64,000 nt of DNA from Methanobacteriota archaeon. GTDB lineage: Archaea; Thermoplasmatota; E2; DHVEG-1. Each line of letters opens with the position of its first letter. Within the stretch, counting starts at the first letter, position 1. Shown here piece after piece: positions 1 to 64,000 of this stretch. A program made the translations under genes and the position numbers. Below the pieces are notes generated by a model. It was not told where the DNA came from. It did not search any database and saw only the letters and a list, made by a program, of their open reading frames with translations. The stretch covers positions 64,001 to 128,000 of the forward strand of contig CAVYNH010000004.1 in assembly GCA_963769885.1 (NCBI GenBank), written 5' to 3'.

Positions 1-40
1 TGCCCAGGGCCATGAATGGTCGGCGCCAGCCACGACTCTG

Positions 41-460
41 TTGACAATCCAATACCTTGACCCGGATAATAGGACGGTGGTCGCCGATGCCGGTGGCCCG
101 TACCATGGCTGCATCGGGGAGCCGATTCTGTTCAACGCCTCAAAGAGCAGCTCGAGTGTTAGAGAGAATCTCAGTTATCTCTGGGATTTCGGCGACGGGG
201 CGACAGGGTCGGGCCGGACCGCGTCCCATGCGTACGCGACCCCCGGGGAATACAATGTCACATTGACGGTGTCCGCCTCAAATGATGTCGAGGTATCAAC
301 GACGCAGGCTGCCGTCTTGGAATCAGGGTCACACATGGTCCCCTCTGGGTCGTCTCAAGGTTCGCTTCCCCTCTCGCCGTTGGTCTTGGGTGTCCTTGGC
401 CTTGGCGTGGCTATCCTTGCCACAGCAGTAGGCCTAATGCTGTGGCGTCGGCGATCCTAG
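41..460 (+). CDS. PKD-domain membrane-anchored protein (3' part; gene probably starts before the window)
   Basis: ADAGGPY...FNAS.S...YLWDFGDG...HAYATPGEYNVTLTV PKD motif; C-terminal TM helix followed by RRRS. Confidence 0.8.
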   Translation: MTIQYLDPDNRTVVADAGGPYHGCIGEPILFNASKSSSSVRENLSYLWDFGDGATGSGRTASHAYATPGEYNVTLTVSASNDVEVSTTQAAVLESGSHMVPSGSSQGSLPLSPLVLGVLGLGVAILATAVGLMLWRRRS

Positions 461-497
461 CTGGTTTGGGGAAACGTATAAGGAATAGGTCTGAGAT

Positions 498-1388
498 ATG
501 GGAAGGCGAGGAGAGATGATGCGCTCTATTCGGAAGGTGCGGAATTCCGCGGTTGCGGGAGTCATCGAGGCACTGCTGTTAGTCGGTCTGGTCGCGATCA
601 TCATTTCCATGATCCAGCTGGTCTACATCCCTCAGGTCATGGAGCAGCGGGAGGCGGATCACATGGATCAAGTCTTCAATCAACTGTCTCAGTTGAAAGC
701 GATGGTCGATGTCCAGATGATGACGAAGTCGTCCTCACCAATTTCCTCGACCCTGACCTTGGGGAGTCCGAAGCTGCCGTACTTCCTGACAGTGCAATCA
801 GTGGGCCGTTTGGCGTACGAGAATGAAACCAGCTCGAATATCACCGTGTACAACTCGGTGACCCCTGTTAGAGTGGTTCTACCGTCTTTGCAGTATTTGG
901 GTGAGAATTCGTATTTCGTGAATCAGGAGTACGTGCTGGAGGGCGGCGGGATCATTGTGAATCAGGATGAGGGGGGCTCGGTGATGCGGGCGAATCCTTC
1001 AATCGATGTCCAGAATGAGACCTATACTATCGTCGTTAATTGGACGTTCCCGTATTTCAGTGGCGTCGAAGGGAAGACGCAGACGGAAGGCCTAGGGAGA
1101 TGCTGCGTTCGGACGAATTTTTCCTCACTGTTGCCGCCGCAGAGCTTTACCATTCATCCAGGAGGGTTTTTCAGGATCTATACGAAATACGACGCTGCCT
1201 GGAACAAGACGATGCATGATTTCTTAGGGATCTATGAGAAGAACGGGTACATTACGATTTATAGCTACGATGCAGAACCGAGGAACTATGTCGAGGTTCA
1301 TGTCAGCCTGTTAAGCTCAAAGGATGTTTTCTTGGAGTTGCATCCGATGGTCATTAAGGTTCAAATCGGTCCAGGGTGGATTGAATAG
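498..1388 (+). CDS. Archaeal type IV pilin-like protein (class III signal peptide)
   Basis: Basic N-terminus, then SA|VAGVIEALLLVGLVAIIISMIQLVYIP hydrophobic helix, then a beta-rich domain. Confidence 0.65.
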   Translation: MGRRGEMMRSIRKVRNSAVAGVIEALLLVGLVAIIISMIQLVYIPQVMEQREADHMDQVFNQLSQLKAMVDVQMMTKSSSPISSTLTLGSPKLPYFLTVQSVGRLAYENETSSNITVYNSVTPVRVVLPSLQYLGENSYFVNQEYVLEGGGIIVNQDEGGSVMRANPSIDVQNETYTIVVNWTFPYFSGVEGKTQTEGLGRCCVRTNFSSLLPPQSFTIHPGGFFRIYTKYDAAWNKTMHDFLGIYEKNGYITIYSYDAEPRNYVEVHVSLLSSKDVFLELHPMVIKVQIGPGWIE

Positions 1389-1412
1389 GCGCAAACCTGG
1401 AACGAGCCTTGT

Positions 1413-2192
1413 ATGAGCGAGGTAATAACGGAGAAGAATGAGCAGGAGGTTGTCCTGCGGACCCGCATTCCCGGGTTTGATGAGTTGTTCGCAGAGGGCG
1501 GCATCCCTCGGCATAACGCGGTCCTCATCGCGGGGGGGACGGGGACGGGGAAGAGCACGTTCTGCCGCCAGGTCTGTTTCAACCTGGTGAGCGCGGGGCG
1601 GCACTGCATGTACGTCAGCTTCGAGGAGAGCACCGAGAAAATCGTACGCAGCATGACCGCGTTCGGGTGGGATGCGAAGGCGTACGTGGACAACGGTTCG
1701 CTGCTGATCCAGAAGATTAACCCGTTGGATATCCTGCGGATGAAGTTTGGGTCGGTGAGCGGGACCGGGTCGGCGACGGAGCTATCGTATAAGATCAAGC
1801 CACTGATCATCCCGAAGGGTTTCAACCCGGAGCTCATTGTCGTCGACTCCCTGACCGCGATCATCTCCGCGTCAATCAGCAAGGAGAAGAACTATCGGGT
1901 GTACCTGCAGCAGCTGTTCAGTTTCTTTGAGGAGACGGGGGCGACATCGTTTTTGATTACGGAGACGGAGCCGATGCCGACGCGGTTCAGCGAGACCGGC
2001 ATCGAGGAGTTCCTCGCAGATGGGATCCTGGTGTTATATAATATTCAGCGGGGGGACCGTCGGGAGAACGCGGTGGAGGTGTTGAAGATGCGGTACTCGC
2101 AGCATCAGAAAAAGGTGTTTCTGCTGGAGATAAATAGGGAGGGGATCCGGGTGTATCCGGACCGCCAGGTGATCCTGCCGTCTTATAAATAG
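1413..2192 (+). other. Single-domain KaiC/RAD55-like ATPase
   Basis: TRIPGFDEL, Walker A GGTGTGKS, YVSFEE, VVDSLT, EFLADG, VLKMR. Confidence 0.9.
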
Positions 2193-2413
2193 GTGTAGGG
2201 TTCTTTGTGGTCGTCGAGGCGTTTGACGTTGAAGGTGGTGAGGAGCGCCTCGAGGGCTTTGACCTGTTGTTTGGACAGACCGATGCGGCGGATGAGGATG
2301 TTGTCGTACTCGTCGTAGATCGTGAGGGTGCCGGCCTCGTGGTTAGAGATGGCCTTGAGGATTCGGTAGTTCTGCACCCAGATCCAGATTTTGATGCTGT
2401 GGTTCTGTGCCAT
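2183..2413 (-). CDS. Small hypothetical protein between the KaiC-like genes
   Basis: 76-aa ORF with backbone-like codon usage and an AT-rich promoter-like region at 2435-2490. Confidence 0.6.
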   Translation of the reverse strand: MAQNHSIKIWIWVQNYRILKAISNHEAGTLTIYDEYDNILIRRIGLSKQQVKALEALLTTFNVKRLDDHKEPYTYL

Positions 2414-2567
2414 GGGAATCTGTCCCTGTCTTCTTAATTATATGTTCGGCTTTATAAATATATAAATATTTTCATAAAAATTAATATAAACCGTGCGACA
2501 GGCTCGCAGACTCGGTGATAAATTAATTATACGTGCAGGCCGATACCAGACCCTGAGGATGGATGCC

Positions 2568-3326
2568 ATGACACTCCTGCAAACAGATAAAAAGCCAACC
2601 GGCACCATGACCCAACGCATCAAAACCGGCGTCCCAGGGCTCGACCAGCTCCTGTCAGGCGGCTTCCCCAAACAAACCATCACCCTCGTCAGCGGACCTC
2701 CCGGCAGCGGCAAGTCGATCCTCTGCTACCAGTTCATCGCCCAGGGCGTTGCCGACGGCCACAAATGCCTCTACCTCACGCTGGACAAGAAGATCGAAGG
2801 CCTCCTCACCCAGGCCAACGAACTCGGCCTCAACTTCCAGCAGGCCATCGATAATGGTCAGGTCAAGTTCCTCTTCCTCAACATCAACAAGAAGCTCATC
2901 TACGAGACCATGGTCAACGAGATCCTCTCGGGTAAATACGACCGCATCGTCCTAGACTCCATCACACCGCTCTCCGAGATGCCGATCTACATCAACAACC
3001 CCGAGTTCGCCAGCGACCTCAGCAACGTCGACCCTGAAGAGCTCGCCAGTGGCAACTTCCCGGTCCGCCGCCTCCATCTCCATTACATCATGAACGCCTT
3101 GGAGACCTCCGGCTGTACTGCGGTCATCACCAGCGAGCTGCCTGCCGGTTCTAACCATATGTCCCGTGACGGCCTCTCGGAGTTTCTCGCCGACGGCGTC
3201 ATCGTCCTGAGCCTTGACCCGACCATGGACCGCCGCAAGCTCGCAGTCTTGAAGATGCGCAGCACCAAGCACACGCTGAAGCCGCAGGACATGCAGATCG
3301 ACAAGGGCGGCATCCGCCTCGGCTGA
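2568..3326 (+). CDS. Second single-domain KaiC/RAD55-like ATPase
   Basis: IKTGVPGLD, Walker A GPPGSGKS, IVLDSIT, SEFLADG, VLKMR; start moved to an internal ATG (2568; 2608 is also possible). Confidence 0.9.
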   Translation: MTLLQTDKKPTGTMTQRIKTGVPGLDQLLSGGFPKQTITLVSGPPGSGKSILCYQFIAQGVADGHKCLYLTLDKKIEGLLTQANELGLNFQQAIDNGQVKFLFLNINKKLIYETMVNEILSGKYDRIVLDSITPLSEMPIYINNPEFASDLSNVDPEELASGNFPVRRLHLHYIMNALETSGCTAVITSELPAGSNHMSRDGLSEFLADGVIVLSLDPTMDRRKLAVLKMRSTKHTLKPQDMQIDKGGIRLG

Positions 3327-3349
3327 CCCAGTTCCCCTGTTGATCTTAC

Positions 3350-3817
3350 ATGCTGCACTATCGGCCTCCGAAGGAACTGCGCGCCCTCTTCATCGTCCAC
3401 TATGCGCCGCTGATCCTCATTATCCTGACGGGGCCGCTCACCGCGTTCTACAGCGTCTTCAAATTACCGACGCCGATGCTGCCGACGATCCTCGCCGGCG
3501 TGATCTTATTCCTCGCCGCGGCCTATGTCTACTTCAAATGGGAGTTCTTCTGGTACCGTGAATACCATGGGCAGCTGGTGACCGGTGGCATCTTCCAGAG
3601 AATCCGGCATCCGCACTACACCTCGATCCTGATCGCCGGCTACGGCCTCGCGATTTTCTTCTACTCTCTCTTCGCGCTGGTTGTCGCGACCATCGCAATC
3701 CCGATCATGATATGGAGCATCGTGGACGAGGAGAAGCTCCTGGTGCGCCAGTACGGGGAGGATTACCGGCGGTACATGAAAGAGGTGCCCTGGCGGATCA
3801 TCCCCTACCTCTTTTAG
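3350..3817 (+). CDS. Isoprenylcysteine carboxyl methyltransferase / PEMT family membrane protein
   Basis: LVTGGIFQRIRHPHY and EEKLL...YGEDY..Y...VP motifs. Confidence 0.85.
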   Translation: MLHYRPPKELRALFIVHYAPLILIILTGPLTAFYSVFKLPTPMLPTILAGVILFLAAAYVYFKWEFFWYREYHGQLVTGGIFQRIRHPHYTSILIAGYGLAIFFYSLFALVVATIAIPIMIWSIVDEEKLLVRQYGEDYRRYMKEVPWRIIPYLF

Positions 3818-3827
3818 GAAAAATTGT

Positions 3828-4871
3828 TTATTGGACTTTGAACCAGCCGCGGCGCCGCATGATCATGTAGATAAACACCGAGGACAGGACCGTAGAGATT
3901 ACAAGAATCGTCAGCGACACATGCCAGTCGAGAAAATTGAACGTCGGCATCCCGAAGATCGTCGCCAGCGTGTTGGGGACCATAACGACGGTCGCCAGTA
4001 CCGCCAGCCACGCGGCGAGGAACGCGAGCCGATTGTTCAACATCTGCAGCTGGTTATTGTAAATCGTCTGCAGCACCTCAAGACCCGAGGCCAGCACCTC
4101 ACTCATATGCTCGGCCAAGGAGATGTTCCGTGAGATATCATCGCCGAGGATCCCGATACGCTGCAGGAGCTTAGGGCTGTCCGTGATGAGCTCCGCGTCT
4201 CCGTACCGCAGGGAGTTGACGACATCGAGGGACGCCCACAGCGTGTTGAGGTACATGATGAGCCCGTGTTTCATCTTGTAGATGTCGTTGCCGATCTCGA
4301 CGCGGGGGGCATGGATGTCGACCATGTACTTGCCGAGCTCGTCACCCTCCTCCTCGATCGCCCGTAGGCCCATGAAGTTGCGCTCGTTGTTCTCGTCAAG
4401 CAGGCGGGTGACCAGGACCGTGATCTTGTCATTGGAGGGAAGGTCTTTTTTGATCTTCTTCATGAAGATGTCGGCGTACCGGTACAGCTTCTCTAGCCGC
4501 ACAACCTCCTGAGGGTGGATCGTGACGACTAGGTTCTTCCGTATGAGGATTAGCAAGGGGTAGACGTTCACCTCGAACTCATGGACCCGGATCGCCGGTA
4601 TCATCAGCCCTAGCTCGTACTCGTTGTCCTCGTAGGCCGAGAACCGGTTCGACAGAATCGTGGTGACGAGCTGCTCGCTGAACTTCAACGACGAGGCGAT
4701 CGCCAGGCTGTCCTTGAGGATGTCAGAAACCGAAAAATCCATCCATTCCAGTTCTTCCTCGTGCAGAAGGCTGGTGATCTCCGTGAAATCATCACTCTCA
4801 ATCTTTTGCGCACCCTGAGCAGACAGTGAGACGTAAAATGCCTTCTTGGTGTTCTTCTCAGCCTCCCCCAT
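3828..4871 (-). CDS. corA: CorA-family divalent cation transporter
   Basis: Large soluble domain, long helix and two C-terminal TM helices with IFGMP (variant of the GMN motif). Confidence 0.8.
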   Translation of the reverse strand: MGEAEKNTKKAFYVSLSAQGAQKIESDDFTEITSLLHEEELEWMDFSVSDILKDSLAIASSLKFSEQLVTTILSNRFSAYEDNEYELGLMIPAIRVHEFEVNVYPLLILIRKNLVVTIHPQEVVRLEKLYRYADIFMKKIKKDLPSNDKITVLVTRLLDENNERNFMGLRAIEEEGDELGKYMVDIHAPRVEIGNDIYKMKHGLIMYLNTLWASLDVVNSLRYGDAELITDSPKLLQRIGILGDDISRNISLAEHMSEVLASGLEVLQTIYNNQLQMLNNRLAFLAAWLAVLATVVMVPNTLATIFGMPTFNFLDWHVSLTILVISTVLSSVFIYMIMRRRGWFKVQ

Positions 4872-5058
4872 GGTGGGCTTCCCCTAGTGAAATCTGACCC
4901 TACATCGGCCCACACCATTTAAAGGCTGCGAAAGTATCACACCATGCGCCCTGCCATTTTTCAAATGAACCGGCGTGTTCCTTCCATCCGATGCGTTTTA
5001 TATTTGACAAAACTATTAATATACATATGACCCTAGATTCCTCTCATAGAGGACATCG

Positions 5059-6828
5059 ATGAAACGCAAGAATCTCAGGGGCTCCACCGGCATCCGATTC
5101 ATAGCGTCGTCCCTCGTCCTACTATTCCTCACCTCACCCTGCGTCTCACTCTGTTCTTCCAAAGTGATCAGCATGAACCCATCGATGACCGTGGACGGCC
5201 GGATCTTGTACGCACCCATGGATTCCCAGGCAACGTATTTGATCAACAGCGACGGCAGCGTGAACCACATCTGGCTCAGCCAGTATTTCCCCGGGGAGAT
5301 GGTCCGCTGGCTCGGCGACGGCTCCATCCTTCGCACCATCAAGGTCAGCCTATCCGGTGTCGGCGGCTCCGGCGGAGGCATCCAACGAGTAACATGGGAC
5401 GGGTCCGTCACCTGGGACTACCGATATAACACCGAGCAAAACCTCAGCCACCACGACATCATGCCGCTGCCCAACGGCAACGTGCTCATGATCGCCTGGG
5501 AGAAAAAAACCCGCACCGAAGCAATCGCCGCCGGCAGAAACCCAGCCACTATCACCTCGGACACCTTCATGCCGGACCACCTCATCGAAGTCAAACCCAC
5601 CGGCCCCACCAGCGGCCAGATCGTCTGGGAATGGCACGTCTGGGACCACCTCATCCAAGACTACGACCCCACCGCAGCCAACTACGGCGACGTCGCCCAG
5701 CACCCCGAACTCATCGACCTCAACTACGGCATCATCGACCCCCTCCTCTCCGACTGGCTCCACACCGACTCCATCGACTACAACCCACAATTCAACCAAA
5801 TCCTCCTCAGCGTCCACAACTTCAACGAAATCTGGGTCATCGACCACAGCACCACCACCCAGCAGGCCGCAGGCCACACCGGCGGCCGCAGCGGCAAGGG
5901 AGGCGACCTCCTCTACCGCTGGGGCAACCCCCAGGCCTACCGGGTAGGCACCGCAGCCGACGACCAGCTCTTCGGCCAGCACGACGCCGCCTGGATCAAG
6001 CCGGGCTACCCCGGCGAAGGAGACATCCTCATCTTCAACAACGGCTTCAACCGCCCCACCGGCATCTTCTCCACCGTCGTAGAAATCATCCCCCCGGTCA
6101 ACGAAACCGGGGTGTACACGTTGCAGCCTGGCGCCGCGTACGGACCGGACGCCCCAATCTGGAGCTATGAGGCCGATCCCCCCGCCAGCCGCTACTCCGG
6201 GCTGTTCTCCGGCGCCCAACGGCTCACCGACGGCAACACCTTGATCTGCGATGGAGCAGCCGGACGATTCTTCGAAGTCACCCCCTACGGCGACACTGTC
6301 TGGGAATACCTCAACATGCACCCCAATCCAGTCATGAACAACATTTTCAAAATCGTCTTCATCCCCACCGAGGTACCCAACGGCCCGAATCTTCACTGCA
6401 TCGGAAGCTTCTCCTGGACCAGGATCAGGCCCGGCCAGACCGTCACTGGCAGCTTCCAGGTCCAAAACATCGGCTCATCCGGCTCACGGCTCAACTGGAC
6501 CACCAACACCTCTTCCCTCACCTGGGGGACCTGGTCATGCCAGCCGGCCCACGAGAAGAACCTCTTACCGACGGTCGGCTCGCTTACCGTCAACGTCACC
6601 GTCACCGCCCCCGACCAGGCCCATGGACGTTTCGAGGGATACCTCCGCGTGGAGAACACGCAGGACCCTACCGATTTCGAACTCATCCCCGTCACCCTCA
6701 AAACTCCCGTCATCACACAGCACTTCCCCTTCCTTTGGCAGCTGCTTCACCAGATACTCCAGCGACATCCCCTCCTTGAAAAAATAGCAGATGCCCTCCC
6801 TCAGACATCCAGGCCTTTTTTCAGTTAA
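5059..6828 (+). CDS. Secreted aryl-sulfate sulfotransferase (ASST)-family protein with C-terminal Ig-like domain
   Basis: HHDIMPLPNGN, DWLH.DSI, GQHDA, AQRLTDGNTLI motifs; signal peptide. Confidence 0.85.
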   Translation: MKRKNLRGSTGIRFIASSLVLLFLTSPCVSLCSSKVISMNPSMTVDGRILYAPMDSQATYLINSDGSVNHIWLSQYFPGEMVRWLGDGSILRTIKVSLSGVGGSGGGIQRVTWDGSVTWDYRYNTEQNLSHHDIMPLPNGNVLMIAWEKKTRTEAIAAGRNPATITSDTFMPDHLIEVKPTGPTSGQIVWEWHVWDHLIQDYDPTAANYGDVAQHPELIDLNYGIIDPLLSDWLHTDSIDYNPQFNQILLSVHNFNEIWVIDHSTTTQQAAGHTGGRSGKGGDLLYRWGNPQAYRVGTAADDQLFGQHDAAWIKPGYPGEGDILIFNNGFNRPTGIFSTVVEIIPPVNETGVYTLQPGAAYGPDAPIWSYEADPPASRYSGLFSGAQRLTDGNTLICDGAAGRFFEVTPYGDTVWEYLNMHPNPVMNNIFKIVFIPTEVPNGPNLHCIGSFSWTRIRPGQTVTGSFQVQNIGSSGSRLNWTTNTSSLTWGTWSCQPAHEKNLLPTVGSLTVNVTVTAPDQAHGRFEGYLRVENTQDPTDFELIPVTLKTPVITQHFPFLWQLLHQILQRHPLLEKIADALPQTSRPFFS

Positions 6829-6848
6829 AAGAAAAACAGTGAGCGGAC

Positions 6849-6966
6849 CTGTCGGGGTTAAGGTTTTCACGCTTCTGTTGAAAATCTTAACAAACACCCC
6901 TACAACGCGGTTGAATAGTTCGCCTACATTACTCTCTAAAATCTTTCTCTTTTTTCTTTCCTTTTT
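6849..6966. repeat. Repeat B copy 1 (direct repeat of 50842-50960)
   Basis: 92/93 identical bases with 50842-50934; internal hairpin GTTAAGGTTTTCA/TGAAAATCTTAAC; pyrimidine-rich tail. Confidence 0.9.
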
Positions 6967-7030
6967 CTCAATTCTAAATGACCTCTCGTCCGAATTTACA
7001 CCATCTAAGCGCATGATCTACGCTTCAGGC

Positions 7031-7140
7031 CAGTGGTCTAGTGGTAAATACGGTAGAATAACCGGTGTGTTTATTCGTCGAAAAAGTCAGCGAAATTTTC
7101 CACGGACTTACTAAAACTCTTCTCTTTTTTTCTCCCCTTT
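7031..7140. repeat. Repeat C copy 1 (diverged duplicate of 18431-18540)
   Basis: Shared blocks AGTGGTCTAGTGGT, AATAACCG, TCAGCGAA, ACGGACTTACTAAAA. Confidence 0.75.
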
Positions 7141-7189
7141 ATACAAGAGGACTTCTTGATTAAAGGCATAGTGTAACTACACTATTTTG

Positions 7190-7218
7190 AATTGCGGTTA
7201 AGGTCTTTAACCGCAATT
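7190..7218. promoter_or_regulatory. Perfect 12-bp inverted repeat (possible protein-binding or recombination site)
   Basis: AATTGCGGTTAA-GGTCT-TTAACCGCAATT; a related site lies at 17335-17363. Confidence 0.45.
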
Positions 7219-7626
7219 ATCCATTATCAACCAGGTCACCAAGGCCATTGACATTTGGATATTTTTCTTGCAAACTTTAATATAGAAAATATGAATAAAT
7301 TAATATTCGAAGAGTCATCCCAATTGTAAAAAAGATAAAGGAGGTGAAACGACGCTCCTCTCATTCGTTGGCGAAGTTGGGCATAGGATCCTTACCATCG
7401 GCCAGCAGGCACTGAAAGCCACGTACACCATCTTGAAATAATCCGGTACTTTCTAATTCAATGCCTTTTCACGCGATATTCATTAGTCCATTGAATAATT
7501 TCCCCTTCCATTCGTTGATAATGCATACCAAGACTATTTCCAAAGCTCCTACAAGAAACAAGAATTATCCTGTCGCTTTTCAAAGATTTTGGAAAAGAAA
7601 AAAAGAGAATCAGGCAAAACGCCTGA

Positions 7627-10600
7627 TTATTTGACCACGGTGAACTGCCAGGAGGCCTCAATCTTATTTTGATCGCTGTCAACCAAGATGTTACCATTGG
7701 GGTCACGGAACGCGGCATAGACACGGTACAACCCTTCGCCATTGGTAAGATCACAGGCCCGCACAAGGCCGTTGAAGATCTGGTCCAATGCAAGCTGCTG
7801 CCCCGGTTCAATCATCCTGGGGCTCGTCTCATTCACTGCATCATTGTCAAGGATCCATTCCTTGGATTGAGGATCATAGAACTGCACTTGAATCAACAGA
7901 TACCCGCTGAGATTCGTGGTGCCTGTGTTCTTGATTTTCGACTGGTTCTCATGGACGATAACAAGCCTTGGCGCGAAATCAGCTCCTTGTTCACTGTTGA
8001 AGAAGTCGACGTATTCATCCCCGGTCGGCGGTAGCGCAGCGATATCACGGCTGCTGCGCAGACAGAGCTTCGTCCAATGACTCAAATTAATCCATTCCTC
8101 GTTTTTGGTGTTGGTAAGCTCGATGTCGTTGTACCCTTCGACGAGATTAGCGGTATTCAACGTCCCAGTAATGTTGCTGTAATACGCTTTGTTATAATCT
8201 GTTGTATCAAGAGGATCTTTGGGATGATCCGGCTGCCCGCTCTGCACCTGGATATTGAAATCAGTGTCGGAACTATCGCCAGCATTATAGAGACTGAGTG
8301 TCACATTGTGTATGACCATGTTGCTGGGAAGCATCGAGGTATTGAAGTACAGGAATCCCCGGTAGATGTAATAGTCCGAGGAGAAAGTCTCCTGCCCGAT
8401 CTGGATGAATAAATTGGGGTCACATATCGGACCATTCGCTGTTGTCGCCTCCCATGCATCCTCATAATGGGCATCAAAACGGGGGAGATAACTAGCGCTA
8501 CTGCTAGAATCCACGGTCAACGTCGGATCAATGATCACCGGGAATTGTAGAGTCATCAGGTCAGAGTATTTACAGCCGGAGAGCAGGTACCATTCCCCTC
8601 CCATCCTGATGATGCGGTATTTCAATGGCAGGCGATGACTGGCGTTTTGCAGCTCATACGCATCATCAATGGGCATGGCGCATTTGAAAATCCCTGTAGC
8701 GTCTTTGAAGGACAGGCGCCCGTTCTCAATCGTGATGTTGCCGGTGATTTCACTGGAGGCGTTGTAGAGATGCAGTGTTAGAGGGTCGAGTTTGGTGATG
8801 AAGACGAGGTATGATGTCTGTGTATTCAGTCCATAGGATGATGGAGGATGAGCGAGTAGCATTGATTTCGCTGTGGTACCCAGTTGTATGTTTTCCTTCA
8901 GCATCGTTGATTGATAACGGTAGATGACATCCGTGCCGGTGAACGCGCCTGGGTAGATGACTGCGTTGTTCTGGAGTTGTCCCTGGCTACTTTGGATATT
9001 CTGAAGAATAACGTGGTTCCAGTTCTGGGAGGGATCAAGGTACCCGACTCCAAGAAGCTTCGTTCTCAGGATGTTCATTGTCGGATTCTGGGATTTGTTG
9101 TAGGCGAAGGCGACGGGCCAGGCGTTTTGGAGGTTGGGTTTGAAGTAGGCGTTGTAGAGTCCGTGGTCGTTGCCTGCTCGATATCCATAGTTGTACGCGA
9201 GATTATTGGATGTCAACAAAGTAATGTTCTGGTTGATCGGAGTCCAGGTATTGTTCTCGTTTTGATAATTGACTGGACCAGCGTATGCCTCAAGGACATC
9301 ATATCCTAAGGCGTTATCGTAATAGGTGTTCCAGGTGAGGCCGCGGCCGGTCAAGGTGTAGTTCTGTGGTGGGGATGGCGGATCTGTGAGTTCTATGTAT
9401 TCATCATTTGTGTAATGAGCTTTAAGGGTTGCGACATTTATGGATGCATGTGATGTTACATTAAAAGAATGGTCTATCGAATAATTACTGGAACCAATTT
9501 CGTCCATAGTCCAAATGGAATAGTTATATTTTCCCGAGGTCCAGCTATCGTTGAACAAATAGGAAAATGTATTGTTATTTATCTGGTTCATTGTTAGATT
9601 ATAAAAAGAATTATCAGGGTATTTGATCCTTATTTTTGTTATATTGATGGGTATTTCAAAGGATTCAATTCCCGTGGTAAGCGTAGTGTTGCCCCCAAAC
9701 CCGATAGGATTTGGAGAAGCAGAAATCATTTTGATTTCTGGTTTAGTTACGTAGCCACAGAAAATTGAATTCATCTCGTTTGGAAATTGATCCCAAACAA
9801 TGGTTGATGGGGGAACATCACTGTCATAGGTTTGGGCTTTTAACCTTCCGCAAGAAACAGTCGTACCGTCATAAGCCAAGTAGCAGGGCTGACCACTCCA
9901 ACAGACCAAAGAATAATCAGTGTTATTCCTTAGAGTGAGCGGTGTGGAAAAATTAAAAAGAACCCATGAGCCATTATCATTTGAAATCGTTTTTTCCTCT
10001 GTCATTCCTAATAATGTGTCATCGGAATTGTAAATCATGCATCTAACAGTCGATGATGTTCCAAGATCAGTTTTTATAAAAGCACACATATAATTAGCCG
10101 TTCCATTTGCGGTCATTGTAAAGGATGAGCCGGCTATTTGATTTTCAACGTTTTGGACATATCCTCCAACTTGCGGGCAGCCAACAATTTGATCGACTGG
10201 GGTAATAGTCAATGGTTCTGACCATTCGCTCATCACCCCGTATGCATCTTTAGCCCGCACTTTGACTGTAGGTTGATGAGTTCCCCATGAATAACGATGG
10301 GATTGTGAACAGGTGACTCCTGATGCTTCAGGGCCTACCCAGCCGCTGTTGGTCCCGTCACCCCAATCAAAAGTATAGAAGATATTATTATTATCCGGGT
10401 CGGTGGAAGTTGCATCGAACCAATATCTCTTGAGCCCAGTCGGCTCCGGAATTATATTAGATTGGGTTAACGTGGGTTTACAAGGTGGACTATTTGACGG
10501 AGGAATATAATATCCGGTGTGCTGGGGATCATGCTGGAACATTGGCCACTCAAGGGCAGCCGAATCAAAATCTCCACCTGGAGTCCAACAATATATTGCG

Positions 10601-13600
10601 TTATGAAATGATGAACTTATTATATCTACAAGTCCATCTCCATTAATATCAGTAATTAAGGAACCAGGTTGTTCAAAAACCAAAATCTGATAATCACGGA
10701 CGGGTTTCGGCCAATTTTCAAGTACTTCGTATGGTCCTTCTTGATTAACCTTAAAAAGTCGAACTTCCCATTGGGAACGCCCAATAATTTCTGGATAAGA
10801 ATCAGAATCGATGTTTGCAATGCAACAGTACGTCAAAACACCACTAGTATCCTCGATAGAAATATCTAAAGGAAAACCAGTTACTAAGGTTCCATTACCA
10901 TTGTACGCATATAAGTGGCGACTGGATTCTGCTTCCCGGTATAGGACAATTTCTGGTAAACCGTCTGAATCTATATCACCTAAACCAAAATTATTGCTAC
11001 CGCTATTTTCAATGGATTGAGGCCACCCTTCACTTACCAATCCGTCAGATTCAAACATCCATAAGTTGTCTTCTCCTGAGGGATTATTTTTACCATCTAT
11101 AACAATTTCCAAATTTCCATCGCCATCAAAATCAGCGACTGCAGGGGCACTATCCTGATAACTGAACCCTGCCTGATAAAGTAAATATGGCCATCCGTCA
11201 CGAATAGAACCGTCATGGTTGAAAACATATACATTAATATCTGGCCCAATCACAACTACCTCTAAATTCCCATCATTATCAAGATCAGCAATGGCGGGAT
11301 TTGATATAATATAATCACCAAAATTATTATTAATTATTTTAGGTGACCAACCTTCAACAGGTGTGCCGTCATAATTATAAGCAAAAATTCTTCCGCCTTG
11401 ACCAGTTGCCACAATTTCAAGATGACCATCACCATCCAAATCTACTAGTGAAGGAGAACAAAGAAAATTATAGTCATGTTTACTCCATAGTAAAGTGCCA
11501 TCATAGTGGAACACGTACAAATTGTACCAATCGGCTACTACAATCTCAGCCAAACCATCATCGTTTAAATCACCTATTGCAGCAGAATATTCTACTGGCC
11601 TTTCGGTTTCAAATGGCCAGTTTGGAACAATATTCCCATCAGAATCAATGACAAAAACTTGGCCTTTATATTGCAAATCATCGTAAGAGGACCAGGGTCC
11701 ATATGTACATACTACCGTCTCCTGCTTTCCATCGTGGTTAAAATCATAGGCATTAGGTGGTGCACTTATTGCTCCCGTGTCCAAATACGACGGCCAACCT
11801 TCTGTTAGTAAAGAATCGAAATACACTACAGCATAATCAAATACTACTTCTTGATTACAAGAGTTAACAACTAATTTAATTGTATAAAAACCATCATTTT
11901 GAAGATTACTCGCATCCCAAACCGCCAATAGACCATCATTTACAGGAGTTGAGGATGCATCTATTAAATTCCAATCATTTGGATAAATACCTTCCCCATA
12001 ATAAACTTCATAGGATTGAAAACTATCAGTATACGATATTGCAGTACCCCGTATATCAAATGTATGGGGGCCAATAAAGGTTTCATCAAGATATGAATTT
12101 AATTTTGCGATTAAATGGGGGTTTAAAGTGAGGGCATTATAGGCATTAATTCGCCCTGTTCCAATATAATAATCAGTATTTATAGAATCGACGGATGAAT
12201 GAAGAATAGTCCTTATTTCGTCGGTAGAAAGAGAATTATAAGAAAGCATGAGTCCAACCAATCCTGAAACAAACGGACAAGCAGCGGAGGTACCTGAAAA
12301 ATTATCATAATACATATCGTAGCCTAGATCATTCATATAGACATGGTAAGTTGGAAGTACTGTGAGAATATTCTCTCCAGGTGCAGCAATATCAGTCCAC
12401 GATCCATAGCCAGAAAATTCAGACCTCTCATCGACATTGTTTGTAGCAGCAACATTGATAACGTTGTCATACACTGCTGGGTAGGCTCTCATATCTCCGA
12501 CATAATTCCCCCGCGATGCAACGAGCACAACGCCATGAGATGAAGCATAGTCAAGAGCCTCTTTCAAAATAGTATCAGGACAAAGCGAACCCCAACTCAT
12601 GCTAATGATGGATGCACCATTATCTACCGCGTATTCTATGCCACTTACAATAGATGAAAGATAGCCGGTTCCATACTCGTCAAATGCTTTAATAGGCATA
12701 ATTTTACAATTCCAACTCACTCCTGCCATGTATTGAAGATTATTAGTCTTGGCAGCAGCAATACCTGAACAAGCCGTTCCGTGTCCGCAATCATCTAAAG
12801 GATCATTATCATAATTAACAAAATCCCATCCTATAACATCATCAATGTAGCCGTTATTATCGTCATCTATACCATTGCCTGGAACTTCGTTTATATTGTT
12901 CCAAATTTTATTATTCAAATCTGGATGACTGTAATCTATCCCAGTATCCAATACCGCGATAACCACATCTGGATTTCCCTGCTCTATATCCCAAGCTTGA
13001 GTAGCGTCAATGTCATGATCATTACTCTGTTCAAGTGCCCATTGATTATCAAAAAAAGGATCATTTGGTTTTACGTATACTTGATAACAGTTGTCGAAAT
13101 TAACATATTCGATATTGGGATCTTGTTTGTATTTAAAAACACATTCACAAACATCAATTGTTTTTTGGAATTTAAATACATAAGTGTTTGAGTGCTCTGA
13201 AGTATCCTTTTCATCAAATATTTTTTCGATTTTTTCTATATTGTATTTTGCATTCAATTGATCTATATATGGCAATCCAGTTAAAACAGATTTATTATCA
13301 TTATGAATGTTTACTATTGCATTTTTTTTAAATTTAATAATGATACTAGTGTGAGAAAAGTTATTTTTAAAATTTTCATTTAATTTGGCTAATTTTGCGG
13401 ATGTAAATTGATCAGTACCATTGAATAAAATATCTATATTCTCTTGTTCTCCCTTGTAGTCGTAAATATTTTTATTGTTAAAATTTTTCTTTAAAGTTTC
13501 GTTAACATCTGTAGATAGCATTGATTTTGGGGATTCATTCGTGTGTGATAACATATGAGTATTTCCAGGTAAAACAAAAATACCGACAATCATTAATATA

Positions 13601-13641
13601 ATAGCCAATCTCCAGCATCGTTTTAATAAAATAATTTTCAT
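7627..13641 (-). CDS. Giant secreted S8 (subtilisin-like) protease with FG-GAP/VCBS propeller, PKD domain and conserved C-terminal module
   Basis: Catalytic triad VLDTG / HGTACSG / GTSAACP; repeated DLDGDG.LEIV motifs; FDWGDG; signal peptide. Confidence 0.9.
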   Translation of the reverse strand: MKIILLKRCWRLAIILMIVGIFVLPGNTHMLSHTNESPKSMLSTDVNETLKKNFNNKNIYDYKGEQENIDILFNGTDQFTSAKLAKLNENFKNNFSHTSIIIKFKKNAIVNIHNDNKSVLTGLPYIDQLNAKYNIEKIEKIFDEKDTSEHSNTYVFKFQKTIDVCECVFKYKQDPNIEYVNFDNCYQVYVKPNDPFFDNQWALEQSNDHDIDATQAWDIEQGNPDVVIAVLDTGIDYSHPDLNNKIWNNINEVPGNGIDDDNNGYIDDVIGWDFVNYDNDPLDDCGHGTACSGIAAAKTNNLQYMAGVSWNCKIMPIKAFDEYGTGYLSSIVSGIEYAVDNGASIISMSWGSLCPDTILKEALDYASSHGVVLVASRGNYVGDMRAYPAVYDNVINVAATNNVDERSEFSGYGSWTDIAAPGENILTVLPTYHVYMNDLGYDMYYDNFSGTSAACPFVSGLVGLMLSYNSLSTDEIRTILHSSVDSINTDYYIGTGRINAYNALTLNPHLIAKLNSYLDETFIGPHTFDIRGTAISYTDSFQSYEVYYGEGIYPNDWNLIDASSTPVNDGLLAVWDASNLQNDGFYTIKLVVNSCNQEVVFDYAVVYFDSLLTEGWPSYLDTGAISAPPNAYDFNHDGKQETVVCTYGPWSSYDDLQYKGQVFVIDSDGNIVPNWPFETERPVEYSAAIGDLNDDGLAEIVVADWYNLYVFHYDGTLLWSKHDYNFLCSPSLVDLDGDGHLEIVATGQGGRIFAYNYDGTPVEGWSPKIINNNFGDYIISNPAIADLDNDGNLEVVVIGPDINVYVFNHDGSIRDGWPYLLYQAGFSYQDSAPAVADFDGDGNLEIVIDGKNNPSGEDNLWMFESDGLVSEGWPQSIENSGSNNFGLGDIDSDGLPEIVLYREAESSRHLYAYNGNGTLVTGFPLDISIEDTSGVLTYCCIANIDSDSYPEIIGRSQWEVRLFKVNQEGPYEVLENWPKPVRDYQILVFEQPGSLITDINGDGLVDIISSSFHNAIYCWTPGGDFDSAALEWPMFQHDPQHTGYYIPPSNSPPCKPTLTQSNIIPEPTGLKRYWFDATSTDPDNNNIFYTFDWGDGTNSGWVGPEASGVTCSQSHRYSWGTHQPTVKVRAKDAYGVMSEWSEPLTITPVDQIVGCPQVGGYVQNVENQIAGSSFTMTANGTANYMCAFIKTDLGTSSTVRCMIYNSDDTLLGMTEEKTISNDNGSWVLFNFSTPLTLRNNTDYSLVCWSGQPCYLAYDGTTVSCGRLKAQTYDSDVPPSTIVWDQFPNEMNSIFCGYVTKPEIKMISASPNPIGFGGNTTLTTGIESFEIPINITKIRIKYPDNSFYNLTMNQINNNTFSYLFNDSWTSGKYNYSIWTMDEIGSSNYSIDHSFNVTSHASINVATLKAHYTNDEYIELTDPPSPPQNYTLTGRGLTWNTYYDNALGYDVLEAYAGPVNYQNENNTWTPINQNITLLTSNNLAYNYGYRAGNDHGLYNAYFKPNLQNAWPVAFAYNKSQNPTMNILRTKLLGVGYLDPSQNWNHVILQNIQSSQGQLQNNAVIYPGAFTGTDVIYRYQSTMLKENIQLGTTAKSMLLAHPPSSYGLNTQTSYLVFITKLDPLTLHLYNASSEITGNITIENGRLSFKDATGIFKCAMPIDDAYELQNASHRLPLKYRIIRMGGEWYLLSGCKYSDLMTLQFPVIIDPTLTVDSSSSASYLPRFDAHYEDAWEATTANGPICDPNLFIQIGQETFSSDYYIYRGFLYFNTSMLPSNMVIHNVTLSLYNAGDSSDTDFNIQVQSGQPDHPKDPLDTTDYNKAYYSNITGTLNTANLVEGYNDIELTNTKNEEWINLSHWTKLCLRSSRDIAALPPTGDEYVDFFNSEQGADFAPRLVIVHENQSKIKNTGTTNLSGYLLIQVQFYDPQSKEWILDNDAVNETSPRMIEPGQQLALDQIFNGLVRACDLTNGEGLYRVYAAFRDPNGNILVDSDQNKIEASWQFTVVK

Positions 13642-13709
13642 ATTAATACCTCCTCATAACTTACAAAAATAAATAAATTATTAATTAATAAATCTTTCGT
13701 AAATGTGTA

Positions 13710-14799
13710 TGTTGCCCGTACATTCGTTCCTCTTCCTGTTCAATGCATGCAATTTCATAAGGTGAGCCTGCAGAGCACTTCAATGTACTGATGGAGTCTT
13801 TTCTTCGATGCAAGCACCGAGCCGAACACTTTCTTGATGGCCGAGATGATGCCCTCGGTAACCAATCAATAGTAATATTCTTTCATGAACTCCTCAAATG
13901 GTCCTTTTAATGGCGGATGTTCCTCCTCCAGGATGAGTTCCCTGACTTTGGCGGTCGAGTTGTTCTTCATCTTGATGTATGGCGTCGCTTGGGAACCGTT
14001 CGACCTCGCTAGTCATTTCCCGGGAGAGGTATCCAGAGCCCGAACCTATGGTCGTGCTTCCAGCCTTTGGAGCTGAGGTCGACGAGGATCCTGCCGCTGT
14101 CTAGATCCACGGCGAAGTGGACCTTGATGAATTTCCGTTTCGCCTTCTTTTTTCCGTTCCGTACCTGAATCTCTTGCAGAAGACCGTTCGCGGTCTGGAT
14201 GGTCGCGGGATAGCGGTGATCATTGACGCCACCGGTCTGTCACTGAACCAGTACGGTCAGTGGATCGGCGAGGTAAGTAACGGGGATGTCCTTGATGTGG
14301 TCCTGCACGATGTTCGCATCAGGGACCGCTTCAAGCAACCACGAATTGTCCTCGCAAACCCACGCAAGAAAACTCTCCGTATCCAGATAGGAGAGGCAGA
14401 ACAGGTACTCGAACATCAGGAAGACCGCTATGTCCTTCGGGCGGACCGGAGGCCGGCCCATCGTACCCGACGGACGGACCGTGTACGGGTCCGGCTTTGC
14501 TTTGACCAGTTGTTTCACTCTAAGGATACACCGGGCGTACTTCCATTTCCTCTGCTCTTTGTATCCAACCCAGAATCCCTTGCGGTATTGCTTGTATTTG
14601 CGTCCGCTGTATTTGCTTTTTCTCCTGTTTTTCTTCATTTTCGCATCCCATCCTGCACCACACTTTTTCGGGATGGATGCTGTCCGACAGTATTAAAACA
14701 GTGAGCGGATTACCCTTAGGAAAGATGCCCATCCTCGCTTTCTTGTGATGGCAAAAACGATATGGGCTTTATCCCGATAAACTTAATTTACGGGCAACA
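13710..14799 (-). mobile_element. Degraded IS (IS5-like DDE transposase pseudogene) with terminal inverted repeats
   Basis: TGTTGCCCGTACATT (13710-13724) vs AATTTACGGGCAACA (14785-14799), 14/15 match; fragmented ORF with KFIKVHFAVD and EGIISAIKKVFG pieces. Confidence 0.7.
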
Positions 14800-14974
14800 C
14801 TTTGAACCAGGAAAAACAATAATAATCGAATGATTGTAAAAAACTAAGATTTTTGACCCCCAACTTTATTAAAATATGTAAGAGATATTATGTAAGAGAT
14901 ATGTATTAATATAAAGAATTGATAGATATTTGTAGCTCTAAGAAATACATAACTCGTGTCTGAGCAAGTTTTTT

Positions 14975-16250
14975 AACTCATCAGCCATGTTTTATCCTTA
15001 CAACCGCCAAGTTGCAAGCACCGAAACGATCCGCTTATGATTTTCTAATCCCCGATTGGACCGGAAGGCGCCGATGATCTTGCGCATAACCACATGCTCG
15101 TGAATCGTTTGCTTGGCGACGTTGTCCGTCGGCTGCATCTCTGGATACAGCAAGCACGTATGCTAGCTGCTCGGTCCGTTCATTAGGTATTGCGCCTTCA
15201 CTCGCGCCTCAGGATTATCGATGTAGTTATCAACCAGGGATTTAAGTTCCCGGTCCCAGTGCATTTTTTGTTTGATGCGCTGGGACATCGGCGGGTCCTT
15301 GCCGACGAAGACTTTCAACTTCTTGAATCGTCGATGCAACTTTCGGGAGAACCTCTGTTCGTGGTCTGAGAGGGTCGCCAGCATCGACCTCTCGGTGGAG
15401 GTGTGCCCAGCAGCGCTTTACCGTGGGCAGCGCCTGGTAGCTGCGGTGGCCGTCGTTGACCAAGGTGCCGTTGACACCTCGGCGCCGAAGATTTCCTTAG
15501 CCCTTTCTGCTACGGGATGCTCTGATCATTATTAGGACACCCGTACTAATCGGTTAAAAAATCCGCAGCTAGTGGTTCCTCCTCGTGATTGGCACCCCGG
15601 TCCCGCCGGTATGCCGCCAGCGAGTGGTCCTAATCCTCAGTTGGAGACATTCGTATTCGGGAGCGCAGGTGCCCCCAACCCGTAGGGAGATGTTGTGGAC
15701 GTCTTTGGGACTAATCTGCAGCCCATATTGTTGGTGGAGGGCGTCCTGGATGCGTCGCAGGACGCCCCGTTGGTGGAACTTCATGAGGGTAATGGTGGTC
15801 ATGAGGTGGACGCAGAAGCTGCCTTGGTGTGGACAGTCCAGATGCGCAGCAGTGATTTCGATGCCGCACCCGAGGCAGTGACAGCAGTGAAGGTCGTCAC
15901 AGGCAACCTTGACGTGTGGTGGTGGGATGTCTTCGATGGTGCGGAATTCGATGCTGGTCGCGGCTTCTACCTCGGAGCCACATCGGGAGCAGCAAGGGTA
16001 ATGACGATGATTTCATTGGGGTCTGGTATGTCCCGGGTGGCACTGCGGTGGCCCGATAGGGCACCATGTCGCCCTGGCGTGCTGCCCTGCCAGCGTAGAT
16101 TTTAAATCGTTGTTGGGACAGTAGCGTATGAGCATTCTCCTACGCCTTTAGTCGTTGTTTGGGCTCTTTTATTCTCCGTTTTTTAAATGGAGCATATTCT
16201 GCCTGACTTTGTCAAGCTGGTTCTGCAGCCCATCCAACTAGTTCTATATC
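14975..16250 (-). pseudogene. IS66-family transposase remnant with many frameshifts (boundaries approximate)
   Basis: Fragments RCWAHLHRE, KAQYLMNG and PTDNVAKQTIHEHVVMRKIIGAFRS are typical of IS66 TnpC. Confidence 0.7.
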
Positions 16251-16361
16251 GATAAAAGGCTGCAAGGTTTTTTCAATCAAGAAAAGAGAAGGTCAACTAA
16301 ATAATACACAGATAAAATCTTATAATTATTATATAGTCTATTAAAGCCGATATTCCCTCTT

Positions 16362-17195
16362 TTGAATAACAAATTTAATATAGTAGTATGTCATTTCATA
16401 ATGGTAGAGAGGGAGAAAATGAAAAATAAACCTTTGTATATATCCCTTGGAATCGTTTTTCTATTCATGAGTATTGTGATTTTACCTAGTATCTATGCAG
16501 ATAATACTACATCGATAACCGACAATCTGATTGTTGTAGTACAAACAGATAAATATAACTATGAAGTGGGCGAACCTATTGAAATTTCAATTTATGTTGA
16601 AAATCATGAAGAGACGGATATTACAGTTGTTTTTCCAACCACCCAAAAAGCAGATTTTCAAGTAAACAATTGCTATCTTTGGTCATTTGGTAAATTTTTT
16701 ACTACATTACCGACAACAGTAACAATACAACCTAAGGAAAAAGTACTACTATTAAATGATAGTTGGGAACAAGTTGATTTCGATGGAAATCAAGTTTCTC
16801 CTGGTTTATTTATTATTACCGGATGGATGGTTCAAACCCAACAATACCCTCCAATTATTTCTGAGCCAGTTACCATTAGAATTGGTTCAGAAATAAAAAT
16901 CGGGATTAATTACGGGCTCGGCGTCACAATATCCGCTGCCAATGTCGGAATGTTCAATCTAACCGATATTCGGGAAAATATATCAATCACGGGCGGCAAC
17001 CTTGGTTTTATTCACATATCAAGATTATATGAAGTTGATAATTTGAATATTAATCAATCATTTACAAAAACTTTTTATCCCTTTGGTATTGGTCCAATAA
17101 AAATTGATATTAAAGTTATTGCATCCAACGCTCCAGAATCAACTCTTAAAAAACAATTGTCTTTAATTTTCTTATTTGTGTATCCTGAAGAGTAA
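16362..17195 (+). CDS. Secreted protein with BsuPI-like (proteinase-inhibitor-like Ig) domain
   Basis: Signal peptide (likely start MKNKP); TDKYNYEVGEPI...FPTTQKADF...WS.GK.F...W...D..GN.V.PG pattern. Confidence 0.6.
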   Translation: MNNKFNIVVCHFIMVEREKMKNKPLYISLGIVFLFMSIVILPSIYADNTTSITDNLIVVVQTDKYNYEVGEPIEISIYVENHEETDITVVFPTTQKADFQVNNCYLWSFGKFFTTLPTTVTIQPKEKVLLLNDSWEQVDFDGNQVSPGLFIITGWMVQTQQYPPIISEPVTIRIGSEIKIGINYGLGVTISAANVGMFNLTDIRENISITGGNLGFIHISRLYEVDNLNINQSFTKTFYPFGIGPIKIDIKVIASNAPESTLKKQLSLIFLFVYPEE

Positions 17196-17551
17196 TCCTA
17201 TGGAATAATCAGTTACAGAACTTTTATACTTTTATATAAGGAGGCATGCAGTATATGCCTTACCTATTTACCATTCAAGCATCCGTCGTCTTTCTTTTTT
17301 CTTATGAGTGTTCATGGTGAGTCCAGGGTAGAGTAATTTCGGTTATTGGTCTTTACCGAAATTCAATGTTCATTTAAGCCATCACGCCCAGAGTCTCCAC
17401 TCCTTAACCATCGACAGGATTTATCCGCACCCAACAGAAGTTAAGTTCTGCTGACACAAAGCTGTTTTTCGGCCTCGAATAGAGAGATCCCGTAGGTATT
17501 CCTCATTTCTCAAGGAAAAATTATTATTCATGAAATGGTTATGAGAATAAT

Positions 17552-18277
17552 ATGTCTCAAAAAATATCTCCCATGACAGGATTACCGCGCATTCCCCCAC
17601 GGATACGACTCAAGGCAATATTACCACCTACTTTACCAAAAGATTCCGATGAAATTAATAAAATTATGAAGGAATTCCCGTTTAATGCATTTTTACTCTA
17701 TAGTGATATGGATATGGATATCACCGAGTTTGTCCGGTTGCAGGGAGGTCTTCTCCACGATTTGTCTGGTAAGGATTGTCTCATCCATGTCCTAGAAAAT
17801 CCCACGGAATGGGATAACAACTGGGAAAAATATTGGGAGGAAAAACTAGGAGACAAATATTCTGAAATATCGAAATATTGGCATACCTTGCAACCCTGTG
17901 AACGGAATAAAGCATTCGAGATCGCGAAGGAATTTGGCGTTAAACTTGATTCCCTTCCCTCCATTTTCTTATTTGTTGATTATCAGAGCCGGGAGGGGAT
18001 ATCAATCCCTATTGTAATCAGCAAGGATAATTATCTAAAATTTTTTGAAGGGCTCTTCCAGAAGATCCATGAAGTATGTGATAATGATTACCAAATTCGA
18101 CTCGGGGAATTTAGAAAGTCATACCGTAAATTTTGGCTTAAATGGGTATTGCCGGTGAAAGTGAAAAAAGGTCTTGAAGCCTTCAATGATTGGGGTTCAC
18201 TCATAGCTCAAACAGAAAAGACAATTAAAGACATCATGTCGCCTTTCAATTTGTTACCTGAATCGACCAATAAATAA
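17552..18277 (+). CDS. Hypothetical protein (possible thioredoxin-like fold)
   Basis: 241-aa AT-rich ORF; LLYSD.D...LHDLSG...IAKEFGV..DSLPSIFLF pattern. Confidence 0.6.
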   Translation: MSQKISPMTGLPRIPPRIRLKAILPPTLPKDSDEINKIMKEFPFNAFLLYSDMDMDITEFVRLQGGLLHDLSGKDCLIHVLENPTEWDNNWEKYWEEKLGDKYSEISKYWHTLQPCERNKAFEIAKEFGVKLDSLPSIFLFVDYQSREGISIPIVISKDNYLKFFEGLFQKIHEVCDNDYQIRLGEFRKSYRKFWLKWVLPVKVKKGLEAFNDWGSLIAQTEKTIKDIMSPFNLLPESTNK

Positions 18278-18430
18278 GGTGCACAATTAAATCAGCACTT
18301 TCAAAGAAGGAATAGATGTTCTCTTGCCACATAGAAAAAACATAGATGAGAATAATAGTTATGATTGAATAAGGGAGGGTTCATTACACCAGTGGTCATA
18401 GAAGCAAACCAGCGGTAATAATGCTTGGGC

Positions 18431-18540
18431 AAGTGGTCTAGTGGTTATCAGAGGAAAATAACCGTTATGTTTTTTCGTTAAAATATTCAGCGAAGATTTC
18501 TACGGACTTACTAAAAAACCATTCTTTTTTCTCCCTTTTC
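18431..18540. repeat. Repeat C copy 2
   Basis: Diverged match to 7031-7140. Confidence 0.75.
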
Positions 18541-18638
18541 TTTCACTATATATTTTTATGACAAATATCACTCTGATATTAACGGAGTAGAACTGACTTG
18601 GGTCCTAAGAAAAAAAAGAATCAGGCTTGAAAGCTTGA

Positions 18639-18917
18639 TCATTTAACCACTGTGAACTGCCAGGAGGCGGCAAGTAGATTCTGATCACTATCGACCAAGA
18701 TGTTGCCTTCAGGGTCACGGAACGACGCATAGGCACGATACAAGCCCTCGCCGTTCTTTAAATCCCCTGCCCGAACAAGACCGTTGAAAATCTGATCCAA
18801 TGCAAGCTGCTGACCAGGTTCAATCATTCTAGGACTCGATTCATTGACTGCATCATTATCAAGGACCCACTCTCCAGATTGTGGATCGTGGAACTGCACC
18901 TGAATCGAGAGACATCC
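18639..18917 (-). pseudogene. Orphan 3' fragment of the giant secreted-enzyme C-terminal module
   Basis: QF.DPQS.EW.LDNDAVNE.SPRMIEPGQQLALDQIFNGLVRA...ASWQFTVVK is nearly identical to the end of 7627-13641; truncated about 14 bp from the OLD gene stop. Confidence 0.85.
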
Positions 18918-18930
18918 GCATTTTCCTGCC

Positions 18931-20880
18931 TCATAATGCTTTTTTCAAAGTAATTATTTTATTAACAATATTCTCAATTGATTTACACGATTTTCCGTCA
19001 TTCTTAGCTTTCTTGATTAACTCCTCAAAAACTGTTGGGTTCTTATCAACTTGTTCAGAACGAAGGCAAAATTGTTTACAACACCCTGCTTTGAAAGTGG
19101 TGACAAAATCTAACCCCAGTTCACTTGACATCGTTTGTGGTAAATTCTGCTTGAAACATGCATATTTATCTGATATATTGTCGGGCCAATCTACTTCCGG
19201 TTCGCCACATAACTTTAACAATTTTCGATTTTCAATAGGCGTTGATTGAGGTTCTTCAGGAGGATGAAAATCACCATCCCATAATGGATATACTAATATT
19301 CCCATTTTTTGGAATATTATTAGTGGTTTGTCCATGTTTCCTTTGCCCATACAGGGTATTATGGGGATCCCTTCTGTCTCCATATTTATACCGATAGCTG
19401 CAGCCGTTCCCATGAGTGCAGCCTTATCGCTTTCCCCCTCGACTAAAATTACTAAATTAGAAAAAAAGCCTTCGTTCATAATCGGCGTCATAATTATTCT
19501 CAAACGGGCTTCTAAACTGTGCGGATTTAAGGTACCTTTTGGTTTTCCATCCGCTCGGTCAATAATTTCAGCTACCTCAAGTAAATTTGTCGATGTGATT
19601 TTTGCCTGTTTTGGTTTTGCTGGATCTATTGTCTTCTTCCGTATTGACCTTATTTGGTCAAGTTTTTTAATATCAACAAATAAAGGAGAGTGTGTAGTGT
19701 AAATAATCTGTATTTTATCGATAATTTCTCCAATTCTACCTGCTGCCAATTCTTGCAAAATATTTGCAAAATGACGCTGTCTGATTGGATGCTGATATAA
19801 TTCTGGTTCTTCGATACCTATTATGAGGTTTGGCAATTTTGCCTTAACAGTAGGAGGAACCCCTGGTTCGCCTTCTTTTTTTTCTTCTGTCGATTGTGTT
19901 ATTGCTAACTGTTGAAATAATGTTAAAATAAAAGCTCGTTGCAATCCATGGCCCACTCGATCTATTGATGATGGATAGTCATCTTCTATTAGTTTGATGT
20001 CTGCGATTGGTGATGGAATTTCTATTGTTTTTTGGAAATTCCAGTTTAATTTGATACCCGCATCAGGAATAAACTGTTTTAGGGCAGTATTCAAATTTTC
20101 TTCAAGAACGCCCAGCTCAGTGAAATCTTTAGCTTGTAAAATTTTTTCATATTCACTTTGTGTATTTTCCCCCAATCTGACCAGTTTTGTGTTTCCTGCT
20201 AGTGTTTTACGAACTACTAAATCCATAAGTTCAGTTAAGGGTGTGCCCTTTTTTTCCTCTGCATCCTCTGCAGCATCACGAACGGCAGGAATTAAAATGA
20301 ATTTTGTAAATTTTTCAAGATGACTGTTTCCAACAGCATTGAATCCAAAAAACTGACCATCATCTCTACGTCTTGTGCAAGAAGCTTTATTCGCCTCCTC
20401 CCATTGCTGAAGGAAACTTTCGCATTCTTCCTTGTTAGTATAATCTGGTAACCCAAAAGTTTCCTTCAATGAAGAGTATTCTTTTCTAAGTTGCGATGTG
20501 CCATGAGCAGATCTAAAAGAATCAAAAGCTGGATTCCGAAGACTTTCGCCATAATATTTTTGTATTGACTTTGGAGTCTGAAACGTAATTATTTTTTGAA
20601 CAGTAAGTGTATTGTCGAAAATATATTTATTAAAAAGGGTTTTTTCGTCTTGGTTCAAGTCTTTGTATCTGACGGATATGATTATTTCATTTGAAGTCTC
20701 ATGATTATAAAAATCTTCTTCAGTTATAGTATAATTTATTTCGTAGAAGATTCTTAGAGCTGTTAAAAAGGTTGATTTCCCTGATCCGTTTGGACCTATC
20801 AGGGCAATGAGTTGTTGACAATTAAGTGTTTCATCAACGATACAGCGAAAATTTTGTACCCGTAAACTTTCGATGATCAC
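18931..20880 (-). CDS. OLD-family ATP-dependent endonuclease (ABC ATPase + TOPRIM)
   Basis: GPNGSGKST, GHGLQR, IEEPELYQHP, TTHSP, TOPRIM ILVEGESD and WDGD. Confidence 0.9.
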   Translation of the reverse strand: MIIESLRVQNFRCIVDETLNCQQLIALIGPNGSGKSTFLTALRIFYEINYTITEEDFYNHETSNEIIISVRYKDLNQDEKTLFNKYIFDNTLTVQKIITFQTPKSIQKYYGESLRNPAFDSFRSAHGTSQLRKEYSSLKETFGLPDYTNKEECESFLQQWEEANKASCTRRRDDGQFFGFNAVGNSHLEKFTKFILIPAVRDAAEDAEEKKGTPLTELMDLVVRKTLAGNTKLVRLGENTQSEYEKILQAKDFTELGVLEENLNTALKQFIPDAGIKLNWNFQKTIEIPSPIADIKLIEDDYPSSIDRVGHGLQRAFILTLFQQLAITQSTEEKKEGEPGVPPTVKAKLPNLIIGIEEPELYQHPIRQRHFANILQELAAGRIGEIIDKIQIIYTTHSPLFVDIKKLDQIRSIRKKTIDPAKPKQAKITSTNLLEVAEIIDRADGKPKGTLNPHSLEARLRIIMTPIMNEGFFSNLVILVEGESDKAALMGTAAAIGINMETEGIPIIPCMGKGNMDKPLIIFQKMGILVYPLWDGDFHPPEEPQSTPIENRKLLKLCGEPEVDWPDNISDKYACFKQNLPQTMSSELGLDFVTTFKAGCCKQFCLRSEQVDKNPTVFEELIKKAKNDGKSCKSIENIVNKIITLKKAL

Positions 20881-21135
20881 AATAATTCCTTTCTAGGATA
20901 TCCAGTTGATATATGCTTTTTCCTTTTCATTCTTCTCGAAAAAGTTATACCCTCGCTAACAACTCTTTCAGACTAGAAATGTTTTAGGGCCCTATAAATT
21001 AATCTAATTTTGATTTTATCAAGACGGTTAACAATGCAACTAATAAAAAGATTTTAATAGAACCTTTAGTTAAGAATCATGCATAGAGGCGCAGGATGAC
21101 AAAAGATGACATACTACTGAAATGGGGATATTTTC

Positions 21136-22269
21136 ATGCCGATTAAGTTTCTACATACGGCTGACTGGCAAATGGGTATGAAAGCTCTTCAAGCTGGCGA
21201 GAAAGCAAAGGAGGTTCGTGTTAAGCGTTTTGAGACAGCGAAGCGAGTTATTGAATTGGCAAAAAATGAATCTGTTGATTTTGTCATTCTTGCTGGTGAT
21301 TTATTTGAGCATCATGATATTGATGAATTAGTTGTCCGGAAAACAGTGGATATTCTGAACAACTTCAATCCCATTCCAGTCTTTATACTGCCAGGTAATC
21401 ATGATCCTCTTGTTTCCGGCGGCATCTGGGATCGGCATAGCTGGCAGCAAGTTAAAGGTCATATTACACTACTTCGAGAGGCTAAAGAAACCTTGGTCTC
21501 GGATCAGGTCGTCATTTATCCTTCGCCATTATCCCAGAAACAAAGTTCGACCGATCCGACAGAATGGATTCCAACCAGAACTCCTGGCGATAATCGTATT
21601 AGGATTGGGATCGCGCACGGTTCTTTAAACATATTACCTGAGCGTACCAACTTTCCTATTGCAGCTGACCGTGCGGATAAATGTTCATTGGATTGTTTGG
21701 CTCTTGGAGATTGGCACAGTTTCCTACAACATGGTCGGACTGTCTATCCTGGTACTATGGAGCAGACAAGCTTCACCGAAAAAGATTCGGGAAACGTTGC
21801 AATAGTAGAGATTAAGAAAGTGGGTAATGAGCCGATTGTTTTTAAAAAACATATTGGACAATTCCTTTGGAGCGAGCATCAACCAACTATTCAGGACAAA
21901 ACCGATGTTGATGGTTTTCGTGCCTTACTCTTGAAACAAGCATCGCTTTCCAACCAACTACTTAGGATAGCACCGATAATCACTCCAGAAGCCTCTTCAG
22001 ACGCTATATCCGAACTAAAAATACTTCGAGATGAGCTGTTTGAAGAATCATTCTTTCTCAACTGGCCAGATGAAATGTTTAATACCACCCTTGATACCTC
22101 AGCGCCCTTACCGGACGGACTACTATCTAATGTGGATATTGACTTCGCAAACATTCTCAATCACCGGATTCCAGATGGACCTGGCCAGGAGTTCGCATCA
22201 GCTGACTTAACAGTGGTCCTTGAGGCACGAACTCTTCTCAGACGAATTGCAAAAGAGGGGGCAAAATGA
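21136..22269 (+). CDS. Mre11/SbcD (YhaO-like) metallophosphoesterase nuclease
   Basis: HTADWQ, AGDLFE, PGNHD, AHG, ALGDWH motifs. Confidence 0.9.
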   Translation: MPIKFLHTADWQMGMKALQAGEKAKEVRVKRFETAKRVIELAKNESVDFVILAGDLFEHHDIDELVVRKTVDILNNFNPIPVFILPGNHDPLVSGGIWDRHSWQQVKGHITLLREAKETLVSDQVVIYPSPLSQKQSSTDPTEWIPTRTPGDNRIRIGIAHGSLNILPERTNFPIAADRADKCSLDCLALGDWHSFLQHGRTVYPGTMEQTSFTEKDSGNVAIVEIKKVGNEPIVFKKHIGQFLWSEHQPTIQDKTDVDGFRALLLKQASLSNQLLRIAPIITPEASSDAISELKILRDELFEESFFLNWPDEMFNTTLDTSAPLPDGLLSNVDIDFANILNHRIPDGPGQEFASADLTVVLEARTLLRRIAKEGAK

Positions 22270-24956
22270 TTCTCGAAGAAATCCAAGTAACTAACTGGCG
22301 AAAATTTCGTGAACCTCAGGCATTCAAATTCAAAGACGGAGTTAATTTATTAGTCGGCAGGAACGAAGCGGGTAAATCCACTCTCTTTGAAGCACTCACA
22401 AGGGCTTTTTTCGATCGATATAATTCCAAAAATGATGAAATCAAGGCTATGCAACCGATTGGGAGTTCTCTTGGGCCTGAAGTAAAAATCCAATTTCAAT
22501 CGAATGGTACTCGGTATATGAGCGTAAAACGGTTCATTCAAAACCCTCAAAGTCAATTATTTTCCGAACGAAATGGTAAATGGGAACTGAACCACGAAGG
22601 TGATAAAGCCGATGCATACATGCGCGAACTTCTGCAAGGAGAGACAGCACAAAGAACTGAGGCGAGACCTGAACACCGTGGTATCGCACAGGCCCTTTGG
22701 TACCTTCAAACAGATGGATCAATCCCAGTTACAGCCTGGAATGAGGGCGTCAAACAAGGTCTTCAAGGTCTAGTTAAGATTGCAGCAACTTCACCACGAG
22801 AAAGAAAAATTCTAGAAGGTATCGAAAAGGTATACAATGAGTACTGGACACCAAAAGGTCGTCTTACTTCAAATAGTGAATTAGCTAATCTTCAAGTAGA
22901 AATACCTATATTAGTAGAGAATTTGACAACGATTCGCGAAAAAGCTCGGATAGTAGATAGTTATAGAACTGACTTAGAGGAGTATTGTGATGAAGAATCC
23001 TTGAAAAAACTCGAACTTGGAAAAGCTGAAAATGAACTTATAGAACTAACCAAGCTCGTTCAAGCTGCAGAGATAGTAGAGAAAGAAAAGGAATCAAAAG
23101 AGAAGGCAAAGAAAGAGGCTTTTGAACGAAGACAAAAGCTCAAGCAGGATATCGAACAAATCCAAGGTCGACAGAGTAAGGTTATTGAGTTGAAAAACGA
23201 GTTTAAAAAATTAAATGAATCCTTAACCGAAATTGGAACAGATGCCAAATTAGAAGCAACTGCGAGCGAACGGCATGCTCGATGCTGGAAAGAAGAACTT
23301 GAACCTATCCTAAAGCATTTGGAAGACGAACTCCGCGCACTGCATGCTGTAGCAAATCTTAGAAAGCTGGAGAAAGAACAAGATCGTCTAAAGGAACATG
23401 GTCAAAAAATTATCCAAATCCGTTCCCAACTTGAAGACCGTAAAAAGGAACGTTCCGGAATATTATCTCCAGATATTCAGGAATGGAAAAAGTTCACAAA
23501 AGCCTCAGTTGACTTGAACATCGTAACAGCAAAGGTTGAGTCAAGTGCCGTTAGGGTAAAGTTTGAATGGGATGATACTAAGAAGAAAATCACGACTCGC
23601 CCCCCTCTCAAAGAATCGGGAAAGGGGGAGTTCATCGTTGCGGAGGCTACTGAGTTTATTGTCCAAGGAGTGGGCAAAATTCATATTCGCAGCGGGGCTC
23701 AAGACTTGAAGGATCTCCTATCTGAACAGGCTCAATTAAATCAAGACTTAGACAAAATACTACAACGATTTCATGTTAAAGATAAAGACGGCCTCGCGAC
23801 TCTGTATGAAAAGGGGCGCGATTTGGATCAAGCAATTACCAAATTAGATGAGAATCTTCAAGAAATAGAAAAAAGAGAACCTGATTGGGAAGAAGAGTTA
23901 TCACGCACTGAAAGAGGTATTGAAGAAGAAACTCGAGCAGCTGGAGAACTCGCCTCAGAAGCATTAAAGCAAGGAGGTCGTTCCATTAGGGAGCAAATTG
24001 CTAAAAAAGAAAGTGAAAAAGAAGGTCTAATAAGAAGAATTAAGGGGGAACAAGAACTTGCTGAAGCAGCAGGTAAAAAAAATTTGGATCTCCTGAAAAA
24101 GCAAGGAATCATATCCAGTACAATAGCAGAACGAAATGCGCAAATTGGGATGCATGAGGAAAACATCACTGAAATTCTACAAGCTTACGGGACTATTAAT
24201 CATCTCAAGGAACTGGTTATCAAAGCCGATGAGGAGCTTGCAATCGCTCAAACCTTATTAGAAGGGCTTCTCCAGGATTATGAAAAGAAGGTGGACACTC
24301 CCAGAAAACTCTATTCACAGTGCCAAGATCGGGTCAAGGAACTTGAAGGACAAATAAACGATTTGCGTACTAAGGTGATCTCCACAATGGCTCGTATCGA
24401 AGAATCCGCAGCCCAAGGTAACTATGGGCAACTGGCCGACTTGGAAATCGATGTTGAACAGAAAAGAAAGCGGGTTGAAGTCCTACAACGTCGTGCAAAT
24501 GGAGTAAAACTTTTACACGACATTGTGGCAATCCATGAAAAACAACGTTCCGCTGCTCTTTCAGGACCAGTCCAGGATCTTACAAATAGATGGCTTGGAC
24601 TTCTTACTGATAGCGATTATGATTTACTCCGTATTGATGAATTAATTAGGCCAGCAGGTGTTCACATGACTCGTTACAATGAGGATCTTCCATTGACAAG
24701 CCTTAGCTACGGCGCAAAAGAACAAATTATCGTGTTATTGCGACTTGCAATAGGTGTGCTTATAAGCAAGGATAGCCAGAATCTTGTAGTCATTGATGAT
24801 CATCTTGTTAATGCTGATCCGGTCCGTATGAAACGATTGTGCCTCATTCTTCAGGAAGCGTCTAAAACTTGCCAAATTATAATTGCAACATGCAATGGTA
24901 CGCCCTATGCAGGATTAAAAGCGCACTATGTAAGAGTCCCAGCAGATAAGACCTGA
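22266..24956 (+). CDS. Rad50/SbcC-like (YhaN-type) coiled-coil ABC ATPase
   Basis: GRNEAGKST, long coiled coil, LSYGAKEQ, IDDHLVNAD; ATGA overlap with the nuclease gene; no CxxC zinc hook seen. Confidence 0.85.
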   Translation: MILEEIQVTNWRKFREPQAFKFKDGVNLLVGRNEAGKSTLFEALTRAFFDRYNSKNDEIKAMQPIGSSLGPEVKIQFQSNGTRYMSVKRFIQNPQSQLFSERNGKWELNHEGDKADAYMRELLQGETAQRTEARPEHRGIAQALWYLQTDGSIPVTAWNEGVKQGLQGLVKIAATSPRERKILEGIEKVYNEYWTPKGRLTSNSELANLQVEIPILVENLTTIREKARIVDSYRTDLEEYCDEESLKKLELGKAENELIELTKLVQAAEIVEKEKESKEKAKKEAFERRQKLKQDIEQIQGRQSKVIELKNEFKKLNESLTEIGTDAKLEATASERHARCWKEELEPILKHLEDELRALHAVANLRKLEKEQDRLKEHGQKIIQIRSQLEDRKKERSGILSPDIQEWKKFTKASVDLNIVTAKVESSAVRVKFEWDDTKKKITTRPPLKESGKGEFIVAEATEFIVQGVGKIHIRSGAQDLKDLLSEQAQLNQDLDKILQRFHVKDKDGLATLYEKGRDLDQAITKLDENLQEIEKREPDWEEELSRTERGIEEETRAAGELASEALKQGGRSIREQIAKKESEKEGLIRRIKGEQELAEAAGKKNLDLLKKQGIISSTIAERNAQIGMHEENITEILQAYGTINHLKELVIKADEELAIAQTLLEGLLQDYEKKVDTPRKLYSQCQDRVKELEGQINDLRTKVISTMARIEESAAQGNYGQLADLEIDVEQKRKRVEVLQRRANGVKLLHDIVAIHEKQRSAALSGPVQDLTNRWLGLLTDSDYDLLRIDELIRPAGVHMTRYNEDLPLTSLSYGAKEQIIVLLRLAIGVLISKDSQNLVVIDDHLVNADPVRMKRLCLILQEASKTCQIIIATCNGTPYAGLKAHYVRVPADKT

Positions 24957-25068
24957 AAGCAATAAGTGAATTTCGAAATCGGAGAATTGGTAATGATTGC
25001 AAATAAGAAACGAACTGAAGCATTCCATTTGGAGAAAAAAGCGATAAGGACCGTAGAAGATTTAATAA

Positions 25069-25121
25069 TGAAATAGGGGCTTTGCCCTTATAATCCCTTC
25101 CGCCTTCGTTCCTTACATCTG
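25069..25121 (+). repeat. Repeat A copy 1, left half (interrupted by IS110)
   Basis: TGAAATAGGGGCTTTGCCCTTATAATCCCTTCCGCCTTCGTTCCTTACATCTG matches the 5' half of the intact copies. Confidence 0.9.
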
Positions 25122-25204
25122 ATGGCAGTAGAACCCTTTTTCTAAAGAGAATACTCAAGTGCTTCTTGCCATTAAAGCACTTGAATCTAAGGTGAGAACA
25201 CACT

Positions 25205-26182
25205 ATGGAAACACTCTATGGAGGCATAGACATCCACAAAGAAAAACTAGCAGGCTGCATCATGGACAAGGATGGAACCATCACCAGAGAACACACCTTT
25301 CCATCCTCAAGAAAGGCACTAGAACGCTTCCTCACCGGCATCCCCAACGCAGGCACAACCATCGCCATAGAAGCATGCGGAATGTGGAGAGGAACACACA
25401 AAATATTAACAGACATGGGGTACGACGTCAAACTGGCGAACCCGAAGAAAATCCATGATATCGCCTGTAAAAAGAAAACCGATCGAGCCGATGCCAAAAT
25501 CCTGACAGACCTCGTGAGGACGAAGTACCTCCCCGAGATCTGGATCCCAGACGAACACACCCTCAAGTTCAGGGATCTTACACGACACAAAGCCACCCTC
25601 ACACGACTCAAAACACAGATACAATGCAAGATCAAAAGCTACCAGCTCCGAAAAGGAGCACCATATAGCAAACACTGGAACAAAAACACCCTCGCAGCAC
25701 TCACCGAAGAAGAACCAGACATCCGAAACCTCATCACCATCTACACCACGATCACAGAAGAAGAAAAAGAAGTCATGAAAAGAATCAAACAACTTGCCCG
25801 ACAGAACAAAGAAACAACCCTGCTCATGACCATCCCAGGCATCGCCGAATTCTCCTCCCTCATGATCCTCGCCGAAATCGGCGACATCCACCGCTTCAAA
25901 ACACCCAAAGAACTCATCAGCTACGCAGGCCTCTACCCAGGCGTCTACCAATCCGCCACCACCGAACGAACTGTCCGAAACACCGCCGTGAACAAATGGC
26001 TGAAATGGATCATCTACGAATGCTCAGGACGAGCCATCACACTCGACCCACGATTCCAACACTCCTACTACCCAATCCAGAAACGAAAAGGACAACAGAC
26101 TGCACGACGATCCACCGCACGCAAAATGCTCACCATCATATGGTATATACTCACCAACCAAGAACCCTACAAAGCATCATAA
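25205..26182 (+). CDS. IS110/IS1111 DEDD recombinase (transposase)
   Basis: GIDIHK, IAIEA, KTDRADA, TIPGI...ILAEIGDIHRF...YAGLYP..YQS. Confidence 0.95.
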   Translation: METLYGGIDIHKEKLAGCIMDKDGTITREHTFPSSRKALERFLTGIPNAGTTIAIEACGMWRGTHKILTDMGYDVKLANPKKIHDIACKKKTDRADAKILTDLVRTKYLPEIWIPDEHTLKFRDLTRHKATLTRLKTQIQCKIKSYQLRKGAPYSKHWNKNTLAALTEEEPDIRNLITIYTTITEEEKEVMKRIKQLARQNKETTLLMTIPGIAEFSSLMILAEIGDIHRFKTPKELISYAGLYPGVYQSATTERTVRNTAVNKWLKWIIYECSGRAITLDPRFQHSYYPIQKRKGQQTARRSTARKMLTIIWYILTNQEPYKAS

Positions 26183-26199
26183 AAAAAAAGCATTCAGAG

Positions 26200-26380
26200 T
26201 CCTCTATCGGACAACAAATCATGGAGGGCAAGGGCACCCCCAAAGACCCGCTAAGCCAAACAACACACTAGCTGTCTGAGCTTCCTCATCTGATTTGGGG
26301 GCTCTTCAACCACTTGCCACAATGTGCCACACAGAACGATGTGAGCACCCAGGAATGCTTGTGGATTAAGCCCTTGCCAA
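26200..26380 (+). ncRNA. Predicted bridge/seek RNA of the IS1111 element (transcript ends approximate)
   Basis: Closing stem 26227-35/26370-78; target loop stem 26237-44/26294-301 with AAGACCCGC and TCATCTG; donor loop stem 26317-22/26359-64 with TGCCA and AGGAATG. Confidence 0.8.
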
Positions 26381-26446
26381 CAAAAAATATTAATCAAAAC
26401 GGAGGATACCAAAATAGCGAAACAGGAAAAAGAGTTCTAAGGAATG

Positions 26447-26500
26447 CGGGTCTTACGCTAATGCTTCAGACCGCGCAGTATTCCCGGCCGCTACGGATAA
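26447..26500 (+). repeat. Repeat A copy 1, right half
   Basis: CGGGTCTTACGCTAATGCTTCAGACCGCGCAGTATTCCCGGCCGCTA matches the 3' half of the intact copies. Confidence 0.9.
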
Positions 26501-26520
26501 AATCTTTTCAATTCAAAAAT

Positions 26521-27003
26521 TCACGTAGTTTTTTCTGGTAAAATTATTACTGTAGGGTTCCATCTAAGATATTCGCCACGATATTCAATATCTATTAACA
26601 TTGATGAGGTAATTAGTAAAGAAACAGCCCTCGGTTTTTTAAGAAAGTCTCTGTATGTTTTGGGATAAACATAGGGTACAATAATATCTCTTCCAGGACG
26701 AATTGACCATAAAAATCCAAATAGTTCTTTATTTTCGAATTTTGTTATGATTATACATAATTGTTCATTTTTCTTAACATTATAATTTGATATATTTATT
26801 AGGCATACATCAAGATAGTAGTGGTTGAAACTATGAGGCGTATGTAATAGATATTCGAAATAATACTTTGGAATTATATTTATACTACCGATTGAATTCG
26901 TAGATTTATAGAAGATGTAATGATTTGGTAATTTCAATTTATCAAGTATTTTTGATTTTATTGTTATTTCACAAGTTTCTTCATCCATTTTATCATTTAT
27001 CAT
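26521..27003 (-). CDS. Hypothetical protein co-transcribed with the SIR2-like gene
   Basis: 160-aa AT-rich ORF starting 5 bp after the SIR2-like stop. Confidence 0.65.
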   Translation of the reverse strand: MINDKMDEETCEITIKSKILDKLKLPNHYIFYKSTNSIGSINIIPKYYFEYLLHTPHSFNHYYLDVCLINISNYNVKKNEQLCIIITKFENKELFGFLWSIRPGRDIIVPYVYPKTYRDFLKKPRAVSLLITSSMLIDIEYRGEYLRWNPTVIILPEKTT

Positions 27004-27008
27004 AGTTG

Positions 27009-28142
27009 TTATCCCATTGATTCAAATAAGTCCATGAGTTGTAAATTTGATTTGAAACCGCCATTAATGAAGATTGGATCCTTTACTATTTTTGTATATC
27101 TTTTTTTTAACTCATTATCTATATTTTTATTTATAATAAATATTTCCTTGTTGTTATATTCATTTATATATTGAAATAATTTTTTAGCTTCTTTATCATA
27201 ATCTGGAAAGGAATATCCAATGATATAGATAATATCAGCAGTTCTAATTTCATTTAATGCTTTCTTCCATAATCTCTTTAGGGAAAAATGAATATCTTTA
27301 CAATTGGGTGGAACTATAAAATGTCTTGACCAATTTTTAACCTTACATATTGGACATATTTCCGCATCATCTGGAGTTAGAAATGGAGCAGGGTAATAAA
27401 AAATAGTTTTACAGTTATAGCATTCATATAATGATAACGAGCCATGTAGCTTTAATATTGGTATTTTGCCTTTGGTTGGGTATTCAACTGGAAGAAAGCT
27501 TAGAAGATTAGTAAACTCTTCTATGTTTGGATACTTAACTCTAAAGAAATTCTTAATTTCTCGATTGCTGTAACCTAAATTATAGTTCTTGAAATTATCT
27601 TTATTTAGCCCTAAATCTGGAGAGGTCGATGCTAGATCATAAAGCGTTCCTAAAGTATGTTCTAAAAATAGATCATGATTAAAGGAAATTATTGAATTAG
27701 ACCTGCCAGAAAAAATTTTATATATAAAGTTCATAAATGAATTATCAGGAATTTTACATAATATAACATCATCTGCTTTTAGTAATAATTTATGATAATA
27801 ATTAAGCAGTCTGTTTAACTCTTTCATATCTTTTTTCTTTTCAAGATACGTCATTAATTCTTCAAATTTTAAACCATATTTTAAAAAATATTCACATTCA
27901 GCTTTGAGTTTATCTATAGAATCCTCCCCAAAAAATGGTTTTGGACCGTCGGTGAGAGTAAAATTTGGTGGTGGTTTATAGAGACTAATTATAGGTGTTT
28001 CATCTAATAATGATTTTATTTCTAGTTCAATGTAATTCAAATAATCTATAGAAAGAACATCACTCACTGATGGATATCCAAAACCCTTTGAAGCTCCTGC
28101 ACCTAATATATATACACGCTTAATGCATTGTAATTTACTCAT
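27009..28142 (-). CDS. SIR2-like (SIR2_2) putative NADase with Zn ribbon
   Basis: ILGAGAS, SFNHD, LKLHGS, CxxC...CxxC, IIGYSFPDYD. Confidence 0.85.
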   Translation of the reverse strand: MSKLQCIKRVYILGAGASKGFGYPSVSDVLSIDYLNYIELEIKSLLDETPIISLYKPPPNFTLTDGPKPFFGEDSIDKLKAECEYFLKYGLKFEELMTYLEKKKDMKELNRLLNYYHKLLLKADDVILCKIPDNSFMNFIYKIFSGRSNSIISFNHDLFLEHTLGTLYDLASTSPDLGLNKDNFKNYNLGYSNREIKNFFRVKYPNIEEFTNLLSFLPVEYPTKGKIPILKLHGSLSLYECYNCKTIFYYPAPFLTPDDAEICPICKVKNWSRHFIVPPNCKDIHFSLKRLWKKALNEIRTADIIYIIGYSFPDYDKEAKKLFQYINEYNNKEIFIINKNIDNELKKRYTKIVKDPIFINGGFKSNLQLMDLFESMG

Positions 28143-28451
28143 ATTACATTCTCATAGTGATCTTGATTTGCACAATTTCAAATTATTGTGGCTCATGTCC
28201 GTGAATCATCGGACAGCATGAGAGTTTTAATACTTTGTTTCAGACAAATTGCTTTGACGAGAGTCATTCCTTGTACTTCGTTAGCTCAATTGATTATAAA
28301 GCTTTATGGTACATAGATGAATCGATGATTTACCTAAAGCCTGGAAGGTACATGGAAAAAAGAATCTTCCCTGCTGTAGGATTCATAGGTTATGTTGATA
28401 TTGTGAAGAATGAGCACAAAGAAGGATACAACAAGATATTCTTTAGATGAT

Positions 28452-29381
28452 TCACAATTCTTCAGGAAGTTCGGTGAACCCTCTGTAATTGAGTTGCTGT
28501 AGCCAGTCTTCTTTGTTCACCCCCAGTTTATAGAGTGCCTTGATTGATTCCCTAACAATAGATCGTAGTGCTAATAAGTCACCGTCCGTAATATTGCTAG
28601 TGCCTGTATGTACCAACTTTGACCTTTTTCGGTACAACTCTCTTACCTCTTTATGGATCACGCTTGATGGTTTTTCCTTGCCTCCTAATAGAGTCGCGAC
28701 ATTACGAGAAATCCTATACTGTAGTTCGCCCTCATCAGTTGGATGGAAGAGAGTTTCTAATGCCATCATCAAGGAAAGGAAGGAGAGGTGCTTTGTCTCC
28801 ACCCTGAATGTAATTTCATAGTTCTCGTGTGCTAACTCCAAGGCAGGATTCTGGAAGGGTAGTTTTGTTGTTGTAAGGAACTCATTCAATCCCGCAAGTT
28901 CCTGAGTATTAAGAGAGTACCTTTCATGAGTAAAAGGAGGAATAATTAAGGTTCTAACAAAGACAAATGGTTTATCTTCGGTCATAATATAGAAGCGATA
29001 TTCCGGCATACAGATATTGCCTTCCTTGTACAATCTCATTAATTTGAGAGTATCATTTAGATAACCATGTACAAGATTTTTCTCGCAATCATCGAATTCC
29101 TGTGATTGAGGAAATGATATGCCAGGTTCACGAAATCTCATTTCTTCCTTTAATGTCTTAGTAATAAAATAGATTCTTTTTTCTCTAGAATGCATTAGGT
29201 ATGTAAGAATCAGTTTCTCATTCATATCTGAATGAGTTGAACCTTCAAGTAATGAGAAAAAATTTATAGCCTTATCAAGCGGAAATGAACCAATCTTGAA
29301 GCCGTACTTTAGTTTGACATTCTTGATTGATGCATCGACATTAGTAAGCAAGCCAAGGAAGTGAGCCTTTACTCTTGTCAT
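28452..29381 (-). CDS. HEPN-domain protein (ApeA-like)
   Basis: LMMALETLF...LYRKRSKLVHTG carries the RxxxxH motif. Confidence 0.8.
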   Translation of the reverse strand: MTRVKAHFLGLLTNVDASIKNVKLKYGFKIGSFPLDKAINFFSLLEGSTHSDMNEKLILTYLMHSREKRIYFITKTLKEEMRFREPGISFPQSQEFDDCEKNLVHGYLNDTLKLMRLYKEGNICMPEYRFYIMTEDKPFVFVRTLIIPPFTHERYSLNTQELAGLNEFLTTTKLPFQNPALELAHENYEITFRVETKHLSFLSLMMALETLFHPTDEGELQYRISRNVATLLGGKEKPSSVIHKEVRELYRKRSKLVHTGTSNITDGDLLALRSIVRESIKALYKLGVNKEDWLQQLNYRGFTELPEEL

Positions 29382-29594
29382 AAATCACAGAGAGTAGTAG
29401 GTATTCATTTAATTAGGTTGAGGCTTAGAGTACTAGCCTCACGAAATGATGTACTGGAGAACTTTTGCACTTTTTTAAGCCCCCCCATAGATTTCAGATA
29501 GAAGAACACCGTTCCCGTCCGCAAGGATGGGATGCATGATGTTCTTCACAAAAGAAGTGGATACTTTTTGTAAGGCCCTTGAAGTCTTTGGGCT

Positions 29595-29852
29595 TTGGTA
29601 GCTTTCTGGTGTCAGTTGCGAAGGTGCGAGGTTATAGGGCTTAATATCGACGATATTCATTGCGAAGATAAGAAACTCAAACTACGACCAGATATAGTAA
29701 AAGGTGGAAGGCCAGCAACCATCAATATTTCCCAAGAAGCATTAGATATCCTGCAAGAATATCTTAACAACCATAGAGGAGAACCCATACCTTGCAATGA
29801 ACAGGCTCTCTTCCTACATAACGGTAGAAGGATATCAAAAACAACACTTTAG
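29595..29852 (+). pseudogene. Tyrosine recombinase fragment
   Basis: LRRCEVIGLNIDDI...VKGG...ALF; lacks the N-terminal domain and the HxxR/Y region. Confidence 0.75.
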
Positions 29853-30049
29853 GAGATCGCCATAGAATACTGAGCCATAACGGGCCAAGGTTGGTTCGGG
29901 ATGGGTCATATAACCTTGTAGACCCCAAGAAATTAAGCCATCGAAATTCCCTCTTTAAACAACGCACCATATTGTTACAGCAATATGGAAGAACGTCGTT
30001 CAAATGTGATACATAAAACTTATAGACCACCACTGCTTGAGTTTGATCA

Positions 30050-30601
30050 ATGGTCCTAAAAGCCTATGTGGTCGAGGAGATGAGACGACTACGACATGAG
30101 GAACATCTCTCGATCCGGGACATCGGGAAAACACTCCACATATCACCTACGACAGTAAGTAAGTATCTCCACGATAAAGACCAAGTGGCATCAAGATACA
30201 GGGAGAATTCACGGGTGCATACCAGTGAGCGGATAACGAAACAGGAGGAGATGTCAGCGGAAGATAAAATGTATACATTCCTTGAGAAGATGTATAAATT
30301 CGATTTACTCTGCCTTCGCTTACGTTTGGAAAGGAAACGATTGCAGGAACCGCCAGCCGCTGAACAACCCGTCGAGGAAAAAAAGTATCCCCTTGTTGTC
30401 GATGGAATACTTCTCCATCTGAATGCACATGATTTGCTTGAATGGAAGAAATATCAGTTAGAGAGGGAATCAGCTCGAGAAGAACGAGAGCTACGCATGA
30501 GGCGGACGATTTACGAAGAAGAGAACTGGGGAATGAGTAATGAAAAAAAGGATGAGGAAACATGGCGGAGGATGCTAGACAATGAGTTTGAAATGACCTA
30601 A
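30050..30601 (+). CDS. HTH-domain protein
   Basis: LSIRDIGKTLHISPTTVSKYL helix-turn-helix. Confidence 0.7.
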   Translation: MVLKAYVVEEMRRLRHEEHLSIRDIGKTLHISPTTVSKYLHDKDQVASRYRENSRVHTSERITKQEEMSAEDKMYTFLEKMYKFDLLCLRLRLERKRLQEPPAAEQPVEEKKYPLVVDGILLHLNAHDLLEWKKYQLERESAREERELRMRRTIYEEENWGMSNEKKDEETWRRMLDNEFEMT

Positions 30602-30996
30602 TATAATTGCCTTGGAACTACGTATGGTCTAAAGCACTAGACTCGTGGGCTGGTAATTATAATAAAAAAAACCTCTTTTCTTCTGAATAGCCTTCTCCCG
30701 TCGGGATACGTGAGCCACAGGTAAAAATCTCCTAGTTTGGATATATATGCCTTTATAAGCAACTACCCTGTGACTATGACCTTTAGGAGGGAACACTGAG
30801 CTAGAGTTAAATCCAACTATTGGCACACGCCAAGTTCTAAAGCAGGCACTTTAATTTCCATCATATACTGTCACTAATCTTAACTCTTTTTTTCGACCGC
30901 TCGGTTTATTCATCATGGAGGATATTGGTTTTTCTAAGGGCGAATGCGTGAATAAGAAAAGACCAGATAAAAGAATAAGATCCATGCCTGATTCTT

Positions 30997-31926
30997 TTAT
31001 AATGTCTCCCCAATCATCAATGAATTTTGGGCAACCGATTCATATACAATATGATAAAAGAAATCTTTAATACTCTTCGAGTTCAAAAAAATTATTGGAA
31101 GTTTCCTCACATAAGGAGGTTCATTCCATATATTATTATAGATTAAAATTTTATTACTTTGTCTAGTTTGCAAATAAGATGGCAAAGGATATTCATAGAC
31201 TAACCAAGGAACTGGAGTTAATTTGAAATTCTCCACGTTTCCTTCTGTTAGTGTTATTTCAGTTGGTTTAAATTCACTTACCATTAAATCTGCATTGGTT
31301 ACTACCACTGGAACAAACCAAAAATTATATTTTATGTCATCACGAAATTGACAGTTTTTCATATCGAGTTCATCGAGTAGTTCAGCAAAATTTGATTTTA
31401 CCCCGAATAATGCATGAGATACTTCAGATGAGGCTTGATAAATCGATGTTGAATCATTCCTAATATTTTCTTTTTTCAGCATTTGACCTTTTTTATCGTT
31501 ATCATGTCTTAAAACAATTTGATCATAACAATAGGGTATTTTTATATTTGAAAAATGTTTAAAAAAATTATATTCATTCTCTATTTGCTGAGGTAATTCA
31601 ATTGCCCAAGATTCAATTGGTGCATCCTTTGTTTTAAAGAATATCCATTTGTTTTTTGCCGAATATGATTTCTTGCACTCTAAAATTAATTTGACAGTTG
31701 CTCTATCACGATCTGGTAATCTTTTGGTTGCTACAATGTCAGCAGCTCTTGACGCTCCTTTTTCCGATGTATATCTTTGTAGAGAATAAGGTGATTCGAG
31801 GTCGCAAGACCAGTGTAATTCGGATAATTTTTCAGCAACCGCTTTTCTAAAGAAAATCCCTTCACGAGCAATCGCATTTTGGATTTCGATAAGGTTATTC
31901 AAAGGATTATTATTTTCATCATTCAT
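30997..31926 (-). CDS. PD-(D/E)XK-like nuclease, putative
   Basis: AADIVA...LILECKK motif. Confidence 0.65.
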   Translation of the reverse strand: MNDENNNPLNNLIEIQNAIAREGIFFRKAVAEKLSELHWSCDLESPYSLQRYTSEKGASRAADIVATKRLPDRDRATVKLILECKKSYSAKNKWIFFKTKDAPIESWAIELPQQIENEYNFFKHFSNIKIPYCYDQIVLRHDNDKKGQMLKKENIRNDSTSIYQASSEVSHALFGVKSNFAELLDELDMKNCQFRDDIKYNFWFVPVVVTNADLMVSEFKPTEITLTEGNVENFKLTPVPWLVYEYPLPSYLQTRQSNKILIYNNIWNEPPYVRKLPIIFLNSKSIKDFFYHIVYESVAQNSLMIGETL

Positions 31927-32108
31927 CCGGTTTTACCTCAAGAAATAGAATGGTCGGGTTGTTTTTGATGGTTTGGGTAGTTCCTTCGATAGACTTAAAA
32001 GAAAGGATGGTTAATAGGTAGTGAGGTGAGAAGATTTCTCCTGAACCAACAAATGCTGAAATAATAGCCAAGCTTGAAAGAATTGAATGGAAAGCAGGGC
32101 GTTCTTGG

Positions 32109-32327
32109 TTGATTGCCTGGGTCTTCGGAGGGTTTGCGCTCGTCGTCGCCGGATCCAGGTTCCTGAAAGACTATACAGCCTATTCATTCATGTGGGGTTA
32201 TACGCTCCTAATTACATGCCTTGGAGTTATCATCATGGCTGCTGCCTTTATTGGATGGATTTGGCATTACCGAAAAAAACCACAGGAACCACATTGCCCA
32301 CTTACAGAGAGATCGAACAAATTATAA
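32109..32327 (+). CDS. Small membrane protein
   Basis: Two hydrophobic segments; start uncertain. Confidence 0.4.
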   Translation: MIAWVFGGFALVVAGSRFLKDYTAYSFMWGYTLLITCLGVIIMAAAFIGWIWHYRKKPQEPHCPLTERSNKL

Positions 32328-32797
32328 AGAAGAATCCCTCTCTGAATTATAGAGGATTTTTGATGGATGAAAGTAAGGGGTTCAAATCCTGGGATGATTA
32401 TTTTTCCTATTGGGAGAAGAAAGTTCAGGATCTTCGAAAGGAGATGTTGTCACCTGATGCTTGCGGTATGATTTTATCAACTTTCCACACCGGCTTTGGC
32501 GTGTTGACGGTGTTGTGTCATTGCTCTGAAGAAAAAATGACGGGTTATTATCTGAAGTATGACCGTTGAACAGCAAACTTGATGTTGCTTTATCCCTTGC
32601 CAGAACAAAATATATGGACGAACATCCTCCGCTTACGGAGAAATTTATTGAAGCCCTTGGGAATTTGATAAGACAAAGGACAATATCAAAAAAACCGTGA
32701 CAAGGCTTGATCCGACTTGTTTCGTAGAATATGAATCTATGGATTAATATTTGGTGTTTCAGCGGGATGCCAATCGATATCAAAAGTAGGGAAGCAG

Positions 32798-33213
32798 CCC
32801 GGTGGATTCGTGGTGCTCGTACCCGCTCCAGAAGGCAACCGCGTGGGTAGCGTTTGCGGAACCCGGGGTGTGCCTCGAACATCCTCTTAGCGCTGTGGGA
32901 TTTTAGCATGGTCTCAGCGGCTTGGATGGAGTACCGCTTGGGGACGTTGACCTGGAAGAGGATGTGGTCTTCGGCGAAGCCGAGTTCGCCGAAGCCAAAC
33001 CCGTGGTGTTCCAGATCGTGGAACGCCTGGGTGCAGATGTCGATGTGGCTTTGTCTGCTGAAGCAGTGGTAGCGGTTTTTGGTCACAAACATCGTGGTCA
33101 CCCAGTTGTTGCGGGTGTCACCCGCAATCTTTTTAGAGCTGCCGCTCGATACCATCTCCATAAATGTATTTTCTCCTGTCGCGCCTTTACAGGGGGCAGG
33201 CGGACGCCTGCCC
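32798..33213 (-). mobile_element. tnpA: IS200/IS605 TnpA (Y1 HUH) remnant with upstream hairpin
   Basis: FVTKNRY, EDHIL (degenerate HUH), LKSHSA, RKRYPRG, then a frameshift to FWSGYEHHESTG and truncation; hairpin GGGCAGGCG-GA-CGCCTGCCC at 33194-33213. Confidence 0.75.
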
Positions 33214-33240
33214 GCGCGCGACAAAAAACAGTATATCGAG

Positions 33241-33312
33241 TGTTTTGGGAAAAAGATGGCGTCTTTCATCAGCGAGTCTTCACTGCGGTTCAGACCGCAT
33301 AGTATTCCCAGT
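33241..33312 (+). repeat. Repeat A, partial variant copy
   Basis: CTTTCATCAGCGAGTCTTCACTGCGGTTCAGACCGCATAGTATTCCC; shares its alternative 5' leader with the 45373 copy. Confidence 0.75.
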
Positions 33313-33355
33313 CCAGCAAAGAACCCAAAGAGATGGAACCAACAAAGAGAGCTGG

Positions 33356-33757
33356 TTATTTCCTTGGTTGATACTCGTGAGGTATGGTTACTGGTTTTGA
33401 ATCGACCTTGTTTTCCCGGGCAAGCCAGCCCAATGCTGCGTAGACATCCCGCTCATCCATCTGGTGTAACGTGGAGACGTCGCAGACATCGATGGTCCCT
33501 CGTGTTTCCAGCTCTTTCCATATCTTCCCTGCATCGACCCCAATCTTTCCCGTGAGATTGGTATCCCCAAGCCTATAGATAGGACCTTCCTTGCAGATCT
33601 TGTTCTCTCGGGCAAGCCAGCCAACCGCGCTGTAAAACGCGTCATCATGCATCCGCGTGGTTTCCTTTAATTTCGTTTCAGTTTGTGGTCCAAACGTCTG
33701 AAGCGTCCTCCAGATCTCTCCAGCATTCTTTCCGAATTCTTCCATGACATTCGTCAT
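33356..33757 (-). CDS. Tandem winged-helix (DUF2582-like) protein
   Basis: Two internal repeats of G..AG.IW..L...ALGWLARE.K. Confidence 0.8.
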   Translation of the reverse strand: MTNVMEEFGKNAGEIWRTLQTFGPQTETKLKETTRMHDDAFYSAVGWLARENKICKEGPIYRLGDTNLTGKIGVDAGKIWKELETRGTIDVCDVSTLHQMDERDVYAALGWLARENKVDSKPVTIPHEYQPRK

Positions 33758-33862
33758 ATATGTCCACCTTCAAAAATTACATATGTAACAGAAGTCTATA
33801 TAAGACCTTTTTGTCTGTGAAAATCTGTAAGAGGATTGACTCAGGAGAATAATCTGGAGTTG

Positions 33863-34264
33863 CTATTTCAATTTTATTTGGTATTTTTTTGGTATTGTTT
33901 TCGTTGTTTCTATTTTATCTTCTCGAGCGAGCCATCCTAATGCGCAGTAGACATCTTTTTCATCTATCTGGAGATGATTCATAATGTTGTGCATGTCAAC
34001 CTTTCCGTGCATCTCCATTATTTTCCATACCTTTCCTGCATCGGCTCCGATTTTATCGGTTAAATTTGTTTCTCCAAGTTTGTATATAGGTCCATCTTTG
34101 CAAATTTTATTTTCTCGTGCCAGCCATCCAATTGCCACATAGAATTCATTATCATGGAATCGTGTGGTTTCTTTGAGTCTTGTTTCAGTTAACGGTCCGT
34201 AGGTATTCAGCGTCTTCCATACCTCTCCAGCATTCTTTCCGAATTCTTCCATGACATTCGTCAT
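33863..34264 (-). CDS. Tandem winged-helix (DUF2582-like) protein, paralog
   Basis: Same architecture; first 40 nt identical to the 33757 gene; start set at MTNVMEEF. Confidence 0.8.
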   Translation of the reverse strand: MTNVMEEFGKNAGEVWKTLNTYGPLTETRLKETTRFHDNEFYVAIGWLARENKICKDGPIYKLGETNLTDKIGADAGKVWKIMEMHGKVDMHNIMNHLQIDEKDVYCALGWLAREDKIETTKTIPKKYQIKLK

Positions 34265-34340
34265 CAAGTGTCCACCTTCGTGCATGGATACGTAATAGAG
34301 ATACCTATAAAGGTTTTTTCGAGAGAAAGAAAAGAATGGA

Positions 34341-34871
34341 TTAGAGTAATTTCTTCTTCTGCTTGATTCCAGGGTTGAGGAACTCGCTTCGCTTTATCGG
34401 AAGGACCACGTCCAACATAGTTACAGAAGCGATATTCCCCGCATAGGTGGTAAGGAACAGTTCTTGGAATTGCTTCGCCTTAGCCACATCAGGGGCGGTG
34501 AACACAAAGACCTGATCAATCGTTCCACCACCAACCCAGAAGTCATCCTCCACAACGACATCAACCCCCTCGCCGGCCTTATCAATGGTCCTTTTCACAA
34601 GGATATCCTCAAAATCGTTCTCAACTGGCATGTGCCTCCATTGCACGAGCGGCACGTAGCTTTTCCTGTTGATTTTCTCCATGTCAGCCACGGCATGGTA
34701 TCCCCACGTCAACTGGTCTGCATCAATATTTTTCACAATACGCCATACTTTCTGTCGGGAGAAGCCGCAATGCTTCGCGATAATATCCAAGCGTTCGTTA
34801 CTGTTTTTCTGAAGTTCTGCAAGCACTTTTACCCGATCATCCTTCATTTGTTTCTTACTGACCTTCGTCAT
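34341..34871 (-). CDS. Lrp/AsnC-family transcriptional regulator
   Basis: N-terminal HTH (IAKHCGFSRQKVWRIVK) followed by a RAM-like domain. Confidence 0.8.
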   Translation of the reverse strand: MTKVSKKQMKDDRVKVLAELQKNSNERLDIIAKHCGFSRQKVWRIVKNIDADQLTWGYHAVADMEKINRKSYVPLVQWRHMPVENDFEDILVKRTIDKAGEGVDVVVEDDFWVGGGTIDQVFVFTAPDVAKAKQFQELFLTTYAGNIASVTMLDVVLPIKRSEFLNPGIKQKKKLL

Positions 34872-34973
34872 CCAAACAATCTCCCTGCATCCGTTTTTTC
34901 GTAAGCGATATCTAAGAAAGGTATTTTATTTTTTTCTACAAAAAGAAATTTCTATTCATTGAATTGAATGAAA

Positions 34974-35079
34974 TGAAATAGAGGCTTTTCGTCTATGACC
35001 CCGTTCCGCCTTCGTTCCTTTCATCTGCGGATCTGAACCGCAGTAAAAATCGCGCAGTATTCCCGGCCGCTATTGATAA
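34974..35079 (+). repeat. Repeat A, full copy (central 16 bp inverted)
   Basis: Matches 53524-53630 except for TCTGAACCGCAGTAAA at 35032-35047. Confidence 0.9.
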
Positions 35080-35139
35080 GATCAGGCTTTGCACATAAAA
35101 TATTTTTCTCCTTCTAATGATAAATAAAAAATACTTAAA

Positions 35140-35559
35140 TTATTCATCCCATCGAGGTTTCACCCATGAATCAATAAATCGCTTCGTAAGGTCTGGTCTT
35201 GCATGTGCTAGATCAGTAAGAGTAACCATTCCGACAAGAGTACCATTAGATATGACTGGGAGTTTTTTAATTTTATATTTTTCCATCAACTCCAATGCCT
35301 TCTCTATTGTTTCCAATGATTGAATTGTTTTAACATCAGAAGACATAATTTCACTGACTTTGGTTTTTTTAGGGTCTCTGCCAGGGCAAACAATTTTTTG
35401 AATGATGTCACGTTCCGTTATGATACCTACACAAGATTCTTTCTCAGTTACAATTAAACAACCAACTTTATTATCACGATATATACGACATGCATCAGTA
35501 ACTGTATCATCAGGAGTTACAGTGATTATTTTTTTAATCATTATTTCGTTGACCAGCAT
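35140..35559 (-). CDS. CBS-domain protein
   Basis: VGIITERDI and KLPVI...LVGMVT CBS pair. Confidence 0.9.
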   Translation of the reverse strand: MLVNEIMIKKIITVTPDDTVTDACRIYRDNKVGCLIVTEKESCVGIITERDIIQKIVCPGRDPKKTKVSEIMSSDVKTIQSLETIEKALELMEKYKIKKLPVISNGTLVGMVTLTDLAHARPDLTKRFIDSWVKPRWDE

Positions 35560-35586
35560 ATATTTTTTATCTCCTCTTTTATCTCA

Positions 35587-35961
35587 TCAATATTTTTTTA
35601 AGATACGATCAACGCTAGCTTTCAATTCCATGACGTCGAAGGGTTTGACGATGTACTCCTCGGAGGCCATGCGGCCCATGCCAACGCTAAAATCGTCGCC
35701 TTTTGCCGTGAGGAAAACGATAGGGATGCTGCTCAATTCTTCGTGCTGCTTGATGTGAGCGGCGACGTCCCAGCCGCTCATCCCTGGCATCATGATATCT
35801 AAGATAATAAGGTCGGGTCGTTCACGTTCCAATTTCCACAGGCAGACCATTCCGCTCTCAGCAGAGACGACATCATAGCCGCTGGCCTTGAGTATCTGTC
35901 CGACCGTCAGTCGGATGTCCGTCTCGTCATCAACCACCATGATTTTCTTACGCATGATCAA
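35587..35961 (-). CDS. Stand-alone response regulator receiver
   Basis: VVDDE, LDIMMPGMSG, FLTA, YIVKPF. Confidence 0.92.
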   Translation of the reverse strand: MIMRKKIMVVDDETDIRLTVGQILKASGYDVVSAESGMVCLWKLERERPDLIILDIMMPGMSGWDVAAHIKQHEELSSIPIVFLTAKGDDFSVGMGRMASEEYIVKPFDVMELKASVDRILKKY

Positions 35962-36500
35962 GCGCCCCGTTTGAAGATTGATATACGCTTTTTTTCAGAC
36001 ATATTTATCCCATCATCCATATTTTCCCAAAATCCCTTATCATACTTATTATTGCAATCCTGTATTCTAAATATTTTTTTGAAAAACTTTTTTCTGTTTT
36101 TTCAAGCTGAAAATCAATTTTATGAGTATCAAGAATGCCGTCTGATTCCTGCTCCTTCATCATCCCTCAGATATGGTATATGCATCAATGAGAATTTAAA
36201 ATGATTCCATGCCTTTTTCCAGCAAAATTCAAAAAAAATTCGTATATTCCATTGTCTTGAAGAATTTTTTCGCTTTTTTATCAAGCTGTTGTCAGGAAGT
36301 TCGATATTATTCTATGGTAATTTATTTACTTAATAAAAATCAAGTGAAAAATTCTAGTTCTTATAGAATCCTCCTGCTTTTTCCAGAAGGTGCCACCATC
36401 CTTAATATTAGTAATAATCCGAGAAAAACAGAATATAATTAACAATTGAATCCAAAAGTATAATAATAAAATTTGTATTACCTAATCAGGAGGGAGACAT

Positions 36501-38483
36501 ATGAAAAAAAGACGCTTTAGTGTAGTAATAATATTGATGCTGGTCCTGTCAACGACGACCCTAATTTACTTAAACAACCCAATAACGAAAGCAGGCACAC
36601 AAAATTGGTTTCCACTGATTCCGGATGGGTTTGGAAAGGCTTCAAACGTGGCGACACGAGGCATGGCTATCTTCAAAGGTGATCTCTACGTCGGCACTCA
36701 AAACAATAATCCTATCCTCCATAATCTAGAACTCGGTGGTTTCCCTGCAAGCACACTCATCTTGATGGCGGATGGCTCTTCCAAAACTGTTGAACAAATC
36801 AGGGTTGGGGACATGGTGAAAGCCTATGATTTCGATAGTAACGTCTTCACCAGAGCCAGGGTAACTTCATTAATGCAGACCTCTCTTCAAGATATATCCA
36901 GCCTCATCGTAATCAACAACAAAGTCACTGCAAGCCCGTATCAACTCTTTTCTGTCGGCGATACCTTGAATATCGCTGAGAATCTCAGAATCGGTGACCG
37001 TCTAGTAGATAGCCATGGATTAGCCGCCCCGATAACCTCAACATCTCAAATCACCAACCTCGGAAAAGTATATAGTTTCACTATGACGGTGAATATATCA
37101 CAACTCGGCAGCCTTGCATTCTATGCTAACAATATCCAGGTGTATCCCTGGGTTCCGAATCAGCCTGCACAACCGTATGGACTGCAGGGTGGGCAAGAGG
37201 GACGAGATGGGGAATGCATCGACTCACTGTTCCCATTACTCAAAGGATTGGGGAACTGGACTGCGACAAAGATATGCAATGTAGGAATTGATCTTATCGC
37301 AGCGTCTAGTGACGGTGGTGAACTATGGAAATATAATGCAACCCAACAACACCCCTGGACGCCAATCATCGGGAACACCAGCAGGATACACTCTGGGTTC
37401 AACCACACTACGAACTGGGTGATAACCGCTCCAACGGTGTTTACGAACAATACTAACATGACTCACCTTTACGTTGGTACATGGCGATCAAGAATCCCCC
37501 TCGACCAACCGTTAGTTGGCGGCTGTCAGATATGGCGATTCGATGGGACGACATGGCAAGAAGTCGTCTTCGCTGGATTCGGCGATGCCTACAATGTCGG
37601 TGTCATGACCATGGCGGTCTTCAATAACACCCTCTACGCGGGTACGTTGAACTTCAACTGGATGTCGAACGGATTCACGCAAATCTGGCGGACTGTGGAT
37701 GGTGTGAATTGGAATAAGGTCGTCGATCGAGGATTCCGAGATGTGCAGCCGGTAGGGGGCTTCAAGAATGCATATACTTGGAGTATGGGCGTGTTCCAAA
37801 ACCAGCTCTACGCTGGGACATTCAATATCCCCGTCGGTGATAATAGTACGCAGGGCTGCCAGCTCTATCGAACCTCTACTGGTAATCCGAGTGATTGGAC
37901 CCTAGTACCCATCAATGGTTCAGCGTATGGCATCGGAGAACAAACGATATTCTATGGCATTCGGAACTTAATAAATTATAACAACCAATATTTCTACGTT
38001 GGCGTCACCGCCAGTTTCTTGCAACGGAAACTGCAAAACCATCCCGATCCCAAGGGGCTTGAGATCTGGAGGTACGCAGGAGGAACCAGTTGGACTTGTA
38101 TGGCGGGGGACAAGGCGACGAACAACCCTAACTCCACTAGCTACTGTGGTTTCGGCAATTACTATAATAAATACCCCTGGTCGATGGCTCTGTGTGGTGG
38201 CAAGCTCTGGGTAGGGACCGCAAATACACAAGAACTAGCGAATTGGTCTTCGATTACCCAAGGAGGCGAAGTCTGGCGGCTAGATAATACAACATGGACG
38301 CAGGTTGTAGGAAACCGATCAGGCGCTGAAATGCCGAGCGGGTTTGATGAATTGTTAAATTGGGCCATGCGGTCGATGATTGAGTACCCCAAGGACAGCG
38401 GACAGCTCATCGTGGGAACCTACAGTGATCAGACCTACACGAATCCTCCGGAAGCCTGCGAGATCTGGATCCGGTATCCATAA
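36501..38483 (+). CDS. Secreted beta-propeller protein with inserted Hint-like domain
   Basis: Repeated M..F...LY.GT.N....IWR blades; GFPASTLILMADGS.K.VEQIRVGD.V...KVYSF...FYANNIQV insert. Confidence 0.8.
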   Translation: MKKRRFSVVIILMLVLSTTTLIYLNNPITKAGTQNWFPLIPDGFGKASNVATRGMAIFKGDLYVGTQNNNPILHNLELGGFPASTLILMADGSSKTVEQIRVGDMVKAYDFDSNVFTRARVTSLMQTSLQDISSLIVINNKVTASPYQLFSVGDTLNIAENLRIGDRLVDSHGLAAPITSTSQITNLGKVYSFTMTVNISQLGSLAFYANNIQVYPWVPNQPAQPYGLQGGQEGRDGECIDSLFPLLKGLGNWTATKICNVGIDLIAASSDGGELWKYNATQQHPWTPIIGNTSRIHSGFNHTTNWVITAPTVFTNNTNMTHLYVGTWRSRIPLDQPLVGGCQIWRFDGTTWQEVVFAGFGDAYNVGVMTMAVFNNTLYAGTLNFNWMSNGFTQIWRTVDGVNWNKVVDRGFRDVQPVGGFKNAYTWSMGVFQNQLYAGTFNIPVGDNSTQGCQLYRTSTGNPSDWTLVPINGSAYGIGEQTIFYGIRNLINYNNQYFYVGVTASFLQRKLQNHPDPKGLEIWRYAGGTSWTCMAGDKATNNPNSTSYCGFGNYYNKYPWSMALCGGKLWVGTANTQELANWSSITQGGEVWRLDNTTWTQVVGNRSGAEMPSGFDELLNWAMRSMIEYPKDSGQLIVGTYSDQTYTNPPEACEIWIRYP

Positions 38484-38495
38484 AGAAACAGAAGG

Positions 38496-38540
38496 AAATG
38501 GCTGGCCTTTGCGTGATGGTGCCGGCCATTTTTCTCCTCT
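38496..38540 (+). terminator. Hairpin plus T-rich tract after the propeller gene
   Basis: AAATGGCTGGC...GCCGGCCATTT followed by pyrimidines. Confidence 0.5.
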
Positions 38541-38866
38541 TTTCTTCGATGGCATGTTACGCAATCGACGCATTAGCTTGTTCTGCAAGTTAAAATTATA
38601 GTTGATATTGGACCTGTGAGGGTTCCGTTTATAGGGAGGGGGGTTCTCCCCGATGTGTCGGGGGAATTCTTTGTATTGGAATCGAAGATTAAAGGTCTGA
38701 ATGAGCAAAGAGGTTACGAATTTCACTCAATTCTCTCTGTCTCTTCTCAGTCAGAATATATCGCAATATCGGGAAAAAGGTGATCCGGCGGACTTCATGA
38801 ATGGATAATGCAAGACTTCAAATTAGAGAAAAAAGAGAGATAGAATCAGGGGAGGATCCCCTGATT

Positions 38867-41800
38867 CTACAGGCCGCTGACGCTGAACACAAACGCGGAG
38901 ACGAGATGATGCTGGTCGCTGTCGATGAGGACGTTCCCCTGCTGGTCGCAGAATGCCGCATAGACCCGATATTGCCCATTCCCATGTCTGAGGTCATCGG
39001 TTTTCACAAGGCCATGGAAGATGCTGTCAAGGGCCAACAGCCCGCCGCTTTGAATGAGCCGCGGGGTTTGCTCGTCAACCGCCTTCGTATCCAGCATCCA
39101 TTGTCCAGTCCGCGGGTCCTGGAACTCCACCTGGATCAGGAGGTAGCCCCGGATGTCCGTGATCCCAGTGTTCTTGATCTTCGACTGGTTCCGGCACTGC
39201 ACGACCAACCGAGGCTGGCATCCAATCCCCTGGAACTCATAGGAGGAGATAGCGACGTATTCATTCCCGGTCGGCGTGGTCCCGCTGATGTCCCTGCTGC
39301 TACGTAGGCAGAGTTTTGTCACTCCGATCCGATTGATCCAGCCGAGCCCCTGGCTGTTGAGGGAGAGATCGTTGAACCCGTTGACGAAGTTATTAGTGTT
39401 GAACTGCCCGCCGTTCCCTGAATACAGGCTCTTGTCGTAATCCGTGACGATGAGAGGATTATGGGGATAGGTCGGCTGTCCGTTCTGGACCGTGATCAGG
39501 AAGTCTGTCGTCGAGTAGTCACCCATTTTATAGAGGCCTAGTGTGGCGGCGTCGATGATGGCGTTCGACGGGATTCGTGTCGTGTCGAAGAAGAGGAATC
39601 CTCGGTAAAGGGAGTATGGTCCGAACGGTGGATTGAATTTTTGCCCGATGAGGATGGAGGCGCCAGTGTTGTCGACGGTGCCTCGGGTGCTTGTCCACGC
39701 GGTGTTGTAATTCGTGTTCGAGTTGTAGATATAGCCATCCGTTGCTTGGGAGTAGAGCGTGATGCTGGGATCGACCTCGGGGAATGCGTCGGTCAGTTCA
39801 ATGACCTCTCCTTTGGTGTACGAGGTTTTGAGCGTACCGACGCTAAGGGTCGCATGGGCGGCGATGTCGAAGTAGAATCCGGTCGCGGTTTGCTCGTTGC
39901 CGAGGTTATCGACGGCCCTGACGCTCACGGGATATCGCCCGGTGAGCCAGGTGTCGTTGAAGTAGCACTCGTATCTGTTCGGGACGCCAGTGACGAGGGT
40001 CATTGGGATCTGTGTTTCTTTCATTTGTTGGGATTGGTTCGGTAACTGGATTGCTGCTGTTGCTGCCTTCACGCCGCTGATGTTATCCATGATGGTGGCT
40101 TGGATGTGGATTTGTGAGCCGAAGCCACTCAGTGAGGGCGTGACCAAGACTGACGTGATGTACGGTCCGTCGGCGTCGAACGTGGCATGGTGGGTCTCGG
40201 TGGAGCTTTGATTGCCCTGGATGTCGATGGCGTGGGCGGAGAAGGTGTAGGTGCCGGAGAGTCCGGTGAAGGTGTGGGCGAGCTTGTGGACGCTGTTGTT
40301 GTAGGAGGCTTGGATTTCTTCCCAGCTTAATGCCCTGGCGTAGAGCTGCGGCTCGTCGAGGAGGCCGCGGAAATGGTGGTACTCCGCCGTGTTCTCTTCT
40401 GAGAGGCAGGTCTCCTGGTTGTTTGTGATGTCGCGGACGGTGCCGGTGGTGCTCTGGTCGAATTCGCCGTCGACGTAGAGTCGAAGCTCGGTGCCCTGCC
40501 GGACGTAGGCGATGTGATGCCATGCCTCGGCGGTGATGGGGATGGTTCCGGTGAGGCTGGTGGTTTGGCCTGGGAGTGATCCTTGCGAGGTGAAGATGCG
40601 TGCGTATGAATTGGAGATGCCGCAGTAGTATCCCTGGCCGGTGGCTTCAGGCTGGTTGCTCAGGATGATGCGGATGCTTGGGGGCTCGAAGGAGACGGGG
40701 ACGTTCACCCACGTCATGAAGGTGAAGTCGCCTGTTCCTAAGTTCAGGCTAGGGTCTTTTCCGCAGTGGACCGCATCGTCGATGCCGTCAAAGTCTAATG
40801 CCTTTCCGAATTTCCCGGTGACAATATCGGATGGCCCAAGGCCTCCCCAGAAGACCCCGTTGTTGTGATACGTCGAGTCGTCAATCACACTGGTATCGTT
40901 GTAGTCGTCCATGGGCCAGTAGCCGCGGAGGGTTCTGTTCCAGTCGATGAACGCCGCTGTCTGGAGGCCGTCCTCGACGGTGGCGTTCACTTGTGCCCAG
41001 CTCTGGTTGATCATCGCGTTATCTGGCGGTGTGGGCGGGACAAAGTAGATGATGGGGGTGGGCGTGACCGTGAAGTTGAACTCGTTTGAGTAGTTGGTGT
41101 TGTTCGCGTTGTCGACGGCCCATACCCGGCCTCTGTATTCGCCGCTCTGCTGGGTGTCGGAGAAGGTGAGGAAGTAGCTGTCGTTGATGATGTGGGTCAT
41201 GGGGTATTCAGCCGTCGAGTTGTCGGGGGCGGTGATGTTGACCCAGGCGGTGTTGATGCCGCTGTCGTTGTCGGCGATCACTGCCGCTATTGAGGCGTTC
41301 ATGCCGACGCCGACGACTTCCGGCGTGACGTCGAGGTACGTGATCTTCGGCGGGGTCATCTCGAAGGTGATGTTGAGCTGTTTTGTTATGGAGTGGAGTT
41401 GGTGTGTATCATCGGTCACGGTCAGCGTGACGTTGTATTGGCCTACGTTTTCATAGAAGTGGGTCACGTTTCGACCATTGGTGATGTTTCCATCCCCGAA
41501 ATTCCACGTCCAATCGGTGATATGGAGGCCGTCGCAGGCGGCCGAGGTGTCATTGAAGACGATGGGGTAATCCGGGTTAACGTAGGGGTAGTTCGGGACG
41601 CTGAGGTTGTAGCTAACGTTGAGCGGCATGACCGAGACGTTGACTGAAATCTCCTCTATGTAGTTATTCGCATCCGAGACCCTGAGACGAACGACGTTGT
41701 CGTCTCCGGCTCTTTCGAAGTGATGGACCAGGGTCTGTTCATGGTGGGGGATCAGCTCGTTGTTTATGGTCCACTCATAGTCGACGGGGGCAATCGCGCC

Positions 41801-44731
41801 GGCTACCTGCGCGGCATAGATGGAGTCGATACCGACGACGGACGGCATCGAGGTCGCTCCGAGCACGCTCTGTGCGGATGCCGCTGCGGAACAGGACATC
41901 AACAGATCCAACGAGAACTTGACCGTGACCGTGAACGGATCGGAGAATACACTCCAGTTTCCGTATCGGCTGACGCCAGGCATGGCTCCATCGAAGAGAT
42001 ACCCTTTGAAGTCCTCGCGGGCTCTCACCACGATCGTGCGCGATCCCGCCCAATGGTAGACGTGGGATGCGTCGCATGGGTGGTCTTCAACGATCGGCCC
42101 GACGCGATCATTGTCATTTGTCCACTCATAGTTCCAGTACCATTGATATTGTAATGGGTCTCCTTCGTCATCATCGGTCCCGGTTGAACTGAATGTGGCT
42201 TTCTCTCCGGCATGGACGGTGGTCGGGCCGGTAATGTCCCCTGGCTTGTTGGGGTCGACATTGCTGCGCTTATCTAAATGAACGAAAGGAACCTGCGTCG
42301 CGATATCATTCGGGCGACTGGTTTCATCCCTGATAATATTGTCAATTCGTCCGGAGGAATTGTACAGCTCGAGGTGGAGTTTATACCAGCCGGCGTTCAC
42401 CCCATTTACCGGCGGCAGCGTCATCGTGATCGTCTTCTGAACGCCGTCGGAGGTCGCTTCGAAATCAAAGTATTTCCACGTGACGTCCTGGCAATCGTCA
42501 TTTAGGAGGCTGGCTTTGATTCTCACCTTGTCTGAGGGGAGGGTGGATGTCACGGTGAGCGTCGCCTGAATAGAGTCATCCTTTCCATCCTGATCGATGT
42601 CAACAACGTTAAAAGTCACCGGTCCGTCGAACTCGCAGTCGGGGTTCAGCATGTAATATTTGAAGATATCCCAGATCAATTCCGTAGAGGCGACGACGTC
42701 GCTGTGATCGATGTATTGCATGCTGTCGCCGTCGGTATAGTTGTCGCCGGCTCGATGCCATTGATCCCAGGAGTATCCGATATATTTTGGTTTGCCAAAA
42801 ATGTTCTTGCCGACGACGCTGTCACCCTTGAACAGACAGGTCGTATTTGCTTGGGGAAATGTAGCATTGACCGTCCCCTGTTCTGATCCAAAACCAGATC
42901 CAGCTCTGACCCAGCAATCGTAATTCGAATAGCCGCTCTCTTTTCGAATGGTATCCAATGTTTTTTCTCTCTCTTTTTCTGTTGTGAAAATCGACACTCC
43001 GCAGTTCTTCTGGTTAAAGCCGAGTTGGTCGAGGATCAGCCAATGTACTAGGGTATTACCCAGACTACCTGAATGATTGTCGACGTAGTGTCGAGCGCCT
43101 TGGAATCCGTGTTCCTCCGCCGTTGTGAAAAGGAACGTGAGGTTGTATTTTGGTTTGATGGAGGGATGGTCTTTGACGTATTTTGCTATGGTGAGGACGA
43201 TTGCGCACCCGACTCCGGAGTCGCCGGGTGTCTGTCCCCACATGCCGTCGTACCTATTTGAGAAGATCCCAACAGCGTTACCGGGGCTTCCGCCGGGAAT
43301 CGAGATGTTGGCATAGACGTCGTCCCCTATCGTCCCTGGATGTCCCGGCGTCTCTTCGAGGTAATCCTGTCTTGCATCGCCGGTAAGAGTCGTGGTGTCA
43401 TGATTCTCGCTTAAGAAATCGCCAGCCGTGTAATTTAACGTCAGTATTGGCAGCATATAGGTAGAATTTTTTTCGGTATTTTGATCGACAACAAAATGGT
43501 AGTCATGCGAATCATATAAAATAACAGCTGTGCAATTGAGTGCCGGACAATTGATGAAATTAAAGAATTGTGTGACGAGTGTGGCAGCAAATAAGACATG
43601 AGCAAAACTTACTTTGGCATGGATGGCTTCGTCCTGGTGGGTGGGGAAATTCACGAGGGTTTCACCTAATGCGATCGTCTTGTATAATGGGTGACTATAC
43701 CATGTCACATTCAACAGTTCACTGTGATCCGGGATTCTACAAAGGAGAACAAATGGCTGGTACGCGGGATAAATACCAAGGAAATCATAACGGAAGGTCA
43801 GATCCGTCATGAAGTCTCCAAAGTTATCTACTAAGACGACAGGGTAGCTTGACAGGCGTTCTTTCACCTCGTTCCCAGATTCGTTATCAATCCAAAGAAC
43901 GGGGTAACAACAATTTGAGGTATCAGTAATGTATTCGATTCCTTGATCATTGTAGTCAACGATGATGACCGCTGTTGCGTCAGTGATGGTATCCAGCTTT
44001 GCCTGCGCTCCTGGCAGATCGTCAATCAGGAAGACGCGGTCAATCATATAGTCTGGTGGGCAAGGATCGTCGGGTCCTATGTAATGAACAATTCCGAAGA
44101 TCACTTTGAAAATATAGTCAGTCAATTTCCCGAATTCACGAACGGTGTAGGAGCCTCTCCCTCCAAATAATTTTCCGAGCTCAAAGGGGACGATCTTGGT
44201 ATTATCGAAGACATAATGCTTTGTCCAATTTTCGCTTCGCGAAGCGGCATTGTCTTTACTTGCTTCTATTGTGTTTTTATAGGGGATATATCCGATTTCC
44301 TTCCGTGAAATAGGATTCATGAATGGGTACGTCGGTGCTCCAGGATCTGTGTTGACGCTCAAGTGAAAATCGGTGTCGTTGATGATGCATGAATAGTTTC
44401 TATGCGCTTCATTGATGTAGGCAAGTCGCTCTGTTTTTACATTCCCCTGGCCGAACATGGTTTCAAGTCGAGGCACCAGTATTTCATTTGCAGTGTATAT
44501 TCCTCCTTTTGAGTCAAAGTTCCTTCCCTTGGGGATATCAGTTTGGTTGTATGCATCGTATATCACATTGGTCAGATTCCCTAACACTTCCCAGAGATAA
44601 TCATAGTCGAGGCCTTCTGGCACAGCCACGGCTTTTGAGACGCTGTTCTTTGGGTCGAATTTGGTTACCATTAGACTGGTTGCCACGAGCATCAAACAGA
44701 CTACTAGTCCGAAAAATTTCCTACTTACCAT
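38867..44731 (-). CDS. Giant secreted M28-like peptidase with PKD, LamG and the conserved C-terminal module
   Basis: FLFTTAEEHG.QGA, LDQLG, WHRAGD; WTWNFGDG; WHHIAYV...LYVDG; C-terminus homologous to 7627-13641. Confidence 0.85.
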   Translation of the reverse strand: MVSRKFFGLVVCLMLVATSLMVTKFDPKNSVSKAVAVPEGLDYDYLWEVLGNLTNVIYDAYNQTDIPKGRNFDSKGGIYTANEILVPRLETMFGQGNVKTERLAYINEAHRNYSCIINDTDFHLSVNTDPGAPTYPFMNPISRKEIGYIPYKNTIEASKDNAASRSENWTKHYVFDNTKIVPFELGKLFGGRGSYTVREFGKLTDYIFKVIFGIVHYIGPDDPCPPDYMIDRVFLIDDLPGAQAKLDTITDATAVIIVDYNDQGIEYITDTSNCCYPVLWIDNESGNEVKERLSSYPVVLVDNFGDFMTDLTFRYDFLGIYPAYQPFVLLCRIPDHSELLNVTWYSHPLYKTIALGETLVNFPTHQDEAIHAKVSFAHVLFAATLVTQFFNFINCPALNCTAVILYDSHDYHFVVDQNTEKNSTYMLPILTLNYTAGDFLSENHDTTTLTGDARQDYLEETPGHPGTIGDDVYANISIPGGSPGNAVGIFSNRYDGMWGQTPGDSGVGCAIVLTIAKYVKDHPSIKPKYNLTFLFTTAEEHGFQGARHYVDNHSGSLGNTLVHWLILDQLGFNQKNCGVSIFTTEKEREKTLDTIRKESGYSNYDCWVRAGSGFGSEQGTVNATFPQANTTCLFKGDSVVGKNIFGKPKYIGYSWDQWHRAGDNYTDGDSMQYIDHSDVVASTELIWDIFKYYMLNPDCEFDGPVTFNVVDIDQDGKDDSIQATLTVTSTLPSDKVRIKASLLNDDCQDVTWKYFDFEATSDGVQKTITMTLPPVNGVNAGWYKLHLELYNSSGRIDNIIRDETSRPNDIATQVPFVHLDKRSNVDPNKPGDITGPTTVHAGEKATFSSTGTDDDEGDPLQYQWYWNYEWTNDNDRVGPIVEDHPCDASHVYHWAGSRTIVVRAREDFKGYLFDGAMPGVSRYGNWSVFSDPFTVTVKFSLDLLMSCSAAASAQSVLGATSMPSVVGIDSIYAAQVAGAIAPVDYEWTINNELIPHHEQTLVHHFERAGDDNVVRLRVSDANNYIEEISVNVSVMPLNVSYNLSVPNYPYVNPDYPIVFNDTSAACDGLHITDWTWNFGDGNITNGRNVTHFYENVGQYNVTLTVTDDTHQLHSITKQLNITFEMTPPKITYLDVTPEVVGVGMNASIAAVIADNDSGINTAWVNITAPDNSTAEYPMTHIINDSYFLTFSDTQQSGEYRGRVWAVDNANNTNYSNEFNFTVTPTPIIYFVPPTPPDNAMINQSWAQVNATVEDGLQTAAFIDWNRTLRGYWPMDDYNDTSVIDDSTYHNNGVFWGGLGPSDIVTGKFGKALDFDGIDDAVHCGKDPSLNLGTGDFTFMTWVNVPVSFEPPSIRIILSNQPEATGQGYYCGISNSYARIFTSQGSLPGQTTSLTGTIPITAEAWHHIAYVRQGTELRLYVDGEFDQSTTGTVRDITNNQETCLSEENTAEYHHFRGLLDEPQLYARALSWEEIQASYNNSVHKLAHTFTGLSGTYTFSAHAIDIQGNQSSTETHHATFDADGPYITSVLVTPSLSGFGSQIHIQATIMDNISGVKAATAAIQLPNQSQQMKETQIPMTLVTGVPNRYECYFNDTWLTGRYPVSVRAVDNLGNEQTATGFYFDIAAHATLSVGTLKTSYTKGEVIELTDAFPEVDPSITLYSQATDGYIYNSNTNYNTAWTSTRGTVDNTGASILIGQKFNPPFGPYSLYRGFLFFDTTRIPSNAIIDAATLGLYKMGDYSTTDFLITVQNGQPTYPHNPLIVTDYDKSLYSGNGGQFNTNNFVNGFNDLSLNSQGLGWINRIGVTKLCLRSSRDISGTTPTGNEYVAISSYEFQGIGCQPRLVVQCRNQSKIKNTGITDIRGYLLIQVEFQDPRTGQWMLDTKAVDEQTPRLIQSGGLLALDSIFHGLVKTDDLRHGNGQYRVYAAFCDQQGNVLIDSDQHHLVSAFVFSVSGL

Positions 44732-45372
44732 TTCCTAACCTCCAATTTTACGTACCTATTTTCCATTAATAACCTTTTTCATTTTTTGAAAAATTTAAAT
44801 AATATATATAATATAACAAAATTATTTCTTTTATTACACATACACATTTACCTCATAACCCATAAACCCACCAATTAGGATAAAAGACAAAGAAGGAAAA
44901 AGCGGTATTCATCAACGAACATAGGCAGAGAATCGGTGAGCATTACATCAGGAATCACCTAAAACAATGCGCCATCGAGGCAGGGATCCAAAAAAGGGTC
45001 AATCCTCACATGCTCCGGGCGTCGTGCATCACCCACCTCTTCAACAAAGGGGTAAATCCGCTCACAGTCCAGAAACATGCACGACATACCGATTTCGCCC
45101 AAACCATGACCTACAACCGCCCTACGCAACAATAGATGAAAGGGGACATCGAGAGGATATTCATACGAAAGGCGGACCTCAACAATGAAGACCGCGTCAA
45201 GGTCTTCATCGACAAATACTTGCGTGGAGAGCTATCCAACAAAGGGGTTGATACAGCCCATTCGCCTAAAATATCGCCAAAAAATTCAATGAAAAGTTGC
45301 AGCATCTTTCTCTCTTCTTTTTTCTTTTTGCGGTTGTCGCCTGTCGCATGCGATAAAGACAAGTATTGATGG

Positions 45373-45455
45373 TTGTTCTGAAAAAGACGGCGGCCTTTAA
45401 TCTGCGGGTCTTTACTACTCTGTTTAAACCACGTGATATTTCCGGTTGCTATCTA
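45373..45455 (+). repeat. Repeat A, degenerate variant copy
   Basis: CTTTAATCTGCGGGTCTTTACT...ATTTCCGG.TGCTAT. Confidence 0.65.
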
Positions 45456-45488
45456 GATCAAAATCGTTGCCTTTCGATAATCTTCTTT

Positions 45489-45698
45489 CTAATCACTTCG
45501 AGAGTCGATATGTAACCCATTAATTTGATTTTGGTTAAAATAATTAAAATTTAAAGACTGTATATTTACCTTTGTATCAATCTTTGTATCAATCTTTGTA
45601 TCAATAATAGTTAAAGTAAATTTATAAAAAATAAAATTAATGGTAACATTTATTACTAAACTAATTCCAACAATTATTATAATTAAACTCAGCTCCAT
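45489..45698 (-). CDS. 69-aa peptide: hydrophobic N-terminus, (IDTK)x3, C-terminal DSRSD
   Basis: AGGA RBS-like sequence upstream; starts 12 bp after the upstream gene; three perfect 12-bp repeats CTTTGTATCAAT at 45570-45605. Confidence 0.55.
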   Translation of the reverse strand: MELSLIIIIVGISLVINVTINFIFYKFTLTIIDTKIDTKIDTKVNIQSLNFNYFNQNQINGLHIDSRSD

Positions 45699-45710
45699 GG
45701 TCTTTTTCCT

Positions 45711-47132
45711 TTATATGGGATTATTATACTGAACAAGCATGAAAGGAGTATTAATTTCCTCTTTCATGCCCCATAATTCAACCGAACCACTTAATGTTCT
45801 TATCTGATTTACGACTTTTTGTACAATTTGTGGATCATCCTCTTGAACTAAACGCGCTTTAATTAAAAGAATCCAGATAGTCTTAACAATGTTTTTAAGA
45901 GGAGATGTCGTTAAATCAACCAATTCTTCAAAACTATCTACCAAAGTCCTCCGATCCTTCTCCCGAATGGCTGCGGGAATAGAAGTTACTCCTGCTGAGA
46001 GTGTATTAATAATTTCACGTCTTCTACCTTTGCGTTTAAGTTCTTCTAATAATTTATCCGAAAAAGTCCCAAATGCGCTGTGTAAGTCTATAGTATTTTT
46101 TTTATACATCTTTATAGGATCTTTTTGAAAAGAATATGTATGCCATGTTCTATTCATAACTTCAATTATATTCCCTCTCAGCATTTTCTCTTCTTCGGTA
46201 ACTTCTTTGTCATGCTTTCGAATCTCAATAACCAAATTTACCGCTTGCTTAACCTCCCACTTTTGCATGGGTATTTGAACTATTTTTGCTGCATGAACAG
46301 TTTCAGTTTCGCTACTTCCGAAGGGAAATGCCGGCGCTAATATTTTTCCATCTTCGTCTGTTAATTGTAAATCATCATCAATGGCCATCATAGTAAAACC
46401 TCCTCGACTGTATATCTTTGGGGCCACAATATAATGCAAAGTCCTGGCAGTTCTGTAAGCTGTCAAAGGTGAATTATTTAATGAATTCTCTATCCGCTCA
46501 ACATTATGATTTAACCCATAAAGTTCCTGCCATTTAACCCTTTCAGCAATAAAAAAAGGAAGTCTACTCAAGTCTTGAATCAGTGGATTTTCCTGTTTTT
46601 TAATATTATACTCTTCTCTTGCATGCTTATCAAATCCATTAATTCTCAATTGATACTCTTTAGATTTTTCAGATACTTCTCTTTGAAACTCAAGATCACC
46701 ATCCAAACGTGCATCCTCAAATAATTGAGCACGAATAAGAGGCTTATCTTTAGGAAGTTCTTTAATAAACTTATCAAAGATATCCTTTTGATAACTTTCA
46801 AGGCTATTTCCAATAATAGGTACGAGTAAATCCGCTTTTATTAACTCCAATACTTGATCTAAAGATGCACCACAATAATTAAAAAATTCATCATCACTCC
46901 GATAAGGTGGTAAATACATAATAACTTTGTCTAAAAAGACTGGATAGAGCCATACTGGAATGAAATTACCTGTATACGCAGGTTTATCTCCCCTTCTATA
47001 ATAAGTGTCGAGATTCCCTAATTCATAATATGGTAAAAATATACTACGAGGTTCTTTCTTTTCTTCCAACTGATCGATACTGAAAATTGTTTTCTCCTTA
47101 ATAAGTTCCTCAAAGCTGCTCATTTCCTCCAC
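45711..47132 (-). CDS. Hypothetical 473-aa protein
   Basis: Long AT-rich ORF overlapping the upstream gene; no motif recognised. Confidence 0.8.
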   Translation of the reverse strand: MEEMSSFEELIKEKTIFSIDQLEEKKEPRSIFLPYYELGNLDTYYRRGDKPAYTGNFIPVWLYPVFLDKVIMYLPPYRSDDEFFNYCGASLDQVLELIKADLLVPIIGNSLESYQKDIFDKFIKELPKDKPLIRAQLFEDARLDGDLEFQREVSEKSKEYQLRINGFDKHAREEYNIKKQENPLIQDLSRLPFFIAERVKWQELYGLNHNVERIENSLNNSPLTAYRTARTLHYIVAPKIYSRGGFTMMAIDDDLQLTDEDGKILAPAFPFGSSETETVHAAKIVQIPMQKWEVKQAVNLVIEIRKHDKEVTEEEKMLRGNIIEVMNRTWHTYSFQKDPIKMYKKNTIDLHSAFGTFSDKLLEELKRKGRRREIINTLSAGVTSIPAAIREKDRRTLVDSFEELVDLTTSPLKNIVKTIWILLIKARLVQEDDPQIVQKVVNQIRTLSGSVELWGMKEEINTPFMLVQYNNPI

Positions 47133-47962
47133 CCCTTAATCATATTTAATTGTTCAACAATATCTTTTTCTGATTCTATGTTTAATATCAATTCTTTATT
47201 TAAATTTTTTTCTAAAATAAGTTTAAGTATTTTTTCCGCATCATTAGAATAATAAAAAGGTTCATTTATATCATACCAAACTCCATCCTTCCGTAACGGA
47301 GAATTCACGTGAATCTCATAAATCAAATCAATTCCTATCCTTTTCACGAAATCAACAGTATCTATCTTAAACTCACAAGCAGAAATCATCGTATGTGCGA
47401 TATCGAGCAAAATTCCACATCTTGTTTTCCTTGCTATTTTTGAAATAAATTCATACTCACAAACAAATTCATAGGCTCCAGTAGGATGATAGTCCAAGTT
47501 CTCCACTAAAATCATTCCTTTATAACCTTCTTCGCCTAATACATCTTTGACTATATTCAACGACTCGGAAATGCTTTTGAAAATTTCGCCCATTGATAGA
47601 GTTTCTCCTATAGCAAAATTATGTTTGTCTATCCCCTTCATTCCAACTATTTTAGATGAGAAACCGAGATGAAAAGAAATTACAAAAGGCTGTAAAATTT
47701 TATAAATCTTGTAAATGGAAGAACCACTATCCTTTAACATCTCCTTAACTTCGTCTGAAACCAGATTTAACGTTACGCTCTTATTATGCTCGTGGAGATA
47801 TTGAACATGCATTGAAATTGGAAACTTCCTTAAGATTTCCATTTTAGATTTAATGAGTTCAGTTTCCAGATCTTTAACCTCTACAAAGTCAATACGAGGG
47901 TCTGTAAGTATTACTTGTTCAAGTTCTGGATTATAGGGATTATATGTAACACCGATCTTTAT
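47120..47962 (-). CDS. DUF692/MNIO-like metal-dependent TIM-barrel enzyme (extended to a probable ATA start)
   Basis: IDFVEVK, SMHV, SFHLG, LVENLDY, LLDIAH, YEIHV, NIESE ligand pattern; frame open 40 codons upstream of the called ATG at 47842. Confidence 0.7.
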   Translation of the reverse strand: MKIGVTYNPYNPELEQVILTDPRIDFVEVKDLETELIKSKMEILRKFPISMHVQYLHEHNKSVTLNLVSDEVKEMLKDSGSSIYKIYKILQPFVISFHLGFSSKIVGMKGIDKHNFAIGETLSMGEIFKSISESLNIVKDVLGEEGYKGMILVENLDYHPTGAYEFVCEYEFISKIARKTRCGILLDIAHTMISACEFKIDTVDFVKRIGIDLIYEIHVNSPLRKDGVWYDINEPFYYSNDAEKILKLILEKNLNKELILNIESEKDIVEQLNMIKGWRK

Positions 47963-48630
47963 ATCTCCACCATCCTATGAACAATAAATGCTTCCGCATA
48001 TTGAACTTTGGCTTGAAATCCTCTGAAAATAGCTTTTGAAACTATCACTTTTTTATTCATATATGGTTTCCCTGCTTGTGTTTTATGCAGTTTAATAGCC
48101 TCAATTTTCTTTTGTACATATGCTGTGGTGTCTACAAAATAATTAGGTGAAAATGAAGTTCTCGTCGTTGGTGATTCATAAAACAGCATTGTTTTTATTC
48201 TTCTTGCTGCATGAAGGCTGATAAGCGATGTGTTAACATGATCCAAATGATCGTCTTCAAAATGATGAGTGTAGATTGCGTCTGGGTTTACTTCCATTAT
48301 GTGCTTATACACATCCTCAATAACCTTTTTGTTAATTTTAATCCCATTGTCTGGAAGCCCGAGAATTTTTATATTTTCTTTTTTTACTCCAAGAAGCTTT
48401 AAGGCATTTTTTGTTTCATTTTCTCGCGTTCGTCCTTTCAGAACATTTCTCTGTTTTTCATCCAACTCCCCTCTATCCTCAAGTTTGTCATCGCTTACAC
48501 CTTTTTCGCCTCTCGAAAGTATCAAGATACACATATCATCTCCATTTTCTGCATGCTTTGCTAAACAGCCACCTAATCCAAGTTCTACATCATCAGGATG
48601 AGCCCCAATAGCCAAGATTTTAATTGACAT
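47959..48630 (-). CDS. PIG-L/LmbE-family deacetylase
   Basis: AHPDDVE, RENE, LPD, DDHLDH, HKTQ, YAEAF. Confidence 0.92.
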   Translation of the reverse strand: MSIKILAIGAHPDDVELGLGGCLAKHAENGDDMCILILSRGEKGVSDDKLEDRGELDEKQRNVLKGRTRENETKNALKLLGVKKENIKILGLPDNGIKINKKVIEDVYKHIMEVNPDAIYTHHFEDDHLDHVNTSLISLHAARRIKTMLFYESPTTRTSFSPNYFVDTTAYVQKKIEAIKLHKTQAGKPYMNKKVIVSKAIFRGFQAKVQYAEAFIVHRMVEI

Positions 48631-48720
48631 CTTTATCTTTCCTTTTTTAAAAAATGAGTAGTGCTTTATAATGGCTTTGCTGGCTTTGTATATAAATTAG
48701 TTAGAGTTCTATCTTGCACA

Positions 48721-48766
48721 TGAAATAGGGGCTTTGCCCCTATAATCCCATTCTGCCTTCATTCCT
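48721..48766 (+). repeat. Repeat A, 5' half only
   Basis: TGAAATAGGGGCTTTGCCCCTATAATCCCATTCTGCCTTCATTCCT. Confidence 0.85.
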
Positions 48767-49704
48767 CGGCAAGCCTTGGGAGGTCTTGCCGTATCTCACT
48801 CGGCGGTCAGGCACCGCTGCCGGTCGTCAACAATGGTTATGTTGTAATGTCGTTGTTGGTCTCAGAGGTAGGATGAGGATTAACCGAAGTTGATCCGTCC
48901 GAGGGATTTGTGGTGCTTGAATGCTTGATCAAATTCTATTCCATAATAGATTCTTCAGAATCTGGGTTACATTTCAAAAATGCGGTCTAAAGCAATAGAC
49001 GGCTGAGTCAGTGGTTGTCACAGGAAAATGACTGTTATTTTTTTTGGAGAAAGGAATTTGAATATGAATTTTACCATTGCAGGTTCTGTAAAGCATAGCG
49101 TTGGTTAAATAGCGTTTGAAAATCAGAGTTGGCAAAGAAATATGTTTATTTTTTATTTTGATCTTTAATTACTTGAATCATTTCTAAATTATTTGCTCTA
49201 ATGAAATCTGCCATCATAGAATTATTTGTTTCCATGAGTTTAGGAAGTTGAATCAACTCATTTCTAATCATTTCTAACTTACCCTCATACTCTTTTAATT
49301 CAGTCAATATCCCTATATCCCTATCATACGTACTTAAACCAACTTGCCATTGAATAAACATAGAAATAAGAAAACACAAGGTTCCCAATAAAAACCAGGA
49401 ATACCTCCGATGTAAAATAGAAAAATCCTATGAATAATGTTAAAATAGCTGTTGCCAGAATTTTAAATAAAATTATAGTTCTCCAATGTATCATAATTTC
49501 AGAATATGCTTATGGAATTTAAATATCTATCATATTTTGTCTTTGTCAATTTAGTGTTTGCAAACTGGTTCTGTATAATCTGAGTGTGGTTAATTTAGTC
49601 TGTCAAATTTAATATCTTAAATGCAGTATTAGGGATGTAATTTTACCATTTTGAAAATCTACTCCAATAATACAAAATATCTGGAATGATACAATATAAT
49701 ATAA

Positions 49705-49926
49705 ATGTGGGTAAGGCGTTCTCCAGACAAACAACAACAGCACGTTCCAGAATCGCTTAAAGAGTTTGAAAACTTTCTCAATAAAAACGGCGATAAGAAG
49801 AAAATTGAGAAAGCGAAAAAAATATTTTATGAAACCTATCTCGAAAATATTCAAGGGGGGATGAGTCCAGAAGAGGCATTGCAAAAAGCGAAATCGGTTG
49901 CATTATGCTTTTTGTTCGTACAGTAA
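49705..49926 (+). CDS. Small hypothetical protein
   Basis: 73-aa ORF with an AT-rich upstream region. Confidence 0.5.
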   Translation: MWVRRSPDKQQQHVPESLKEFENFLNKNGDKKKIEKAKKIFYETYLENIQGGMSPEEALQKAKSVALCFLFVQ

Positions 49927-50017
49927 TCAACGAATCAATTTTAGATATTGTCGAGGAGAGAAGAAAAAGTTGTTGGAAGAAAAACTATTTGAGAAAACAC
50001 ACAATACACATAAACAT

Positions 50018-50209
50018 ATGAATTCAGAACAAGCAGCAGATATAGCTATAAAATTTGCCAAAACACATGGAACTCCTTTTGTAAAACTAATAGATGCTAC
50101 GCAAATTGGAAAAATCTGGTATGTAAAAATAGATGTCGGTGTAATTTCTGTTGATATTCGTACGATAAAAATCGATGATGTCTTAGGAAGAATCATCTCA
50201 ATATCATAA
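50018..50209 (+). CDS. Small hypothetical protein (PepSY-like pattern)
   Basis: MNSEQAADIAIKFA...WYVKI...IKIDD..GRII. Confidence 0.5.
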   Translation: MNSEQAADIAIKFAKTHGTPFVKLIDATQIGKIWYVKIDVGVISVDIRTIKIDDVLGRIISIS

Positions 50210-50317
50210 TGAAATAAGGGCTTTGCCCCTATGACCCCGTTCCGCCTTCGTTCCTTTTCTTTATAGGACTTACGCTGATGCTTCAGATCGCGCAGTATTC
50301 CCTGCCGCTATTAATAA
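50210..50317 (+). repeat. Repeat A, full copy (IS target core mutated)
   Basis: GAAATAAGGGCTTTGCCCCTATGACCCCGTTCCGCCTTCGTTCC...CTTACGCTGATGCTTCAGATCGCGCAGTATTCCCTGCCGCTATT. Confidence 0.9.
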
Positions 50318-50342
50318 ATCGTCAGAACTTCTATTCTGCAAA

Positions 50343-50615
50343 TTGGCACGACACGAAATCTTTAAGGAATGTTGGAACCTTCTCGAAGTCATGTCTGTTG
50401 AAGAGCCACACAGAAGTTGGTTTGAATATTCGAATGTCTTAATCGTTGTGTGGATGGTAGGATTGTTTGTAGCGTTTGGTCTCCTTTCGAACTTCTATGA
50501 CCAAGAGAGCATTCTCCAAAACCTTGGTCAAGGCGCGTTCATTGCTCTGTTCGTGGGTGCGGTATTGTATATCGTGAGGTGGATTGCTCTTAGACGAAAG
50601 AAGGCGGTCAGATGA
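50343..50615 (+). CDS. Small two-TM membrane protein
   Basis: Two hydrophobic helices and a basic tail. Confidence 0.55.
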   Translation: MARHEIFKECWNLLEVMSVEEPHRSWFEYSNVLIVVWMVGLFVAFGLLSNFYDQESILQNLGQGAFIALFVGAVLYIVRWIALRRKKAVR

Positions 50616-50841
50616 GTATAAGCCGTACATCTCACCTACCCCCTCCTGTGCGTAGAAGAACCCTTGGATATTTAAATCTTTGTTAGGATCATTTTACTAT
50701 TTAGGTAAGGAGAGAAAAAATGCAGGGGAAGGGATACCAACCTCGAGTTCAAATCTCACAAGAGCCCTGTTATTTCTCCTAGGATTTCCCTTATAATTCG
50801 TTTACCCACAGAAGAGGACCTGTCGAAAAGAAAAAATGCTT

Positions 50842-50960
50842 CTGTCGGGGTTAAGGTTTTCACGCTTCTGTTGAAAATCTTAACAAACACCCCTAAAACG
50901 CGGTTGAATAGTTCGCCTACATTACTCTCTAAAAGCTTCTCTTTTTTTCTTTCCTTTTTT
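50842..50960. repeat. Repeat B copy 2
   Basis: 92/93 identical to 6849-6941. Confidence 0.9.
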
Positions 50961-51601
50961 TGAATTTTACAATAGGTGGGTAACAAAGGGGTTCCCCCTC
51001 CTGTTTTTGCAAAAATATCGCCGGAAAATTTGTCAAATTTTTAACACTCTTCCACCCCTCTTTTTTTGTAGTGCCGATTAGGCGTTCTCTTTTAGCGAAA
51101 GGAAATTTTATGAGGATTAGACAACGACCAGTTTCAATTAGATGAGTGTGTCAAAATTACACAACATGCTTCCGAGAATACCCTCTTATCTGACCAATGT
51201 TTTGTCATTATGACATACCCTCTCCTGGTTATTCATTTCGCTTTTTACCGAGGTGTCTAGAAATGACAAGAAATTCAATCAGAAAGCACATTATACTCAA
51301 AGATTCTAAACAGAATGATTATCTTGAAAAATTCAAAAAGGACGGGGGATTCGGCTCATTTTTACATATGGCTGTTCATTCGATGATGGAAGCAAGCAAA
51401 AAAATTTACGAAGGGAACCATGCATCAGATGAGATAACTCGGATACAAAATATTGTGTCCAATTCGCATCATTCTATACACGACCAGCTTCTTCCTACCT
51501 AAAAGTGCAAAAGTTCTGTTAAAAATATTTTTTTGTAACTATTAATAATGATTGTATAATAAGATTTATATATTAAAGCGACGTTCGTTGAACGTGAGTA
51601 A

Positions 51602-53464
51602 ATGATAAAAAACAATATATTGTATCGAAAAAAAGGCAAGTTCGCACCGCTGATCAAGATACTGGTTACCCTCTCCCTGATCTTATCTAGTAGCGTCATC
51701 GTCGCAACTCAAGGACACCCTCCTCCTATCAATAAATGGCGCCAACTCATAGGGAGCAGTAGCACAATTAATAAGGGCTTTAACAACAGCCATAACATTG
51801 CAACCCGAGGGATTACCATCTACAAGAATGAACTGTATGTTGGTACAGAAAATCATTGCTTATCAAACTGGAAATCCATTTTTTTAAACTGGATATTAAA
51901 TCAGACAGTCTTAACCCCGCAAAGTATCGTCCAATATATTCTCTCACAGCCACTATCGATGGATCCCGTGGTTCGGAGCATACAGAACCTCCTCCAAATC
52001 GAACAGAGGCAAGGTCTCCTCAACCTTGATCCGACGCCTTTGAACAGCACTAGTTATGACGAACACTATTATTTTTCGCCTGATGGTGGTCAACATGTCT
52101 ATTATCTTGATCCAGAGGTCTTTGGCATGAGTGGTGTCCCCGATATACTCCTTGGGTTAGCGAAAGGCATGACGAACGGCACAAATGTCCTGCGGGTACT
52201 ACTTCATCTTGGAGCCTTATGTAGCGATGGATGTGATCTCTGGAAATATAATAGCTCCACCGGAGCATGGACACACGTTGTGGGTAAGAACTCAACCACG
52301 GGAATGGGCGCTGGATTTAACTATCAGTCTAACTTCTGTGTCGGCGTCATGAAAGAGTTCAAAAATAAACTCTATGTGGGAACCTGGAATACTCCAGGGT
52401 GTGGCCCGCTGCTTGATGGCATATTCCATATTACCCGAAAAGGTTGTGAAATCTGGCGTTTTGATGGCACCAACTGGGAACAAGTCGTTGGATTAGACGC
52501 ATATAACAGAACCGGGCGGACATCAAACAATGGCGGGTTCGGCAACCCTGACAACATGGCCGCAGGTAGCATCGAAGAATATAACGGCTATCTGTACGTT
52601 GGGACAATGAATTTTAATTTCACACAGACTGGTGCATGTGAAGTCTGGAGAACCAACGATGGTGAAAACTGGACGAAAGTAGTGGACCATGGGTTCCGAC
52701 CGAATATGACCATACCAGCAGACCCAGACCCAGACCTAAACAATGGCGTCACAAATACCTATGCCTGGGAGATGAGAAACTACTCGGGCAATCTGTATGT
52801 CGGGACGGGTAATTCTCACGCCCCATTCGGTATCCTTAGGAATGGTACCGGGTGTCAACTATGGAAATCAAGTAATGGTATCACTTGGACAAAAGTTTCG
52901 CTTCCGAATGGGACTCACCCAGGGCATCGTGATGGGTTTGGTGAATGGTCGACTGACGGGATTCGACGGATGGGCGTTTACAACGGGTTACTGTATATTG
53001 GAACTGCGACTAATGTGCTCGCCAAAACCCAAGCATGTGAAGTCTGGAGTTACGATGGAACGAACGGGCCGAACGCCTGGCATAACCTCATTGGTGAGAA
53101 AGCATATAACGAGCACCATAACAATGCAAATTATAGTGATGGTTTCGGAAATACATCTAATAAATATGTCTGGGGTATGACGGTTGCAACAGATGGCATC
53201 TGGATGGGCGCAGCAAAAGGCGGCGGCTGCCAGGTGTTCCGGTACAACGGAACAGGCTGGTACGTCAGTGTTCGGACCCGTGATGGTGAAATATCTGATG
53301 GGTTCGGAGATACGTGGAACTCAGCAGCCCGCTCAATGATCGAATACCCTAAAGGGACAGGGACGATCATTGCAGGGACGTTTACTGCCATTTATAATTG
53401 GGACAAAACCAAACATGGGTTTGGTCCTGAAGTCGGCTGTGAAATCTGGAAACGGTCTCCTTAA
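51602..53464 (+). CDS. Secreted beta-propeller protein, paralog of 36501-38483
   Basis: N.ATRG..I.K..LYVGT.N, VVD.GFR, RSMIEYPK, CEIW.R.P shared with the paralog. Confidence 0.8.
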   Translation: MIKNNILYRKKGKFAPLIKILVTLSLILSSSVIVATQGHPPPINKWRQLIGSSSTINKGFNNSHNIATRGITIYKNELYVGTENHCLSNWKSIFLNWILNQTVLTPQSIVQYILSQPLSMDPVVRSIQNLLQIEQRQGLLNLDPTPLNSTSYDEHYYFSPDGGQHVYYLDPEVFGMSGVPDILLGLAKGMTNGTNVLRVLLHLGALCSDGCDLWKYNSSTGAWTHVVGKNSTTGMGAGFNYQSNFCVGVMKEFKNKLYVGTWNTPGCGPLLDGIFHITRKGCEIWRFDGTNWEQVVGLDAYNRTGRTSNNGGFGNPDNMAAGSIEEYNGYLYVGTMNFNFTQTGACEVWRTNDGENWTKVVDHGFRPNMTIPADPDPDLNNGVTNTYAWEMRNYSGNLYVGTGNSHAPFGILRNGTGCQLWKSSNGITWTKVSLPNGTHPGHRDGFGEWSTDGIRRMGVYNGLLYIGTATNVLAKTQACEVWSYDGTNGPNAWHNLIGEKAYNEHHNNANYSDGFGNTSNKYVWGMTVATDGIWMGAAKGGGCQVFRYNGTGWYVSVRTRDGEISDGFGDTWNSAARSMIEYPKGTGTIIAGTFTAIYNWDKTKHGFGPEVGCEIWKRSP

Positions 53465-53476
53465 AGCTATGGATAA

Positions 53477-53510
53477 AAGAGGGAAAATTCCCTCTTTTCC
53501 TCATTTTTAA
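53477..53510 (+). terminator. Hairpin plus T tract
   Basis: AAAAGAGGGAA-AA-TTCCCTCTTTT. Confidence 0.5.
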
Positions 53511-53523
53511 ATATAGACAATTA

Positions 53524-53630
53524 TGAAATAGGGGCTACGCCCCTATGACCCCGTTCCGCCTTCGTTCCTTTCATCTGCGGGCCTTTACTGCGGTTCAGAC
53601 CGCGCAGTTTTTCCGGGCCTCTATTGATAA
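53524..53630 (+). repeat. Repeat A, full reference copy
   Basis: ATAGGGGC-TAC-GCCCCTAT hairpin; empty IS target TCATCTGCGGGCC at 53571-53583. Confidence 0.9.
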
Positions 53631-53728
53631 TAGAAAAAATCATTTGGTTTTTTCATATTTTAAAAGAATTTATATATGCATTTATTGTTCTCTTTGTAAT
53701 TTAAATTAATAAATTGAGGAGATAGTGA

Positions 53729-54202
53729 ATGGCTGATCAAAAAGATTCTTTTCTGTTGGATTTAAAAGATGACGTATTTCCGTTTGTTCTGGCTTTGACA
53801 ATGATTTTAACTTTTTTTATTATTGTGTATTGGTTTGTAAGGCCGGCTGATACTGACAACGTTGACAAGGTGATTACAGCGTTTGTGGCTTGGATTGGAG
53901 CCATTATCGGTTTTTATTTTGGAAATAAGCCTGTGAAAGATTTGAGGAAGCAGGTTCAAAGCGTTTCGAATGAGGCCGGAAAAAATCAAGTGAATTACAA
54001 TAATGAGCATAAAAATTTTGTAAAAACAGTCAGCGCACTTAGTGAGTTGAATCATAATGTGGAGTTATATACAAATGAAAAGGCGCCCCAAGTAAAAGCA
54101 ATGGCGGCAATGGAAGCGGATCCTGCGTTGGGAAAATTAATCAGAGCGTTAGAAGATTCAAAAGATAAATTAAAATATTTCGAACAGGAACTTCATAAAT
54201 GA
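53729..54202 (+). CDS. Two-TM plus coiled-coil hypothetical protein
   Basis: Hydrophobic helices ending in GAIIGFYFG, then a coiled coil. Confidence 0.7.
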   Translation: MADQKDSFLLDLKDDVFPFVLALTMILTFFIIVYWFVRPADTDNVDKVITAFVAWIGAIIGFYFGNKPVKDLRKQVQSVSNEAGKNQVNYNNEHKNFVKTVSALSELNHNVELYTNEKAPQVKAMAAMEADPALGKLIRALEDSKDKLKYFEQELHK

Positions 54203-54302
54203 ATAATGTGAATTCAGCGTAGGATCAAGAATTCAATCATGGTCAAAGTTGCGAGAGTTAGATGCTGGGCGGGGCTGATTTTTCCATACAGCTCACTATT
54301 CG

Positions 54303-54713
54303 CTACGGTCCCCAGTGTGATGGTTCGAATCGCCACTCGACGACGTCGTTGTCTCTAAGAAAGTATTGGCTGCATCCGATTGCGGAGAACTGCCCGTTCA
54401 CATAGTACTGCCAATAGCAGCCCTCATCCCCGTTCTTCACCCCGTTGATCCCGCGGATGAAATAGGAATGGTAGCCCTTCCAGTATTCTTTTTGCATAGT
54501 GATGTTCAAGGCGGCTGCGCATTCATCCGAGAAATCGGCGACCGTCACGTTGGTGGTATTCCTCCCAAGATACTCAAGGGACCAGGACGGCGTGATGATC
54601 CTCATGCTGATGTTGCGCGCCAGGCCGTCAGGGTTACGCTGTAATGAGAGCGAGAGGAGATCGCAGTGGGAGACGAGGGCCATCAGGGACAGCAGGACGG
54701 CGACGACCACCAC
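54303..54713 (-). CDS. DUF4430 (transcobalamin beta-domain-like) membrane-anchored protein
   Basis: YFIRGINGV.N...YWQYYVNG.FS.IG.SQY.L.D.DVVEW. Confidence 0.8.
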   Translation of the reverse strand: MVVVAVLLSLMALVSHCDLLSLSLQRNPDGLARNISMRIITPSWSLEYLGRNTTNVTVADFSDECAAALNITMQKEYWKGYHSYFIRGINGVKNGDEGCYWQYYVNGQFSAIGCSQYFLRDNDVVEWRFEPSHWGP

Positions 54714-54767
54714 GTAGACGATGATAGCCCGTTTCTTGGTATGCGGCAGGCGGATGCGCTCACCTCA

Positions 54768-56660
54768 TCACTGTCTATGGAAGTGTGGGAAACAGTTCAG
54801 GAGGGTGACTTGGAGTTCGTCGCTGTCGTACAGGCTCAGAGGCCGGCCGTACTCAGAGGTGTAGCCGTAGACGCTGAGGGTTGCCTCCGTCAGGAACATC
54901 CTGAGGTTCAGTCTCCAGGTGAAGGGCCGGCTGGCGTCGGTGTGGTACAAGGTGCCGTCGAGGTAGAACTCGACCTTGTCGATCGCGGCGACGGCGTTGA
55001 CCTCGATGTCGAGGGGGCCGAGGACGAAGACGCCTTTGTGGGGGCGCTGGAGCGGCCGGTTCCATAGATATATCGTGTTGTTCTGTGGTCTGGTGATCTG
55101 TAGGGACTTGACGACCGAAAGCGGTGTTTTTTCTGAGCGGACGTAGCCGGGATTTTCCGCGTAGACCTGGTAGTCACCGGGTGTGGTGCATTGGATGATC
55201 GCGGTCCCGGACTCATCAGTCGCGTAGCGGGTGGTCCCGACCCAGATCGTGATGTTCCCGACAGGGGCCATGGTCTCGTTGTAGGTATGCACAAGGAGTT
55301 CCTCTGAGACGTTGATGGTGTGCTTGCCAAGGGTGATGCGCAGGGCGTGGGCGTCCCATTGTTCCAGGTAGCCGAAGAGGACCTGCCGGGTGGTGTTGTT
55401 GAGGAGGTAGTGTCCGGCGTCGATCATGGGCAGCGTGTAGTCGACCCAGTAGTGCCACCAGTCGGAGTCGTTGGCGATGGTCTTGACGTAGAAGGCGCCC
55501 CAGTCGGGATAGTAGATGATGTCGTAGGTGATGTGTGCGGCGTCCAGGGCGGTGACCAGGGCGCTGAGGACCGTGGGGTCTGGGAAGGTGTAGTGTTGCA
55601 TCTGCCCACTGCTTTGGTTGTAGGCCTGGATGGTGGTGTTGCTGCAGTGGATGGTGCCGTTGAAGAGGGTTGTGGTTTTTCCTTCGACGCGCACGGTTCC
55701 TGTCCATTCGGCTCCGGTGGAGGGGTCCTGGTGATGGGTCGGCTGCCAGATCCTCACGGGGTAAGGATGTGCGAGGAGCGCGCAGAGGACGTAGGAGGTC
55801 ATCCATTCGGGGTTGAGGTTCTGGGTGGTGCTCCAGTTGAAGCCGCCGTCGGTGCGCTGGAGGCTTGTGAGGTAGTCGATGGGTGTGTGGTTGTTCTTCT
55901 GCCAGGATGGGCTGGTGGGGTCTTGGTCGGCTTTGATAAGGGCGCAGGTCGTCCAGGCGGTGGAGGCGGCATTGGTGGTCCCCCAGGATTGGAAACCTCC
56001 GTTATTAGCTTGAGTGGTTTTGAGGTAGGCGAGGGCGGTGGCGATGGACGTGTCTTGCGGGTCTTCTCCTGCGGCGGTGAGTGCCATGATGGCGGCCGCG
56101 GTGGTGTCGGCGTCGCCCCAGCCGCCGTTATTTTGTTGGTAGGTGAGGATGTAGGCTTTCTCCTGCTGGATGAGGGGTGCCTGTGGTGCGGTGCCGCAGG
56201 CGACCAGGGCGAGGATGCCGAAGAGGTCGTCGTAGAGGAGGGTGGGGTTTCCAATCTGTGTGCCGTCGTAGAAGCTTTCCAGTTTGGTGAGGAGGTTTGT
56301 TCCTGCGACTGTGGTGGGGTCTTGGCCGCAGGCGACCAAGGCGAGGGTCTGTCGCTGCCAGTCTGTAGCCGTGTTGTTGTCGAGGAGGGTGAGGCTGTCG
56401 ACGAGGTAGGCGGTGAGGCGGGGGTCTGTTTTGTTGGCGGCGGCGTAGGCCATGGCTGCCCATGCTGAGGTGGCGGGGCCAGCGATGCTTCCGTCCGGTG
56501 CCTGTATTGTTTGGAGGTATTGGAGGGCGTTGGTGATGACAGGGTCGTCGGGTGAGTAGGGGTAGGTCGCTTGTGGGTCTGCGGTGACGAGAGATAATGG
56601 TTGGGTGATGAGGGGGAGGGCTAGTGTGAGGAGAAGGAGGGTGGCTGTTGTTTTTTTCAT
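54768..56660 (-). CDS. Secreted prenyltransferase/squalene-oxidase-repeat + DUF4430 protein
   Basis: Signal peptide at MKKTTATLLL; YL...Q..DGGF repeats; FYVKTIAN...WHYWVD. Confidence 0.8.
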   Translation of the reverse strand: MKKTTATLLLLTLALPLITQPLSLVTADPQATYPYSPDDPVITNALQYLQTIQAPDGSIAGPATSAWAAMAYAAANKTDPRLTAYLVDSLTLLDNNTATDWQRQTLALVACGQDPTTVAGTNLLTKLESFYDGTQIGNPTLLYDDLFGILALVACGTAPQAPLIQQEKAYILTYQQNNGGWGDADTTAAAIMALTAAGEDPQDTSIATALAYLKTTQANNGGFQSWGTTNAASTAWTTCALIKADQDPTSPSWQKNNHTPIDYLTSLQRTDGGFNWSTTQNLNPEWMTSYVLCALLAHPYPVRIWQPTHHQDPSTGAEWTGTVRVEGKTTTLFNGTIHCSNTTIQAYNQSSGQMQHYTFPDPTVLSALVTALDAAHITYDIIYYPDWGAFYVKTIANDSDWWHYWVDYTLPMIDAGHYLLNNTTRQVLFGYLEQWDAHALRITLGKHTINVSEELLVHTYNETMAPVGNITIWVGTTRYATDESGTAIIQCTTPGDYQVYAENPGYVRSEKTPLSVVKSLQITRPQNNTIYLWNRPLQRPHKGVFVLGPLDIEVNAVAAIDKVEFYLDGTLYHTDASRPFTWRLNLRMFLTEATLSVYGYTSEYGRPLSLYDSDELQVTLLNCFPHFHRQ

Positions 56661-56736
56661 AAGTTTCTTGCCTCTTGGGGTGTGTAGGGAGTCGGTAGGT
56701 TTAAATGTAGCAAAAATGATGATGATTGTTAGTACT

Positions 56737-57261
56737 ATGGGTAACGATGTGTTTAAGGCCTTGAGTAGTCCGACGCGGGTGAGGATTCTCAAGGAGCTTG
56801 CGGGCCGGGAGCTGCATGTGTCCGAGGTTGCGCGAAGGCTTAAGTTGTCGGTGCCTGTGGTCGCTCGGCACGTGCGGGTGCTGGAGGGTGCTGGGTTGGT
56901 TCGGAAGCGGGTTGTGGGGAATCTATATTTGTTGTCGTCGGTGGGGGTGAACGTGGAGGAGGCGTTGGATCCGCTGGGGGAGGAGGCGCGGGTGTCGATT
57001 GGGGAGCGTGAGAGCCTGTTTGATGCGCTGCGGCAGGTGCCTGGGGTGGAGATTACGCGGGTGGGGGATGTGCAGTATATCACGTCGATTAACGGGGAGC
57101 GGGGGTACTTCATCTATGAGGTGGATGGGAAGGCGCCGGGGGTGCCGATCGATCAGTACCGGCCGGGGCGGACGGTGCGGCTGCAGGTGAAGCGGCTGGT
57201 GCCGGTTCGGAAGAAGACGGTCGAGGTACAGGTGCAGCGGGGGGAGAACCAGGAAAAATAA
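56737..57261 (+). CDS. ArsR-family HTH regulator fused to a DUF4430-like domain
   Basis: VFKALSSPTRVRIL...VARHVRVLE.AGLV; C-terminal SLFDAL...YITSING...FIYEVDG. Confidence 0.75.
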   Translation: MGNDVFKALSSPTRVRILKELAGRELHVSEVARRLKLSVPVVARHVRVLEGAGLVRKRVVGNLYLLSSVGVNVEEALDPLGEEARVSIGERESLFDALRQVPGVEITRVGDVQYITSINGERGYFIYEVDGKAPGVPIDQYRPGRTVRLQVKRLVPVRKKTVEVQVQRGENQEK

Positions 57262-57273
57262 GAAGATGTGGAA

Positions 57274-58632
57274 TTAATTCGAATTATTCCCCCAAAATGC
57301 GTATCCAGCAGGATTGCCTGGAACCCACTCGGGTGGAACCATGTATGCCCGGTAGAGAACGTTCTTTCTCTGTGGGGTTGTGTAGCTCCACACGACTGTA
57401 TTTGCCGGAGTTATTTGAAAAACACGGCCAGACAGGCCCTCAGTCACCAATGTATTTCCGTTTGGAAGCCTTTGGACGGAACTCATGGAAGCACTGAATA
57501 ATTTATGAAGACAACCATTTCGAAATAAAACGTTGAACCCCTCATTATGACGATATTCTTGGACTATGTCCAAGGTAATCGGATTAAATTCAAGTACCCT
57601 TGAGAACCATCTGAATTCATTTGGGAAACCTAACAGACCGTACCCGGCTGCTCCGCCGTTGTCGAATACGAGGATGTCGCCTGCTCCTGGTAGACCGTCA
57701 GGAATCATGTGTGCATGGTGAAAGCCGATCATTTTTCCAAGCTTTCGTCCTTCTTCGGTTTTTTCTGAGAAATCTGGCCCAATTCTCCAGACGATTTTTC
57801 CTGTCTGTCTGCTGATGATCGCCATGAAATTCGTGTTTCGTGTGCTAATGATGATGTTTTCAGGATTGAACCGTTCATCGCCTTTCTCGAACCACTTATT
57901 TTTACCTAGGAGGGACACTGAATTGATATGGATCCAATCGCCAGGTAGGCAACCTAGGATCAATCCAGCTCCGCCAGGGTTCAACCAGATTGCTCTCCTT
58001 TCTTGTGCACTAAGCCCCATTTCATCGATATGGTCGGAGGCGTGCCATTCGAAGCCTGTCAGCGTTCCATTCCAGTCAACTTCGTAAATCACGTCATCTA
58101 TTATTTGCTTAAAGCTGACATTAGCGTTCGTTGTTGTATGATGCCCTAGAATCAAGGTTTTGCCGTGTGGCACAAAATCCTGACCTGGCGCATAGTACCC
58201 CACTGGATTTCCTTCTCTTTCAAAATCGTGATGTTCGCGTGCAATTGGTGTTCCGTTTTCATCCGTTTCCCAGCCGTTAAAATTCCATTCGACAGATCCG
58301 TTCCAATCCAATTGCGTCAGGTTTGAACTGTCCCATTCGCTCATATATCGTCCAGTCGCAGAAATGATTGAACCGCCGGGCAGCATCTTTGCCGGGTCTG
58401 GGGTCGTATTCCACCTGTGTATCTCTGTTCCATTCATTTCGATGAGAGACGTCCAATAACCTTCACCTTCATCATTCTTTATGACCGGCATGACGCTGCA
58501 GAGAATGTATCCTTCACAGATGCCTGCATTGTTATTGTCTGTATTCTCATGGGCCTGTACAGTCGCATGGAAGGTTGAGGCATTGAGAGATAACAACAGA
58601 AAAAGTACACAGGAAACAAGGGCTTTTTTCAT
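57274..58632 (-). CDS. Secreted ASST-family protein
   Basis: HHDFEREGNP, DWIHINS, HHAHMIP, VQRLPNGNTLVTEG. Confidence 0.85.
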   Translation of the reverse strand: MKKALVSCVLFLLLSLNASTFHATVQAHENTDNNNAGICEGYILCSVMPVIKNDEGEGYWTSLIEMNGTEIHRWNTTPDPAKMLPGGSIISATGRYMSEWDSSNLTQLDWNGSVEWNFNGWETDENGTPIAREHHDFEREGNPVGYYAPGQDFVPHGKTLILGHHTTTNANVSFKQIIDDVIYEVDWNGTLTGFEWHASDHIDEMGLSAQERRAIWLNPGGAGLILGCLPGDWIHINSVSLLGKNKWFEKGDERFNPENIIISTRNTNFMAIISRQTGKIVWRIGPDFSEKTEEGRKLGKMIGFHHAHMIPDGLPGAGDILVFDNGGAAGYGLLGFPNEFRWFSRVLEFNPITLDIVQEYRHNEGFNVLFRNGCLHKLFSASMSSVQRLPNGNTLVTEGLSGRVFQITPANTVVWSYTTPQRKNVLYRAYMVPPEWVPGNPAGYAFWGNNSN

Positions 58633-58819
58633 TTCTCGTATTTTGATATATAAAGGACTATTAATAATTTTTTTTCAAATAAGTGTGCAGAAACAAGCCA
58701 AGGACAGTGATTGGGTGAACCTCATACAAAAGCTGGATGAAGTACCCGGGATGGTCAAAGCTATAGGAATATATAAACAAATTAAAAGTTAAATATATGT
58801 TATTTATTATCTTGTAAAA

Positions 58820-59791
58820 ATGCAAAAAAAAGAACAGGGAAATAATTCTATTGCTTATTACTATGATGTTGCATTATCGTTTGCTGGGGAGGATAGAAAT
58901 TTTGTTGAAAAAGTGGCTCAGGAATTAATAAAAATGGATATTAAAGTTTTTTATGATAAATATGAAGAAGTAATTTTATGGGGAAAAAATCTGTATACAC
59001 ATCTAAGAGACATCTATCAAACAAAAGCAAGATATACAGTAATGTTTATTTCGAAGAATTATGCCCAGAAAGTCTGGACAAATCATGAACGAGAAAGCGC
59101 ACAAGCTCGGGCTTTTATTGAAAATAAGGAGTATATCTTACCTGTTCGTTTTGATAATACAAAAATTCCAGGGGAGTTACCTACCATTGGTTATATCAGT
59201 TTAAAGGGTAAAACACCTAGAATGTTAGCTGAATTAATTAAAGAAAAAATAGGGCCGATACCTCGGATTAACTATTTTCCAGATAATCCCGATCGATTAT
59301 TCGAAGAATTAAAAGTAAGAGAACCAAAAAAACAGGAATTAATATATAATTTAGCATATACATTTCATGAGAGCTTTAAGTTAATGACTCCTACTGAGAG
59401 AGATATTTTGTTTAAAGCATACTTAGAGACTTGCCCGGAAGGGCCCCCAGAGAATATTCATTTAAACCTTCAATATTTTTTAAGAATATTGTCCATGGAA
59501 AAACAAGAACTTATTGCGATTTTCTCTAGGCTGGACTGTTTGGGTTTCCGAACAAAAATTAATAAGGTAAATGAAAAGAAAGACCGTCACAAAATATGTG
59601 GGGATAGTGAGATAATAACAATTACATATGAAATAAATAAACCTGCCTTTTCAGGGAATGCATCCTTTATAATGATTTCAATTTTCGATATTATGACAGA
59701 CTTGATATGTAAGGATTGTTTACGGATAACTTTGGAGAATGCGGATTTTTCAATTTTAAGCACGGCAGTTGGATATAAAGAAAAGAAATAG
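58820..59791 (+). CDS. TIR-domain protein with unknown C-terminal domain
   Basis: YDVALSFAGEDR...VFYD...MFISKNY..KVWTNHE (catalytic Glu present). Confidence 0.9.
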   Translation: MQKKEQGNNSIAYYYDVALSFAGEDRNFVEKVAQELIKMDIKVFYDKYEEVILWGKNLYTHLRDIYQTKARYTVMFISKNYAQKVWTNHERESAQARAFIENKEYILPVRFDNTKIPGELPTIGYISLKGKTPRMLAELIKEKIGPIPRINYFPDNPDRLFEELKVREPKKQELIYNLAYTFHESFKLMTPTERDILFKAYLETCPEGPPENIHLNLQYFLRILSMEKQELIAIFSRLDCLGFRTKINKVNEKKDRHKICGDSEIITITYEINKPAFSGNASFIMISIFDIMTDLICKDCLRITLENADFSILSTAVGYKEKK

Positions 59792-59921
59792 TTTCTCTGA
59801 CCCCCTCCAGGAATTTATAAGGAGTAGAACGATTATCTTTCTCCGAGAAAAATAAGGTCAAAATTGACCCCCAGATGCTGCGAGCATCCAGGGGTCTGAG
59901 ACCATAATAGGATGTGCTATT

Positions 59922-60917
59922 ATGATCCCAAGCGGGAACAATACCCATAGTGGTAATAAGATTTTGGTGCAGGCCAGTTTAAATCAGATAGCGACTCAAA
60001 AACAGTTGAACACATCACCTAAGGCAATTACGACTTCGGTCATACAGACTTCTTCTTCGAAACAAGAAAATGACAATGACAATCTCTTGGACAAGTTCAA
60101 CCGTTACATGCGTGAGAACAACTACAGCAAGAGCACCATCTACATGTATACAAAGGTTGTCAGCCAGATGCTTGCCATGAAAGATCCGCTCTCCATGACG
60201 GAGGATGATCTCAGCGACGTTCGGCTCTACCTTGTTGAACGCTATGCTCAGAATGGGAACCGGGCGAGGTTCGCTGCCATCAACGCCTTCTGCAAGCATA
60301 TCCTTAAACGAAAAGACCTGCACCTAAGGATTCCCGGACCCGTCATCAAGAACAAGGACGTGTTCACCAATGAACAGATCGATGCTATCCTTGCTGTTGC
60401 GAAGACAAAAAACAAGCTTGCCTATGCCATACTTCAGACCTTGTACCACTGCGGACTACGCAAGATGGAGCTGGTTAACCTGAACCTCTCTGATCTCAAC
60501 TTCGAAACTATGGAACTTCGATTGGACAACACCAAGACCGGAAACGCCATCGTGTCAATGACCACGGCTGTTGCTTTGGCGCTGCAGGATTACATCGAGA
60601 ATGAAAGATCTAAGAAAGAGGGTGAACAAGCCGTTTTCCTCAACAAGAAAGGAGTTCGCATTGGAGAATGGGATGTTAGAGGGTACCTCAAGAAATGTGG
60701 AAAAGAAGCCGGGATAACATCCCGGATGTATCCACATATGTTACGCGCATCATGTATCACACATTTATTAAATAAAGGCGTGAATCCTCTCACGGTGCAG
60801 CTTCATGCCAGACACAGAAATTTCATGACAACCATGAGATATAACAGGCCAACTCAACAACAGATGAAGGCTGATATAGAAAGAATATTCTCTATAACTA
60901 ATCAAGAAAAGATTTAA
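59922..60917 (+). CDS. Tyrosine recombinase/integrase (Xer-like)
   Basis: GLRKMEL, TKTG, HMLR, ARH, TMRY: complete catalytic set. Confidence 0.92.
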   Translation: MIPSGNNTHSGNKILVQASLNQIATQKQLNTSPKAITTSVIQTSSSKQENDNDNLLDKFNRYMRENNYSKSTIYMYTKVVSQMLAMKDPLSMTEDDLSDVRLYLVERYAQNGNRARFAAINAFCKHILKRKDLHLRIPGPVIKNKDVFTNEQIDAILAVAKTKNKLAYAILQTLYHCGLRKMELVNLNLSDLNFETMELRLDNTKTGNAIVSMTTAVALALQDYIENERSKKEGEQAVFLNKKGVRIGEWDVRGYLKKCGKEAGITSRMYPHMLRASCITHLLNKGVNPLTVQLHARHRNFMTTMRYNRPTQQQMKADIERIFSITNQEKI

Positions 60918-60928
60918 AATATTATTTC

Positions 60929-62425
60929 ATGTTCCTAAATATTATGCTGAATAAAATAAGGAAAATACAGGAATCTTATTTTACCTTAGTCGAAGATTAC
61001 TTAGGAGATTTTTACAAACTTGCTAATAAAAAAGATGGATTATATGGAAAAGTAATTAAAGAATTATATGAAAATAAAATATCTGGATTATCCCATACAG
61101 AGTGTGAACTTACACTAGATTCTTTTGAAGAAGATATTTCAAAAATATGGAAAAAGAATTTTTGGACTATTACAAAAGAAATCGAGGAATTGAACGGAGT
61201 AAAAACATATAATTTTTTCGTCCCGATGCCAAAATCTTTTTCTCTTACAGATACACATGCAACAGAGATTTTTCGAAGATTTGGTCTTTATTCTGATACT
61301 ATAATTTTGGATGATCCAATGTGGCGGGCTGTAGCTAATAAACAAGAGTATGAGGTTCTTTTTCGGTATATGAAATTTTTAATTTATGGTTTAAACATTC
61401 TTAAGATGAAGAATATAGTTCTTGCAGACGTCGACCAACCTATCGCATTAATAGTATCTCTCGACTCCATCGATTCAGCTAGAAAAAAACAATTTCAGTC
61501 TATTGTTGAAGAACAAATTTGCATGTTTTCATCAACTTTATTCCAAAAAAAACTAGCCAGTTTAGATCAGATTAAATCATTTATGGATTCCAAAATAAAA
61601 TCTTTAAAAGAGTTTCAAATGTTCACAAAAAATCAATATACGAATAACAAATTTTTTATCGATGCCGTCAAAGAATTATTTAAATTAAAGACAACTGGCG
61701 ATAGTGGAATTCGCTATTTTTATGGAGATGGATTACCATATGTTCTCCCTAAAAAGGAAATCTTCAGTGACATTTTTATTCATGCAGCATATGGTTATGT
61801 ATCCTATTCAAATCAAATTTATTTAAAATCATCTCTTATAGATTCTTTCCCATTATTTACAGAAAAAAAAGTGTGGGAAGAATCAAATCAATTTCTTATG
61901 AATGATTATTCAATGACTGCGAGTTATTTAAAAGGGAAAACGCCAACTCATTTAATTGGAGTCAATGTTTTAGCAGATGATACATTCAAATGGTTAGGTA
62001 ATGTTCCAGAACAGACTTTAATTGAACTTAGAAAAAAAGAAGAATTAAGTAATTTTAGACATTTTTTCTCTGATAAATTAAATGAATATCATGATGCAAA
62101 TTTAGAAAATATTAATAAAATTATTAAGGACTTAAATTACTCACTGTCTAATGCTTTCAAAAAGCACGAACAAGAGGTAAATGAATTATTGAAAAAATAT
62201 TCTATTAAAAAAGATATCGGCAAACTAATTGTCTCTGGATCTATAGCTATAAGTGGGTCTGTTTATTTTCCATTAGGAGTATTAGGCACAATACTTGGGG
62301 GGAAAACGATAACCGATATTTTCAATAATATTAAACAAAAGAAAAGTGAAATAGAAATATTGAACAAGAGACCTGTGGCAATTTGTTATGAGGCATATAA
62401 AGATGAAGCAACTGAAAATATTTAA
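60929..62425 (+). CDS. Hypothetical 498-aa protein
   Basis: Long, very AT-rich ORF; glycine-rich hydrophobic hairpin near the C-terminus. Confidence 0.8.
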   Translation: MFLNIMLNKIRKIQESYFTLVEDYLGDFYKLANKKDGLYGKVIKELYENKISGLSHTECELTLDSFEEDISKIWKKNFWTITKEIEELNGVKTYNFFVPMPKSFSLTDTHATEIFRRFGLYSDTIILDDPMWRAVANKQEYEVLFRYMKFLIYGLNILKMKNIVLADVDQPIALIVSLDSIDSARKKQFQSIVEEQICMFSSTLFQKKLASLDQIKSFMDSKIKSLKEFQMFTKNQYTNNKFFIDAVKELFKLKTTGDSGIRYFYGDGLPYVLPKKEIFSDIFIHAAYGYVSYSNQIYLKSSLIDSFPLFTEKKVWEESNQFLMNDYSMTASYLKGKTPTHLIGVNVLADDTFKWLGNVPEQTLIELRKKEELSNFRHFFSDKLNEYHDANLENINKIIKDLNYSLSNAFKKHEQEVNELLKKYSIKKDIGKLIVSGSIAISGSVYFPLGVLGTILGGKTITDIFNNIKQKKSEIEILNKRPVAICYEAYKDEATENI

Positions 62426-62513
62426 AAGGATTAAATCCCCTTAGCAATACTACTAAGAAATTTTACTTATTAAGGCTTAATCTTCTAATAAATAAATTTG
62501 AAATTCCCCGCCC

Positions 62514-62807
62514 TTATTTCTCAGGCTTCAATTCGCCGCATTTGGGGCATATATAAGTAGCCTTTGAAGTCAATTGACCATGGCAGTAAGGGCAAATATA
62601 AGTAGATGGTTTAAGGGAATATCTTCTATAGACAATGGCTGCAATCGCTAAGGCATTGAACAATAAGTATACCCATAAAACATCCAACCAAACAATAGGA
62701 ATACTAAAGAGACTCCAAAAATTGGCGGCTAATAGAAAAACATCGAAAACGAAAAACCATTTACCACTTCGTAGAGCATAATCAACCAAAATAGGAGGAA
62801 TCCTCAC
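62514..62807 (-). CDS. Membrane protein with C-terminal Zn ribbon
   Basis: Two TM helices; CPYC...CPKC. Confidence 0.65.
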   Translation of the reverse strand: MRIPPILVDYALRSGKWFFVFDVFLLAANFWSLFSIPIVWLDVLWVYLLFNALAIAAIVYRRYSLKPSTYICPYCHGQLTSKATYICPKCGELKPEK

Positions 62808-62998
62808 TTAGACCCTCCTTTCCACAAAACAACCACAATTAGGACATTGAATCATTTCTTTTGTCAAAACTCGATTACATCTCGGGCATTTCCGGCCAGA
62901 AGATACTCTAGAAGGGCTCCTAAAGCTATACCCCCAATAATACCGAGAGCGACCCCAGCTATTGCTTCACCCAGATCAGCATCGTCTCTCTTACTCAT
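62808..62998 (-). pseudogene. Frameshifted small TM + Zn-ribbon gene
   Basis: MSKRDDADLGEAIAGVALGIIGG... continues in another frame as SGRKCPRC...CPNCG.FVERRV*. Confidence 0.5.
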
Positions 62999-63062
62999 CT
63001 CGTGCAAATGAAGTCAAACACTACATAAAAACATTGCTCCAAGCTTAGTTTTTTATTTTTCT

Positions 63063-63857
63063 TTACAATTCACTAAGGGTATCATTATCAATTTGTTCAA
63101 TAGTCTCGATGCCAAAATGTTTCCTTAGTATTATGATCAATTCAGATATCAGATAAATAGCTAAAATTGCTGTTAATCTTATGTTTGCTCTTTTTTCAAA
63201 AGTGTCAAGATCATTAGGTTCTGGAAATAACTCATGAGCTGACTTAGAAGCCGAGATGTGAAAAGAAAGAAAATAGGAGCCTACCCTGCTATCAATAATA
63301 TTTTTTGTTTCAAGGATTTTTTCCAAGTCTCTAAGAGATTCCTTCTTATTAAACTCTATCTTTTTCAAGGAACAAATCTTTTCTCCTATCGATTGTAATA
63401 AGGCTCTAGCATCTCTGAATAATGAACTATATTCTCTATTTCTGTAAGATTGATATATTTTTTCTATCGAAGGATAATAATATTCTAAAATTTCGCCTAA
63501 TTCCTTATTAGAAGTCCCCCTTAAGTTCTTCAAATGTTGATAAAGAGCCTCAGCAATTTTCATTGTTTTTAAAGGATCTCGGTCAAAGAAGTCAAATCTT
63601 TCATCTTGATAAGATCCTGAATCAAAAGAGTCTTCCAATTTCTTCTGAATTTCTTCATATGGAATATCAAATTCTAATATCTTTTTCTTGATTTTTGGTG
63701 AAATATTATTTATCAAACTAACTATAGAATTATAATCAGTAAGAGCACCACCACTATCCAAACCACAACAATTGGGGAAAATGACCCAAAAAGAGAAATC
63801 GCCAAGACCCGCTCTTAAATCTAAGAAAATTGCCCAGGTGAAATTTCTATTTTGCAA
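63063..63857 (-). CDS. Hypothetical protein, possible DUF4145/HEPN-like helical domain (start uncertain)
   Basis: ARALLQSI...SASKSAH pattern. Confidence 0.5.
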   Translation of the reverse strand: MQNRNFTWAIFLDLRAGLGDFSFWVIFPNCCGLDSGGALTDYNSIVSLINNISPKIKKKILEFDIPYEEIQKKLEDSFDSGSYQDERFDFFDRDPLKTMKIAEALYQHLKNLRGTSNKELGEILEYYYPSIEKIYQSYRNREYSSLFRDARALLQSIGEKICSLKKIEFNKKESLRDLEKILETKNIIDSRVGSYFLSFHISASKSAHELFPEPNDLDTFEKRANIRLTAILAIYLISELIIILRKHFGIETIEQIDNDTLSEL

Positions 63858-64000
63858 ATGACCTATATGTCTTATCTTATAAATTAAAATCTTTTTGGGT
63901 TTAAATGAAAGATAACCATTGAGAATAATCTCAAAAAAAACAGAAGCTGAAAGACCAATATTACTGAAAATTTTAATGGGACGATCTCCAAAAATAAAAT

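What the first reader, a model, noticed from the sequence alone, without database searches (positions are those of the whole stretch)
25069..26500. Archaeal IS1111 element whose bridge/seek RNA is visibly programmed against a dispersed genomic repeat
Seen: the element is bounded by ...ACATC-TG|ATGGCAG and AGGAA-TG|CGGGTCTT, with 14-bp sub-terminal IRs, and excising it restores a repeat-A copy. The ~260-bp right end folds into a closing stem (GGCAAGGGC 26227-35 / GCCCTTGCC 26370-78) holding two internal-loop hairpins. Loop 1 (stem 26237-44/26294-301) carries AAGACCCGC (26243-51), the exact reverse complement of the right target flank GCGGGTCTT, and TCATCTG (26286-92), which equals the repeat-consensus left flank plus core. 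Loop 2 (stem 26317-22/26359-64) carries AGGAATG (26351-57), the element's right end plus core, and TGCCA (26325-29), complementary to TGGCA at the left end. Established: IS110/IS1111 recombinases use such bispecific RNAs, and IS621 targets E. coli REP sequences. Inference: this is a compact 325-aa archaeal RNA-guided recombinase with a TG/CA core and near-cognate empty targets at 35021, 45398 and 53571.
Basis: partly seen in the sequence, partly recalled or inferred. Interest (0 to 1): 0.92.

Follow-up and report, generated by a model that had tools for sequence, protein, structure and literature searches.

The report
Archaeal RNA-guided insertion sequence targeting IS200 ends
This is an intact jumping gene of the known IS110/IS1111 type in an uncultured archaeon; it carries its own guide RNA, which is matched to the end of another, smaller jumping gene, so it is a well-supported new member of a known system and not a new principle.

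Summary
The element is real. It spans window 25122-26446 (1325 bp, TG core on both sides) and sits in a ~110-bp miniature copy of an IS200-type transposon. It encodes an intact 325-aa IS110-family recombinase (DEDD plus Ser) and has 14-nt sub-terminal inverted repeats and a long 3' non-coding end, as in the IS1111 group.

The 152-nt module at 26227-26378 has two internal loops. Read together, the two target-loop strings spell a 16-mer. That 16-mer occurs exactly 7 times in the 2.09-Mb genome, always in the tnpA-upstream end of full-length IS200-like copies, and all seven sites are empty.

I compared 92 homologous loci. Across 16 independent guide classes, the guides covary with their own flanks: right side 99/128 matches against 45 in shuffles (0/50000), left side 51/112 against 29 (2/50000).

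The conserved stem is 26310-13/26361-64, and the left-end guide is TGCCA at 26315-19, not 26325-29.

No expression or circle-junction data exist, and this copy is single. The scan has already reported this element and other archaeal IS1111-type guide RNAs on other DNA.

Verdict: new member of a known kind, of moderate interest.

The parts
25068..25121 (+). Left part of the interrupted IS200-derived miniature element (tnpA-distal end with hairpin GGGGC...GCCC). It ends in the left target plus the TG core (25120-21).
   Evidence: Alignment to 9 full-length ~700-bp copies and to 4 uninterrupted miniature copies.
25122..26446 (+). IS110-family (IS1111-type) insertion sequence, 1325 bp counting one TG core. 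It is single-copy in the genome.
   Evidence: blastn and tblastn find only this copy. No other LE, RE or RNA-module motif occurs in the genome. The ends are conserved in homologous loci.
25122..25128 (+). Left terminal extension ATGGCAG. Positions 2-6 (TGGCA) are complementary to the 5' side of the donor loop.
   Evidence: in 37 loci TGGCA faces TGCCA (or TGCTA); in 20 loci TGGTA faces TGCCA through a G.T wobble; in 1 locus TGGTA faces TACCA.
25129..25142 (+). Left sub-terminal inverted repeat.
   Evidence: pair I1: 14 nt, 93% complementary to 26426-26439.
25205..26182 (+). Recombinase gene, 325 aa, intact. Catalytic residues are D9, E56, D93, D96 and S250.
   Evidence: Pfam PF01548 and PF02371. 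NCBIfam NF033542, 207.8 bits against a cut-off of 140. Profile alignment to IS621 (8wt6) places these residues on D11, E60, D102, D105 and S241.
26199..26212 (+). Small conserved hairpin (GTCC/GGAC) just upstream of the RNA module. It may be a 5' stem-loop of the RNA.
   Evidence: Visible in the 3' regions of the homologs. No covariation test was done.
26227..26378 (+). Bridge/seekRNA module, 152 nt: closing stem 26227-35/26370-78, the target-binding loop, then the donor-binding loop.
   Evidence: Fold. Alignment of 61 distinct homologs. Pair counts: 95.1% of cells paired, against at most 50% when partners are slid.
26243..26251 (+). 5' target guide AAGACCCGC. It is complementary to the top strand of core G plus the right target CGGGTCTT.
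   Evidence: 9/9 match with the actual right flank. It covaries with right flanks in homologs.
26253..26283 (+). Distal hairpin of the target loop (AAGCC / G-A-GCTT with a conserved bulged A).
   Evidence: Helix 3: 3 of 5 pairs show changes on both sides; 96.7% of cells paired.
26284..26292 (+). 3' target guide CCTCATCTG. It has the same sense as the left target plus the TG core, so it pairs with the bottom strand.
   Evidence: 6 contiguous matches with the actual flank and 8/8 with the IS200-like consensus. It covaries with left flanks.
26310..26364 (+). Donor-binding loop. It comprises stem CCAC/GTGG (26310-13/26361-64), the 5' guide TGCCA (26315-19), distal helix GTGC/GCAC (26324-27/26345-48) and the 3' guide AGGAATG (26351-57, which equals the right end plus core).
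   Evidence: The 3' guide changes together with the right end in L077 and L084.
26426..26439 (+). Right sub-terminal inverted repeat.
26440..26446 (+). Right terminal extension AGGAA plus the TG core.
26447..26500 (+). Right part of the interrupted miniature element. It corresponds to the tnpA-upstream end of the IS200-like element, starts with the right target CGGGTCTT and carries the sub-terminal hairpin.
53570..53585 (+). Empty near-cognate target (2 mismatches) in an uninterrupted miniature copy. Others are at 45397-45412 (2 mismatches), 35020-35035 (3) and 33265-33280 (3).

Best explanation
Window 25122-26446 is an intact IS1111-type member of the IS110 family in a Thermoplasmata-like archaeon.

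Proposed mechanism:
- The DEDD/Ser recombinase is guided by a ~150-nt RNA encoded in the long right end.
- The first internal loop of that RNA reads the insertion site. [quoted passage not shown] - The second internal loop reads the element's own joined ends. AGGAATG matches the right end plus core, and TGCCA matches positions 2-6 of the left end.
- The programmed target is the base of the sub-terminal hairpin in the tnpA-upstream end of an IS200-type element and of its gene-less miniature derivatives. Here the element landed in a miniature copy that departs from the guide at 2 positions in the outer part of the left target.

Shown: the anatomy, the family, the intact catalytic residues, guide-target complementarity, and its covariation across relatives.

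Inferred from IS621 and the IS1111 seekRNA work: that the RNA is made and bound, that the element moves through a circle, and that exchange occurs at TG.
For: Protein:
- Pfam DEDD_Tnp_IS110 plus Transposase_20. NCBIfam 'IS110 family RNA-guided transposase', 2.4e-61.
- D9, E56, D93, D96 and S250 align to the IS621 catalytic residues.

Architecture:
- 14-nt sub-terminal inverted repeat.
- 264-nt non-coding region downstream of the gene against 83 nt upstream.
- TG on both sides but once in empty sites.

Target in the host genome:
- 7 exact 16/16 matches, all in IS200-like ends.
- 4 near-cognate sites in the window against 0.55 expected.

Relatives:
- 12 loci in genomes and 80 in metagenomes share the ends and the RNA scaffold.
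- With one representative for each of 25 distinct right guides, cognate flanks match 5.88/8 against 2.48 for non-cognate flanks (0/20000 shuffles).
- With 38 distinct left guides, cognate flanks match 3.66/7 against 1.70 (0/20000).
- With one locus for each of 16 guide classes: right 99/128 against a shuffle mean of 45.2 (0/50000); left 51/112 against 29.1 (2/50000).

Structure: 27 pairs, 95.1% of cells paired, and helices 3 and 5 covary.

Guide order: the top-strand match lies 5' of the bottom-strand match. This is the order reported for IS1111 seekRNAs (PMC11187229, abstract and section 'A seekRNA finds the target'). It is the reverse of IS621 (PMC11208160, passages).
Against: - No RNA data: no listed run is RNA.
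- No circle junction or empty-site polymorphism for this element in 4 laid metagenome runs, which are contigs only.
- No Rfam family matches, and the single-sequence fold is not exceptional (z = -1.6).
- This copy is single although 7 perfect targets stand empty. It may be inactive or tightly repressed.
- Some loci do not fit their own guides: L008 (2/8 and 0/7), L053 right side (2/8) and L026 (3/8 and 3/7).
- Five left guides fit only with a 1-nt shift (L054, L056, L058, L062, L077).
- The closing stem is mostly invariant, with unpaired cells in 13-15 of 61 sequences at four of its positions, and RNAalifold prefers another pairing for its 5' strand.
- The donor loop is almost invariant, so co-change with the ends rests on two divergent elements (L077, L084).
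- The 5' donor guide leaves left-end position 1 and the core unpaired.
Confidence: 0.88

Rival explanations
1. Only target choice is RNA-guided. The element's own ends are recognised by the protein through the sub-terminal inverted repeats, and the second loop is scaffold whose matches to the ends are incidental or auxiliary. This is the short-seekRNA picture.
For: - The short seekRNAs that co-purified with IS1111-family transposases (82-96 nt) were described by their target matches (PMC11187229, section 9).
- Here the second loop is nearly invariant in 59 of 61 RNAs, so it gives no covariation.
- The 5' donor guide pairs only 5 nt (plus one wobble) and skips the core.
- A 14-nt sub-terminal repeat is available as a protein site.
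Against: - In both divergent elements with a changed right end (L077 ...AGAGGTG, L084 ...AGAGATG), the 3' side of the loop carries the same change.
- L077 also has a 5' side that pairs with the core plus left-end positions 1-4.
- The one locus with TACCA has a TGGTA left end.
- Durrant et al. predict donor-binding nucleotides in IS1111 bridge RNAs (PMC11208160, passages).
Confidence: 0.15
2. The copy is a dormant or dead relic. It has the anatomy of an RNA-guided element but no longer moves in this genome.
For: - It is a single copy, with no paralog and no solo RNA module, while 7 perfect and several near-cognate targets are empty.
- Third codon positions have drifted to the host's C-rich usage (C3 = 0.46 in both, against 0.20-0.24 in three close homologs, L002, L018 and L076, and 0.34 in L004). 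This suggests long residence without spread.
Against: - The reading frame is open over 325 codons and all five catalytic residues are kept.
- Both ends and every conserved RNA position are intact.
- The target guides still match the IS200-like consensus 16/16.
- The genome is about 92% complete and in 7 contigs, so repeated copies could have been lost in assembly.
Confidence: 0.3
3. Site choice is made by the protein alone, and the loop strings are chance matches or captured pieces of target DNA.
For: The single-sequence fold is not significant, and no curated RNA family matches.
Against: - Guides and flanks change together across 16 independent classes on both sides.
- The variable strings sit at fixed positions of a conserved scaffold.
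- One guide is antisense and the other is sense to the target, which captured DNA would not explain.
Confidence: 0.02

Closest known systems
IS1111-group elements with seekRNA (ISEc11, ISKpn4, ISPa11, ISPst6; Siddiquee et al. 2024, PMC11187229)
   Same: - DEDD/Ser transposase.
- Sub-terminal inverted repeats with short terminal extensions.
- Long non-coding region downstream of the gene that encodes the guide.
- The top-strand match lies 5' of the bottom-strand match, and the two overlap at the core.
   Different: - Archaeal host.
- The protein is 325 aa, against the 330-350 aa given for the group.
- The motif after GL-P---- reads SA rather than SG/TG.
- The target is an IS200-type end.
- Relatedness to the IS1111 clade in a tree was not tested.
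- No biochemical data.
IS621 bridge RNA system (Durrant et al. 2024, PMC11208160; Hiraizumi et al. 2024, PMC11208158; PDB 8wt6)
   Same: - Two internal loops, one for the target and one for the donor, each reading both strands around a 2-nt core.
- Same catalytic residues.
- The target is a repeated hairpin element. IS621 targets REP sequences; I saw that reference title.
   Different: - The RNA lies in the right end, not the left.
- The order of the strand matches within each loop is reversed.
- The core is TG, not CT.
- Long sub-terminal repeats are present.
- The protein matches IS621 only at profile level (E = 6e-17).
IS4321/IS5075 (target the terminal repeats of Tn21-family transposons) and the IS1111-attC group (reference titles seen)
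   Same: IS1111-type elements whose preferred site lies inside the end or recombination site of another mobile element.
   Different: The victim here is an IS200/IS605-family element and its miniature derivative, in an archaeon. I found no paper describing that pairing in the searches (listings only), which is not proof of absence.
Haloarchaeal IS110-family transposases on plasmids (Natrinema, Halanaeroarchaeum, Haloarcula)
   Same: Archaeal IS110-family genes of the same length. They are the best matches in the plasmid collection.
   Different: Only 32-34% identity. Their RNAs and targets were not examined here.

Membership tests
IS110 family (DEDD/Ser recombinase elements) | N-terminal DEDD (RuvC-like) domain and C-terminal Transposase_20 domain | tested here: met
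   PF01548, 73.2 bits (cut-off 29). PF02371, 71.8 bits (cut-off 21.3). NF033542, 207.8 bits (cut-off 140).
IS110 family (DEDD/Ser recombinase elements) | Catalytic D-E-D-D tetrad and serine nucleophile | tested here: met
   D9, E56, D93, D96 and S250 align with IS621 D11, E60, D102, D105 and S241. In 6 aligned homologs the serine position is S or T.
IS110 family (DEDD/Ser recombinase elements) | No terminal inverted repeats at the tips; a 2-nt core shared by target and donor, not a longer duplication | tested here: met
   TG flanks both ends and occurs once in empty sites. At the right junction of homologs the first core base varies: GG in 4 loci and AG in 4 loci.
IS110 family (DEDD/Ser recombinase elements) | Circular intermediate with joined RE-core-LE | not testable with these tools
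   Only assembled contigs of 4 DNA runs could be laid, and no such joint was listed.
IS1111 group | Sub-terminal inverted repeats of 7-17 bp with terminal extensions | tested here: met
   14 nt, 13/14 complementary, set 7 nt in from each end. The definition is from PMC11208160 (passage).
IS1111 group | Longer non-coding region, and the guide RNA, downstream of the transposase gene | tested here: met
   264 nt downstream against 83 nt upstream. The RNA module lies at 26227-26378.
IS1111 group | Transposase falls in the IS1111 clade; GL-P----S(t)G motif | tested here: inconclusive
   The motif reads GLYPGVYQSA here, with SA, SG or TG in homologs. No tree with ISfinder IS1111 and IS110 proteins was built.
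Bridge RNA / seekRNA | Guide segments complementary to both strands of the target, covarying with the target | tested here: met
Bridge RNA / seekRNA | Second loop complementary to the element's own ends (donor) | tested here: met
   AGGAATG equals the right end plus core. TGCCA pairs with left-end positions 2-6. Co-change with the ends is seen only in L077 and L084.
Bridge RNA / seekRNA | Conserved secondary structure with internal loops | tested here: met
   61 distinct sequences, 95.1% of cells paired. Helices 3 and 5 covary, helix 4 is invariant, and the closing helix is weakly supported.
Bridge RNA / seekRNA | RNA is expressed and bound by the recombinase, and is required for transposition | not testable with these tools
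   No RNA run is listed.
IS200 group of IS200/IS605 (the targeted element) | Y1 (HUH) transposase, ~700 bp, sub-terminal hairpins, no inverted terminal repeats | tested here: met
   PF01797, 8.9e-11. 9 copies of ~700 bp. A hairpin in the tnpA-upstream end holds the target.

The most novel reading that the evidence does not exclude
The element may be a hyperparasite that rides on its victim. Its guide is tuned to the foot of the hairpin that the IS200 transposase must recognise. Because the element's own right end finishes in ...ATG, insertion changes only one base of that hairpin arm (CTG to ATG before CGGGTCT). The miniature element with the IS1111-type element inside it therefore keeps both IS200 ends. 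It could be moved as single-stranded cargo by the IS200 transposase supplied in trans. That would give the RNA-guided element a second route of spread, independent of its own recombinase. Alternatively, the host may retain one codon-adapted copy as a brake on IS200 spread.
Probability: 0.1. Interest if true: 0.6.

Novelty: new member of a known kind. Interest (0 to 1): 0.38.

Why it matters
This clade offers an unusually clean natural experiment in an archaeal lineage. It has a compact recombinase (325 aa), a ~150-nt guide, at least 16 natural guide classes and their insertion sites. Together these show which guide positions tolerate mismatches: the core-proximal 6-8 nt on each side are kept, while the outer left-target positions are loose.

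It also extends a known habit to archaea and to IS200-type ends. IS110/IS1111 elements are already known to home in on hairpins of other repeats or mobile elements, such as REP sequences, attC sites and Tn21 ends.

Archaeal IS110 recombinases were already catalogued (662 in bioRxiv 10.1101/2024.06.21.599552, passage). Bridge RNAs were already predicted for 93% of IS1111 elements (PMC11208160). No new principle is involved.

Tried and rejected
- Rfam scan of 24800-26800 at E <= 10: only a chance lncRNA hit outside the element.
- Public runs: no RNA holder listed.
- Laying 4 DNA runs (Logan contigs): pieces of the element at 90-100% likeness. One contig replaces the element with 647 other letters between the same flanks, which is a full-length IS200-like copy. 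An empty IS200-like target site shows as a loose end. No circle junction and no empty allele of this very site.
- Default inverted-repeat search (seed 9): found nothing. A seed of 7 found the sub-terminal repeat.
- RNAalifold did not return the closing stem. It pairs AGGGC with G(Y)CCT next to the target-loop stem instead. I cannot decide between the two pairings.
- The commonest target class among relatives (...TGG-TG-TTCAAATCC...) looked like a tRNA T-arm. ARAGORN found no tRNA in 0 of 14 computationally reconstructed empty sites.
- I searched for other copies of the RNA module, left end or right end in the genome using degenerate motifs. Only this copy and weak chance matches were found.
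- My regex for the 3' donor guide misfired in 7 of 63 loci, including L077 and L084. Those two were read by eye.
- Loci lacking a parsed guide or flank (contig ends) were left out. 62 of 93 sources entered the right-side count and 56 of 93 the left-side count.
- Supplementary tables of the two 2024 papers (lists of elements, predicted RNAs and targets) could not be consulted. They may already list relatives of this clade.
Full report
WHAT IS THERE

The open reading frame at 25205-26182 (+) encodes 325 aa. It carries the two Pfam domains of IS110-family transposases (PF01548 and PF02371). It scores 207.8 bits against NCBIfam NF033542, 'IS110 family RNA-guided transposase', whose cut-off is 140.

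A profile of the protein and five homologs matches the solved IS621 and ISCro4 recombinases (E = 6e-17 and 1e-16). In that alignment D9, E56, D93, D96 and S250 fall on IS621 D11, E60, D102, D105 and S241. These residues are shown to be essential in PMC11208158 (passages read). The four acidic residues are invariant in the six aligned homologs, and the serine position is S or T.

The host is an archaeon. The genome's SSU rRNA matches the archaeal model best within its clan (1510 bits). Of the 12 related loci in species-representative genomes, 9 are titled Thermoplasmatales or Thermoplasmata. The other three are titled Methanobacteriota, Nitrosotalea and (a 3-kb contig) Dehalococcoidales.

BOUNDARIES AND THE REPEAT

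The element runs from ATGGCAG at 25122 to AGGAATG at 26446, with TG on both sides (25120-21 and 26445-46). A 14-nt sub-terminal inverted repeat (13/14 complementary) lies 7 nt inside each end.

The interior is single-copy. blastn and tblastn against the 2.09-Mb, 7-contig genome find only this copy, and motif searches find no second left end, right end or RNA module.

The flanks belong to a dispersed repeat. In 9 places the two flank sequences are the two ends of a ~700-bp element. That element encodes a Y1 'IS200-like' transposase (PF01797, 8.9e-11). In 4 places the two flank sequences lie directly side by side as ~105-116-bp gene-less copies. The window's flanks, joined computationally, align to these copies without a break.

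An earlier follow-up in this scan reached the same reading (e1-370931), and I re-derived it independently. The target lies in the end upstream of tnpA, at the foot of a sub-terminal hairpin.

THE RNA AND ITS TARGET IN THIS GENOME

The energy is unremarkable (z = -1.6) and no Rfam family matches.

Loop 1 carries AAGACCCGC (26243-51) and CTCATCTG (26285-92). AAGACCCGC is antisense to core G plus the right flank. CTCATCTG has the same sense as the left target plus core.

Read as a target, the two strings give a 16-mer. It occurs exactly 7 times in the genome, each time in the tnpA-upstream end of a full-length IS200-like copy on contig C7, and every one of those sites is empty. One further copy has 1 mismatch, and four IS200/miniature ends have 2 mismatches. 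In the window, 4 sites with at most 3 mismatches stand against 0.55 expected. The site actually occupied departs from the guide at two outer left-target positions.

COMPARATIVE TEST

Scanning genomes (12 loci) and metagenomes (244 relatives, best 80 kept) gave elements at 45-80% protein identity. They share nearly the same ends and the same RNA scaffold, but their strings at the two loop-1 positions are very different.

The right guide and right flank could both be read in 62 of 93 sources. The left guide and left flank could both be read in 56 of 93.

Results with one representative per distinct guide:
- Right side: cognate flanks match 5.88 of 8 positions against 2.48 for non-cognate flanks.
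- Left side: cognate flanks match 3.66 of 7 against 1.70.
- No shuffle out of 20000 reached either observed sum.

Results with one locus for each of 16 guide classes, where right guides sharing 6 or more of 8 positions were merged:
- Right side: 99/128 against a shuffle mean of 45.2 (0 of 50000 shuffles reach it).
- Left side: 51/112 against 29.1 (2 of 50000).

Perfect 8/8 right-side matches occur in four unrelated classes: CGGGTCTT, TTCAAATC, CGAAATTG and TGGCACAA.

Exceptions are real:
- L008 matches neither of its guides, and its left flank is the one expected for the L062 class.
- The L053 right flank is the one used by L063 and L065.
- L026 has a left flank of the IS200 class and an unrelated right flank.
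- Five left guides fit only after a 1-nt shift.

These exceptions look like action in trans, recombination between copies, or register slippage. They were not resolved.

STRUCTURE

On 61 distinct RNA sequences, the five helices I specified pair in 95.1% of cells, against 31-50% when the partners are slid by 1-3 columns. The covariation score is 0.116 against 0.081 in shuffles (0/500).

- The distal helices of both loops covary. Helix 3 has 13 and 9 double changes at two of its pairs, and helix 5 has 14.
- The target-loop stem has two pairs with double changes.
- The donor-loop stem CCAC/GTGG is invariant, so it is uninformative.
- The closing stem is mostly invariant, with unpaired cells partly due to alignment gaps. 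RNAalifold prefers another partner for its 5' strand. The divergent L084 keeps the closing stem through two compensating changes (read).

Its TGCCA (26325-29) lies inside covarying helix 5.

The conserved TGCCA at 26315-19 faces left-end positions 2-6. It pairs with TGGCA in 37 loci and pairs by G.T wobble with TGGTA in 20. The one locus with TACCA has a TGGTA left end.

AGGAATG (26351-57) equals the right end plus core. In the only two elements with different right ends (L077, L084), the loop carries the same change.

COMPARISON WITH KNOWN SYSTEMS

The architecture is that of the IS1111 group:
- sub-terminal repeats of 7-17 bp;
- a long right end predicted to hold the bridge RNA in 93% of IS1111 elements (PMC11208160, passages);
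- a non-coding region downstream of tnp;
- the top-strand match 5' of the bottom-strand match (PMC11187229, abstract and sections 6, 9 and 13 read).

In IS621 the order of strand matches is the opposite (PMC11208160).

Archaeal IS110 recombinases are already catalogued: 662, in several clades (bioRxiv 10.1101/2024.06.21.599552, passages). This scan has reported archaeal IS1111-type guide RNAs on other DNA. The nearest named proteins in the plasmid collection are haloarchaeal IS110-family transposases at 32-34% identity. Targeting the end of another mobile element or a repeated hairpin has precedents: Tn21 ends, attC sites and REP sequences (reference titles seen).

I did not find the IS200-end pairing in the listings. 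That is a weak negative, and the supplementary tables of the 2024 papers were not available.

STATE OF THIS COPY

The gene, both ends and every conserved RNA position are intact. Yet the element is single while perfect targets are free.

Its third codon positions are as C-rich as the host's long ORFs (0.46 in both). Three close homologs (L002, L018, L076) have 0.20-0.24, and L004 has 0.34. This argues for long residence in this lineage and against a very recent arrival.

No RNA run is listed. The four DNA runs laid give neither a circle junction nor an empty allele of this site.

VERDICT

The element is a new, well-documented archaeal member of the IS1111-type RNA-guided insertion sequences, specialised on IS200-type ends. 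Activity and RNA expression remain to be shown.

Noticed in passing
L004, L027, L030-L032, L038, L039, L042, L043, L045, L066, L070, L086, L090, L092, L094 and others (flanks listed): The commonest guide class among relatives targets a conserved ~45-bp sequence (...ACCGGTAAACTGG-TG-TTCAAATCCCTTCCCCTGCAC...), often preceded by ...ACAGGAGAAAA.... It resembles a tRNA T-arm, but ARAGORN finds no tRNA in 0 of 14 reconstructed empty sites. Its nature is unknown; it may be another repeat or element end.
   Followed up: partly
L008, L053, L026: These three elements sit at sites that do not match their own guides but do match the guides or flanks of other classes. The L008 left flank equals that of the L062 class, the L053 right flank equals that of L063/L065, and the L026 left flank is of the IS200 class. 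This suggests mobilisation in trans or recombination between copies.
   Followed up: no
L054, L056, L058, L062, L077: The left guide matches the left flank only after a 1-nt shift: the guide ends ...TTG or ...CTG where the flank has one base fewer before TG. The register of the 3' guide relative to the core may differ between sub-clades.
   Followed up: no
L005, L031, L052, L086 (AGGAAGG); L019, L048, L060, L070 (AGGAAAG): In 8 loci the first core base at the right junction is G or A instead of T, while the left junction keeps TG. This would be expected after insertion into targets with a non-cognate first core base.
   Followed up: no
L047:2676-2694: A solo ~20-bp right-end remnant (sub-terminal repeat plus AGGAATG) sits exactly at the target position of an IS200-like end. 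It lies 183 bp downstream of a complete element of another guide class that is inserted in the same IS200-like copy. It looks like a deletion scar of a former insertion.
   Followed up: partly
window 25205-26182: The recombinase gene has a C-rich, T-poor coding strand (C 31.5%, T 14.1%; third positions C 0.46, T 0.05). This matches the host's long ORFs at third positions (C 0.46). Homologs L002, L018 and L076 have C3 of 0.20-0.24 and L004 has 0.34, and the commonest differences from L002 and L018 are T-to-C and A-to-C. A at third positions stays high (0.37 against the host's 0.15).
   Followed up: partly
window 26379-26425 and homologs: The ~45-nt tail between the RNA module and the right sub-terminal repeat is conserved and contains an A/T-rich AAATAT(T/A)AA motif. 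It could be an archaeal TATA-like element pointing across the joined ends towards the recombinase gene. This is untested speculation.
   Followed up: no
window 22266-24956 (+), 26521-27003 (-), 27009-28142 (-): The element lies between an 896-aa SMC_N/AAA ATPase gene and two minus-strand ORFs (160 and 377 aa) that have no Pfam match.
   Followed up: no
G000:C7 66538: A further IS200-like end with 1 mismatch to the 16-mer has a diverged tip, which points to a second IS200-like subfamily in the genome.
   Followed up: no
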